This document shows, in pieces, positions 1-41,182 of a stretch of DNA of 41,182 nt (its first letter is position 1; each line of letters opens with the position of its first letter). Location of the stretch: positions 1 through 41,182 of IMG/VR virus record IMGVR_UViG_3300032233_003247; one strand, written 5' to 3'. Under the pieces are notes generated by a model. The model was not told where the DNA came from. It was given only the letters and a program-made list of their open reading frames with translations, and did not search any database. The translations under genes and the position numbers were made by a program. The stretch comes from a virus. Taxonomy: Duplodnaviria > Caudoviricetes.

Positions 1-263
1 AGACCCAGTGGCCACTGGTTGTTTAGTTAGGGGTTCCATTGTTCAGGCCAATGGAAATGCATGGAGTGTCTGGCCGCACCAGACTTAGGTTCTAATGCGA
101 ACCAACTCCATGCTTAACCTATTTCGTGGCGTCACGAAAATGGTCTAACCCCTTGGTATGACTGATGTATTAGTTGAGCACACAAAACAGCCAATACATC
201 ATTAACCTATTCTTAACCTTGCCGTATAGGTACATGCTCGGTGCATGCGTAGTACTTGCTTGG

Positions 264-515
264 TTACTTGTAATGGACTTGGCGTATGCGATAGCTAAGG
301 ACATCCCTTGACCAGGTACTGTCTGGATGATTGATTACGGCATCGAATGCTTCATTGATTGCATCATTGGAACCACCATGGTTCAGTGCATCGATTACTG
401 CATAGTCCAATGCATCCATTAGATCATCGACAGAGTTACGGTCACGTGTAGGGATGTCTCTAGCTTTAGCTTTGTAATAGTCATTGAGATCATCAGGTAG
501 TTCAGCAGTAGTCAT
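264..515 (-). CDS. Small hypothetical phage protein
   Basis: 83-aa ORF with ATG start, preceded by a G-free leader like neighbouring genes. Confidence 0.7.
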   Translation of the reverse strand: MTTAELPDDLNDYYKAKARDIPTRDRNSVDDLMDALDYAVIDALNHGGSNDAINEAFDAVINHPDSTWSRDVLSYRIRQVHYK

Positions 516-550
516 GAGTAGTGTTGGTGAATGATTGATGAGTAGTTAGA

Positions 551-580
551 GGAATAACTTCTATCTATAGAAGAGATTCC
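551..580 (-). other. Intergenic imperfect hairpin (possible RNA processing site)
   Basis: GGAAT-AA-CTTCTA-TCTA-TAGAAG-AG-ATTCC; same layout as the hairpin at 1246-1278. Confidence 0.5.
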
Positions 581-649
581 CTGGTACGGGTTGTTGGTGG
601 GGGTATGGGGGGACAGTAGTTATCTGTCAATACCTCATTAGTTTGTTAT

Positions 650-1006
650 TTAAATTAAATAGAGAAGCCTAAGCCAGCTGTCGCAATAGTCGGGTTCGAC
701 CTCGTCTTCCGCTGGCGTGAAGCAGACTGAGTCGAAGGTCCACTCTTCGAGGTCTTCGAGGCACGGGATGTCGTACCAACCTTCGAGGTCGGCCTTCTCT
801 TTTGCGGTGTAGTTACCACCGCTTGGCTTCCAGTAATAACGGTAGACTCCACGCTTGTTTTGGTAGATACTACCGGGCTTTGGGAGTCCACCTTCTTTTG
901 GATCGTAGTTAACTTCTGGTTCGAACTGGAGTTCAGCTTCGTTACCAGTGAGGGGTTCATAGCCAACTGCGTAGGCAATGAATTTCTGTTCAGTTGTAAG
1001 AGCCAT
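650..1006 (-). CDS. Hypothetical phage protein
   Basis: 118-aa ORF with globular composition; C-terminal DSVC..VEPD..SWL..L.LI segment resembles small phage proteins. Confidence 0.75.
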   Translation of the reverse strand: MALTTEQKFIAYAVGYEPLTGNEAELQFEPEVNYDPKEGGLPKPGSIYQNKRGVYRYYWKPSGGNYTAKEKADLEGWYDIPCLEDLEEWTFDSVCFTPAEDEVEPDYCDSWLRLLYLI

Positions 1007-1095
1007 TTGATTGCTTGGATGAGTAATGTGAATAGGATATAGACAGCCGCCACAATTAATGTGACGGTGTCATAGTTACTTAACTTGTTCTTCAT
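655..1095 (-). CDS. Possible overprinted membrane-anchored S/T/K-rich protein
   Basis: Open frame overlapping 650-1006; N-terminal hydrophobic helix (VTLIVAAVYILFTLLIQAI) lies in the non-overlapping part; start taken at the second ATG (1095). Confidence 0.4.
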   Translation of the reverse strand: MKNKLSNYDTVTLIVAAVYILFTLLIQAIKWLLQLNRNSLPTQLAMNPSLVTKLNSSSNQKLTTIQKKVDSQSPVVSTKTSVESTVITGSQAVVTTPQKRRPTSKVGTTSRASKTSKSGPSTQSASRQRKTRSNPTIATAGLGFSI

Positions 1096-1222
1096 AGTAA
1101 ACCTCTGTGTATTCTTCGCGTAGTGCGTTAGCCATTTCATATGCCAGGTCCGCCATTGCGTCTACGTAGTCAGCAACGGCTTGGTCCTGGAGTTGATCAA
1201 GTTCTGGTTGTGAGTAAACCAA
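1076..1222 (-). CDS. Small acidic helical protein (48 aa, not in ORF track)
   Basis: TTG-started ORF MVYSQPELDQLQDQAVADYVDAMADLAYEMANALREEYTEVYYEEQVK after a G-poor leader. Confidence 0.6.
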   Translation of the reverse strand: MVYSQPELDQLQDQAVADYVDAMADLAYEMANALREEYTEVYYEEQVK

Positions 1223-1245
1223 GATTAAGTTGCAATGGGATAGTT

Positions 1246-1278
1246 GAAATCTCGATAACTGACAGTTATCAGGATTCC
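1246..1278 (-). other. Intergenic hairpin with 2x2 internal loop
   Basis: GAAATC-TC-GATAACT-GAC-AGTTATC-AG-GATTCC. Confidence 0.55.
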
Positions 1279-1305
1279 GAGTAGTTTAAGGACATACTCA
1301 GGTCC
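1279..1305 (-). ncRNA. Candidate compact H-type pseudoknot
   Basis: Minus strand GGAC-CTGAGTAT-GTCC-TTAAAC-TACTC: stem GGAC/GTCC, and loop GAGTA pairs with downstream TACTC. Confidence 0.5.
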
Positions 1306-1361
1306 ATTCAACGATTAAGATTTAGATTCCTCCTTGGCAGCTCCACAACCTATAAGTACGG

Positions 1362-1583
1362 TTACGACTGCTGCAAGGGGGGATGTGGGGGTGTACAAAA
1401 GTTAGGACCTTTGTACGTAACTTCGTTTGGGACAGGGTCACCATAGGCATACTCTCCTTCTAGTTGATAGATCAAACTGACGGAAGAGGTGACGCCTTTA
1501 ACGTGTACTGTTAGTTGAGTGCCTTTGCAAATGATAGAGACATGCTCTGGTTTGGCAAAGTCTATTTGATCGGTTACTTCCAT
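1362..1583 (-). CDS. Hypothetical protein
   Basis: 73-aa ORF closely packed behind 1586-1816. Confidence 0.6.
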   Translation of the reverse strand: MEVTDQIDFAKPEHVSIICKGTQLTVHVKGVTSSVSLIYQLEGEYAYGDPVPNEVTYKGPNFCTPPHPPLQQS

Positions 1584-1585
1584 AG

Positions 1586-1816
1586 TTAGTTGTGTGCAAC
1601 GAAGTCTGAACTAGATGTTAGTTCATTGATGGGGATGACGTCTGCCTCCCTGAGTTCCTCTGGGAAGCAGCCTTCATAGTCTTCTGATTGATTTTCAATT
1701 ACTTCACAACCAGCATCTTCGAGCTGGTATACGGCATTGTTCCAAGTATTAGCAGAGACTGAAACTGTGGCATAACGCCCAGTTGAGTCTGTAATTAATG
1801 CAATGTATTGAGTCAT
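1586..1816 (-). CDS. Hypothetical acidic protein
   Basis: 76-aa ORF with ATGA overlap to upstream gene. Confidence 0.75.
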   Translation of the reverse strand: MTQYIALITDSTGRYATVSVSANTWNNAVYQLEDAGCEVIENQSEDYEGCFPEELREADVIPINELTSSSDFVAHN

Positions 1817-2016
1817 GGTTTAAGTTGAGGAATTGAATGGTTAGGCATTTGAATTAGTTTGGTTACATCCGTACCAAACAATGCGCCAACCGTCATTGTG
1901 GCAATGCCAATTACCATGCAGAATGTAAGGAATGCTTCCATGTAGTTAACCGGTGGTTCACCATAGGAATCAAGATGAATATATTTGCCTTTATCAAGTT
2001 TGATAATCTGTTTCAT
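1813..2016 (-). CDS. Small membrane protein
   Basis: 67 aa with one hydrophobic stretch (AFLTFCMVIGIATMTVGALF). Confidence 0.7.
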   Translation of the reverse strand: MKQIIKLDKGKYIHLDSYGEPPVNYMEAFLTFCMVIGIATMTVGALFGTDVTKLIQMPNHSIPQLKP

Positions 2017-2040
2017 GTAAGTTAAGTTAGTAGTGTTGAC

Positions 2041-2098
2041 GTAGACCTCATGGGTGAGGCCTACAGAAAAGGACCGAAGTCCCTTAGTGTAGGCGTCA
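2041..2098 (-). repeat. Structured intergenic element, copy C (a - UUCG hairpin - a' - a)
   Basis: TGA-C-GCCTAC-ACT-AAGGGAC-TTCG-GTCCTTT-TCT-GTAGGC-CTCACCCATGAG-GTCTAC; begins at stop codon of 2096-2473. Confidence 0.7.
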
Positions 2099-2473
2099 GA
2101 CAGTTAGAGCTTCTTCTGCGAGTTGAGCTACGGCTTTTGGCTTGGAACCAAAAGCATAGCTGGTAACACGCATTTGAAACTCTGGGTTCTTAAGCGGAGT
2201 AAGGACATCGTCTTTCATGTAGAAAGCACGAATGCCTTTAATAGTTCCTCCGATAGTTAGCTCTTGACCAACAACAAGATTGCCATTGTTGAATGCAGTC
2301 ATCAGCCCATTGCTATTAGTGAAACGTACACGAATGTTCGTATTCTCATTAATGGTATGCATGAGGGTAATGGCCAAGAAGTCTTGACCTTCATGCGTAG
2401 CAAGTTCCATGTGAGCAATGCGTCCATGGAGACTGAGCTGCTGGAAGTCAGGGAGCTGTTTAAGTTCAGTCAT
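2096..2473 (-). CDS. SSB-like OB-fold single-stranded DNA-binding protein
   Basis: Pattern LSLHGRI..FLAITL..IRVRF..LVVGQELTIGGTI..Y matches the SSB strand layout. Confidence 0.6.
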   Translation of the reverse strand: MTELKQLPDFQQLSLHGRIAHMELATHEGQDFLAITLMHTINENTNIRVRFTNSNGLMTAFNNGNLVVGQELTIGGTIKGIRAFYMKDDVLTPLKNPEFQMRVTSYAFGSKPKAVAQLAEEALTV

Positions 2474-2533
2474 AGTTAGAGCTGAGTTGAGTTAGTAGGT
2501 AGTACATATGTATGTCCGTACAGTGTACGTACA

Positions 2534-2584
2534 GCAGACAGTGAAGTCTGCAGGGAGAGCCGAAGCCCTCCGGGCAGACATCTA
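2534..2584 (-). repeat. Structured intergenic element, copy B
   Basis: TAG-AT-GTCTGC-CC-GGAGGGC-TTCG-GCTCTCC-CT-GCAGAC-TTCACT-GTCTGC; begins at stop codon of 2582-2734. Confidence 0.75.
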
Positions 2585-2734
2585 CCAATCGTGGATACGC
2601 ACCACATTTAAATCAACAAGTTTCTTGTTGAGTAGTTCTGCGCCCATGACTAATGCTTGAGTCCGTGTTCGAGCCATTAGCTCAATCACAGACTGTGCAT
2701 GCCATACGCGCCAAACAGTTAATGCGTTATCCAT
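2582..2734 (-). CDS. Small hypothetical protein (50 aa)
   Basis: Start re-assigned to ATG 2734, which overlaps the upstream stop (TAATG). Confidence 0.65.
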   Translation of the reverse strand: MDNALTVWRVWHAQSVIELMARTRTQALVMGAELLNKKLVDLNVVRIHDW

Positions 2735-2991
2735 TATTCCTCGATGCCATATTCCTGTTCCCACTTCAGTGCGACACGGTTGATGTCAACCTTCTTCTGA
2801 AGCAGTGCACAGATTGGCAGTAGGTCTTCAAATCGTGCCATACCATCTTGAAATTGATAGAACAGTTCAAGAGCTGCTTGACGCCGCTCTTCAACATTCC
2901 AATCAATACAAGGTAGTTCGTCACTAGAATCCCTACGTGCCAATAGCCTGGCATCGTGGGTTAGTAGATGTTCAACTTGTGCAACGTTCAT
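2734..2991 (-). CDS. Hypothetical protein (85 aa)
   Basis: Start re-assigned to ATG 2991 after a G-free leader; the longer track ORF runs through RNA element A. Confidence 0.7.
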   Translation of the reverse strand: MNVAQVEHLLTHDARLLARRDSSDELPCIDWNVEERRQAALELFYQFQDGMARFEDLLPICALLQKKVDINRVALKWEQEYGIEE

Positions 2992-3015
2992 GATTGAAGT
3001 TGAGTTGTGTTGAGA

Positions 3016-3065
3016 GCAGACAGTGAAGTCTGCAGAGAGGACCGGAGTCCTCTGGGCAAACATCA
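3016..3065 (-). repeat. Structured intergenic element, copy A
   Basis: TGA-T-GTTTGC-CC-AGAGGAC-TCCG-GTCCTCT-CT-GCAGAC-TTCACT-GTCTGC; begins at stop codon of 3063-3263. Confidence 0.75.
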
Positions 3066-3263
3066 TTGACAGTAGTTGTAGTAATCAACTAGTTCAGCAT
3101 GTAGTTCTGAGACTCCTGCTGGTATACCACCACCAAGAGTACGAACATCTTTATCGTGCCAGATGCCATTACTGTCACTGCACTCATAATGAAGCTGAGT
3201 TGATTCACCGCCATACCAAATGGTACGGTCGTGTGAGTTGTTTGTAGGTTGATAGATAAACAT
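3063..3263 (-). CDS. Hypothetical protein (66 aa), first gene of leftward array
   Basis: Start re-assigned to ATG 3263 (MFIYQPTNN...). Confidence 0.7.
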   Translation of the reverse strand: MFIYQPTNNSHDRTIWYGGESTQLHYECSDSNGIWHDKDVRTLGGGIPAGVSELHAELVDYYNYCQ

Positions 3264-3297
3264 TGACTTGAACAAGCCACACTCAGTGTGTGACAAG

Positions 3298-3345
3298 ACT
3301 GAGCCTGGGGTTTGCACCCAAGCATGCCGCTTGCACGGACTCAGT
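3298..3345 (-). ncRNA. Candidate three-way-junction leader RNA with two TGCAA loops
   Basis: ACTGAG..CCG-TGCAAG-CGG..GCTTGGG-TGCAAAC-CCCAGGC-TCAGT; outer stem ACTGA/TCAGT. Confidence 0.5.
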
Positions 3346-3408
3346 TAGTTGTGTAGCAATTTGCTACAACCAAACCATCCGAAGTTCATGTAGCTTTTGA
3401 ATTAGCTT

Positions 3409-3531
3409 TGTGAATAAGCTTATGCACATGGATGTGCAAAAGCAACAATATAAAATGTGGAAACATAATTAATTACATCCAATTAAAGTTGAGTTTGTCT
3501 GTGGAAAACCTGTGGAAAACCTGTGGAAAAC
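3409..3531. promoter_or_regulatory. DnaA-box cluster, putative replication origin
   Basis: Three TGTGGAAAA (rc TTTTCCACA) at 3500, 3511, 3522 in an 11-bp tandem repeat; TGTGAATAA 3409 and TTATGCACA 3420 fit TTATNCACA; two degenerate boxes at 3433 and 3456. Confidence 0.65.
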
Positions 3532-3951
3532 AATAGCTCCAAATAAATTACAGTCCTGTTTCGAAGATGCGGGTCGGCGGAGCGCGCCCCAAAATCAGGC
3601 GCGATTATGCGTAAATTGCATAGATGTTGATTGATTTGAGGTGATTACATTATCCGTTGGTTCTAATTGTCATATAACTTAATTATTACGGTGTCTTCTC
3701 ATGGTGCGACCCCACATTCTTTTTTTTTCCTCCCACATTCACTTTCGGCTTGGGGTTTGGAGAAGGGTCAGGTAAATCTAACCCCTATTTAGGGTATATA
3801 CGGCCCTTTTTTAAAACACACTGACCCCCTTTGGGGGTACATTGACTCATGATAGGGGTAGTTTTAATTTATTTTTAAAAATTACAATCCCTACGTTGAA
3901 GTAAAAATGCGTTTTTGTATGTACTTTCCCCAATTAGCCCAAGAATTCACA

Positions 3952-3984
3952 CAAAAAAGCCGGGGATTTTATTCCCCGGACTTT
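3952..3984 (-). terminator. Rho-independent terminator of 4010-4219
   Basis: CCGGGGA/TCCCCGG stem followed by a U-run on the minus strand. Confidence 0.7.
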
Positions 3985-4009
3985 GCTTATTTTTTGAACT
4001 GTCTAAAAC

Positions 4010-4219
4010 TTACCTTCGATTTTTAGCAGCCTTAGCCACCTGGGCCGCAGCAGCATACATTTCGGGATCTGGGCGTTGTTTGCCGAGTTCACGTCGGGCA
4101 CCGGCAATAAACGTTTGAATTTCAAAACCTTCTTTACCTTCTTGCGCTAATTCCTGTGCTTTATCGGAAATTGCAGTTAAAGCAATTGCGCGTTCTGTCC
4201 TAGGTTTTGGTGTGTCCAT
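4010..4219 (-). CDS. Small helical hypothetical protein
   Basis: 69-aa ORF with its own terminator and a TAGACT -10-like element at 4272-4277. Confidence 0.7.
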   Translation of the reverse strand: MDTPKPRTERAIALTAISDKAQELAQEGKEGFEIQTFIAGARRELGKQRPDPEMYAAAAQVAKAAKNRR

Positions 4220-4346
4220 GGCAAAAATAATAGTTTTTCCTTAATTGTCGGTAAAACTTTTTGTTAATTCAAGTCTATAGCATTTATTTTTTGTGTTGCA
4301 GGCTTTAAAATACAAAAAAGACGTACATTAGTAAAAATAAAGTTCA

Positions 4347-5909
4347 ATGGCGTTATCTCCTGCTGATTTTTACGCGTATAGCAATGCCACTGGAACGCCA
4401 TACCCAGAAAATGCAGAAGATCGTGCATATTTAGCACCGGAAGTCTTGGAGTTTCGCCGTAATCAACTCAAGTCTCCACAACAAGAGTCAAATATCCTTC
4501 AAACAATTGGAGCAGCAGTACTTGGTCTTGGTGCGTTAGGTGCAGCGGGAGTTGCTGGTCGTCGTCTGCTAAGGCCCGTAGGAAAATCCGCAACTGCTGG
4601 CGTACGTCAAGTTGATCTAGCGGAGCTTGCCAAGAACCGTGGAAATCTAGAACGTGTTTCTAGCTCAAAAATTGTTACAGAACCCGCCGTCAAACCAGCA
4701 ACTGTTGATCTTGTTGAGAAATCTAAAATTCTTGAAACCATTACTCAAAAATATCCAGAGCAAGGGGAGGAAATTCCTTTTGTTCCTTATCACGCCACTC
4801 GTGATGTAGATCCGTCAGAGACTCCGGTCTTCATGGGATTCACAGCTGGTGGTCAACCTAAGTTATTGCAAAATCCACCGTTACCTGCAGTACTTAAACA
4901 AGCACGTCAAGGCGTATTTCCTGAGGCTTCCAGTTTGACGGGGCTTCAAGATTTGCTTGAGCCGGCTCAAAGCGTACAAGTTAGTAATGCGCTTGAAACA
5001 GGAGCCAACCAAAGCATAGGACGGGTAGAGCACCTGGATCAGTTAAATCAAAAATATGACGTTACTCAAGATGCTCTTGTAAATAAAACACTAGAAACAC
5101 GTACAATCACTTCGCAAGAGCTTGCAGATATTGCAAAAGAACAAATGATTACCCGCCGACAAAACCTTGTGGACCGCGGGTTTACACCAGGTACAGCGCG
5201 GTTTGAACATGAGCTTTCTCAAGGTCCGTTACCGCTTGTTGTAACTAAAGCCGTTGAAGCAGCTGGTGCAAATCCACTTGATCCTCTTGGCGAATTAAAA
5301 GAAAGAAGTTTGGTTAATATTGGCCCAGAAGCACAGGTTGAGACAACGGCAGCAGGCACGGCAATTCGGGGAGCAACTCCTGTATTGCATGAAGCACTTC
5401 CAAAAACCAGTCTTCGTCAGCTGTTAGGTGGTGAAATGGGTCCTGATATCCCCGGTTCGCAACGTGTCCGTGGAGCTTTATCGGCAGATATTCCAGCTGA
5501 ACAACTTTCAAAACAAGAAATTACTTACGGCTTTCTTAACCAAGCACCTGAACCTGAAATTGTTGGAGGTTCTGCAGGCATTGGTGTGTATGGATTGGAA
5601 TCAGGTTTTGTCCCTGGCGCAATGAGTAAAGCAACAGGTGAGTTTTCAGCAGCTTCCGAACGTAAGCCAACATATGTTCCAGCATGGCTTGCTAAACGTG
5701 AGCAGACACCATTTGCAAATCTTTCACCTACTGGTTTAGAAAACGCATTAGCAAAAGCCGGAAAGTCGGGAACTGCAGCAATTCAAAATGAAATGCAACG
5801 TCGTCAAATTAATCGTGAAAGCGTTGCAGCAAGTGAAGCGTTACGTCGAGCTAGAATCGAAGGACGTGATCCGCAAATGATCCTCAAGCAACTGGGTGTT
5901 GTTAATTAA
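4347..5909 (+). CDS. Hypothetical protein, possibly internal virion protein
   Basis: 520-aa ORF with an N-terminal Gly/Ala hydrophobic segment; first gene of the rightward block. Confidence 0.75.
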   Translation: MALSPADFYAYSNATGTPYPENAEDRAYLAPEVLEFRRNQLKSPQQESNILQTIGAAVLGLGALGAAGVAGRRLLRPVGKSATAGVRQVDLAELAKNRGNLERVSSSKIVTEPAVKPATVDLVEKSKILETITQKYPEQGEEIPFVPYHATRDVDPSETPVFMGFTAGGQPKLLQNPPLPAVLKQARQGVFPEASSLTGLQDLLEPAQSVQVSNALETGANQSIGRVEHLDQLNQKYDVTQDALVNKTLETRTITSQELADIAKEQMITRRQNLVDRGFTPGTARFEHELSQGPLPLVVTKAVEAAGANPLDPLGELKERSLVNIGPEAQVETTAAGTAIRGATPVLHEALPKTSLRQLLGGEMGPDIPGSQRVRGALSADIPAEQLSKQEITYGFLNQAPEPEIVGGSAGIGVYGLESGFVPGAMSKATGEFSAASERKPTYVPAWLAKREQTPFANLSPTGLENALAKAGKSGTAAIQNEMQRRQINRESVAASEALRRARIEGRDPQMILKQLGVVN

Positions 5910-5911
5910 TC

Positions 5912-6145
5912 ATGGCCGAAAACCAAAAAAAAGATAAAAAGTGGATCCAAGGGGCAGAGATAAAAGAAGGTGCCTTTACGGCCAAAGCCAAAAAGAAAGG
6001 TATTACTACTGCTCAGTTGCAGGAAAATGTTTTGTCTAATCCAGATAAATACGATGAAAAAACAGTAAAACAAGCAAACTTACGTAAAACTTTAGTAGGA
6101 TTACACAAGAAGAAAAAAGAAGGAAAGCTAAGCACTGATGGCTAA
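5912..6145 (+). CDS. Small basic phage protein
   Basis: KKWIQGA..KEGAFTAKAK..KQANL.KTL pattern typical of small lysine-rich phage proteins. Confidence 0.75.
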   Translation: MAENQKKDKKWIQGAEIKEGAFTAKAKKKGITTAQLQENVLSNPDKYDEKTVKQANLRKTLVGLHKKKKEGKLSTDG

Positions 6146-6695
6146 AGACTTTCGCCTTGATCTAGGCAGGTATATTGATTACACCAAAGACGTTTTTGTT
6201 AAGCAACGGAAGCTTAATTTTGACGATTTGTTTGCTGCTAAGTCAGGATCTAACTCTGCTCCCTGGACGCCAAGCAGATTTCAAGATAACGACTTATTAA
6301 AAAAAATTCAAACGCGCAAGTTACAACTTAATCCCACACTTAATTTTATTGGGGAAACTCCTGAAGAGTATGAAGTTTTTGCTGGGCTTGGACGCTTTAA
6401 ACGTTCCGAAGGATATGACTTTGAGAATGGCCGTCCCTTAACAACATCACGTCCAGAAGAACAACCAGGTTTTACTGAAATCTGGAAACAAGCATACGAT
6501 ATTAGTCCAACAGTTTCACCGGAAAAACGTGTTAAAAACCCAATGCCTCGCATGCGAAATCCAGATCCCAAGGGTTATCTAATGATGAGCGCTGAAAAAC
6601 AAGTTGAAAATGAACAAGAAGGCAATAAGTCTGTTGCTGAGTTAATGACTAATAAATCGGATTTAACCGAAAATCAAAAAGAAACCAAAACATAG
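6138..6695 (+). CDS. Hypothetical protein
   Basis: 185-aa ORF coupled to the upstream gene. Confidence 0.75.
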   Translation: MAKDFRLDLGRYIDYTKDVFVKQRKLNFDDLFAAKSGSNSAPWTPSRFQDNDLLKKIQTRKLQLNPTLNFIGETPEEYEVFAGLGRFKRSEGYDFENGRPLTTSRPEEQPGFTEIWKQAYDISPTVSPEKRVKNPMPRMRNPDPKGYLMMSAEKQVENEQEGNKSVAELMTNKSDLTENQKETKT

Positions 6696-6728
6696 GAATT
6701 TATAATAAATGAAAGACGGTAAAAATAC

Positions 6729-7298
6729 GTGAACTTTCAACGCTTATTAAATTTTGCCAGGCGTGAAAAAGACGTTCTTCCTTCAGTGGCAACTGGCAGT
6801 GCGTTGTCAGGTCTATTTGGACTGCTTACAGGCGGTCCTGCTGCTGGCGCTGCTTATGGCCTTGGAGACTTAGCTTTAGCTTATCCAGCTACTCTTGGAA
6901 CGCGAGCAGTTGCTAAAAAATTAATTACCAAACCTATTGCAGGTATTGAACCAAAAGTTCTACAACAAGGTGCCGAAACCATTGCAAATCTTGGTGCATC
7001 AATCGCATCAGTACCCTTGGTAGATACTGTTACAGCTGGACGTTTATATCCTCAAGTGCAACCAACCAATATTTCGCAAGAACAGCAAATCATGCAAGAA
7101 ATGGTCCAACGAGCTAATGTTAATAAGTTAGACACACAAGCGGTAGCCCCTGGAACTCAATTTCAAACTGCAGGCATTGAGTTTTTACATGATTACATAG
7201 GACGTGGTCCACAACAATCTCGTGACATGTATGCAGCTACCCTAGGACCAGAAAACTATGCGCTATTAGCCGAGTACGGAGGATTACCCCGTGGCTGA
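6729..7298 (+). CDS. Gly/Ala-rich putative internal virion protein
   Basis: Glycine-zipper-like hydrophobic segments; TATAAT at 6701. Confidence 0.7.
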   Translation: MNFQRLLNFARREKDVLPSVATGSALSGLFGLLTGGPAAGAAYGLGDLALAYPATLGTRAVAKKLITKPIAGIEPKVLQQGAETIANLGASIASVPLVDTVTAGRLYPQVQPTNISQEQQIMQEMVQRANVNKLDTQAVAPGTQFQTAGIEFLHDYIGRGPQQSRDMYAATLGPENYALLAEYGGLPRG

Positions 7299-8199
7299 AA
7301 TCCCAAAGCTTTCACCACTTAAACAAGGTTACAAAACAGCCGAAAGGCTGATGACTGAAACCGACTCATACAACTTATCTGTTGGCTCACCTACATTTAA
7401 AAAACGCCTTGCTGCTGAAGGCGTAACTCTTCGTCAAACCCCTGGTCAGTTTGCTGGTGCGTACGCAGCACGTTTAGTTGCTGACGTTACAAATGATGGT
7501 ACACGTTCTCAGTGGTGGCGTTTCAATCATCCAGAAGCACTTAAAAATAAACTAGTTGAATCAGCAATTGGCAAAGAGGCGGCCCAAGAAATGGGACCGA
7601 TTAAAAAAGGTTTGTTGATGACTTCGGTCCTTGGTCCTTCGGCGGCGGTGACCGGTGCATACGACCTTACAAACGTTGGACAGCAATTTAGACCTGCTGG
7701 CTTTGCGCAAGCCTATGCCGAAGAGGGCTCGGAAGATCGCAGAGAAACATCACAACCGGTACCTGAATTATTTGAACGTTTCTTTTTAGGGCGTACGGGA
7801 CGCCCACTTGCATATGAAGAAGCTAAAAAAGACATTCCTGATTTAACTCCTCAACGGTATGGTGATTTTCTTAGAAATTATTATCAAGACAAAGGTGTTT
7901 TAGGTGTTTTAAAAGCAACGCCAGAAAATTTACAAGGTGTACCAGAAGTTCGTCTTCTAGGTTTTCCTGTAACCATTCCATCAGTAACCGCTGCTGCTGG
8001 TGGTGCCGCTGCAGTTGGTGCAGCGACACGTTTGATAAAAGGTCCAGGACGTTTTGGTAAGGCTGCTGCCGCCGGTCTTGTAGGCTCATTGGGAGGTGTT
8101 GCATTTGGTAATTTAGTTAATGAAATAATTGCGCAAGCAAATCGTCCAACATTACCAACAACTGATGAGTATCAAAGCATGAATACTGATAGAATTTAA
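7291..8199 (+). CDS. Gly/Ala-rich putative internal virion protein
   Basis: 302 aa with C-terminal glycine-zipper hydrophobic helices. Confidence 0.7.
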   Translation: MAEIPKLSPLKQGYKTAERLMTETDSYNLSVGSPTFKKRLAAEGVTLRQTPGQFAGAYAARLVADVTNDGTRSQWWRFNHPEALKNKLVESAIGKEAAQEMGPIKKGLLMTSVLGPSAAVTGAYDLTNVGQQFRPAGFAQAYAEEGSEDRRETSQPVPELFERFFLGRTGRPLAYEEAKKDIPDLTPQRYGDFLRNYYQDKGVLGVLKATPENLQGVPEVRLLGFPVTIPSVTAAAGGAAAVGAATRLIKGPGRFGKAAAAGLVGSLGGVAFGNLVNEIIAQANRPTLPTTDEYQSMNTDRI

Positions 8200-8223
8200 A
8201 TAACAAGACATAACCGTAAGTAG

Positions 8224-9069
8224 ATGGTAATGCCGCAATTTGGTCAAATACCTGGCTTGCCTGTTGGTCCACAGCCATTTAATTTAGAACCTCCCACCGC
8301 TGATTCTTTTGCTGCACGGGCACGAGAAGAGATGAAGCAAAGACTTGGTGGAGCAAAACAAGCTGGCAAAGAAGTTCTACAGCAAGGCAGTCAATTTGTT
8401 CAGGGGTTAGCAGAAAGGCCTGGTCTTGGCCGGGCTGCTTTTCTTGGTGGTTTGATTCCAGGTGTTTTAGCTGCTGGTAGTGAACTACAAGAAGGTCGCC
8501 CTGCAGGTGCTGCTGCTGCCCTGGGTGCAGGAGCCCTTACTTCAGGCATTGGAACTGCTCTTTTAAAAGCACCTAACCCGCTTGCCAAACTTGCAGGTGG
8601 TGCCTTGATGTTGGGTGGCATGGCAATCCCTGGCATGGCAGCTCAAGGTGCTGAGTCAATCCGTCAAGACGTTACTGGAAAGCCAACAAAAGGCAGAGAG
8701 GGTGAGTTTTCAACCCAAATGGCAATGAATCGTGAGATGGGTGAGCTAGGCGCAACACAGTACCGGGATCAAATGGGTACCTATGTAAGTGCTACCAAAG
8801 ATTTATCTCAGTACTATTCCAATCAAGCATATACAGATCTTCAACGTAATATTCCTTTAATTAATAAAATGAAAAACGCTGACTTAATTCGTCAGCAAGC
8901 ATTGATTAATACCCAAGGTCAGCAGTATGCAATGCTTGGCACACTGGCAACTGCAGGTCAGTTAGCAACTGGTGCTCAAGCAGAGACTGGTGCTACGTTG
9001 CGTACTGCACTACAAACTAATCCTTATGCAGGTTCTACTTTACAGGCCCCTGCAATTCGCTTTGGTTGA
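8224..9069 (+). CDS. Gly/Ala-rich putative internal virion (ejection) protein
   Basis: 281 aa; hydrophobic G/A helices followed by a Q/A-rich helical region. Confidence 0.7.
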   Translation: MVMPQFGQIPGLPVGPQPFNLEPPTADSFAARAREEMKQRLGGAKQAGKEVLQQGSQFVQGLAERPGLGRAAFLGGLIPGVLAAGSELQEGRPAGAAAALGAGALTSGIGTALLKAPNPLAKLAGGALMLGGMAIPGMAAQGAESIRQDVTGKPTKGREGEFSTQMAMNREMGELGATQYRDQMGTYVSATKDLSQYYSNQAYTDLQRNIPLINKMKNADLIRQQALINTQGQQYAMLGTLATAGQLATGAQAETGATLRTALQTNPYAGSTLQAPAIRFG

Positions 9070-9071
9070 TC

Positions 9072-9599
9072 ATGACGAGTACTTTTCCTAATATCCCTGG
9101 ATTAAATATTGGCTCTGGTGGTGGCTTTGCTTCAACCCTTCCCAATGTTCCTGGTATTTCGTCTTTTATGCCGCAGGGATTTCCTCCTGGAGGCATAACA
9201 GGCGCATTCACGGGATCTACATCACCTTCAATTGCAGGTAGTTGGGTTGATCCAGAAAAAATAAAACAGTATAAGGAACTTTTTGGGGAGTCAGGTCCTT
9301 TGATTGGTTTCTTAGAACAACGTGCAACTTACGAACAAGATCCACAACGTCTAAAAGAAAAACTAGATATTCTTGGGCCATACCAAAAAGATGTTGCAGA
9401 AACCAATCAAAAATTAGGTTTACAATCTTTAATGGCAGGAACTTTATTCAAGGGTATTCCGGATACCATCAAAGATTACAATATGGCAAAAGTATATGGA
9501 CTAGCCAACCAGACACATGATTTAGCGGCTTATCAAACAGATAGGAATCCATCCGCTTATAGTGGACTTAGGTATCGTATTGGTGGAGGAGCTAGGTAA
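9072..9599 (+). CDS. Hypothetical protein
   Basis: ORF with a duplicated ST(F/L)PN(I/V)PG motif; ATG at 9072 preferred to TTG 9066. Confidence 0.7.
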   Translation: MTSTFPNIPGLNIGSGGGFASTLPNVPGISSFMPQGFPPGGITGAFTGSTSPSIAGSWVDPEKIKQYKELFGESGPLIGFLEQRATYEQDPQRLKEKLDILGPYQKDVAETNQKLGLQSLMAGTLFKGIPDTIKDYNMAKVYGLANQTHDLAAYQTDRNPSAYSGLRYRIGGGAR

Positions 9600-10066
9600 T
9601 GGCATTTGCTTTACCCGCAGCAATGGGTAGTATTTTTTCCGCAGGAGCTCCTGCATTCGGTGCTGCGCAAGCCGCTGGTGGTGCTGCCGCTGCTGGCGCC
9701 GCAGGTGCCGGTGCAGCAGGCGCTGCAGGTCTTGGGGGAATGCTGAGTACAGGCCTTAGTGCTCTTGGTGGGCCAGTTGGTCTTGGTATAGCTGGAATCA
9801 ACACGTTGGCAAGCATAATTGGTGGCCAGCAAGCTGAACAAGCCATGCAAGATATGCGTACATATCAATTTGGTTCTAATATATTTAGTAAATCGTTTGA
9901 TGATTTTCTAGATTTTAATAAAGCCAAAAATGAAATTGCTTTGGCAAATTCTCCGCAGGCTCGTCAACTTGCAAGCAGTGATTTTCGTAAAGATTTAGCA
10001 GGTAAATACGCAGATCCCTTTACACGTTCATCCGCCTCTCGGTTCTCTGGTTCCTCTTACGGGTAA
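9599..10066 (+). CDS. Ala/Gly-rich pilot/ejection-like protein
   Basis: N-terminal AAGAAG low-complexity hydrophobic region then a helical tail, the layout of DNA pilot/ejection proteins (inference). Confidence 0.65.
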   Translation: MAFALPAAMGSIFSAGAPAFGAAQAAGGAAAAGAAGAGAAGAAGLGGMLSTGLSALGGPVGLGIAGINTLASIIGGQQAEQAMQDMRTYQFGSNIFSKSFDDFLDFNKAKNEIALANSPQARQLASSDFRKDLAGKYADPFTRSSASRFSGSSYG

Positions 10067-10071
10067 TTATT

Positions 10072-10638
10072 ATGGCTGACAATCCTGATATCGGTCTTAC
10101 TACAGACATGGTTAAAAAGTTTGCTAAAAGCAAACCCGGTGATTTTTTTCCATCTTTTGAACAAGCGATTCGGTTAGGACAAGAAACCCCAGAGTCGGCA
10201 GCTACTGCATTTAGGAATGAAGCCAGCGTTCGTCGTTGGAACCCTAAAAAAACAGAAACTTTTGCACGTATGCTATCTGGGATGCAACCCATAGCTATTA
10301 ATCCAGAACGTTATAAAGCTTTTACGCCTATTGCTCAAAAATCATATATTGATATCTTGGGACGCGAGGCGACCCCTGATGAGATTGCCCAACAAATATC
10401 TTATGCAAGCTCACGGCGAATCAGCCCATCAGACCCTGGCGCGTTTGAAGCTTTTATGGGGGATGTATTAAGTACTTCCCGTGAAGGCCAAGCAAAAATT
10501 AAAACCCCAGATGATTTCACTGCTGAAAGACTATATGGAACTATGCAACGTGATGCACAAGGTAATTTAATTCGTGGGCGCTATGCATTTAATGCAGAAG
10601 AAGTTGGCAGGGCTGCTAATGCAATGCTAGGTAATTAA
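10072..10638 (+). CDS. Hypothetical protein
   Basis: 188-aa ORF containing Y.DILGREATPDEI, reminiscent of DUF4214-like repeats. Confidence 0.7.
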   Translation: MADNPDIGLTTDMVKKFAKSKPGDFFPSFEQAIRLGQETPESAATAFRNEASVRRWNPKKTETFARMLSGMQPIAINPERYKAFTPIAQKSYIDILGREATPDEIAQQISYASSRRISPSDPGAFEAFMGDVLSTSREGQAKIKTPDDFTAERLYGTMQRDAQGNLIRGRYAFNAEEVGRAANAMLGN

Positions 10639-10678
10639 TCAATATAGTTTAAAATAAAAACAAGAATCCGTAAATGCC

Positions 10679-11344
10679 ATGCCTGTAAAAAGTGCCCAAG
10701 ACTATTTAACGCAATACGCTAAAGATAAAAAAATCACACTTAGCGAGGTAAAAAATTTTCAAAATTTAGGCTTTGATTTAAACGAACTTAATAAATTTGT
10801 TGCAGACAGCCCTGATATTGTTTACAAACCTAAAGCAGAAATTTATTACAAAGAAAATATACCCCAACCCACAAAAGCTGAAGAACCTGTTAAGCTTCCG
10901 GATCAAACAGTAACCTACACTAATCCCGCAACAGGCGAGACAGGTCTTAGTATTCCAGAAATAGACTCAGCTGGAAAAGTAGCTGTGGCAACGATAGCCA
11001 AAGATGCAGCTACTGAAGTAGAAAAAGCCAGAGGAGAATGGGGTTATAAAACGCAAGGCCTGGCTTCAGAGGCGGCTAGAGCTGTTGGTTTTCGTCAAGC
11101 AGAAGCAACTGAAAAAGCTACGGAAATTGAAAGCCAAGGACGGCTTAATCTTCAAAACATTATCAATGCCGGATTAAAAGATGTAAGTGAAATTCAAGGT
11201 AGAACAGAAAGAGATGTAACCAAAATTGGCGGAGAGTATGCCGTGAAAGGAGAAGAAACTCGTCAGTCAGGGCAACGGGATATTTCTCGTATTGGCGCCA
11301 ACGCTGCGGTTATGCAGGGCTTGGTGAATGCGTTTAGTTTTTAA
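10679..11344 (+). CDS. Hypothetical helical protein
   Basis: 221-aa ORF; TAAAAT at 10650. Confidence 0.75.
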   Translation: MPVKSAQDYLTQYAKDKKITLSEVKNFQNLGFDLNELNKFVADSPDIVYKPKAEIYYKENIPQPTKAEEPVKLPDQTVTYTNPATGETGLSIPEIDSAGKVAVATIAKDAATEVEKARGEWGYKTQGLASEAARAVGFRQAEATEKATEIESQGRLNLQNIINAGLKDVSEIQGRTERDVTKIGGEYAVKGEETRQSGQRDISRIGANAAVMQGLVNAFSF

Positions 11345-11399
11345 ATTTTAATTTAGAATAAACGTAACCTTGTTATAATTAGTAAAAAGGTTTTATCTC

Positions 11400-11654
11400 A
11401 TGGCTTACGCCGACAACATTTCTCAAATTGATGCAGCTCTTAAAGCTGGTCAAATTGATGCTGCAACTGCTGCTGACCTTAAAAAACAAGCAGCCCAGCA
11501 AGAATTTGGTGCCAAATCTTTTGACATTAATGAATTCCAGGGTCTTCTTGATAAGTTGGAAGGATCTAAAATTCGTCAAAAGCGTAACGAATCCGTTGAG
11601 GCTCGTCGTAACACGATGACTCAGGGCTTGGCTAGCATGATGAGCAACTTCTGA
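11400..11654 (+). CDS. Small helical protein
   Basis: 84 aa; TATAAT at 11374. Confidence 0.75.
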   Translation: MAYADNISQIDAALKAGQIDAATAADLKKQAAQQEFGAKSFDINEFQGLLDKLEGSKIRQKRNESVEARRNTMTQGLASMMSNF

Positions 11655-11815
11655 TGCAAGCATCAGCCGCTGATCCTCATTTCTCAAACGAGGGTGTTGA
11701 CTTAGGTCAATACGAAAAAGCGGCTTCACTTGCTTATAAGTTTGCCAAACAACGTGCCGAAAAAGATCAATCAAAAGAATCGGAAGATTCCCTTGATCAA
11801 AAAAGTAATTTTTAA
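11654..11815 (+). CDS. Small protein (53 aa, not in ORF track)
   Basis: MQASAADPHFSNEGVDLGQYEKAASLAYKFAKQRAEK...; TGATG coupling with upstream stop. Confidence 0.65.
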   Translation: MQASAADPHFSNEGVDLGQYEKAASLAYKFAKQRAEKDQSKESEDSLDQKSNF

Positions 11816-11827
11816 TTAGTTATTGTC

Positions 11828-12112
11828 ATGGCTGATACTTCTTCAACATTTGCGGATGATCTATCAAGTGATCCGTATGCTTTATTGTTTGATGAAGATA
11901 AAGCGCGACAAGCCGCTAGTGCTGCTAAGATCTTTCAAGATGTTTCTGTCGGCTCGACAATAAAGAAAGGAGAAGCTGCTGGTGAACAAGAACGTGAGAC
12001 CATCGGTAAAGGAGCAGAAGAGCAACGAGCTTCTGCCACTCAGCAACAAGAGTTCAAGCAAAGAGACGAAGAGCGAGATTATAACCAGGCCCAGCGAGCA
12101 TATCGATATTGA
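11828..12112 (+). CDS. Small acidic helical protein
   Basis: 94-aa ATG ORF. Confidence 0.7.
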   Translation: MADTSSTFADDLSSDPYALLFDEDKARQAASAAKIFQDVSVGSTIKKGEAAGEQERETIGKGAEEQRASATQQQEFKQRDEERDYNQAQRAYRY

Positions 12113-12599
12113 GTTATTTGACCAATGGGTCGATAATTTAACATGTGCCGAACAAGAAGCATTTTTAGCTTTTGCTTCAGACAACTTTTCAATTATTGAA
12201 AGCTTTCTTTATGCCCGTTTCCTTGGGTATAGAGGGAGCATTATTTCGTGTGAGTTGTGGATTAAATCTCGATATAAAAAACCAGATCATCGCAAAACAC
12301 TCTTGTATGAGATTGAAGAAATGCAAGAAGACATTAGAAAATTGCGTGACGATATTGATAATAGTGTTGTTAAACGTGATGCAGGAGTTGCTCGTATTGC
12401 ATCAATGCAAAAAGAGTTGCGAGGCACAATTGCTCAAGTAGAAACGTTCAGCAACACCAAAGACCGTAAGGGGTTGTTAATGGCTGGAGCTGATCGTGCC
12501 ATTCGTGAGTTAATGTTTATTTTTAAAGATGATCCTATTGAAATTCCTTTGGAAGAAGCGTCCATGAGTGTATGGGCACGTATGCAGCTTGAAGAATAA
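11982..12599 (+). CDS. Hypothetical protein, candidate terminase small subunit
   Basis: Helical/coiled-coil protein two genes upstream of terL; start uncertain; function inferred from position only. Confidence 0.5.
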   Translation: MNKNVRPSVKEQKSNELLPLSNKSSSKETKSEIITRPSEHIDIELFDQWVDNLTCAEQEAFLAFASDNFSIIESFLYARFLGYRGSIISCELWIKSRYKKPDHRKTLLYEIEEMQEDIRKLRDDIDNSVVKRDAGVARIASMQKELRGTIAQVETFSNTKDRKGLLMAGADRAIRELMFIFKDDPIEIPLEEASMSVWARMQLEE

Positions 12600-12617
12600 T
12601 TACCTTAAAATAAATAC

Positions 12618-12950
12618 ATGGTTGACCAACGCCCTGTTACAGTACCCGGTGAAAATGGCCAGATTGCTGGACGGTTGATGGATGTTGTTCGTCAACTGCA
12701 GAAAAACCGTGAGTCTGCTGCCGGTATCTTACGTCCTTTTCCGCTTGCACAGAATGTTGCTGGCGGCGCAGAAGTAATGTCCGCTTTACATGCCGCCAAA
12801 CAAAATGAGCAAAAACAAAATGCCGCCCCAGCTCCTGGAGCACTTCAAAAAGAAAGAAGCCAAGAACAAGGATGGCAGCGAAATGTCGGACAAGGAAAAA
12901 CGCCAGGCCGCCCTGGACAAGGCCCGCAAATATCAGGAGCAAAACCGTAA
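12618..12950 (+). CDS. Hypothetical protein
   Basis: 110 aa; TAAAAT ends 6 nt before ATG (possibly leaderless). Confidence 0.65.
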   Translation: MVDQRPVTVPGENGQIAGRLMDVVRQLQKNRESAAGILRPFPLAQNVAGGAEVMSALHAAKQNEQKQNAAPAPGALQKERSQEQGWQRNVGQGKTPGRPGQGPQISGAKP

Positions 12951-12995
12951 ATCTAAAAAGTAAGTTAGTATTCAGTAATACCCTGAATACTTGTT

Positions 12996-14522
12996 GTGCC
13001 TTCATACCAGCACCTTGCTTATCGACGTAATGCTAAGGCTGCAGCACGCAAGCAACAGATTAGAGTACCAAAAAATCTTGAGCTTTTAGAAAAAGCACGT
13101 GAAGATTTTGGGTTCTTTTGTGAGTATGTAGCAGATAAACCGCCAGCGCAACACCATCAAAATTGGCATCATCATTTCATTACTGAACAAGATAGTAATT
13201 GTTTAATTAAAATTGCAGGTCCCAACATTGACTTGTTAGCTCCAAGGGGAAGTGCCAAGTCCACAGTCCTTGGCCTACTTACAGCATGGGCTATTGGCAT
13301 TCATACAACTGCTAAGCTTCCTTTGCAAGTTTTGTATCTTTCTTATACGGTTGATATTGCTCGTTCCAAATCAGCAACCATTAAACGAATTATTGAAAGC
13401 AAACGCTATCAAGAAGTTTTTCCAACCGTAAGACTTTTAAAAAATGTAACCAGTAATGAGTACTGGTCGATTGATCATAAATTTGCAGGCATTGATGTTA
13501 CTGGTGATGAACAATTTACTCTTTGCGCAGCGGGCCTCAAAGGTTCAGTGACATCCAAACGTTCTCATTTAGTAATGATTGATGACGCCATTAAATCTGC
13601 CGCTGATATTGCAAACCCAGACATCAGAAAAATGATGCAAGATAATTGGAATGCTGTTATTGCACCAACAATGTTTGAAGGAGCCCGCGCAATTTGTCTT
13701 GGTACCAGGTTTCGACATGACGACATTCATGCCACAACTTTTAACGAACAAAACAACTGGACGCAAATTGTTCTTTCAGCTATTCAAAACAATGTCAAAA
13801 CCGGAGACGAAGAATCCTATTGGCCGGAGATGTGGTCGTTAGATTATTTAAAAGAAAAGAAACGACAAGCTCCAATTGCTTTTTCGTTTCAATACATGAA
13901 TCAAATTGTCAGGCAAAATGAACTTTCACTGGCGCCAGAACTTATTGTTAAGGCAGAAATTGCAACGGAGTTTGATGCCTTGGGTATTGGTGTGGACCTG
14001 TCTGCAGGTATTAAAGAAAAAAATGATTACACTGTAATGATCTTAGGTGGTCGCATTGAAGATCGTATCCACATCATTGACTACAGGCGGATCAGGGTCA
14101 TGGGTAACTTGGAAAAACTAGATGCAATGAAAGAGCTACTCAATGACTGGTCAATCCTTGGTTGTGATGAAGGCGGTAATTATTTCCCGACCTACTCTAC
14201 GTGTGATATCTGGTCGGAAGCTGTACAGTACCAAGCATCTTTAGAAGCAGATTTCAAACGTGTTTGCTTAAACAATGAAGGATTATACAACTTAATTTGG
14301 CACCCAGTTAAAGGTTTCCGTGCTGATAAACTTGCCCGTTTTAGAGGCATCATTGGCATGTTTGAAGATCGAAAGATTGTTTTTAATCGTTTCCGTAATT
14401 TTACTAGTTTGTTTGAAGAACTTACCAACTTTGGCGTAAGTGGGCATGACGACTGTGTTGATGCCCTTGTATGGTTGGTAACAGGATTAGCACGAAAAGG
14501 AAACCTTCATCTTGATTATTGA
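12996..14522 (+). CDS. terL: Terminase large subunit
   Basis: Walker A APRGSAKST, Walker B LVMIDD, GTRF motif, nuclease motifs GIGVDLS and HDDCVDA. Confidence 0.95.
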   Translation: MPSYQHLAYRRNAKAAARKQQIRVPKNLELLEKAREDFGFFCEYVADKPPAQHHQNWHHHFITEQDSNCLIKIAGPNIDLLAPRGSAKSTVLGLLTAWAIGIHTTAKLPLQVLYLSYTVDIARSKSATIKRIIESKRYQEVFPTVRLLKNVTSNEYWSIDHKFAGIDVTGDEQFTLCAAGLKGSVTSKRSHLVMIDDAIKSAADIANPDIRKMMQDNWNAVIAPTMFEGARAICLGTRFRHDDIHATTFNEQNNWTQIVLSAIQNNVKTGDEESYWPEMWSLDYLKEKKRQAPIAFSFQYMNQIVRQNELSLAPELIVKAEIATEFDALGIGVDLSAGIKEKNDYTVMILGGRIEDRIHIIDYRRIRVMGNLEKLDAMKELLNDWSILGCDEGGNYFPTYSTCDIWSEAVQYQASLEADFKRVCLNNEGLYNLIWHPVKGFRADKLARFRGIIGMFEDRKIVFNRFRNFTSLFEELTNFGVSGHDDCVDALVWLVTGLARKGNLHLDY

Positions 14523-14554
14523 TTGTAAAATAATAGAAAGAAAGACTTAATTTA

Positions 14555-14827
14555 GTGGGTCCCGAAGTGCTAGGATTTGCTTTAACAGCGATAGTTTCCG
14601 CTGTTACAGGTGGCTCATGGGTGGCCAATAAATTAATGACGCGTCATCACGAGCGTATTGTGAATCTGTATAACAGGCTTGATCACGTAGAAAATCAAGT
14701 AGAACGACTTCCGCTTGAATATGTTTTAAAAGCAGATTTCCTAAGAGAACTGCAAGTAATGCACGATAATTTTAAACAGATCAATACTAAACTTGATAAA
14801 CTTATGGAAAAGCTTTTTGAGCGATGA
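14555..14827 (+). CDS. Small membrane-anchored coiled-coil protein (holin-like candidate)
   Basis: N-terminal hydrophobic helix followed by coiled coil ending KLDKLMEKL. Confidence 0.65.
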   Translation: MGPEVLGFALTAIVSAVTGGSWVANKLMTRHHERIVNLYNRLDHVENQVERLPLEYVLKADFLRELQVMHDNFKQINTKLDKLMEKLFER

Positions 14828-15006
14828 GTTACATTCTCGAAGTCGAGGAAGATGAAAATGGTGAGCAGTTCATCACCTTACCCGAAGAAGTACTTGAAGA
14901 TCTAGGCTGGGAAGCAGGAGACGTGTTGAACTGGGACGTGAAAGGTACAGGCATTATTATCACCAAAGTTAATGATCCTGTTGGCTATGAAGTATTAGAG
15001 GATTAA
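14824..15006 (+). CDS. AbrB/MazE-like swapped-hairpin DNA-binding protein
   Basis: ITLPEEVLEDLGWEAGDVLNW matches the AbrB/SpoVT motif. Confidence 0.8.
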   Translation: MSYILEVEEDENGEQFITLPEEVLEDLGWEAGDVLNWDVKGTGIIITKVNDPVGYEVLED

Positions 15007-15031
15007 AATAAAAGAATCGAAAATATGTAAA

Positions 15032-15604
15032 ATGGTCAGATACGACGGACAATCCAGTGTTCCCGGAGCCCCAGGTAACTCCGGTGGTTTGGGCGGTGCT
15101 TTAGCCCAACGTATATATGGACAAATTGAACGAGGACAATATAATCGCCCTGGTCCCCGTGGTGCCGGTATTGTCCAACCTGAAGTGTTTATGGCGCCAT
15201 ATCCAGGAACCAAACCTGGTCAACCGACCGAGTATTTTCCTTTAGGCAATCCTGCCGCTGGTTATAGGTTCGAAGCAAAAACACCAACTGCCAACCAATA
15301 TCAAGTTGCACAAGCTTTACCTGGAGAAGCAGGTAATCTTGGTGGAATGCAAGCTTCTAACTTAGGACCTCCTATTCGTTTTGGCGCGGATGTTCAAGAT
15401 GGTACTCTTCAGAATGTCCGTGGCAATGTAAATACTCAATTAGATGAAAATCAAAGAATGAATTTTGGAGGTAACTACAATCTTCAAAATCAAAGCGGTA
15501 ATCTTAACGTTGGGTACCAAACACCCACATTTGGTCTTGATGTTAATTTTAATCGCAGTCCCCGTGGTTATGGGGTGGGTGGAAACATTACCGGCCGTTG
15601 GTAA
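15032..15604 (+). CDS. Gly/Pro-rich protein with C-terminal amphipathic beta-strands
   Basis: 190 aa ending GYGVGGNITGRW. Confidence 0.7.
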   Translation: MVRYDGQSSVPGAPGNSGGLGGALAQRIYGQIERGQYNRPGPRGAGIVQPEVFMAPYPGTKPGQPTEYFPLGNPAAGYRFEAKTPTANQYQVAQALPGEAGNLGGMQASNLGPPIRFGADVQDGTLQNVRGNVNTQLDENQRMNFGGNYNLQNQSGNLNVGYQTPTFGLDVNFNRSPRGYGVGGNITGRW

Positions 15605-15610
15605 AAAGTT

Positions 15611-15760
15611 ATGACCAAAAAAAGAAAACTAATTAAAGGAGCCCTTAAAAAACCTTGGCTTTACGCTGCAGGAGAACTAGCCTTTTTTCGCACTTGGCTA
15701 GAACACAAAAAACAACGCAAAGCTGCTAGGATGCTTGTAGACAAAGAGTGTAATAGTTAA
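15611..15760 (+). CDS. Small basic protein (49 aa, not in ORF track)
   Basis: MTKKRKLIKGALKKPWLYAAGELAFFRTWL...; TAATG coupling with portal start. Confidence 0.7.
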   Translation: MTKKRKLIKGALKKPWLYAAGELAFFRTWLEHKKQRKAARMLVDKECNS

Positions 15761-18048
15761 TGGCAGCCGACGCTAAAGCAAGACTCCAGGAAATTGTAAA
15801 CGCTTACCTGGACAAAGACTCAAGCACAGTAGTCGACACGAGTGTTGTAGCGTCTCATATTGCTCAAATGAAGCTTTTTGGCATTCGCCAAGGAGTAGAG
15901 TTTTTTCCGTCTCAAGATAACTTTGGTGCTCAACGCAAAGACTTTATTGATCGCGTACTAAAGTACAACAAGCTAGACACATGTTTGGATTCAATTTGGG
16001 AATATTTTTTATGTGATGGCCAGGGGTTGTTTTACATCCGCCCCACCAAACAAAGTTATAGACTTTATTATTTTCGCAACCATGAGTATCGGGCTTTTTA
16101 CAACGTAGATGGCGAGCTGGAAGAGGTTGTGATTATTTATAGTTATAAAGTGCGCCGTGGTTATGGCTTTGGTGATCAGATACAAACTAATTCAATTTCA
16201 GGTACACAAACCACAGGCAACCCTGGCGCCAAAAAATATATTCGTTTATCAATTAAAGCAAAAGAAATTGAAGAAACGCATTCAGATTCGGAAATGTCTT
16301 TTGACATGCCGACTTACACACTGACGGGTCAAACTAAAAAGTTTAAAAACAGTTTGGGTTTTATTCCTTGCGTTGAAATTTTAAATAATCCACAGGGATT
16401 TTCTACCGAAGGCAATGGTGAATTTGATGCATTAGCCAATCACATTTGCACGCATGATGAATTGGTTCGCACCATGCGAAAGAATGTCCAGTTCTTTGGT
16501 AATCCAACATTATTATCATCTCGTCCTAAAACAGATTTAATGGAATCCGGCGGAGATTCTGTTGTTCAACGTCCGTCTATTGCAGCCAACTCTGGGTTTG
16601 GAAGTTTATCTGCTCTGAGCCGCTCAACTTTTAAAGCAGATCCAATTAGCCGTGGTGTTGACGGACAGATTCGTGTACCACGCGTCATTGCAAACCTGGA
16701 GCCAAACGACCGAGTTGGTTATATTGTTCCTGATGCTATTACAGGGGACCAGAATTCTTTTGCACGTCAATACAGGGAGGAGATTCGCACTGCTTTAGGA
16801 GGTGTAGATGAGTTATCTATTTCCGCAGGCGTTACCGCAACTGAATACAAGTCATTGTTCGGACGTGTGTCAGCCACATCTAAGAAAAAAGCCAACGCTA
16901 TTTATACACACGGTATTTGCCGTTGTCTTGAATTAATTATTTATCAAGAAGAACAACTATTTAAATCAACACTTGCTCAAGCTGCTGGTATCGAGCGACC
17001 TGTTGACTTGGCTGGGGATGCTTCAGAGGAAGAAAAAAAGGCTTACGACGAAGCTTTAAAGATGTTTAATGATCAGTTAAAAAAACTGATGATGGCTTGC
17101 GTGGACTCCCAACAAATCCCACCAGGTGTTATGGGATTGATTCCTGATGGCGATGTCACGATGCTTTGGCGTTGGCTGGGTCCTGTCTACGAAGATTCGA
17201 CACAAGACATCCTAAACAACTCTATTGTGGTAAGAAACCTACAAGAATTAGGTGTTGATAGCATTGAAGCACTGAAATACCTTTTTCCGTCTAAGACGGA
17301 TGAGGAGAGAGCCGAGATGTTATCTGGGTTCCCATTCAGGATGGTTAACGAATTACAGGGTGCATACTCTGCTTTCGCTAAACTAGTGGGGGGAATGATG
17401 CAGACGCCCCACCCGCAAGCACCGGATTTACCGATGGCTGCGGATCCAAGATTGGATTTAACTCCATATCTGTATCGAACTCTCGAAGCTTTACAAAAGG
17501 AGATGAGTTATGCAGGACGCTACCGTCCAATCGATCCCACAGACGAGCCCGTCGCCAGCAGTGGCACCGAGCAGTTACGTGGTGGCAGCCCCTCAGGCAG
17601 CACCGGCCAATTACCAGGCAGCCCCGGTGGCGTACCAGGTGGGTACCAGCTACCCTCAAGCGGTACCTCAGGCAGCCCCCAGCTACCAATCCGCCCCTAC
17701 TCAGTTCGCCCCCCAGTCCCCATCGGCGGACCAGGGCAGCAACCCATGGGAGTCGGCGTTCAACAAGGTGGTGAACCTGCTGAGCGCACCAGTTCAATCC
17801 CCATTCCAGGGTCAGTCATCAGCGAGCCCGACGCAGTACGCCCCGGCGAACTACGGTCAAGCCAGCAACCAAGCTACGCAACAATCGGCGACGCAGATCT
17901 CGTCTCCCAACCAGGCTTACTCGCCCAACTCTTCCCCAACCTCCTCCAATCCGTCCTTGGCGGAAGTGGCAGATTACCTGGGGTGGAGTCAGGAAAGCCG
18001 GATGGTAATCGACGCGTACGGCCTGGAAGCACCCGCCGTACTAAATAA
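15760..18048 (+). CDS. Putative portal protein with long disordered C-terminal extension
   Basis: Size and position between terL and scaffold/MCP; NSLGFIPCVEILNNP..GEFD..GNP pattern typical of portals. Confidence 0.8.
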   Translation: MAADAKARLQEIVNAYLDKDSSTVVDTSVVASHIAQMKLFGIRQGVEFFPSQDNFGAQRKDFIDRVLKYNKLDTCLDSIWEYFLCDGQGLFYIRPTKQSYRLYYFRNHEYRAFYNVDGELEEVVIIYSYKVRRGYGFGDQIQTNSISGTQTTGNPGAKKYIRLSIKAKEIEETHSDSEMSFDMPTYTLTGQTKKFKNSLGFIPCVEILNNPQGFSTEGNGEFDALANHICTHDELVRTMRKNVQFFGNPTLLSSRPKTDLMESGGDSVVQRPSIAANSGFGSLSALSRSTFKADPISRGVDGQIRVPRVIANLEPNDRVGYIVPDAITGDQNSFARQYREEIRTALGGVDELSISAGVTATEYKSLFGRVSATSKKKANAIYTHGICRCLELIIYQEEQLFKSTLAQAAGIERPVDLAGDASEEEKKAYDEALKMFNDQLKKLMMACVDSQQIPPGVMGLIPDGDVTMLWRWLGPVYEDSTQDILNNSIVVRNLQELGVDSIEALKYLFPSKTDEERAEMLSGFPFRMVNELQGAYSAFAKLVGGMMQTPHPQAPDLPMAADPRLDLTPYLYRTLEALQKEMSYAGRYRPIDPTDEPVASSGTEQLRGGSPSGSTGQLPGSPGGVPGGYQLPSSGTSGSPQLPIRPYSVRPPVPIGGPGQQPMGVGVQQGGEPAERTSSIPIPGSVISEPDAVRPGELRSSQQPSYATIGDADLVSQPGLLAQLFPNLLQSVLGGSGRLPGVESGKPDGNRRVRPGSTRRTK

Positions 18049-18472
18049 TTACGGTCTTCAGCTTGAAAACATGCTTGACAGTGCTGTTGCTTGGGGTACC
18101 CAGGCACAGGAAATTATCAAGGGCTATGCTGAGTTTGCTGTTAATGAGCACACTGAGAATCTGGCTTATAACGAGATTCTTACTAACCCCGATGTTCTTA
18201 GCGATTACACGCTGAAGTTCTTTGGTCCTGAAGGTCCTTATCCCGTGTACGAAAACGAAGGTCAACTTGAAACCCGTGGTTATCGTACGGAAGCTGCTTA
18301 CAACAACATGGGTCAGCTCCCTGCCCCTCCCGCTGCTGCAGCTCCCCAGCAACCCGAAAACTTCTGGGGCAACTTCAACGAGATGATGGCTCGTGATCCC
18401 CAGAACGCTTGGCGTGCACTGAATCAGGCTCAACCTGGCACTGTTGCTAACAAACTGTTTGTAATGGAGTAA
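17510..18472 (+). CDS. Putative capsid scaffolding protein
   Basis: AAGGAG SD at 17497-17502; P/Q/A/S-rich disordered N-half and helical acidic C-half; located upstream of MCP. Confidence 0.75.
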   Translation: MQDATVQSIPQTSPSPAVAPSSYVVAAPQAAPANYQAAPVAYQVGTSYPQAVPQAAPSYQSAPTQFAPQSPSADQGSNPWESAFNKVVNLLSAPVQSPFQGQSSASPTQYAPANYGQASNQATQQSATQISSPNQAYSPNSSPTSSNPSLAEVADYLGWSQESRMVIDAYGLEAPAVLNNYGLQLENMLDSAVAWGTQAQEIIKGYAEFAVNEHTENLAYNEILTNPDVLSDYTLKFFGPEGPYPVYENEGQLETRGYRTEAAYNNMGQLPAPPAAAAPQQPENFWGNFNEMMARDPQNAWRALNQAQPGTVANKLFVME

Positions 18473-18476
18473 GGCT

Positions 18477-19052
18477 ATGCGTTCATTAGGACAAACCCGT
18501 CCTCTGCTCGCATATGGAGTCCCTGCCGCTGCCGGTTTAGCAGTCGGTGGGGCTCTTGCCGCACAGGGCGAAGACCCAGGTAGTGCCGCGCTTGGTGGTG
18601 TTGCCGCAGCTTTAGGAGCACGTGGTGGCCTCGGTGCCGCTCGCTTAGCCGGAAAGTATGCACCTGAATTGGCTGCACGTATTCAAGAAAAAGCCGTAGT
18701 TCCTTTGGGAAATGTGGTTGGCAACATCGGACGTAATTTACCAGAGGGAGCCACGCTACGTGGTAAAGCCGTTGGTAGACTTGCCGATGTTATCTCTTCG
18801 GCAGAAAATGTTGCAGTTACTCCGGGCGCTCAAACTGCCGTTCGCAATGTAGCTGCTGGATTGGCTACGCCTGCCGCAGCCGGTTTTGCCGGACTCGGCG
18901 GTCTAGCTGCTGGTGCAATCCCAGAAGCACTCGGTGTACCTGGGTTCCAGCAGAATCAAGTTATTGATCCTGAATCACCCTATGTAACTAGTAATACCCC
19001 TGGGGCACGGTTGGGTGTTTCGCCTAGCCAATCCACCTATCGGTACCAGTAG
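18477..19052 (+). CDS. Gly/Ala-rich hydrophobic protein
   Basis: 191 aa with glycine-zipper segments like the 6729-9069 genes. Confidence 0.7.
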   Translation: MRSLGQTRPLLAYGVPAAAGLAVGGALAAQGEDPGSAALGGVAAALGARGGLGAARLAGKYAPELAARIQEKAVVPLGNVVGNIGRNLPEGATLRGKAVGRLADVISSAENVAVTPGAQTAVRNVAAGLATPAAAGFAGLGGLAAGAIPEALGVPGFQQNQVIDPESPYVTSNTPGARLGVSPSQSTYRYQ

Positions 19053-19152
19053 TACATAAATTACCAACTGCTAAAATTTGTGATAGATAAGACATTCAGG
19101 TGTCTTTATCTTTCACCCGATAAAAAACCCTGACACTGGAGGATAAACCAAA

Positions 19153-19164
19153 GTGTTTATTGAT
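19153..19164 (+). CDS. Major capsid protein exon 1 (GTG TTT ATT GAT = MFID)
   Basis: GGAGG SD at 19138-19142; exon ends in U as group I 5' splice sites require; joins in frame to exon 2. Confidence 0.85.
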
Positions 19165-19990
19165 AGCTAGTTCAGATCCTGGTAGGTGTGTCCTTTTAGG
19201 ATTTGGTAAATAGCACCGTGATTACAGTTGAATTTTTCGGCAATCTTTCGATATGAAAGCCCAGCCTTCTTTAAAGATTTAATAGTAATCACGTCTTCCG
19301 AAGAAAACTTTCTTAAAGACTTCTTCGGTTTCCCTTTACTGGCAAAACCATTATTTTGGTAAGCCCCGAATTCCCAAGCCTTTATTAAATTTTCTTGCTT
19401 GGTAACAATTTCAAGATTTTCAATCCGGTTATTCCGTTTGTTGTGATCCTTGTGATTGACCTGAAGAGAAAAATTATGAGTCCCATGGGAACGAAGGTCC
19501 AATCCAAGAAATGAAACCGCCATTAACACGTGTAAGTGAAAGCGTTTCTTTCTTCCATTTATAAGAACTGAGACCCTGTCATAACCACTGGTTGAGCTAA
19601 TAGGAAGTTCTTCAAGTTCTTCTTGGTTCAGGTCATTAAGTTTTTTCTTAAAGGCTCGACCGTCTTCCGTTAAGTAAAGGTTACCAAGCCCGGGTACAAG
19701 TTTTGGATCCACGTTGTTCATCAACATTTTTCCAAAGCATAACATGCCTCAACTGAACGCTCAACGTTGTCACCTCATCAAGCAATTGGTGAGTGAAAAC
19801 CGGATGAATTCAGGGAAGCCCTAACGTAAAGTCGAGGGTAATCCTGAGCGAAGCCAATCAAGATCGTGATTGGAACGTGCAGAGACTACTGGGTGTAACA
19901 CGCACTTGTTACGTAATACCAGATCTAGCGTCCGGCATCCCACGTGGATGAAGAGATAGTCCACCCCTCTAAGAAACTAGAGACCAGGAG
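19165..19990 (+). mobile_element. Group I self-splicing intron in the major capsid gene
   Basis: P (GAATTCAGGGAAG 19806), Q (AATCCTGAGC 19840), R (GTGCAGAGACTA 19877), S (AAGAGATAGTCC 19951); P3 CCGGATG/CGTCCGG; IGS CGTTGTCA 19765-19772; terminal G at 19990. Confidence 0.92.
19167..19745 (-). CDS. Intron-encoded HNH homing endonuclease (antisense)
   Basis: HVLMAVSF..QVNHKDHNKRNNRIENLEIVTKQEN (I-HmuI-like HNH) plus C-terminal HTH (GLSYRKIAEKFNC). Confidence 0.9.
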   Translation of the reverse strand: MLCFGKMLMNNVDPKLVPGLGNLYLTEDGRAFKKKLNDLNQEELEELPISSTSGYDRVSVLINGRKKRFHLHVLMAVSFLGLDLRSHGTHNFSLQVNHKDHNKRNNRIENLEIVTKQENLIKAWEFGAYQNNGFASKGKPKKSLRKFSSEDVITIKSLKKAGLSYRKIAEKFNCNHGAIYQILKGHTYQDLN

Positions 19991-21148
19991 AACGACTTTC
20001 CAAAAATCTTGGGTGCGGAGCTTTACCGTCCCCACCCCGCGTATATCGCTGAAATGGCTGTAGAGCCTGTGGTTGTCCACGACTTTACTCGTCAGCCTGG
20101 TCAAACCGTCCAGCTCGACCGCTACAAGTTCTGGGGAACCCCTGGCACTAAGGATAGCCGCGAGCGTATTTCCGATCAAACTATCGGTACCGCCAACAGC
20201 CGTAACATCACCAAGGAGAAAGTCCTTGTGGTGCTTAAGGAATACACTGGTCCTGCGGACCCCGGCGATCCTACCCAGCCTTCGACCTTCAAGATTGCTC
20301 GGGAAACCCTGATCACAGCACAGCGTCTGCTACTGGATACAGGCAACTTGAATATGTTCCACCAGTCCATCGGTAGCCTCACGCTGCTTGATGACTATCG
20401 TCGGTGGCGTGACCGCGTCTTCATTGACGAACTGTCCAAAGCAGAAGCCAACGGTCAAGCTTCGACCAGCCAAGGCGGTTACTACTTTGCTGGTAACAAA
20501 GCCAAAGCATCTAACGGCTCTATTTCCTATACTGCCGCTGAGTACACTGCTCAAATCCAACAGTTCCAAGTCCGTACCGACTTGCTGAATGTTGTTAAGG
20601 ACCTTCGTAAGCGCAACGTACCGACCTATTCTGATGGTCTGTATCGTTGTATTTGCGATCCTACTTTCATGATGCACCTGCGTCGTGATCCTGACTTCCG
20701 TGAGATTGCTCGTTACTCTGGTAACCCTGGTCAAGGCATGTACATGGGTAACCCCATGATGCCTAACAACTCCAGCTTCTTCATGGGTCCCCAAGCTGGC
20801 CAAGGCTACTTCCTTGCTGGCGAACCTGTGATGCCTACTGGCGTTCAGTTTGAAGGTGTGAAGTTCTTCGAATCGACTAACTTCCCCACCAAGAGCGTTT
20901 CTGCTACTTTTGCTAGCGATGGTGCTAACACCTTCTCTAGCCAAGAAGTTGCTCAAGGTTACTTCTTTGGTCCTCAGGCAATCGGTGTTGGTATTGGTGG
21001 TCCTAACGCTCAGGTGTTGATCAACAATAACGACGACTTCAGCCGCTTCATCATTCTGATTTGGCAATTGTACGCTGGTTTTGAAATCCTCAACAAGGAC
21101 TTTGTTACCACCGCGTTCAGCTTTGTGTCGGATGACGGCAACATTTGA
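19991..21148 (+). CDS. Major capsid protein exon 2 (spliced product about 389 aa, MFIDNDFPKILGAELYRP...)
   Basis: Strongly biased codon usage, size and position after scaffold; QPGQTVQLDRY and GVQFEGVKFFESTN resemble HK97-fold MCP motifs. Confidence 0.88.
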   Translation, partial: NDFPKILGAELYRPHPAYIAEMAVEPVVVHDFTRQPGQTVQLDRYKFWGTPGTKDSRERISDQTIGTANSRNITKEKVLVVLKEYTGPADPGDPTQPSTFKIARETLITAQRLLLDTGNLNMFHQSIGSLTLLDDYRRWRDRVFIDELSKAEANGQASTSQGGYYFAGNKAKASNGSISYTAAEYTAQIQQFQVRTDLLNVVKDLRKRNVPTYSDGLYRCICDPTFMMHLRRDPDFREIARYSGNPGQGMYMGNPMMPNNSSFFMGPQAGQGYFLAGEPVMPTGVQFEGVKFFESTNFPTKSVSATFASDGANTFSSQEVAQGYFFGPQAIGVGIGGPNAQVLINNNDDFSRFIILIWQLYAGFEILNKDFVTTAFSFVSDDGNI

Positions 21149-21181
21149 TAATTAAAATACGCACATTTATAGGAGAAATAA

Positions 21182-21976
21182 ATGACTTATCTGTCTTCTA
21201 AGAAAATTTATCCCGGCAACTGGGCTGAACCCCTGAACAGCTGGTATAAAAATATCGACGCCATTGCTGACGGCACTAACGATTCTTCTAAGGGCGGCCC
21301 CACCTCCGTGTTGGCTGTTCCTGGTTATCGTTATTTCCAGCAACGTGGTTATGTCCCCGTGACCGCCACTTCTGGTGCTGGTGCAGTTGCTTCGGCTTCT
21401 GTGATCATCCCTTCCCCTTATCGGAATGATGACACCCGCACCGATATCACCGGCATGGTGATTTCTGGTAGCGCAACTCAAGCGGCTTACGTTTACCGCA
21501 CCGCCATCTCTATTGCTTCTGGCTGGGGAGACGGTCGCGTTGCTTCTGGTGTTTATGCTGCCACTGGCAACGTAATCTCCTTTGGTCGTGACAACAGCGG
21601 TAGCCCTGTCGCAGCTTCTGGCGAACCTGTGGCACAAGCCAACTTGTCCTCTACTGTTTCTGGCTCGCAAGCAGGTGAAATCTATTTCGCAGGCGGCGTC
21701 CAGGCTTTCGGTCAAGTGCCTCTTCTGACCGCTACTGGCCAAGCTGTTACCGTTACTGGTACTTACCCCATCTACAGCGGAGCAACTACCTTCAAGGTAT
21801 ATGCAAAGCAGACCGCCAATTCTACGGCTACTTCCGGTGGTTTCTACATCTCTAGCGGCGACTCTAATTCTGGTCGCGCTGGTTATATCTGCGTTGAAGT
21901 GTGCTACATCGTTCCCGATGATGCCCCTGGCTACGAAGATATTGATGGCTATCTGACAGGTCGCACTGTTAGCTAA
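21182..21976 (+). CDS. Putative minor capsid/decoration protein
   Basis: AGGAG SD; same codon bias as MCP; beta-rich S/G/T composition; directly after MCP. Confidence 0.65.
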   Translation: MTYLSSKKIYPGNWAEPLNSWYKNIDAIADGTNDSSKGGPTSVLAVPGYRYFQQRGYVPVTATSGAGAVASASVIIPSPYRNDDTRTDITGMVISGSATQAAYVYRTAISIASGWGDGRVASGVYAATGNVISFGRDNSGSPVAASGEPVAQANLSSTVSGSQAGEIYFAGGVQAFGQVPLLTATGQAVTVTGTYPIYSGATTFKVYAKQTANSTATSGGFYISSGDSNSGRAGYICVEVCYIVPDDAPGYEDIDGYLTGRTVS

Positions 21977-22016
21977 TTAAGCTAAACTAGGACCAGAGAG
22001 TTGATCTTTGGTCCTT

Positions 22017-22427
22017 ATGCTTTACCAGCACAGAAAAACTGGCGCCCGCGTCAAGGTAATTAGTGAGTGGGACAATGGCGATTGGTTTATGGTCGAAGAC
22101 CAAGACGGTCGCCTTTTTACCGCTTATAAAACCGAACTTTCTCCTGATGAAATTGCTACCAAAAAAGTAACAACTTTACAGGTTAAAGATAAAGCTGCAA
22201 AGGATGAGCCCAGGTCTTTTCCACCGGAAACTCGTTTGAATGTTAATTCCGCTACCGCCCAAATGATTGCTGATCATATCAAGGGTATCGGTCTTAAAAC
22301 TGCCCGGGAAATCAAGGATTTACAGATGTCCTTATCGGGTGAAAGATTCAATAACTTGGAGCAGCTCAAGCAAATCAAACGAGTTGACTGGAATGCTGTC
22401 TTGGCAGCAGACTTAATTCGAGTGTAA
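22017..22427 (+). CDS. Helix-hairpin-helix (ComEA-like) domain protein
   Basis: RLNVNSATAQMIADHIKGIGLKTAREI..FNNLEQLKQIKRV; ATG 22017 preferred to TTG 22008. Confidence 0.8.
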   Translation: MLYQHRKTGARVKVISEWDNGDWFMVEDQDGRLFTAYKTELSPDEIATKKVTTLQVKDKAAKDEPRSFPPETRLNVNSATAQMIADHIKGIGLKTAREIKDLQMSLSGERFNNLEQLKQIKRVDWNAVLAADLIRV

Positions 22428-22446
22428 AGCTTGACTTAAACTTCTC

Positions 22447-22475
22447 AAGCCTCCTTCTGGAGGCTTTTTTGTTTT
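22447..22475 (+). terminator. Rho-independent terminator
   Basis: AAGCCTCC-TTCT-GGAGGCTT followed by a T-run. Confidence 0.85.
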
Positions 22476-22496
22476 AAAATTAAAAATAAAAAGATA

Positions 22497-23177
22497 ATGG
22501 CCGGATTGCCACGCTTGAGCGGATCTTCAATTTATTTAGGCAAAACAGGTGCCACCGGCGGAGTAACCGGTGCACATGGTCATTTTGAAGTTATTAAAGA
22601 CGGCAAGCGCTACGGGTTATCGCAGGCACGCGCAGATCTCGGTCAAAACATCCAGTTTCGCCTACCTGGTAGTCAAACATGGCAACAGATGTATAGCCAA
22701 GGTACAGGCGGACAGTTCCAGTTAAATCCTGCGGTTGCTTTAACAGAAGGGATTGGAATTCGTGAAATTCATCCAGTTACTGGCGCACGAAATGTTGCGC
22801 ATCAAGGCGAAGATTATTCTTTTCCAGAAGGTACATCTTTACGGTTTTTAGGCGGCGGAAATGTACAAGGATTGCCAAATGTTGGACGAGCTGGAAACAT
22901 CTCAACCTTACATACTGGCCCATACAAGTTAGACGTATTTCATATGAGTGAACTGCCAAAGGCAGCTTCAGCTGCTGAAACAAATCAATTACCAACAGCT
23001 CCGGTGTTACCCGGTACTCCACCTACAACTGCGCAACAACCTACTCAAACCACAGAAGATTTGTTAAAGCGAATGTTACTACAAGAAGCATTGGCACCTT
23101 CAAAATCCCAAGATTTTCTAACTTCTTTCTTAATGCAAAACCCGTATCTTGCAGGTGGTCAGGAGCAATCGGCTTAA
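22497..23177 (+). CDS. Circularly permuted M23-family peptidase
   Basis: GKTGATGGVTGAHGHFEV (HxH, H27/H29) precedes HPVTG..HQGEDY (HxxxD, H102/D106). Confidence 0.8.
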   Translation: MAGLPRLSGSSIYLGKTGATGGVTGAHGHFEVIKDGKRYGLSQARADLGQNIQFRLPGSQTWQQMYSQGTGGQFQLNPAVALTEGIGIREIHPVTGARNVAHQGEDYSFPEGTSLRFLGGGNVQGLPNVGRAGNISTLHTGPYKLDVFHMSELPKAASAAETNQLPTAPVLPGTPPTTAQQPTQTTEDLLKRMLLQEALAPSKSQDFLTSFLMQNPYLAGGQEQSA

Positions 23178-23216
23178 TTCACTTACTTTATAATTAAACA
23201 ATAGCGAAATGTAGAA

Positions 23217-23678
23217 GTGAATTTATCTGACTTTGATAAAAGTAGGGTCAGGTATCACCTGGGTTACTTTACTGTTTCAGTTCCTGCGGGCGACTATGCC
23301 CGCCTGGAAGAAGCAATGAATACCGTACCGGATTCATATTTTTACGACAAAATTATTATTCAGGTTGGTCGTTGCGATACAGCAGAAAAGAAAACAGAAG
23401 TTGCAACAGCTCCCTCGACACGTTTAGAAAGTATTGCCGGAGACGTTGATCGTACTATTCGATCAAGCAATGCCAAGGAAGCACTTAAGGTTTGGGATGA
23501 AATTTATCTCTATGAAACCAATCGTCTTGCCGGTATCCTTTACGTACCTAACTACAAGGATCCGTTCCAAGCACGTTACCGTTATGAGCGCTCTGGTGCT
23601 GAATTCATCCAGGCACTTCCTGGCCCTGCTGATACGGCAGTAGGTTCACGTATGTATCTTCATGAGGCTTGGCGGTAA
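23217..23678 (+). CDS. Putative head-tail adaptor/neck protein
   Basis: 153-aa helical protein (RVRYHLGY) downstream of capsid genes; function inferred from position. Confidence 0.55.
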   Translation: MNLSDFDKSRVRYHLGYFTVSVPAGDYARLEEAMNTVPDSYFYDKIIIQVGRCDTAEKKTEVATAPSTRLESIAGDVDRTIRSSNAKEALKVWDEIYLYETNRLAGILYVPNYKDPFQARYRYERSGAEFIQALPGPADTAVGSRMYLHEAWR

Positions 23679-24811
23679 TGGGTATTCCAATGAGTTCAGT
23701 TGGTGGTTTGCTTCGCAATCTTGGAGGTGAGGCTGCAAAGCTTTTACAAAGAGATATGATGTCAGGTGCTTTAAGAGCAGGGCTTTCCCCCCGTAGTCCG
23801 ATGACTTACCCACAAGCTTTAAAAGCTACTGTCAATATGCGGGCAATGCAAGCAGGAGCGCCTGCAGCATTTATAGGTGCAGATGCCACTCAAAATTTTA
23901 GGTCTACTCAAGATATTGAAAACGCTTTAAACCAAATTGGTCCAGCCATTGATCGTACTGTTAGTAATATTATTCCACCTTCAATTAGAAACTCTTTAAA
24001 TCAATTTGCCAGTGAGCAAGAAAAACAAGGTTTTGGCGGTGCACTAGCATTGGCAACTCCCTTTGGTTTTCTTGCTTCACCTGTAATTCCAAATATAAAA
24101 GCACAATCCGTTAATATAAAAGCTGGTTCAGTGCCACTTAACGGCATCCGAACAGGTAAGTATGGTCCCACAGACTGGGAACCGCAATCTTGGATGTCTG
24201 CACAACGCAGCAGTCAGCAAGCACCTTCGGCTCGTAGTGTTCCATCTAGCCCTTTAGCTAGTACAGGTTCTCCAGCTGAACGTGCCTATGCCGCAGAAAA
24301 AGAGCGTGCTCAACAACTTACCGCACAAGATCCTTTATTTAAAAAGTATCAAATTGCTGACTTAACAAAACAATACAATACAGCCACCGGAGATGATCGA
24401 GAAAGAATTGGTTTACAAATATGGGCACAAACCAACCCCCGGTTAGCAGCAAAACTACGACCTGGTCAAATAGGTTATGCAGAGATGCAAGCAGCACCAG
24501 GATACAACACCGGGCTTGGAACAACCACGTCAAGTTTTGGTCAATATACACAAGGAGTTACAACTCCAAATGTTGACATTGACTCAAACACATTTACCAA
24601 ACGACTTCCTTCTGACTTGTTAAGTTCAGTTGGCATTACAACTCCCTCTAGTCTTGAGGGAATGCCCTTTGCTCCTGGTAAGGGACTAGAGCAGCTTCTT
24701 CCAAACGTTAACGCTTATAACACGCAAATAGATTTCAATGCGTTTCGTCCCAATTTAGAAGAAAAACAACGTCAACTTTTGATCCAAGCTTATAACAGGG
24801 GTTTAAAATAA
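23678..24811 (+). CDS. Hypothetical protein
   Basis: Long ORF; ATG 23678 overlaps upstream stop (TAATG). Confidence 0.75.
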   Translation: MGIPMSSVGGLLRNLGGEAAKLLQRDMMSGALRAGLSPRSPMTYPQALKATVNMRAMQAGAPAAFIGADATQNFRSTQDIENALNQIGPAIDRTVSNIIPPSIRNSLNQFASEQEKQGFGGALALATPFGFLASPVIPNIKAQSVNIKAGSVPLNGIRTGKYGPTDWEPQSWMSAQRSSQQAPSARSVPSSPLASTGSPAERAYAAEKERAQQLTAQDPLFKKYQIADLTKQYNTATGDDRERIGLQIWAQTNPRLAAKLRPGQIGYAEMQAAPGYNTGLGTTTSSFGQYTQGVTTPNVDIDSNTFTKRLPSDLLSSVGITTPSSLEGMPFAPGKGLEQLLPNVNAYNTQIDFNAFRPNLEEKQRQLLIQAYNRGLK

Positions 24812-24829
24812 CCCTTTGTTAAACTAAGA

Positions 24830-24900
24830 ATACTTGGCGCTACATCGTAGGTAAGTCCACCAACTGGATAACGAATCTTTTGATTCACGGAAGCCAGTGT
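24830..24900 (+). ncRNA. Candidate four-way-junction RNA
   Basis: Outer stem ATACTTGGC/GCCAGTGT enclosing hairpins CTAC/GTAG, GTCCA/TGGAT and GAATC/GATTC; TAAACT -10 at 24820. Confidence 0.6.
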
Positions 24901-24915
24901 TGTTGCATTAAACCA

Positions 24916-25032
24916 ATGATTCTTTGCCCTAAGTTTGTTAAAAGCGTCCTGACCAAATTAACGCTTGTGCTTGTATGCCAAACCGTTTTTACCCCTGGTC
25001 TCAAAGCTGATTCAAACTGGGTAGGAGTATAA
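24916..25032 (+). CDS. Small 38-aa peptide (not in ORF track)
   Basis: MILCPKFVKSVLTKLTLVLVCQTVFTPGLKADSNWVGV, signal-peptide-like, directly behind the structured RNA. Confidence 0.5.
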   Translation: MILCPKFVKSVLTKLTLVLVCQTVFTPGLKADSNWVGV

Positions 25033-25045
25033 GAACATAAAACCA

Positions 25046-25744
25046 ATGGCACCCTTTACCGTACAACAACGATTTGGTTTAAAACCTGAAGAGCTAAACG
25101 CTTTAACAGTTTTAGCTGGACTTGAAGGCTATCGCGGACCTGGAAGCATGGATCCCGCTGCAGTGGCTGCTAGTACTCTCCAGCGCCGTTTAAGTGGTAA
25201 ATGGGGTGGTAAAGATATTCGCAATATTGCCACAGCTCCCGGCCAGTTCGCCTCGGTGTTAGATCGTGGTCTGAACATGAAACAGCTTGGTGATCCCGCC
25301 TATGGTGCCAAGTTACTTGGTGGACAATCGGAGTTTGACCGCATTCAATCCATGATCAATGATCCGTCTATTGTATCGGGTCAAATGGGCAAAGTCGGCG
25401 AGTCTTTTAGAGCCTTATCACAGGGTCCTAAAAAAGGAGATTACATTCCGGTACCTGGTAAAAGCAATTTTTACTTTAATCAAGATCCAAATATAGCCAA
25501 ACGAGGCGTCTCCCTTTTACAAGGAAGCCAAGTTGCACAAACCCCTGGAGCACCGCCACCTGTTCCAACGCAACCACAACAAAAAGCACAAGACTTCTTA
25601 AGCATGGCTAAAGAAGAAATTCTTAAATCTGTGTTGCAACCAGGGGCCTCTGCCCTGGGTAGCGCAGCATCTTCTTTAGGCGGCCTGTTTAATCCAGCTG
25701 GTCTCTTTGGGGTTACCGGTTTATTTGGTCCTCTCGATAGATAA
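25046..25744 (+). CDS. SleB/Hydrolase_2-like cell wall hydrolase (virion-associated)
   Basis: LAGLEG..AAVAASTLQR..IRNIATAPGQFASV matches the E..AVa..lNR..QF pattern. Confidence 0.7.
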   Translation: MAPFTVQQRFGLKPEELNALTVLAGLEGYRGPGSMDPAAVAASTLQRRLSGKWGGKDIRNIATAPGQFASVLDRGLNMKQLGDPAYGAKLLGGQSEFDRIQSMINDPSIVSGQMGKVGESFRALSQGPKKGDYIPVPGKSNFYFNQDPNIAKRGVSLLQGSQVAQTPGAPPPVPTQPQQKAQDFLSMAKEEILKSVLQPGASALGSAASSLGGLFNPAGLFGVTGLFGPLDR

Positions 25745-25758
25745 GCTTTATAATCAGC

Positions 25759-26331
25759 CTACATACATTCATCTATTGTGTTTTTTTTGCAAAAAGCTTT
25801 TTCTAAAGGCCAGTTATTATTTAAACGTTTTTGCATTGACTGAGGTCTAATGCCTACTTCTTTTGCCCAATCAGCAATGCACATTGTTTTCTCATCAAAC
25901 GTATAGAGTCTTGTGGCACGCTTACCACCTCGATTACGCGTTTGTTCTTTGTGTGTAGCCCAGCGACAGTTTTTTTTACAATAACCCTTGTCATTATTAA
26001 TTCTTTCTAATTCCATTTTGGAATCAGGTTTTAAACCTACATCATTTAGGAAAATCGCAAAGTCATTCCATGCGGGATCGTACGTTATACCCCGACCACC
26101 ATAGCGCCCGTAAGATTCATGCCTTGGGTTGTTACAACGGTTTTTCATTGCACACCAAGAACCGTATTCTGGCATTTTATTTTTATTGCCACCATGCTTA
26201 AAAGAACTGCATGCCTTTGAACAAAATACATATCCCCTGCTGCGTAGGCGTTTTCTATGCCAAGCCGCCGTGTTACCAACTCGCTCATAAGAAACACCAC
26301 AACATGCACATTGAAAAATTGTTTGTGCCAT
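25759..26331 (-). CDS. Free-standing HNH-type homing endonuclease
   Basis: W.AMKNRCNNP..YGGRGI..LERINNDKGY..NCRWAT..Q.RNR; N-terminal CxxC..CS.xC zinc motif; antisense to the operon. Confidence 0.85.
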   Translation of the reverse strand: MAQTIFQCACCGVSYERVGNTAAWHRKRLRSRGYVFCSKACSSFKHGGNKNKMPEYGSWCAMKNRCNNPRHESYGRYGGRGITYDPAWNDFAIFLNDVGLKPDSKMELERINNDKGYCKKNCRWATHKEQTRNRGGKRATRLYTFDEKTMCIADWAKEVGIRPQSMQKRLNNNWPLEKAFCKKNTIDECM

Positions 26332-26380
26332 TAGAATAAAAGAAGTTTTCGGAGGCCCCTGTCAATTCACCAGAGACAGG

Positions 26381-27172
26381 GTGTTTAGTCAAATATCTAG
26401 TACTGCCACAAACAAGCAGCCGCTCCTGGTTGATCGCCCCTTGTTTGACTCTGTACGAGTCACGACGCAAACCGTTGGTAGTGCTTCTACCAATACGTTA
26501 TTTGTGCAAGGTGGACAAGCACCGTCCATCCTGGTTGACATGGATGCCACACTCAGCGAAGACAACAACAGCGGTGGTGTTATCGATTCAATTACTATTA
26601 CGCGAAATGATTTCTATCGCGGCGCGGATTATACGCTTGACACCTCAACGTCAGGCAATGCAGTTTCCCTGGTGAGTGGACAGATTGTTACAATCACCAC
26701 AACCGGTGCAATGAATACAGGTACTGCAAGTGGTGTTGGTTCTTATACATATACAGGGACAGCAACAATTACAGGCAAACTAGGTGCCCTTAACTATTCT
26801 GGAGGAACCGCCAGTGGTTTTAATTATCTTGGTGTAGCTTACGGTGTTCAACCTCAAGTTACCTTTGTGTTCTATCAAACCCGTGGAACGACTACGCCTA
26901 TCCCAGGTTCTGGTGACTATCGTTTATTGTTTGCTAAAACAGTCCCAGCTAGCAGTGGTATTGTTGATTGCTCAGACGTAATGCCACAACTTGCTGTTCC
27001 TTCGATTTCAGCAGGCAATACGAGTGGATTAGGTTCTACTGCACCACTCCGTAACAAAGGTATTTATTTAGAGCGTGGCGACCGTGTTTATGTTGGTGTG
27101 TTTCCAGATGGCCCCAATTCTTCAGGGTACATTCCTGGTGCCCACGTGACGGCACAAGGCGGCTTCTTCTAA
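26381..27172 (+). CDS. Putative virion structural protein
   Basis: 263-aa beta-rich T/G/S protein; start uncertain. Confidence 0.7.
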   Translation: MFSQISSTATNKQPLLVDRPLFDSVRVTTQTVGSASTNTLFVQGGQAPSILVDMDATLSEDNNSGGVIDSITITRNDFYRGADYTLDTSTSGNAVSLVSGQIVTITTTGAMNTGTASGVGSYTYTGTATITGKLGALNYSGGTASGFNYLGVAYGVQPQVTFVFYQTRGTTTPIPGSGDYRLLFAKTVPASSGIVDCSDVMPQLAVPSISAGNTSGLGSTAPLRNKGIYLERGDRVYVGVFPDGPNSSGYIPGAHVTAQGGFF

Positions 27173-27175
27173 ATC

Positions 27176-28657
27176 GTGGCAAAGCAAGGAAATAACTTTG
27201 GGTCTTTTGGGGCCCAAGACATTCCTGCTGTTGTTGGGATCCAGCCAATTAGAACGGAGTTTTCTAAAGGTTCTTTACCTAACTCCATTTTGCGTATGGA
27301 CAGGGAATCTGCCTGGACCAGATGGAGGCGAGGGTATGAAATTTCCGTTGGTGTTGGCGTTCAACACGCGTTAACTTATCCTTTTCAATATCAAATCCCA
27401 TATCCAGATGGTACGGCACCAACAGAAGGGCGCCAGCCGTTGATTCTTGGGGTTGTACAGGGCTTCCCTACGGCGACCAAGGAATTCGGCGTACACTGGG
27501 CTGGATGTCGAATAGGAGCCATATTGCGCTTTGATAATGTAACGGATTCAACCGGAGTACTGGCGAGCATTGCCTCTGTAACAGAAGACGATGAGTACTG
27601 GTACGTACAACTTGCAGGAACGTGGAGCAGCTCAAATCCATTGCCGCCACCTTTATATGTGCCCAATCCTTCTGGAGATCCAATCAAGCCTTTATTGGGT
27701 GAGATACTTGAAGATCGGATTCTTGTCCCAGGTGAACCGCCAATTACCAAAGACACTTTAAATCCAGCAACAGATAAAAGATATGGTTTTGTTCAAGCAA
27801 TTTTAATTGATGTAGATGGGGAAAATGGAATTTTAAAATTACAAAAAACTAGTTCTTTTGAAGCAAGTCCTGACAATGTTTATGTAACACCCGCAACAAG
27901 AAAGCCAAATATTGGACGCTACTTAACAGTTGGAACTCGTTATGCCTGTTCATGTCAAGATTTTAGTCGTCGTAGTTATGCTTTCATGATGAATTTAGAC
28001 GGCAAAGAAAGACGCCGTTTCCCTTACACAAAACCAGCATTGCTTAAATACGGACGGCATGAATTAATTACAGATCCTAATTCAGGTGTAATTGATAACC
28101 GTGCAATGACAAATGCAAATACAAATCGAGATTTGGCATTAACTACAGATTCAATTGATAATCCAGGTGTGTTTAATGATTTTGGTGGGCGTTATTTAAG
28201 GAATTTTTCAGCAGCACGCAAAGCCGAAGGCCCGACTACCTTTGTGGATTACAAAGCTAAAAACAATCAAATCATTTCGTTTTCTGACTATTGGTCACCA
28301 CTACTCGATGAGATGCGATACTGCAAACATATTTACGCTCTTCGTTTTGAAGAAGGAATTTTGCCACCTGAGCCATCAGATCTTCCTGTCGAAACCGAAG
28401 AAAGCCTTACTGAGTGGGAACAGAAATTGGTACAGGAATCAAATGTAACCAAAAGACACATTCAAACAATGAACGGTTTACGTGCTATGGCTCTCATGGA
28501 TGTGCCGCCAAAAAACTTTCAATCGCCCCAAGTACTTCCAATGATGCAAAAATTACTTAACGTTCCAGCTTCGTTTATTCGGTTAGAGAACTTTAGAATG
28601 CAAGATAAGACCGGTGCGTTTTATAATCCTGCCGCCGGAGAATCCCCTGCGGTATAA
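27176..28657 (+). CDS. Protein with split SWIM-type zinc finger
   Basis: YACSCQDF ... YCKHIYAL with a 122-aa spacer. Confidence 0.7.
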   Translation: MAKQGNNFGSFGAQDIPAVVGIQPIRTEFSKGSLPNSILRMDRESAWTRWRRGYEISVGVGVQHALTYPFQYQIPYPDGTAPTEGRQPLILGVVQGFPTATKEFGVHWAGCRIGAILRFDNVTDSTGVLASIASVTEDDEYWYVQLAGTWSSSNPLPPPLYVPNPSGDPIKPLLGEILEDRILVPGEPPITKDTLNPATDKRYGFVQAILIDVDGENGILKLQKTSSFEASPDNVYVTPATRKPNIGRYLTVGTRYACSCQDFSRRSYAFMMNLDGKERRRFPYTKPALLKYGRHELITDPNSGVIDNRAMTNANTNRDLALTTDSIDNPGVFNDFGGRYLRNFSAARKAEGPTTFVDYKAKNNQIISFSDYWSPLLDEMRYCKHIYALRFEEGILPPEPSDLPVETEESLTEWEQKLVQESNVTKRHIQTMNGLRAMALMDVPPKNFQSPQVLPMMQKLLNVPASFIRLENFRMQDKTGAFYNPAAGESPAV

Positions 28658-28659
28658 CA

Positions 28660-28881
28660 ATGGCTGACTTTGGTGAAATTATTGAAACACGCTACTTACT
28701 TTCCGAAGAGCAATTAAACGCTAGTAAATTTGGCTTTAGTGAAGTTTATTACAGCGGCAGTCCAACGGTATATTCCCCTGGAGATGTGGTTAACTTACCC
28801 TATGCTTCTGGTGAAACATCAACAATAAACGCATTAGGGAATGCATGGGCCGCATATGCAAGCGGTGTCGGACCGGCATAA
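28660..28881 (+). CDS. Small hypothetical protein
   Basis: 73-aa ORF followed by terminator. Confidence 0.7.
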   Translation: MADFGEIIETRYLLSEEQLNASKFGFSEVYYSGSPTVYSPGDVVNLPYASGETSTINALGNAWAAYASGVGPA

Positions 28882-28918
28882 AAAAACAGCCCTAACAACA
28901 GGGCTGCCTTTAATTTTT
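28880..28918. terminator. Probable bidirectional terminator between convergent genes
   Basis: A-run, CAGCCCT/AGGGCTG stem, then T-rich tail. Confidence 0.7.
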
Positions 28919-28928
28919 ATGTGTTAAA

Positions 28929-29138
28929 TCAAACGGCAACCGCCATTTTGTTCAAGTGTTTGCGTACCTTCTCAACATTCCAGCGATAGCTATCACGTGA
29001 GTAGGTACCGGGAAAGGCTGCGAAATGAGGACCAAGTTTTAGGGTACCGTCATCACGATATTTGAAGAGGGTTGCGCGATCAATACCAAGGAGTTCTTCT
29101 GCCTTTTGAACAGAGACCCACTCTGGATTCTTTGTCAT
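28929..29138 (-). CDS. Excisionase/MerR-like HTH DNA-binding protein
   Basis: WVSVQKAEELLGIDRATLFKYRDDG..YRWNVEKV. Confidence 0.8.
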   Translation of the reverse strand: MTKNPEWVSVQKAEELLGIDRATLFKYRDDGTLKLGPHFAAFPGTYSRDSYRWNVEKVRKHLNKMAVAV

Positions 29139-29162
29139 GACTTGAGTGTCGTGTACAAAGAT

Positions 29163-29190
29163 AAGGTAGCAAAAGACCAGCGGTTGTCAA
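29163..29190 (-). promoter_or_regulatory. Sigma70-type promoter for the HTH gene
   Basis: Minus strand TTGACA (29190-29185), 16-nt spacer, TACCTT (29168-29163). Confidence 0.55.
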
Positions 29191-29272
29191 GGGTTTTAAT
29201 AAATTTTTTATTTTTATATCTTGGTGCCATCTGAATGGGTCAACTTAAAATAAGATAACGGCAATTAAATGC

Positions 29273-29641
29273 ATGTTTTCGAGTGAGCATGAGCCCCTTG
29301 CATTACTTGTTGAAGTCACTCCAAAGCTAGCGAAAAAACGGTTTCGAGACGAAATATATAAAGCATGGAATTATTGTTGTGGTTATTGTGAAGCAAAAGC
29401 TACCAGCTTGGATCATATTGTTCCACGATTTAAATCTGGTTCGACAACCAGAAGGAACTTGTTGCCTGCTTGCCGTCGTTGCAATACGGCCAAGGGGAGT
29501 GAAGAAATGAAAATCTGGTTTGCAAAACAACATTTTTTTACAGAAGAAAAATTGCACATCATTAAACAGTGGATGACTGGTGAACTTATAGATATTGTTT
29601 CTTATCAAGTAGAATTTTTAAACAGTCAAAAGGCATCTTAA
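29273..29641 (+). CDS. HNH endonuclease (HNHc/McrA-like)
   Basis: CGYC..SLDHIVP..G..NLLPACRRCNTAKG. Confidence 0.9.
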   Translation: MFSSEHEPLALLVEVTPKLAKKRFRDEIYKAWNYCCGYCEAKATSLDHIVPRFKSGSTTRRNLLPACRRCNTAKGSEEMKIWFAKQHFFTEEKLHIIKQWMTGELIDIVSYQVEFLNSQKAS

Positions 29642-29642
29642 T

Positions 29643-32303
29643 ATGGCTAAAAATGCGCTTTCCACGTATTTAGCTGGTAGCAAAGCGGACATTGTAAAGT
29701 ACAACAATGCAATAGCAGCTGGATATACCCCCGCCGAAGTTAACGCATACATTTTTGCAAATACCAAACCCAAAGAATGGGGGTCCAAGGTTACCGCTGA
29801 GCTGCAAAAAGATTCTAGTTATAACAGTTGGACAGCAGGGACCTATGGGTCTACGCCAACAACAACAACAACAACAACCACAACAACAACGACAACCACC
29901 CCAGTCAAACCTGTCGTTCCAAAAACCAGTTACAATTTGGGCGATAAAGCGGCGCTCTTTGAAAAATATGTAGATGAAAATTCAGATTTAAATGATTCTT
30001 GGAACAATGCAGGATGGCAAAATACTTTTGAAAGCAAAGCAGATGCAGGCTATGACCATTGGATGAAGTATGGCAAAAATGAAAATCGTATTATTTCGGG
30101 TCCAGCCAAAATTGGTTACGATAATAGACAGTTGAAGTTAATAAATGAAGATTACATTGGAGCAGGAGCCAAGTCAAAATATAACGATATCATTAATGCG
30201 TATAAGACTTCAAGCGGAGGAAACTATAGGCAGCTGGTATCTAGCCTTGCCAATACTGTTGGTCCAATTAATCTTAATGATCTATTTAATACAAGTTCCA
30301 AAAATGCTTTAGAAGCTTACTACCTAAGCAACAAAGTAGGTTCCCCTTGGGATGCGTCTACCTATGGAGCGCAACCACCAACAGGTGGGTTTGATGCTAC
30401 TTATTATGGCAATACTTATCCAGATGCATTAAACAGTTGGAATGACGCACAATCTGTAAATGTTGGCGGCTATTCTGTACCTGATTTAGATATCACAGGT
30501 CGTTACTCAAAAGAAACATATTTATTACAACATTACACAAACGTCGGTAAAAATGTAGGTTATAGAGGAAATCCCCCACTTGATACAGAAGCTGCAAGTA
30601 GTTATAAAGAGTCTTTGACAGATGCTGATTATCAACTGTATCGAGACCGTGTACTTGGCCTTGGAACACCTGAGCAACCAGCAATACTGGGTCAAGAAGT
30701 TCAAAATGTGATTACGCAAAAAGACTTACAGCAACAACAAGTGTTTGGTGCTTTGACGCAAGATGTTTTAAAACAGACAATTACTGAGTTAAATAAAGCA
30801 AAATCTCGAGAAAGTAATTTAGCATTAATGCGCCAACTTCCAGGTTATGACGAGATTTACTCTATCAACTCTACGTTGGCAAACACATTAATTGGAGATT
30901 CAGGCATTGGAGGAATCTTGTCCATTGGAGGCAGCACTGAAAAAACCACTAAAAACTTAGAAAAAGAATTTTCAAAAATTACCGGAATTGCAAGTAGCTC
31001 CAATTCAATCTTATATAACTGGCAACAATGGTTTGATGATACGCTTTTAAAACGTTACCAAGAAGGTGTGGATCTTGGAGACAGTGTAGATGCTGAAAAT
31101 CAATATCAAATAGATAAAGAATTTACAACAAAATTTATTCAGGATTACTTAAAGCCACGCTTCGATACATCAAGATCCATGGATGAGTTTGTAAGTTATA
31201 TGGATGTTAAAGATAACGAGCAAAACATTTTTCAAACACAGACCGCTTTAAACTCATTAAAAGAATACGCAGATACCCGTGCTAAAACTTATTTAGATCA
31301 ATTAAAAAGCCAAGCACCTAATACTTTTAATACTGAATTTTATTTTTCACCTACAAAAAATACACTTAAAACTGATTTGTATACAAAACAATCTCAAGAG
31401 GTGGTATCTGATTGGGAAGCAGCCAAGAACGGAGACGCTTTTTGGGCAACAGAAGCATATCGTTATGGATTAGATATTAATAATAAAGACCAATTTGCGC
31501 GATTACATTATGAAGTAAAAGGTAGGGGCGAAGGATACGACCCGGCCGTTGATATTGTTTCTTTAGAAGATGCAAAAAACTTTATTAGTAAAACACTGAT
31601 TCCAGCAGTATCCGATATGAAAACTTATTTAGGAGATGCTTCTTTTTTGCAGTTTGTAACACCAGAAGAATTTGCAGACGAGTTATTGCAAGGCGTATCA
31701 CCAGAACAAAATAAAGAAGAATGGGATAAAATTCTTAAACAATTTGGCCTTACTGAACAAGGATTAGATACTCAACAAGTGAAAGAATATATCATCGAGG
31801 CTTTACGTACTGGAGCGGCAAAAGATATTCGTGAATCCATTAAGTACCTAAATGAAAAACAAAAAACTCCAACACAAGAAGAACTCGGTGCATCTTATAT
31901 CCAAAGAGCGGAAGATGTGAAGCCAACTACATCAGGAAATGAAACAGCTTTGTTTAACCTTTTTAAATCTGCGGGTTATCAAGGGTCCGAGGACGAGTTT
32001 TATACAAATTTTATGCCTGATGTTGACAGAGGTGAACAGCTTCTTTTAAGTAAAGGAGGCTCTAAAAGCGGATTGCAGTTCTTGGGAATTGATACATCTG
32101 ACCCCTTTTCATCTTTAACTAGTATTGATAGTCTATTTAATACAACAGAAGAAACAGATAGTAAAACAGTAGATACAAGTGAAGCTCCTGCGCCTTCTTA
32201 TTTTAAACTATTTGGAGACACCTCAGAAGAACCCGCATCTAAATCAAAGAGCGGCCAGCAGATACTAGGAGAATTTACCTCCTTATTTAAAGGATTTTCA
32301 TAA
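29643..32303 (+). CDS. Large putative virion protein with poly-Thr linker and F..YY..PD..HY..G repeats
   Basis: 886-aa ORF; ACA-repeat Thr tract near 29857-29899; three degenerate repeats. Confidence 0.75.
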   Translation: MAKNALSTYLAGSKADIVKYNNAIAAGYTPAEVNAYIFANTKPKEWGSKVTAELQKDSSYNSWTAGTYGSTPTTTTTTTTTTTTTTPVKPVVPKTSYNLGDKAALFEKYVDENSDLNDSWNNAGWQNTFESKADAGYDHWMKYGKNENRIISGPAKIGYDNRQLKLINEDYIGAGAKSKYNDIINAYKTSSGGNYRQLVSSLANTVGPINLNDLFNTSSKNALEAYYLSNKVGSPWDASTYGAQPPTGGFDATYYGNTYPDALNSWNDAQSVNVGGYSVPDLDITGRYSKETYLLQHYTNVGKNVGYRGNPPLDTEAASSYKESLTDADYQLYRDRVLGLGTPEQPAILGQEVQNVITQKDLQQQQVFGALTQDVLKQTITELNKAKSRESNLALMRQLPGYDEIYSINSTLANTLIGDSGIGGILSIGGSTEKTTKNLEKEFSKITGIASSSNSILYNWQQWFDDTLLKRYQEGVDLGDSVDAENQYQIDKEFTTKFIQDYLKPRFDTSRSMDEFVSYMDVKDNEQNIFQTQTALNSLKEYADTRAKTYLDQLKSQAPNTFNTEFYFSPTKNTLKTDLYTKQSQEVVSDWEAAKNGDAFWATEAYRYGLDINNKDQFARLHYEVKGRGEGYDPAVDIVSLEDAKNFISKTLIPAVSDMKTYLGDASFLQFVTPEEFADELLQGVSPEQNKEEWDKILKQFGLTEQGLDTQQVKEYIIEALRTGAAKDIRESIKYLNEKQKTPTQEELGASYIQRAEDVKPTTSGNETALFNLFKSAGYQGSEDEFYTNFMPDVDRGEQLLLSKGGSKSGLQFLGIDTSDPFSSLTSIDSLFNTTEETDSKTVDTSEAPAPSYFKLFGDTSEEPASKSKSGQQILGEFTSLFKGFS

Positions 32304-32590
32304 TGTCACAACAACATAAAAAAGCTGCTTCAGCGGCACATCGTTATCAAAAAGATAAGATGGAGTGTAATAAACCTCAACGTGCTCCTAAGGGAGATAC
32401 CCATAAATGGGTTGTTAAAAGCTGCTACGACGGCGAAGAAAAAATTGTAAGGTATGGTCGCCGTGGATATGAAGACTACACACAACATCACGATAAAGAT
32501 CGTCGTACTAATTTCCGGGCACGAATGGGGTGTGACAAGCAGATGGACAAGAATACGCCTAGATACTGGGCATGTTCCAGACTTTGGTGA
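32303..32590 (+). CDS. Small basic conserved viral protein
   Basis: IVRYGRRGYEDYTQHHDKDRRTNFRAR..YWAC..LW pattern seen in phage/large-virus basic proteins. Confidence 0.75.
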   Translation: MSQQHKKAASAAHRYQKDKMECNKPQRAPKGDTHKWVVKSCYDGEEKIVRYGRRGYEDYTQHHDKDRRTNFRARMGCDKQMDKNTPRYWACSRLW

Positions 32591-32627
32591 TATGTGGTAA
32601 TCTACTTACGCACTTCACTCAGTCACC

Positions 32628-32753
32628 ATGGCAAAAGCAAAAGCAACGTCTACCACCAAACTTGAATCCAAGCCCAAAAAAACTAAACAAGGACAAGGTC
32701 AAAACTCATTGCCAAATCACGGTCGTAAAAAAATGCGCGGTCAGGGCAGATAA
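32628..32753 (+). CDS. Small basic protein ending RGQGR (41 aa, not in ORF track)
   Basis: MAKAKATSTTKLESKPKKTKQGQGQNSLPNHGRKKMRGQGR, a motif typical of cyanophage small ORFs. Confidence 0.75.
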   Translation: MAKAKATSTTKLESKPKKTKQGQGQNSLPNHGRKKMRGQGR

Positions 32754-32765
32754 TTTGTGTATGAT

Positions 32766-32789
32766 TGGGGATAACGATTGTTATCCCCA
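32766..32789 (+). promoter_or_regulatory. Perfect 10-bp hairpin occluding the lysozyme start
   Basis: TGGGGATAAC-GATT-GTTATCCCCA; the final A is the A of ATG 32789; TATGAT at 32760-32765. Confidence 0.7.
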
Positions 32790-33448
32790 TGGCAGATTTT
32801 TCACATGCCATTAATCTTATTCGTAAATACGAAGGGTTTAATGAAAAAGCATATGCAGATCCCACAACAGGAACAGAGCCTTATACACTTGGTTATGGGA
32901 CGCAATTCTATCCAGACGGTGCACCTGTAAAGAAAGGCCAGTGTTGCACCAAAGAAAAAGCTTTGGAATATTTATTTCACGAGTTAAATATTATTGATGG
33001 TCAACTTTCAAAATTAAACCTAGGTCTTGACGACTATATGCGTCAGGCTTTGATTTCATTCATCCATTCTGTTGGCTGGGAAGCTTTTTTGTATAGCCAC
33101 GTAATTGACTGTATTGAGCACGAAGACCTGCGTGCGGCAACAGAAGAAATGGGCCAATGGATTTTTGATCCCGACTATCAAGTCATAGGTGGCCTCTTGG
33201 ATAGACGACGAGAAGAGGTGCAATTATTTTTGCAAGAAACAAACGTAATCCCTTGGTCGTCAAGCGAAGTTTTATTAAAAGCATTCAGAAATTACATGGC
33301 AGCATCTCACCAAGTCAGGGCCATACGTTGGTTAGAAGAACATATCAGCCCGTACGTACTATCAGAATTTGCCAACCAGTTTCGACTAGATGATGACTTG
33401 CTTGTTGAATACCCCTCTGATGAGCTAGATTTGTTATTCAACAGCTAG
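32789..33448 (+). CDS. Phage lysozyme (GH24) endolysin with C-terminal helical domain
   Basis: LIRKYEGFNEKAYADP..YTLGYG, ALISF..VG, GLLDRRREEVQLF. Confidence 0.9.
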   Translation: MADFSHAINLIRKYEGFNEKAYADPTTGTEPYTLGYGTQFYPDGAPVKKGQCCTKEKALEYLFHELNIIDGQLSKLNLGLDDYMRQALISFIHSVGWEAFLYSHVIDCIEHEDLRAATEEMGQWIFDPDYQVIGGLLDRRREEVQLFLQETNVIPWSSSEVLLKAFRNYMAASHQVRAIRWLEEHISPYVLSEFANQFRLDDDLLVEYPSDELDLLFNS

Positions 33449-33472
33449 TCTTAGAATACTCTTGTTGAAGCC

Positions 33473-33784
33473 ATGAAAACAGGAATGGAAAGTTCAGTGG
33501 AACCCAGGGAATTTGAGCTTCCTTTGGAGCTTCAATTTGCAATGCGCAAAGCTGAGTTACAAGCGCAAGAGATGACCTGGGATCAACTATATGCCGCTCT
33601 TCTAAACCTATACCACCAACGTTTGATGGAGTGGCATGCGGTTAAAGAAATTCTAGAAGATGAGAACATCAAGCTTGACTTTGATGTTCCCACCGATTTG
33701 GAATTAGCTGAACTCGCCGCCGCATGTGTGTACGACGACGAGGATGACGAAGATGAAGATGATGACGATCTTCAACCTTTTTGA
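33473..33784 (+). CDS. nblA: NblA-like phycobilisome degradation adaptor with acidic tail
   Basis: ELPLELQFAMRKAELQAQEMTWDQLYAALLNLYHQRLM fits NblA L.lEqqF..ms.eq..l..l..q.m. Confidence 0.65.
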   Translation: MKTGMESSVEPREFELPLELQFAMRKAELQAQEMTWDQLYAALLNLYHQRLMEWHAVKEILEDENIKLDFDVPTDLELAELAAACVYDDEDDEDEDDDDLQPF

Positions 33785-34173
33785 GTAGCCTCGTCAAATT
33801 GAATTAAACGGTCCAGGTACCAGCCAGCTTTTTTTAACGACTCAGTACCGCCTTTATGACGCTCACGCCACAGATATTTCACGTTGTTACCTTTTAGGTA
33901 GCCGCGATATTCTTCGGGTGTTAGTTGAGCCTCAATTGCCTCAATACATTCAATTCCACCGTCAACATAATGAGGAGGATGATTGACAAGATCGGGCTGT
34001 ACTTTTGGACGCTGGGGAATTGTGTTTTCCCCAGGGAAGTTTGAATTGCGGTCTTCAGCCAGGAAGGTGTTGGTCATCCATGGAACTGGGCAAACCCCAT
34101 CTTTACATTCAGTAGATTCGCCGCCAAGAATCAATACATCAGAACTGTCTGATGCGCTAATAGGAGCAAACAT
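33772..34173 (-). CDS. DUF3310 (T7 gp1.7-like) putative nucleotide kinase
   Basis: VNHPPHY..GIECIEAI..GYLKGNNVKYLWR..KGG.ESLKKAGWYL; start 34173 preferred, frame is open to 34398. Confidence 0.85.
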   Translation of the reverse strand: MFAPISASDSSDVLILGGESTECKDGVCPVPWMTNTFLAEDRNSNFPGENTIPQRPKVQPDLVNHPPHYVDGGIECIEAIEAQLTPEEYRGYLKGNNVKYLWRERHKGGTESLKKAGWYLDRLIQFDEATQKG

Positions 34174-34187
34174 GTCTGGAGAATTGT

Positions 34188-34544
34188 TTAACGTAAAAGG
34201 CCCCGGCGCTTCTGTGAAAGGAGCTGTTCCTGGGTCATTGTATCCGCCGAAGGTAAAGACAGAACGAGTTCCTTCGGACGTGGGGATGCCCCAGGATACT
34301 GCTTCAGTGCTTCTTCCATCGACGGGATGTAACCCGTCATTCCCGGACGTGTGTTCCCTTCCAATTGAAGATTCGTCCTTTCCAACCCTTGTTCGCATAA
34401 TGCCAAGCCCCTGTTGTACATGTCATACAAGGGTACATCATTTTCCTCGTTATCGAGAGGTCCGCCAAAATCTTCTTCAGTAAGACAGCGGCACTTAATT
34501 TCGTCTTGTACGAAACTATCTAAAAAACCAGCAGCGCCATGCAT
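34188..34544 (-). CDS. Hypothetical protein
   Basis: 118-aa ATG ORF ending just upstream of the DUF3310 start. Confidence 0.65.
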   Translation of the reverse strand: MHGAAGFLDSFVQDEIKCRCLTEEDFGGPLDNEENDVPLYDMYNRGLALCEQGLERTNLQLEGNTRPGMTGYIPSMEEALKQYPGASPRPKELVLSLPSADTMTQEQLLSQKRRGLLR

Positions 34545-34584
34545 AACGATATGGGGCTTGAATTATCTCAATTACAATAGTATC

Positions 34585-35019
34585 ATGGCAAGATTTTACG
34601 ACCCACGTCAAGGAAAAGAGAACCAACCGTTTAATACACGGGTTGGTCGTAAAGGTTTTCTTGAATACGACGCGCAAAACAAAGCAGGTACCTCCGGCGC
34701 CGAAGTATCAGACTTGCGACCTGAACAGGCTTATGACACTGATTTACGGCGTCTAGATCCAGAGGAACGCGGTGCTGCATCTTCGTTAAATAACAAGCAA
34801 GACCGAATTGCTAAGTTTATGGCTGCTGCCAGAAGCGCTGGAAAATTTAAACAACAAGCGCAGATTGACGAGATGACTACAAATGGTAGAACACCTCGTC
34901 AAGAGGCATCGTTTAAAGGCACAGCTTTTCCAAGCATGGGCGACACAATAGGCACTGCAGGCAGTACAAACTACGCAGATAAACCTCAAATACGTTCCGG
35001 CACATTCAGAGGATTTTAA
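34585..35019 (+). CDS. Hypothetical protein
   Basis: Start re-assigned to ATG 34585 (MARFYDPR); TACAAT ends 6 nt upstream. Confidence 0.7.
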   Translation: MARFYDPRQGKENQPFNTRVGRKGFLEYDAQNKAGTSGAEVSDLRPEQAYDTDLRRLDPEERGAASSLNNKQDRIAKFMAAARSAGKFKQQAQIDEMTTNGRTPRQEASFKGTAFPSMGDTIGTAGSTNYADKPQIRSGTFRGF

Positions 35020-35213
35020 TAATCCCGGTTGTTGTAAGCTTCAAGTTCTAAAGAATCTTGAAGATCTTCAAACATATTCGCAATCATATTTAAAACCCAC
35101 TGCACGTTATCAACGCGACACCGTGAAAGTTTTTGGCAGATTTCTTCATTTTCCTGGTACACCACAGCACGTGTAAGGATCTCCAAAATGTCAAGCCTTT
35201 CTTCAGCGTCCAT
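35016..35213 (-). CDS. Small hypothetical protein
   Basis: 65 aa; TAATG coupling with dcd. Confidence 0.7.
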   Translation of the reverse strand: MDAEERLDILEILTRAVVYQENEEICQKLSRCRVDNVQWVLNMIANMFEDLQDSLELEAYNNRDY

Positions 35214-35800
35214 TAAACTTGGGAAAAAACAATTTCTTTTTCTTGGTTTTGATACTTACCCTTTCGATCTTGATAGGTAGTTTCGCAAGGATTACCACGG
35301 TAAAACAACAACTGTGTAATACCTTCATCAGCATAAATCCGATTAAAAAGACCCGTACAGTTGCTGATCTCCAAGGTTAAATATCCTTCCCACCCAGATT
35401 CTGCTGGAGTTATGTTAACCAAAATTCCCGACCGCGCATAGGTAGATTTGCCAACTGCAACAACGGTTACATCTCTAGGAAGTTTTAGGCGTTCTTGAGC
35501 AACTCCCAAGCAATATCCATAAGGAGGCAGCATAAAATATTGGCCTTTCTCATCTTCTAATAGTTCGGATTCACAAAGAATCTCAGGATTAAATTCTTTT
35601 GGATCACATTCACCTGCTTGAATACGTCCAAAAACCAAGCATTGTTTTGGAGAAAGGCGAATGTCATACCCGTATGAACTAAGGCCATAACTTAAGATTC
35701 GTTTGTCATCTCGTTCACTAACAAGACAGTCTTTAAAAGGAGTAATCATGTCTCGGTTTTGTGCCAAGTACTTGATTTCCCAGTCAGCCAGTATGCTCAT
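35213..35800 (-). CDS. dcd: dCTP deaminase
   Basis: SYGLSSYGYDIRL, GKSTYARSGI, TPAESGWEGYLTLEISN, EGITQLLF, YQDRKGKYQ. Confidence 0.95.
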   Translation of the reverse strand: MSILADWEIKYLAQNRDMITPFKDCLVSERDDKRILSYGLSSYGYDIRLSPKQCLVFGRIQAGECDPKEFNPEILCESELLEDEKGQYFMLPPYGYCLGVAQERLKLPRDVTVVAVGKSTYARSGILVNITPAESGWEGYLTLEISNCTGLFNRIYADEGITQLLFYRGNPCETTYQDRKGKYQNQEKEIVFSQV

Positions 35801-35833
35801 TGCAGCGTTGAAACGTTCTTTAGTCTACAAAAC

Positions 35834-36421
35834 CTAGCAGATAATTCGTCCTTTTTCCGCGTAAATATCAATAAATTTTTGAACGGCAGCCCCGGAGTCG
35901 TTCATTGGCGGTAAATAGACTAAAAACGAAGTACAAGTCTTGTGTCTGTCAATCCCTTTGCTTGTATTTTTAATTAATGTTGGGGCTGTTTTTAAAATAC
36001 AAATGGGAAAATCAAAAATTTTTTGTTCGTATCTAATCATGTCCGGACAATTGGTAAAATACAAACCTTGTTTAATGTCTCGATTAAGCCAGGATTGATA
36101 CAGCTTGCGAAACCAGACAGCATGTGAAGACACCAAAGTTGGAGATGTTGCACGTGTCATTTTCCAGCGGTCGTTTTTCTTATCACGGAAATAAGCACCC
36201 CCTGGAGGAAACAAATAAACACTTCCGTACCATTGCTGGGCGTTTAACCCATCGTCTAAAGGAGTGAAAAACTTATCTGCTTGAATGTGTTCGTTGGCAA
36301 CTTTAGAACTTGCAACATCTAGATCAATACCATCTAATAAAGCATGCGCTGCGCCGGTTAAATCATAATTTGTAATTAGCTCAAGATCCTCCTTGCGCAT
36401 GCGTATGTCATGAATAGCCAT
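35834..36421 (-). CDS. Phage N6-adenine methyltransferase-like protein (degenerate motif IV)
   Basis: IDLDVASS..N..FFT..DDGL..QW.G.VYLFPPGG; NPPY is replaced by FPPG. Confidence 0.7.
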   Translation of the reverse strand: MAIHDIRMRKEDLELITNYDLTGAAHALLDGIDLDVASSKVANEHIQADKFFTPLDDGLNAQQWYGSVYLFPPGGAYFRDKKNDRWKMTRATSPTLVSSHAVWFRKLYQSWLNRDIKQGLYFTNCPDMIRYEQKIFDFPICILKTAPTLIKNTSKGIDRHKTCTSFLVYLPPMNDSGAAVQKFIDIYAEKGRIIC

Positions 36422-36423
36422 TA

Positions 36424-36807
36424 TTATTCATCCATCTTGTTGTAATCAATTTCAAAATAACGCATGCCCGCTGCGTCGTTAATCACATAACCAGCTTTTT
36501 CAGTGGGGTCAATTTTTTGTGCCGCTTGAAGAATGCGCCGAAAGCTTTCAGCCAAATCACCGTCATTGCTACGTTCGCACTGTTCCTCAGCAGAGTGCAT
36601 CTCCTTAAGAGTTAGGAAAAACATCGAACGTTCTTTGTTGTCTGGTTGAAAAACCATGACACCAGGCCCTTCATGCTCCCACATTTTGCAATATTGTTGC
36701 CCCATGTCACCAAGAACCAACTTTATGGTGGCGTCAAGTATCTTGGCTTTCGTTTGATCCATCTCCGGACCGATCACTGAAGCTATTAATTTTTCGCGTC
36801 GATTCAT
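36424..36807 (-). CDS. Hypothetical protein
   Basis: 127-aa ORF in leftward operon. Confidence 0.75.
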   Translation of the reverse strand: MNRREKLIASVIGPEMDQTKAKILDATIKLVLGDMGQQYCKMWEHEGPGVMVFQPDNKERSMFFLTLKEMHSAEEQCERSNDGDLAESFRRILQAAQKIDPTEKAGYVINDAAGMRYFEIDYNKMDE

Positions 36808-37264
36808 TTGCTAACAATCCTTGCTTACTAAGGGATTCTAAAAGTTTTGGCAAAGGCTTGTAAAGGACTACCAGCTTGCCAAGATTGCCACGTTTCTTAA
36901 CAAGCTTGCCGTTTTCATCTCGAACTTTATCGAATTCGCCAGAACGAATCAAATATTCGGCAACGCAGCGTAAACGGCGTTTCAACGGTAATTCAGCTAA
37001 AGGAAATTTACCACAGATGGTATCTGGCTCCATATCCTTAAAGGCAATTCGCAGTCGATTTGCCAAAGTCATGTTGGAGTTAGCATCTTCTTCTTCATAA
37101 TTCTTAAGATTTTCTAAATACCTGCGTAGGCATGCGTCATCAAATGAACCATGGGGAGGTAAAAAATCTAAAACCTGACGAAATAAAGATTCTGTTAACA
37201 ATTCTTCACAGTTTTCAACTGTGGTCAAAGTGATGTCAACACCTTGAAAACGATGTGCCATCAT
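36734..37264 (-). CDS. Hypothetical protein
   Basis: 176-aa ORF; ATGA coupling with the upstream HTH gene. Confidence 0.75.
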   Translation of the reverse strand: MMAHRFQGVDITLTTVENCEELLTESLFRQVLDFLPPHGSFDDACLRRYLENLKNYEEEDANSNMTLANRLRIAFKDMEPDTICGKFPLAELPLKRRLRCVAEYLIRSGEFDKVRDENGKLVKKRGNLGKLVVLYKPLPKLLESLSKQGLLANESTRKINSFSDRSGDGSNESQDT

Positions 37265-37674
37265 TCTAATTTTCCTTCGGTTGAAGTTTTATACAGTTCC
37301 GCAGCCTTCTGAAAATCTGTGGACACCACCGGACGATCTTTGGCAAATGAACGAACCAGATGATTCCAAGGAATCCGAATTACGGCACGTTTTCCCTCGT
37401 CCGGACAAACATTGATGTAATGCACCCCTTCGATCCAGCCCTTACCTTTGTTTTTTCTACCTACTGCCATCCAGTTTCGAATGGTTTGATCTGACACACC
37501 CAAACGACGAGAGCATTCTTCGGTTGAAATATACTCATCAGCAAATGCTTCTGGATTTAAAAGGTCAGTTTCTCCGTTTTGATACCGGCTATGCCACATG
37601 GACGCCAGGATATTCCGGATTCCTTTCAATTCAAATGCCACATCTTCTAATCCTTTCCTTAGTCCGTATTTCAT
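37261..37674 (-). CDS. Excisionase/MerR-like HTH protein
   Basis: YISTEECSRRLGVSDQTIRNW..WIEGVHY. Confidence 0.8.
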   Translation of the reverse strand: MKYGLRKGLEDVAFELKGIRNILASMWHSRYQNGETDLLNPEAFADEYISTEECSRRLGVSDQTIRNWMAVGRKNKGKGWIEGVHYINVCPDEGKRAVIRIPWNHLVRSFAKDRPVVSTDFQKAAELYKTSTEGKLE

Positions 37675-37727
37675 AAAGCAAAAAAGTTTTTTTAATGCTA
37701 GTGTGTTGGAAAACTTTTTGCTAGGTA

Positions 37728-38096
37728 ATGGAAGAACAAACTACCTTCGAGAACCAACCCCCCCAAGACAACACGGGATTACCCTCGTTCATCACACCAG
37801 AAATGGTGGAGAACATGAAACAACGTGCCCGTGAAGAAGCCATCCGAATCACCATGGAACAAAAACAACAAATACAACAAACGCCACCAGCAAGTCAAAT
37901 GATTGCCCCCATGCCAATCGCTCCCCCTTCATCCTTTATCCCAAACCAGCCTCAGGTTGTTTATGTACGGCGTAATTTAACAGTTGCAGAACTGCTTCTG
38001 GTTTTACTACTGTCTTGTGGCCTGGTAGTAGGAGCCCAAGAAATTTGGAAATTTACAGCACAAATTTTGCCGCGTATTGAGATTAAGGTTAAGTAG
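37728..38096 (+). CDS. Membrane protein with C-terminal TM helix
   Basis: LLLVLLLSCGLVVGA hydrophobic segment after a P/Q-rich linker. Confidence 0.75.
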   Translation: MEEQTTFENQPPQDNTGLPSFITPEMVENMKQRAREEAIRITMEQKQQIQQTPPASQMIAPMPIAPPSSFIPNQPQVVYVRRNLTVAELLLVLLLSCGLVVGAQEIWKFTAQILPRIEIKVK

Positions 38097-38150
38097 TGCG
38101 TTAAGCACAGAGAAACTATAATTGAATTAAGAGCATCTATGCGTAGATAA

Positions 38151-40022
38151 ATGGCCAACAGGCGAATTAGTGACCTACAAGAACTTGCGGGCATTGATCT
38201 TGCGGAGCAGGATTTATTTACGGTTGTACATGTAAATGAAGTTGATCCAGCGTTAAAAAACAAAAAAATAACCATCTCTGGTACCAAGGCATATTTAAGT
38301 ATCTACTACCTTCCTCGTACGGGTGGAACTATTAGCGGCAATACCACAATAGGGGGAAATCTTACAGTATCAAATGCTACAACCACTTTTGATTTAGAAG
38401 TAGATAATAATGCGCTATTTAGCGGAATCATTGTTCAAAACAATGCAACAGTAAGCGGAACAGTTAGTGGAACAACCATTACCGGTACCAACATACAAGG
38501 TACCAGTGTTAACGGTATCACTGTAGCTGCAACAACTTTCACAGGTACAACTCTTAATGCTGTTAGCGGAAAATTCTCAACTCAACTTAGTGGCGCAACA
38601 ATTACAGGCAACAATATTGCCGGTACATCGGGTATTTTTACTGCGTTAAGTGGCGTAACAATTACCGGGACTACTGTCCAGGCAACATCCGGTGTTTTTG
38701 GAAATCTTTCAACACCAACACTAGCTGTTAGTGGCAATTTAACCGTTGGTAGTGGCTTATTTGTTTCAGGTGATTCTGTATTTTCTTCTGGCGTAACAAT
38801 CAGCGGAACACTATCGGGCTCTACGATTACTGGAACAACAATTCAAACTACAAGCATTACAGGTGTATCAGGTGTTTTTACAACAAACCTTTCAGGTGCA
38901 GTAATCACAGGAGACACGGGACGTTTTGCAAACATTACAGGTGTTTCCGGCACATTTACTACACGTATCAGCGGAGCAACCGTTACCGGAAATGCTGGTA
39001 GCTTTGGAACGGTAACAAGTATTTCAGGTATATACACACAAATCCTTTCGGGAAACACAATAACAGGTGATACGGGTCAATACACTAATTTGACCGGCGT
39101 AAATTTAATCGGTACTACACAAATTTCAGGGGCAATAATTACAGGTGATACAGGGCGTTTTACAACCATTACAGGAGCAACCGGTATTTATACCAGCACG
39201 CTATCTGGTTTGACTATTACAGGTAACACAGTAAATGTGTCAACACTTACGGGAGTTTCTGGGACCTTTACTACAAGTATTTCCGGTGCAATTGTCACAG
39301 GTAATGCAGGTCTATTCTCACTAGTAACCGGAGGTTCCGGAACATTTACTCGTATTTCAGGTGCAACTGTTACAGGAGATACTGGTCTTTTTAGTAATGT
39401 GACGGGGATCTCGGCTACATTTACCACCAGTATTTCAGGTGCTTCGATTTCCGCTACAACTATTACTGCAACAACAGGTACTTTTACAGATTTAAATTTT
39501 ACAAACGCAACTGTCTCAGGTAATTTAACTGTAGTTGGATCAGGTTTTATCGGATCCGGTCTTAATGTAAGTGGTCGAATTAGCGGTGTAACTATTACCG
39601 GAACTACAGGTGCATTTACTTCTATTACTGGTGTAACTGGTGTATTTACAACATTAACCGGCGTTAGCGGCGCCTTTACTTCTATCACGGGAGTAAGCGG
39701 TGTTTACACCACAAGCTTATCCGGAGCAACAATAACGGGCAATATATTCTCTGGCACATCGGGTATTTTTGTTACTTTAAGCGGCACCACAATCAGTGGA
39801 AATACCGGCCAGTTTTCTAATGTTACTGGTGTATCCGGTGTGTTTACCACGTTGCTTTCGGGGGCAACTATTACTGGAAACACCGGTCGTTTTTCAAATA
39901 TTACTGGTGTGTCCGGTGTGTTTACCGCCCCATCAGGCGCTACACCCGCATTAATTTCTTCTGGTGTTATTTCTGGCGATGCCGGTCTTATTATTAGAGG
40001 AACTATTACGGTTCTACCTTAA
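38151..40022 (+). CDS. Tail fibre/spike-like protein with G/T/S-rich tandem repeats
   Basis: N-terminal RRISDL..L..D..KKIT anchor-like motif; repeated ~25-aa SGATITG.TG.F..ITGVSG.FTT units. Confidence 0.8.
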   Translation: MANRRISDLQELAGIDLAEQDLFTVVHVNEVDPALKNKKITISGTKAYLSIYYLPRTGGTISGNTTIGGNLTVSNATTTFDLEVDNNALFSGIIVQNNATVSGTVSGTTITGTNIQGTSVNGITVAATTFTGTTLNAVSGKFSTQLSGATITGNNIAGTSGIFTALSGVTITGTTVQATSGVFGNLSTPTLAVSGNLTVGSGLFVSGDSVFSSGVTISGTLSGSTITGTTIQTTSITGVSGVFTTNLSGAVITGDTGRFANITGVSGTFTTRISGATVTGNAGSFGTVTSISGIYTQILSGNTITGDTGQYTNLTGVNLIGTTQISGAIITGDTGRFTTITGATGIYTSTLSGLTITGNTVNVSTLTGVSGTFTTSISGAIVTGNAGLFSLVTGGSGTFTRISGATVTGDTGLFSNVTGISATFTTSISGASISATTITATTGTFTDLNFTNATVSGNLTVVGSGFIGSGLNVSGRISGVTITGTTGAFTSITGVTGVFTTLTGVSGAFTSITGVSGVYTTSLSGATITGNIFSGTSGIFVTLSGTTISGNTGQFSNVTGVSGVFTTLLSGATITGNTGRFSNITGVSGVFTAPSGATPALISSGVISGDAGLIIRGTITVLP

Positions 40023-40071
40023 AAGAACTTCTGTTTTCCTGTTATTATTAAAGTAAGGAACAAAAAGTATT

Positions 40072-41182
40072 ATGGCTTACGGAAGTATTAAAGTTGATAA
40101 TATTATTTTCACCAATGCGGGTGCCGACCAAACTGTCACTGTATCTGGTTTATACGCCGCAGGTTCTGTTTCAGGGAACATCACGGTAACGGGAACAATT
40201 TCCGGTTTAAATGTTTACGGTACTACAGTTTCAGGAACTACCGTTAATGCAGTAACAGCAAATATTACAACAGGCATATTTCCTTCAGGCACTGCTGCAG
40301 CTCCTAGTATTCAAATTGGTACCACAGCAGGGGTATCAAAACCCGGAGTTTATTCCCCCGGTGCAGACCAAGTTTCTATTTCAACAAGTGGAACCGAAAG
40401 ACTTCGTTTTGATTCCACTGGTCAAATTGAAGCCGTATCCTTAGGAACTGCTGCAGCACCCACCTATACCTTCACAACAGATCAAAACACGGGTATTTAT
40501 TCACCTGGCGCAGACCAAGTAGCCATCTCAACTGATGGTACGGGACGGTTGTTTGTAAATAGCACCGGGCAGGTCTCTGTTGGCACTACGTCAACATTGC
40601 TATCTAACGCCGATCTATCAGTAATTGGAACTGGTGTAATTCAATTTTCGCGTTTTGCACTACCTACAAATCTCAGGCTTTCAAGAGCAGACGGTAGCGC
40701 TGGCGCTCCTTCTGCTATTTCATCTTCTGTAGAAATGGGCCGCGTTGAATACAACGGATATGACGGGACTACATATAAAAGTACTGGAGCAATACGTGGT
40801 TTTTCAGACGGAGGAATAAGTAGTACGTCTTCTCCTGGCTTCATAATTATGGAGACAACTCCATCTGGAAGTGCTATTGCCGTCGAGCGATTACGCATCA
40901 CTTCCACTGGCCGTGTAGGGATTGGCAATACGAGCCCTGGAGCAATTCTCCACGCCACCTCCGCAGACGACGCTAAAACTGCGATCATTGCTGGTGCTAC
41001 AAACCGTATCCGCGCCTACGGACACCTTGCGTCATTCGGCGGGTCTGTATTTGAAGCTGTCAATAATGCAGAAAGTGCCTATGCACCATTGCTGATTAAC
41101 GGTAGCCAGCTTTCACTTGGTATTGGCGGCTCCGAACGCGCCCGCATCGACAGCTCCGGCAGGTTGTTAGTTGGCACGTCTA
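40072..41182 (+). CDS. Tail fibre protein (partial, runs off window; not in ORF track)
   Basis: Open frame MAYGSIKVDNIIF..; repeats GTAAAP..YSPGADQV.IST.G and ERLRITSTGRVGIG typical of cyanophage fibres. Confidence 0.85.
   Translation, partial: MAYGSIKVDNIIFTNAGADQTVTVSGLYAAGSVSGNITVTGTISGLNVYGTTVSGTTVNAVTANITTGIFPSGTAAAPSIQIGTTAGVSKPGVYSPGADQVSISTSGTERLRFDSTGQIEAVSLGTAAAPTYTFTTDQNTGIYSPGADQVAISTDGTGRLFVNSTGQVSVGTTSTLLSNADLSVIGTGVIQFSRFALPTNLRLSRADGSAGAPSAISSSVEMGRVEYNGYDGTTYKSTGAIRGFSDGGISSTSSPGFIIMETTPSGSAIAVERLRITSTGRVGIGNTSPGAILHATSADDAKTAIIAGATNRIRAYGHLASFGGSVFEAVNNAESAYAPLLINGSQLSLGIGGSERARIDSSGRLLVGTS

What the first reader, a model, noticed from the sequence alone, without database searches (positions are those of the whole stretch)
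2041..3065. Three covarying bistable RNA elements, each starting at a stop codon: candidate translation-coupled switch
Seen on the minus strand: three intergenic elements (3016-3065, 2534-2584, 2041-2098) share the layout stop codon - a - [7-bp hairpin with cUNCGg loop] - a' - loop - a. Copies A/B use GT(T/C)TGC / GCAGAC / GTCTGC. Copy C uses a different set, GCCTAC / GTAGGC / GTCTAC, so the three-way complementarity is preserved while the sequence changes. The a' strand can pair with the 5' a (one long stem with an internal loop) or with the 3' a (two hairpins), but not both. The 5' a lies 1-2 nt after the upstream stop, within the footprint of a terminating ribosome. There is no U-tract, so these are not intrinsic terminators. 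Inference: a switch coupling upstream translation to processing, stability or antitermination of the downstream cistron. It could also serve as a recombination handle for gene cassette shuffling. I do not recognise it as a described family.
Basis: partly seen in the sequence, partly recalled or inferred. Interest (0 to 1): 0.8.

Follow-up and report, generated by a model that had tools for sequence, protein, structure and literature searches.

The report
Cut-and-refold RNA signals between cyanophage genes
Between the small genes of this lake cyanobacterial virus sit three copies of a widespread folded RNA signal that resembles a piece of the host's ribosomal-RNA precursor and likely marks where a host enzyme cuts the long message, after which each piece would keep a protective hairpin at its new end.

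Summary
The three elements are real and belong to a large family with no Rfam match: 263 distinct copies in 157 viral loci, in S-EIV1-like phages and in the T7-like phage S-CBP4. The long fold dominates the intact RNA (median probability 0.99), so it is not an equilibrium switch. The 3' arm takes over only if the 5' arm is removed, by a cut or a ribosome. The lower stem matches the host pre-23S rRNA processing stalk at 15-16 of 22 letters, and six hairpins of phage SPO1 show the same three-arm layout. Best reading: a host RNase III site, cut once just before the middle strand, leaving both products capped by hairpins (0.5). The cut position is not settled: the same scoring puts the host stalk's cut 7 rungs lower, which would turn the 3' arm into a ribosome-triggered competitor (0.2). 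No cleavage is shown. The scan had already noted this family on other DNA.

The parts
3016..3065 (-). Copy A: UGA stop of the 66-aa ORF, U.U mismatch, arm a, 2x2 pyrimidine loop, 7-bp hairpin, a', UCA, a2. Predicted cut 3034/3033; rival register 3027/3026
2534..2584 (-). Copy B: UAG stop of the 50-aa ORF, same layout. Predicted cut 2552/2551
2041..2098 (-). Copy C (GUAG type): UGA stop of the 125-aa ORF, C.C mismatch, longer loop before a2. Predicted cut 2065/2064
3063..3263 (-). 66-aa ORF upstream of copy A, no PHROG match
2734..2991 (-). 85-aa ORF downstream of copy A, conserved in S-EIV1-like phages; ATG 24 nt after a2
2582..2734 (-). 50-aa ORF upstream of copy B (weak phrog_5397); missing between the same neighbours in L004/L008
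2096..2473 (-). 125-aa ORF between copies B and C, conserved in S-EIV1-like phages
1813..2016 (-). 67-aa ORF downstream of copy C; ATG 24 nt after a2

Best explanation
Each element is likely a processing site for the host's RNase III in the phage's long, probably early message: the RNA is predicted to fold first into one long stem, the enzyme would cut once on the 3' side of the central pyrimidine loop, and the freed middle strand would then pair with the 3' arm. Shown: the conserved ladder of pairs, the covarying 3' arm, the intergenic position and the likeness to the host pre-23S stalk. Computed: the long stem dominates before a cut; after a cut just 5' of a', the downstream piece begins with a blunt 6-bp hairpin and the upstream piece ends in the GC-rich hairpin plus about 2-3 nt. 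Inferred: RNase III is the enzyme; the cut is single and lies before a'; a2 displaces a and so releases the two products; the two hairpins slow 5' decay (RNase J, RNase E) and 3' decay, so each cistron gets its own stability.
For: (1) Lower-stem covariation: 4 of 11 pairs change on both sides, score 0.292 against 0.121 shuffled, 53 sequences. (2) With the E. coli RNase III pair table (PMC6212723, Table S4), a cut before a' scores best of 16 registers for 261 copies, and is the only register with a positive proximal-box score. (3) Dyad symmetry about that point, in a part the searches did not constrain: an A-U/U-A pair 7 rungs above the invariant U-A in 97 of 97 copies with a 24-nt insert and 30 of 34 with a 22-nt insert. 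This is the spacing of the two pairs touched by the conserved glutamine (PMC3867540 section 7). (4) The distance to the loop is free (21-64 nt), as for bacterial RNase III (PMC1540722). (5) The host pre-23S stalk carries the same ladder in 17 of 18 operons; window copies match 16, 16 and 15 of 22 letters, a level reached by 9 of 7969 stem-like ladders in the window, 3 of them the elements themselves. Full-length RNase III cuts distally in this stalk in Synechococcus 7002 (PMC5829567 section 19). (6) a':a2 pairing is complete from the first base of a' and falls to 57% one base before; after the predicted cut the first base is paired with median probability 1.0. (7) T7 and SP82 sites with internal loops are cut once, downstream (PMC1935012 passage). 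(8) Six SPO1 intergenic hairpins show an a/a'/a2 layout, 3 of them starting at a stop codon. (9) No RNase III domain in 3 of 3 relatives of about 82 kb; present in 2 of 2 cyanobacterial genomes.
Against: No RNA ends were seen. The same table puts the host stalk's best register 7 rungs lower, and the published B. subtilis 16S cut (+67) falls at about that lower register in Bacillus-type trailers; so the block shared with the host may be centred on a different bond. The full 24-position score of the phage copies is negative (-1.5) and picked the wrong register for the Bacillus stalk; the register one base lower is close. The pair next to the predicted cut is C-G in 117 of 119 copies, a 7- to 14-fold inhibitor for the E. 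coli enzyme in vitro. Cyanobacterial enzymes often cut E. coli targets at other positions. The A-U above the loop falls to 35 of 82 in inserts of 26-32 nt. The host 5' arm is also boxA, so its conservation need not reflect RNase III. Pairing at the first four bases of a' was partly built into my patterns. A GUAGCC subgroup lacks a2 (7 of 119). Only 4 of 6 SPO1 downstream pieces fold into the 5' hairpin alone.
Confidence: 0.5

Rival explanations
1. An RNase III site cut in the host's register (at the pyrimidine mismatch, just before UCA, and/or 2 nt after the stop), with a2 as a competitor: a ribosome ending at the stop melts a, a' snaps to a2 and the site is lost, so cutting depends on upstream translation.
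For: The block shared with the host is centred on the host's best register; U-A pairs also stand 7 rungs apart there. The stop is at the stem base in 166 of 216 copies. Masking a gives a':a2 with probability 1.0.
Against: Only 3 conserved pairs lie below that cut (5.4 of 11 rungs paired on average) and the phage score there is poor, -6.5. 50 of 216 copies lack a stop at the base. T7 and SPO1 hairpins also lie close behind stops.
Confidence: 0.2
2. No specific cut: the two-hairpin form, opened by ribosomes, is a two-way barrier that halts 3' and 5' exonucleases after cuts elsewhere.
For: Strong upper hairpin (median -11 kcal/mol) and a conserved a':a2 hairpin; cyanobacteria have RNase J (PMC10989914 passages).
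Against: It does not explain the fixed sequence of the long stem, the UGA/UCA pairs, the C.C/U.U co-variation or the likeness to the host stalk; the long fold dominates.
Confidence: 0.12
3. A new small self-cleaving ribozyme.
For: Position between small phage genes is typical of such ribozymes (own knowledge); some invariant bases.
Against: No Rfam match. Invariant positions are paired, and the loops are variable and pyrimidine-rich, with no conserved purine core.
Confidence: 0.05
4. An antitermination signal (boxA-like, or two hairpins like put).
For: The host arm it resembles is boxA, which also stands before CRISPR arrays and a tRNA cluster.
Against: 262 of 263 copies match only 2-7 of 12 boxA letters (one matches 9), 2 of them fixed by my search; the arm is paired; copies recur after almost every gene.
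Confidence: 0.04
5. Mainly DNA repeats that serve as recombination handles for gene cassettes.
For: Neighbours vary: the 85-aa family follows an element in 19 cases with 8 different upstream families.
Against: Copies in one genome diverge while keeping the RNA pairing; G-U pairs and UNCG loops are strand-specific; the 50-aa gene gained or lost before copy B is not flanked by two copies. It can be a side effect.
Confidence: 0.04

Closest known systems
RNase III processing signals of phage T7 early mRNA (five signals, PMC3867540 passage)
   Same: Long imperfect hairpins between small early genes, internal loop, single downstream cut that leaves a 3' hairpin; one copy lies upstream of the RNA polymerase gene in the T7-like phage S-CBP4.
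   Different: No sequence likeness (model finds nothing in the T7 left end). No conserved third arm: 1 of 5 T7 sites gives a clear 5' hairpin after the cut (cut coordinates recalled).
RNase III sites of Bacillus phage SP82 early mRNA and the related hairpins of SPO1
   Same: Single cut in the downstream strand (PMC1935012 passage). In SPO1, six hairpins, three starting at a stop, each followed by an arm that can pair with the 3' strand, one copy with a compensating change.
   Different: Different sequence, bulged pairing, other host. That the SPO1 hairpins are the SP82-type sites, and their exact cut, is recalled; the record does not annotate them.
Cyanobacterial pre-23S rRNA leader-trailer stalk (boxA arm with the 23S-5S spacer arm)
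   Same: Same 11-rung ladder, UGA-N-NNYUGC-A with U-GCAG-NN-Y-UCA.
   Different: The host arms are 3 kb apart, go on pairing below UGA, have A-U where the phage has a pyrimidine mismatch, carry a full boxA and have no a2; the predicted cut register differs by 7.

Membership tests
Phage RNase III processing signal (T7/SP82 type) | Imperfect double helix of about two turns with a half-site of about 11 bp | tested here: met
   19-20 rungs in the window copies; on average 8.8 of 11 rungs paired below the predicted cut
Phage RNase III processing signal (T7/SP82 type) | A-U or U-A at proximal-box position 2 | tested here: met
   U-A below the cut in 27 of 29 model hits that the fetch patterns did not select; A-U/U-A above it in 192 of 263
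Phage RNase III processing signal (T7/SP82 type) | No G-C/C-G next to the scissile bond (E. coli in vitro rule) | tested here: inconclusive
   C-G in 117 of 119 copies breaks the rule, but so do 22 of 85 E. coli sites in vivo; the host enzyme's rule is unknown
Phage RNase III processing signal (T7/SP82 type) | Mismatch or internal loop at the cut, giving a single cut | tested here: inconclusive
   C.C in 187 of 263 at the centre of the favoured register, but the register itself is uncertain
Phage RNase III processing signal (T7/SP82 type) | Between genes of a polycistronic early message | tested here: met
   3-4 clustered copies within 2.5 kb in four 81-83 kb relatives and none elsewhere; upstream of RNAP in S-CBP4; 'early' is inferred from position
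Phage RNase III processing signal (T7/SP82 type) | Cleaved by RNase III | not testable with these tools
   Needs RNA end mapping or an in vitro assay; membership is therefore not established
rrn boxA antitermination signal | 12-nt single-stranded boxA | tested here: not met
   2-7 of 12 letters in 262 of 263 copies, and the arm is paired
Intrinsic terminator | GC-rich hairpin followed by a U tract | tested here: not met
   None of 7 terminator-like sites in window 1-4400 lies in an element
Equilibrium two-state RNA switch controlling a start site | Two folds of near-equal energy, one hiding the start region | tested here: not met
   Median gap 3.7 kcal/mol, 12 of 112 under 1; the next ATG lies 20-29 nt beyond a2 in 77 of 112, outside both folds
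Any Rfam 15 family (ribozymes, Weinberg motifs) | Match at the gathering score | tested here: not met
   None in the region or in four related phage loci and the SPO1 region

The most novel reading that the evidence does not exclude
Cyanophages of at least two unrelated lineages carry a borrowed piece of the host's pre-23S processing stalk, turned into a local hairpin with a built-in strand hand-over. One RNase III cut caps both new ends, and a ribosome finishing the upstream gene can trip the same hand-over and block the cut, so processing reads out translation. The same design would lie unremarked in the SPO1/SP82 sites, a general phage answer to hosts with a 5' exonuclease.
Probability: 0.2. 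Interest if true: 0.75.

Novelty: new variant of a known kind. Interest (0 to 1): 0.5.

Why it matters
RNase III sites in phage early messages are known to protect the upstream piece; here the same site is predicted to protect the downstream piece too, which matters in hosts that have RNase J. The family offers some 260 natural candidate substrates for a cyanobacterial RNase III whose sequence rules are not known, and a compact part for cutting operons into separately stable messages. The prediction can be tested on cultured phages (S-CBP4, S-EIV1) and on SPO1.

Tried and rejected
Rfam: no match. Sequencing runs: no RNA holder was listed, so no ends could be read. Fremin 2023 (PMC10690425): 3 of 6 held supplementary files were searched for six family words with no hit; the alignment archives could not be read, so the family may be among its candidates. 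Ten paper searches ran; none listed a paper on this element, and the original SP82/SPO1 papers were not among the listings. One search used a pattern with one N too many and gave chance hits; it was replaced. The scan of bacterial genomes gave no clear copy among 118 matches, mostly chance plus REP-like repeats; the model found 1 weak hit in 121 cyanobacterial genomes. No copy in the left 6-7 kb of P-SSP7, Syn5, S-TIP37 or S-SBP1. My first register scans covered only shifts -5 to +6 and missed the host register; one search widened them. L316 was dropped from the host set because its 3' arm was mis-assigned. In one search, 57 of 178 raw hits were filtered out (antisense readings, weak hairpins). 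No promoter stood out (6 sites against 8.7 by chance). The metagenome scan was not used.

Full report
Setting. The window is a 41-kb fragment of an uncultured virus. Its left end resembles Synechococcus phage S-EIV1, and it encodes a terminase, a lysozyme and a weak NblA match, so a cyanobacterial host is likely. The three elements lie between small leftward genes of unknown function; that these are early genes is inferred from their size and position.

Observation. The elements are where and as described. A strict descriptor finds only these three in the window; folding z-scores are -3.4 to -4.6. Rfam has no match.

Family. The descriptor demanded GA, the U-A pair, AG and Y-UCA, so those are partly fixed by construction, and a few long-insert hits may be false. 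A covariance model from 53 copies gave 105 distinct full-length hits in 73 loci; in the 29 that neither fetch pattern selects, G-C at the base stands in 28, U-A in the middle in 27. The model finds the S-EIV1 copy, which was not in its training set (E 7e-9), and one in S-CBP4 (E 5e-5), each at the stop of an annotated gene. Four relatives of 81-83 kb hold 3, 3, 4 and 4 copies, all within 2.5 kb. A marine-type GUAG subfamily is large. One of 121 cyanobacterial genomes gave a weak hit.

Anatomy. The lower stem covaries. The mismatch below it is U.U in 106 and C.C in 102 copies, mixed pyrimidines in 38 and A-containing in 17; in the 102 clusters 35, 36 and 22 (p 1e-7, not corrected for kinship). 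That U.U and C.C are isosteric is recalled. The 3' arm a2 follows a' through at least six sequence types. It is present in 236 of 263 copies and in 46 of 69 unselected ones, against 13-20% in shifted controls. The upper hairpin varies in loop and length. The upstream stop lies at the stem base in 166 of 216 copies with enough flank, further up in 30, inside in 9, and 11 have no ORF of 30 codons; 11% of other UGA triplets end such an ORF. Where the stop lies further up, the UGA is usually kept, so it is structural as well as a stop.

Not an equilibrium switch. In 112 copies with a2 the long fold has median probability 0.99 and a lead of 3.7 kcal/mol. If a is masked, or the RNA is cut before a', a':a2 forms with median probability 1.0. 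The next start codon lies outside both folds. None of the elements is terminator-like.

Why RNase III. Rules come from PMC1540722 (passages and two parts of the text), PMC3867540 (passages and section 7) and PMC6212723 (passages, section 27, Table S4). Scoring 261 copies in 16 registers with that table puts the best cut just before a', the only register with a positive proximal-box score. An A-U pair mirrors the invariant U-A at 7 rungs' distance in the unconstrained upper part of the short-insert copies, less so in longer ones. Then a recalled likeness was tested: in 17 of 18 cyanobacterial rRNA operons the arm before 23S and the arm between 23S and 5S form the same ladder (by unbiased duplex search; operon confirmed for L301). 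The window copies match at 15-16 of 22 letters, as do 9 of 7969 stem-like ladders of the window, three of them the elements; this comparison was chosen after seeing the motif. PMC5829567 (passages and section 19) places full-length RNase III distal in this paired region, without a mapped bond. Three relatives lack the RNase III domain, two host-type genomes have it.

What speaks against. The table places the host stalk's cut 7 rungs lower. The proximal-box score recovers that register; the 24-position score does not. So the block shared with the host is centred on the host's likely cut but lies below the phage's. A C-W-G block reads alike from both sides, which may explain this, but the phage could also be cut in the host register, with only three pairs below. 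The C-G next to my predicted cut is disfavoured for the E. coli enzyme in vitro. The host arm is also boxA, found before CRISPR arrays and a tRNA cluster without a partner arm; the phage lacks most of boxA.

Known analogues. T7 and SP82 sites with internal loops are cut once, downstream (PMC1935012 passage), and such cuts leave protective 3' hairpins. In the SPO1 record, six intergenic hairpins carry a third arm able to pair with the 3' strand; three start at a stop, and four of six downstream pieces fold that way alone. Their identity as RNase III sites is recalled. One of five T7 sites gives a clear 5' hairpin (recalled cut coordinates). 5' hairpins stabilise mRNA and cyanobacteria have RNase J (PMC3997798 and PMC10989914 passages). 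Also seen as passages only, without bearing: PMC5371410, bioRxiv 2023.03.12.532304, PMC8708148, PMC7509114, PMC10690425.

Mechanism. The long stem forms first, because a is made before a2 (inferred). Host RNase III nicks the 3' strand before a' (inferred). The upstream message ends in the upper hairpin plus about 2-3 nt, a2 displaces a, and the downstream message starts with a blunt hairpin (computed). A ribosome ending at the stop would melt a and trip the same hand-over; the UCA in the new loop could let the long stem return (inferred). Whether this gates cutting is open.

Verdict. Real, widespread, not in Rfam, not listed in ten paper searches; the Fremin 2023 alignments could not be seen. 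It works most likely like a phage RNase III signal, with a third arm as the new feature; membership is not established without a cut. Earlier agents of this scan reached a similar reading on other genomes, which I saw after forming mine and do not count as support. The host-stalk likeness, the two-register problem and the SPO1 parallel do not appear in the short notes I saw for this family.

Noticed in passing
window 3299-3344, minus strand; L001 about 2700-2745 and 2995-3030: A second conserved intergenic motif with two hairpins and a T-loop-like segment, two copies in S-EIV1; no Rfam match.
   Followed up: no
window 1279-1305, minus strand; L001 about 3480-3505, 6965-6990, 7685-7710: A third motif that can form a small H-type pseudoknot, three copies in the S-EIV1 region.
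   Followed up: no
window 3500-3530: Three copies of a 9-mer at an 11-nt period, like cyanobacterial DnaA boxes (label recalled), in the AT-rich gap between divergent gene blocks; possible origin.
   Followed up: no
window 19167-19983: Group I intron (RF00028, 19740-19983, plus strand) beside an HNH endonuclease ORF that lies on the opposite strand.
   Followed up: no
window 33473-33784: NblA-like ORF (below the Pfam cut-off) right after the lysozyme gene.
   Followed up: no
L319 (SPO1) 5790-5860, 7110-7170, 11790-11855, 12210-12275, 12420-12490, 12715-12780: Six related hairpins, each with a 3' arm that can replace the 5' arm; a possibly overlooked 5' cap in a well-studied phage.
   Followed up: partly
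L555-L557, L559, L562, L564: The rRNA boxA word also stands in cyanobacterial CRISPR leaders and before a tRNA cluster, without a partner arm.
   Followed up: partly
L016:1892-1962, L017:2134-2204, L056, L073: A GUAGCC subgroup, among the most upstream copies of its cluster in L016 and L017, lacks a2 and is often followed by a T run.
   Followed up: partly
L199, L218, L226, L229, L260, L106: Polymorphobacter genomes and one viral contig hold REP-like inverted repeats that match my pattern but are symmetric at both ends.
   Followed up: no
L146 (T7) 5888-5910: The piece downstream of the site near 5887 can form a 7-bp hairpin one base from its 5' end (cut position recalled).
   Followed up: partly

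What the first reader, a model, noticed from the sequence alone, without database searches (positions are those of the whole stretch)
19153..21148. Major capsid gene split after codon 4 by a group I intron carrying an antisense HNH gene in its P1 loop
Seen: SD (GGAGG) plus GTG TTT ATT GAT, then 826 nt ending in G, then AAC GAC TTT CCA AAA ATC TTG in frame with the capsid ORF. The intron core P/Q/R/S and P3 are all present at 19800-19962. The guide GTTGTCA (19766-19772) pairs with TGAT^AGC, giving the required U.G at the splice site, and CGTT pairs with the first exon-2 bases AACG (P10). The two P1 strands are about 600 nt apart, and the whole loop is an HNH ORF on the opposite strand. Known: phage group I introns mostly sit in nucleotide-metabolism, polymerase, terminase or psbA genes, usually with sense-oriented endonucleases. 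Inference: the most abundant virion protein depends on splicing, since unspliced RNA stops at TAG 19168. Endonuclease mRNA is antisense to the intron and could modulate splicing. The ORF track start (20009) is wrong.
Basis: partly seen in the sequence, partly recalled or inferred. Interest (0 to 1): 0.85.

Follow-up and report, generated by a model that had tools for sequence, protein, structure and literature searches.

The report
Homing intron splits cyanophage capsid gene
The coat-protein gene of this lake cyanophage is interrupted after its fourth codon by a group I intron that is predicted to splice itself out and that carries an intact DNA-cutting gene on the opposite strand, likely used to copy the intron into related phages; this layout is already known from one mycobacteriophage.

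Summary
Confirmed. An 826-nt group I intron (19165-19990; Rfam 84.7 bits) follows codon 4 of the major capsid gene (HK97-type fold) of an S-EIV1-like cyanophage. 61 of 80 closest capsid loci lack it and read straight through the junction; 19 carry it at the same site. Across 125 distinct copies the guide covaries with exon 1. The antisense gene is an I-HmuI-like HNH, open in 105 of 105 scored copies, dN/dS about 0.1. Corrections and additions: it likely starts at GTG 19712 (181 aa) behind a predicted sigma-70-type promoter and a look-alike of the intron-less site; a 7-bp helix with compensatory change can join the intron's two ends; the intron travels with a short upstream tract, as homing predicts; the HNH has been lost repeatedly. 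Splicing was not shown (RNA contigs were ambiguous), and antisense control of splicing is untested. The layout (capsid intron, bottom-strand endonuclease) is published for mycobacteriophage LittleE, and related bacterial tRNA introns also hold ORFs in P1. This scan had already noted the element in at least 8 other genomes. New variant of a known kind.

The parts
19138..19142 (+). Shine-Dalgarno GGAGG of the capsid gene
   Evidence: sequence; G-rich motif kept in related loci
19153..19164 (+). Exon 1 of the major capsid gene, 4 codons (GTG start)
   Evidence: 61 of 80 related loci read through the junction without the insert
19165..19990 (+). Group I intron, 826 nt, ends in omega-G
   Evidence: Rfam RF00028 84.7 bits; boundaries from intron-less alleles
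19161..19167 (+). P1 5' strand across the 5' splice site
   Evidence: pairs with guide in 125 of 125 copies (121 at 7/7, 4 at 6/7); exon T/C change matched by guide A/G in 95/30
19168..19170 (+). In-frame TAG that ends translation of unspliced RNA
   Evidence: first stop at codon 6 in 119 and codon 11 in 6 of 125 copies
19170..19175 (+). P1 extension, 5' strand (pairs with 19753-19758)
   Evidence: 6 of 6 pairs in 119 of 119 copies that have it, six sequence combinations
19177..19183 (+). 5' strand of a predicted 7-bp helix with the intron 3' end (19983-19989)
   Evidence: 7/7 in 114, 6/7 in 5 of 119; G-C to A-U swap in 32; formed in the MFE fold of L015
19167..19712 (-). HNH homing-endonuclease gene, 181 aa, I-HmuI-like with C-terminal HTH; stop codon overlaps P1
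   Evidence: Pfam HNH_3 E 2e-9; PDB 1u3e E 1.9e-6; start conserved 105/105; dN/dS about 0.10
19701..19726 (-). Look-alike of the intron-less insertion site over the HNH leader and start (candidate operator)
   Evidence: 10/14 and 18/26 matches; 18/26 is tied best of 82,314 positions in the window
19736..19764 (-). Predicted sigma-70-type promoter: -35-like 19764-59, 17-nt spacer, extended -10 19744-36
   Evidence: TAnnnT at 16-17 nt from the -35-like hexamer in 87 of 105; not called by the generic scan
19765..19772 (+). Internal guide sequence (P10 19765-68, P1 19766-72)
   Evidence: P10 4/4 in 123 of 125
19800..19962 (+). Catalytic core P3, P, Q, R, S
19983..19989 (+). 3' strand of the predicted end-to-end helix, next to omega-G
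   Evidence: drifted in 4 of 6 minimal introns that lack the partner
19991..21148 (+). Exon 2 of the major capsid gene, 385 codons plus stop
   Evidence: PHROG 1357 major head protein E 7e-16; model of homologue P0122 matches phage capsids, best E 2e-12

Best explanation
This is a group I intron inserted after codon 4 of a cyanophage major capsid gene, predicted to self-splice, with an intact HNH gene on the opposite strand of its P1 loop that likely acts as a nicking homing endonuclease and spreads the intron to intron-less capsid genes. Shown here: intron identity, boundaries, guide pairing with covariation, capsid fold, an open and purifying-selected HNH, scattered distribution among near-identical capsid alleles. 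Inferred: (1) the capsid mRNA splices through P1 then P10 to give a 389-aa protein, while ribosomes on unspliced RNA stop at codon 6, before the core; (2) the HNH is read from its own minus-strand promoter inside the P1 extension, so its translation never crosses the ribozyme strand and it is uncoupled from the strong capsid transcript; (3) it nicks the intron-less site, and repair copies the intron plus roughly 140 nt of upstream flank; (4) it may limit its own expression by binding the target look-alike at its start, as I-TevI does (about 0.4); (5) a 7-bp helix joins the P1-extension loop to the bases before omega-G (helix real about 0.75; role open); (6) the HNH is lost repeatedly, leaving 268-277 nt introns.
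For: Rfam hit. 61 of 80 capsid loci intron-less, 19 with the intron at the same base. P1 exon/guide covariation 95 vs 30, P1 extension 119/119, end-to-end helix 114+5 of 119 with 32 swapped pairs arising 3 times on a core tree. 69 of 69 viral HNH relatives lie antisense right behind this exon 1; 105 of 105 scored ORFs open (one of 106 long copies, L229, missed the start pattern but its printed frame is open); median dN/dS 0.10; best solved relative is 1u3e. Intron state needs 27 changes on the exon-2 tree (14 forced by well-supported branches) but 3 on the upstream 88-nt tree; nearest-neighbour agreement 102 of 133 vs 133 of 133. L095 (intron) and L059 (none) are 77% and 83% alike in the two 100-nt bins upstream, then 91-100% for 2 kb, and 94-100% downstream. 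-10 positions 1, 2, 6 hold T, A, T in 92, 96, 99 of 105 against 52, 63, 59 for the middle three. 13 mid-size ORF-less introns have cores 0-3.4% from an HNH-bearing copy, 12 changes on the tree.
Against: No spliced RNA of an intron-bearing allele was demonstrated, and no cleavage, promoter or binding was measured. The generic promoter scan does not call the site (it has 8 of 12 consensus matches), and its -35 overlaps RNA-constrained sequence. The target look-alike is modest across the family: the 26-mer averages 16/26 (clade A) and 14.5/26 (clade B) and is best or tied best within its intron in only 38 of 105; the 14-mer in 81 of 105; the register was picked by eye. The copies are related, so counts are not independent. 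In other discordant pairs (L058/L060, L384/L053) the upstream divergence runs 600 nt or more through a variable ORF, which ordinary recombination could also give. The end-to-end helix rests on one covarying pair.
Confidence: 0.85

Rival explanations
1. Regulatory switch: the antisense HNH transcript pairs with P1 and the end-to-end helix strand, or runs over the capsid start, and so times capsid splicing and translation for the phage's benefit.
For: The antisense transcript must cover the P1 5' strand because its stop codon overlaps it; no terminator-like site was found between the HNH stop and 18900 on the minus strand; the end-to-end helix competes with P1 in the MFE fold of L015.
Against: 61 of 80 close capsid genes have no intron and 19 of 125 introns have no HNH, lost many times, which fits a selfish cycle rather than a needed control.
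Confidence: 0.12
2. The intron is real but moves passively by ordinary recombination at the conserved capsid start; the HNH is kept for another job, such as cutting competing phages at another site.
For: Several discordant pairs differ over 600 nt or more upstream; intron endonucleases acting in phage competition are in print (PMC11620839, search listing only).
Against: L095/L059 show a short upstream patch with identity on both sides; no free-standing copy among 69 viral relatives; the target look-alike points to the insertion site itself.
Confidence: 0.12
3. The motif before the HNH start is not an operator but a short palindrome or hairpin (TGTT-N4-AACA) for translation control or a host factor, or a scar of the gene's insertion.
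For: Its invariant C at position 11 fits the palindrome and not the target; the same palindrome pattern occurs at 4 places in the window.
Against: An invariant A at position 13 and the match over the first codons follow the target, not the palindrome.
Confidence: 0.45
4. No splicing is needed: a capsid protein is made from TTG 20009 or the locus is a dead allele or assembly artefact.
For: 6 of 120 database proteins are called from LGAELY.
Against: 114 of 120 start with the exon-1 residues; an N-terminus of the same type is kept in homologues at 44-52% identity; the insert is conserved with covariation in 125 distinct copies.
Confidence: 0.02

Closest known systems
Mycobacteriophage LittleE major-capsid intron (Pope et al. 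2013, PMC3706429; passages read)
   Same: About 820-nt putative group I intron in the major capsid gene, U before and G at the end, endonuclease ORF on the bottom strand; splicing shown there by RT-PCR and N-terminal sequencing; an ORF-less relative exists (BAKA tail gene).
   Different: Different host phylum and capsid family; here exon 1 is only 4 codons, the ORF is placed in P1 by covariation (its place in LittleE was not given in the passages read), and the endonuclease is clearly HNH (the paper's legend says HNH, its text LAGLIDADG-like).
I-HmuI / I-BasI / I-PfoP3I nicking HNH intron endonucleases (PMC3017599, PMC3428280; passages; PDB 1u3e)
   Same: Phage group I intron HNH of similar size with C-terminal HTH; I-PfoP3I is from a freshwater cyanophage.
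   Different: Those sit in DNA polymerase gene introns (I-PfoP3I in subgroup IA2); similarity here is distant (E 1.9e-6) and nicking is untested.
Bacterial tRNA anticodon-loop group I introns (loci L450-L569; I-Ssp6803I tRNA-fMet intron listed in PMC1995217, passages)
   Same: Same exact P and Q motifs; 105 of 120 genome hits are called as intron-containing tRNAs, mostly Asn and Thr, two in cyanobacterial genomes; 15 of 65 scorable ones have a long P1 with an ORF.
   Different: Their P1 ORFs are sense-strand, about 110-120 aa, with Cys/His motifs (HNH-like by eye, not scanned); host gene is a tRNA. The IC3 label for this class is recalled, not tested.
I-TevI operator in the T4 td intron (PMC2988022; passages)
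   Same: Homing-site look-alike next to the endonuclease promoter.
   Different: I-TevI is GIY-YIG, sense-strand, 15/20 identity and shown to repress; here 10/14 or 18/26 and untested.
crAss-like phage MCP introns (PMC7886860; passages)
   Same: Group I introns, sometimes several, in major capsid genes.
   Different: Gut Bacteroidota phages; orientation and loop position not given in the passages read.

Membership tests
Group I intron | Core P3-P7 with P, Q, R, S | tested here: met
   RF00028 84.7 bits, cut-off 50, full model; motif positions
Group I intron | U.G pair in P1 at the 5' splice site | tested here: met
   125 of 125 copies, with exon/guide covariation
Group I intron | Terminal omega-G and P10 | tested here: met
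   G19990; P10 4/4 in 123 of 125
Group I intron | Removal restores an intron-less allele | tested here: met
   61 of 80 loci; S-EIV1
Group I intron | Guanosine-dependent self-splicing | not testable with these tools
   needs in vitro assay; RNA contigs could not decide
Subgroup IC3 (tRNA-type) | Subgroup-specific peripheral structure and phylogeny | not tested
   only motif sharing with tRNA introns was shown; label recalled
I-HmuI-like HNH homing endonuclease | HNH catalytic motif and C-terminal HTH | tested here: met
   PF13392 above cut-off, HTH below cut-off; 1u3e over residues 53-187; H98, N110, N119 invariant in 11 aligned
I-HmuI-like HNH homing endonuclease | Nicks the intron-less site | not testable with these tools
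   bench assay needed
Mobile (homing) intron | Patchy spread with co-conversion of flank | tested here: met
   27 vs 3 changes; short upstream tract in L095/L059; longer tracts in other pairs
I-TevI-type autorepression | Homing-site look-alike at the endonuclease promoter | tested here: inconclusive
   strong in this window, modest across the family
HK97-fold major capsid protein | Capsid fold | tested here: met
   model pLDDT 81 of 95%-identical homologue P0122; top Foldseek hits are phage capsids, E 2e-12; PHROG 1357

The most novel reading that the evidence does not exclude
The 7-bp helix between the P1 loop and the bases before omega-G is a new group I structural element that arose with the P1-loop endonuclease, and together with the antisense HNH transcript it forms a switch that holds capsid mRNA unspliced while the endonuclease is being made, giving the intron time to home before virions assemble.
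Probability: 0.12. Interest if true: 0.72.

Novelty: new variant of a known kind. Interest (0 to 1): 0.42.

Why it matters
It is an unusually complete natural series for studying the intron-endonuclease life cycle in an essential, highly expressed phage gene: empty sites, full introns, repeated endonuclease losses and minimal introns all occur among close relatives, and the parts (splice sites, predicted promoter, candidate operator, end-to-end helix) are mapped to the base. It also fixes a recurring annotation error: capsid genes of S-EIV1-like cyanophages are truncated by gene callers when the intron is present. It does not reveal a new class of element.

Tried and rejected
RNA evidence: no run held more than 7% of the stretch's words (10 listed). 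Contigs of 5 of them were laid (X1, X4, X7, X8; X4, X7, X8, X9). Joints skipping exactly the intron appear in X4, X7 and X9, but the loose ends and insertions seen look like intron-less alleles and the X9 side is only 29 nt with one difference; X8 holds contigs across both unspliced junctions of a relative, which may be DNA. Counted as neither for nor against. Free-standing ancestor of the HNH: none among 69 viral loci; the 80 metagenome loci were pooled into and not classed one by one. HNH start at ATG 19745: rejected, not conserved. Generic promoter scan: does not call the site. ARAGORN without intron mode found nothing useful; with it, 105 of 120. PA-SR01 paper: not relevant. The S-EIV1 paper was not held, so I cannot say whether it mentions this gene. 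Sequence searches of the capsid against Pfam and solved structures (best E 0.03) were weak; the fold search settled it. Literature searches found no paper on this intron or on an L1-to-3'-end helix, but only listings were seen for most hits and subscription journals are missing, so absence from print is not shown. That nicking HNHs give one-sided co-conversion is recalled; one search found no passage for it. No supplements were read.

Full report
Observation. Rfam's group I model matches 19740-19983 at 84.7 bits, the only Rfam hit in the window. The record is a 41-kb viral fragment, 52% complete. The only isolate with a similar capsid protein among 50,697 phage records is Synechococcus phage S-EIV1, 87.5% identical. 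The protein matches PHROG 1357 major head protein, and a model of the 95%-identical intron-less homologue P0122 (pLDDT 81) matches solved phage capsids, led by cyanophage P-SCSP1u at E 2e-12.

Splice sites. Of the 80 closest capsid loci, 61 read M/V-F-I/L-D straight into N/T-D-F-P-K and 19 have the intron 3' end at the same base; 14 of these are full-length with the antisense HNH, 1 is a 276-nt form without it, 4 are cut by contig ends. 114 of 120 database homologues start with the exon-1 residues. Pooling all viral and metagenome loci gave 229 with both ends, 125 distinct: 106 long, 13 of 268-277 nt, 6 of 227-231 nt. These were gathered by targeted searches, so they are no population frequencies. 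P1 pairs in all 125, and a silent T/C change in exon 1 is matched by an A/G change in the guide (95 vs 30); P10 holds 4/4 in 123; every copy has an in-frame stop by codon 6 or 11.

Extra structure. A 6-bp stem (19170-75 with 19753-58) extends P1 in 119 of 119 copies that have this part, in six sequence combinations. A second complement, 19177-83 with 19983-89, lies directly before omega-G: 7/7 in 114, 6/7 in 5, with a G-C to A-U swap in 32 that maps to 3 changes on a core tree. The 5' change is a silent codon change in the HNH, the 3' change has no coding reason, and ORF-less mid-size introns keep both strands (13 of 13), while 4 of 6 minimal introns without the 5' strand have a drifted 3' strand. 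It forms in the MFE fold of L015 at the expense of P1 (whole-fold z -1.6, not significant). It is either a pseudoknot that docks the 3' splice site near P1 or an alternative fold; one covarying pair is thin support.

The endonuclease. HNH_3 plus a weak HTH, nearest solved relative 1u3e. All 69 viral relatives found lie antisense directly behind exon 1. ATG/GTG is kept at the position of GTG 19712 in 105 of 105 scored copies, whereas ATG 19745 is not; all 105 frames are open; median dN/dS is 0.10 among the 80 genes of 181 codons. Upstream, 87 of 105 have TAnnnT 16-17 nt behind a TTGAnn-like hexamer, 84 of them with the extended TG; the outer -10 positions are conserved and the middle ones vary. 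The generic scan misses it. The 14 nt before the start resemble the intron-less site: 10/14 here, 8-11/14 across copies, with no better window in the intron in 81 of 105; extended to 26 nt it is 18/26, tied best of 82,314 positions in the window, but best or tied best within its intron in only 38 of 105. An I-TevI-type operator (PMC2988022, passages) is plausible, not established.

Mobility. Among 133 related alleles (82 with intron, 51 without), intron state needs 27 changes on the exon-2 tree (shuffled mean 40.7; 14 forced by well-supported branches) and 3 on a tree of the 88 nt upstream. 34 discordant pairs are under 5% apart in exon 2; 14 were aligned. L095 and L059 differ only in a patch of about 140 nt upstream and are 91-100% alike beyond it; other pairs differ further because the ORF upstream is itself variable. 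One-sided co-conversion by a nicking HNH is my reading (the precedent is recalled). The 13 mid-size introns are 0-3.4% from an HNH-bearing core and scattered (12 changes): repeated loss of the gene.

Origin. The exact P and Q motifs occur in about 260 bacterial genome stretches; 105 of the 120 fetched are called as intron-containing tRNAs, including two cyanobacterial ones. 15 of 65 scorable ones have a sense ORF in P1. So an ORF in P1 is ordinary for this core type; a tRNA-intron origin is suggested, not tested by a tree.

RNA. Ten runs held 5-7% of the words; contigs from five could not separate spliced RNA from intron-less alleles. Splicing is inferred.

Known and new. LittleE has a capsid intron of about 820 nt with a bottom-strand endonuclease and proven splicing, and the same paper cites a Tuc2009 capsid intron (PMC3706429, passages); crAss-like phages have capsid introns (PMC7886860, passages); a freshwater cyanophage intron HNH is described (PMC3428280, passages). 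Also read in passages: PMC3984707, PMC2988022, PMC13168695, PMC1995217, PMC3017599, PMC10286775. Eight searches showed no paper on this element, within an open-access library. The scan's own notes list it in at least 8 other genomes and a similar operator idea once; none came up for the end-to-end helix. Verdict: real, well supported, a new variant of a known kind; interest 0.42.

Noticed in passing
L084 and L098 (capsid gene, after about codon 48); L101 (after about codon 88): Second insertions of about 890 and 970 nt in the same capsid gene with group I-like motifs by eye and sense-strand LAGLIDADG_2 ORFs (E 9e-22 and 9e-14); not hit by Rfam at the gathering score. The gene has at least three intron sites in this lineage.
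   Followed up: partly
L081 3987-5137 (S-EIV1, KJ410740.1): The intron-less capsid gene is mis-annotated in GenBank as an opposite-strand hypothetical ORF plus a 3' fragment; its junction has ACC instead of AAC, which would weaken P10 and may alter the homing site.
   Followed up: partly
L064, L066, L069: Intron-less alleles with the upstream haplotype of intron-bearing phages and C instead of T at the last exon-1 base: possible intron loss with a changed target.
   Followed up: no
L273, L308, L320, L325, L332, L349: Minimal 227-231 nt introns with a plain P1 hairpin at the same site; five are 10-13% from any HNH-bearing core and may be close to the state before the gene arrived.
   Followed up: partly
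L457, L460, L466, L470, L478, L491, L493, L497, L500, L507, L511, L513, L519, L522, L528: Bacterial tRNA introns from many phyla with a sense ORF of about 110-120 codons in P1 bearing Cys/His motifs (HNH-like by eye).
   Followed up: partly
L282, L287, L293 and about 20 similar loci: Other viral group I introns whose S motif is followed by a TATAAATA-type element and an ORF start, likely P9 endonuclease genes in T4-like phages (by eye).
   Followed up: no
window 18477-19052: The Ala/Gly-rich 191-aa ORF before the capsid gene has no family hit, and the matching stretch is highly variable or absent among otherwise near-identical relatives.
   Followed up: no
window 19068-19110: Conserved TGCTAAAATT motif and a short inverted repeat upstream of the capsid gene in intron-bearing and intron-less relatives; candidate capsid promoter.
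   Followed up: no
window 19175-19177: GAT just before the end-to-end helix resembles the 5' splice-site sequence and could be a circularization site; speculation from the sequence only.
   Followed up: no
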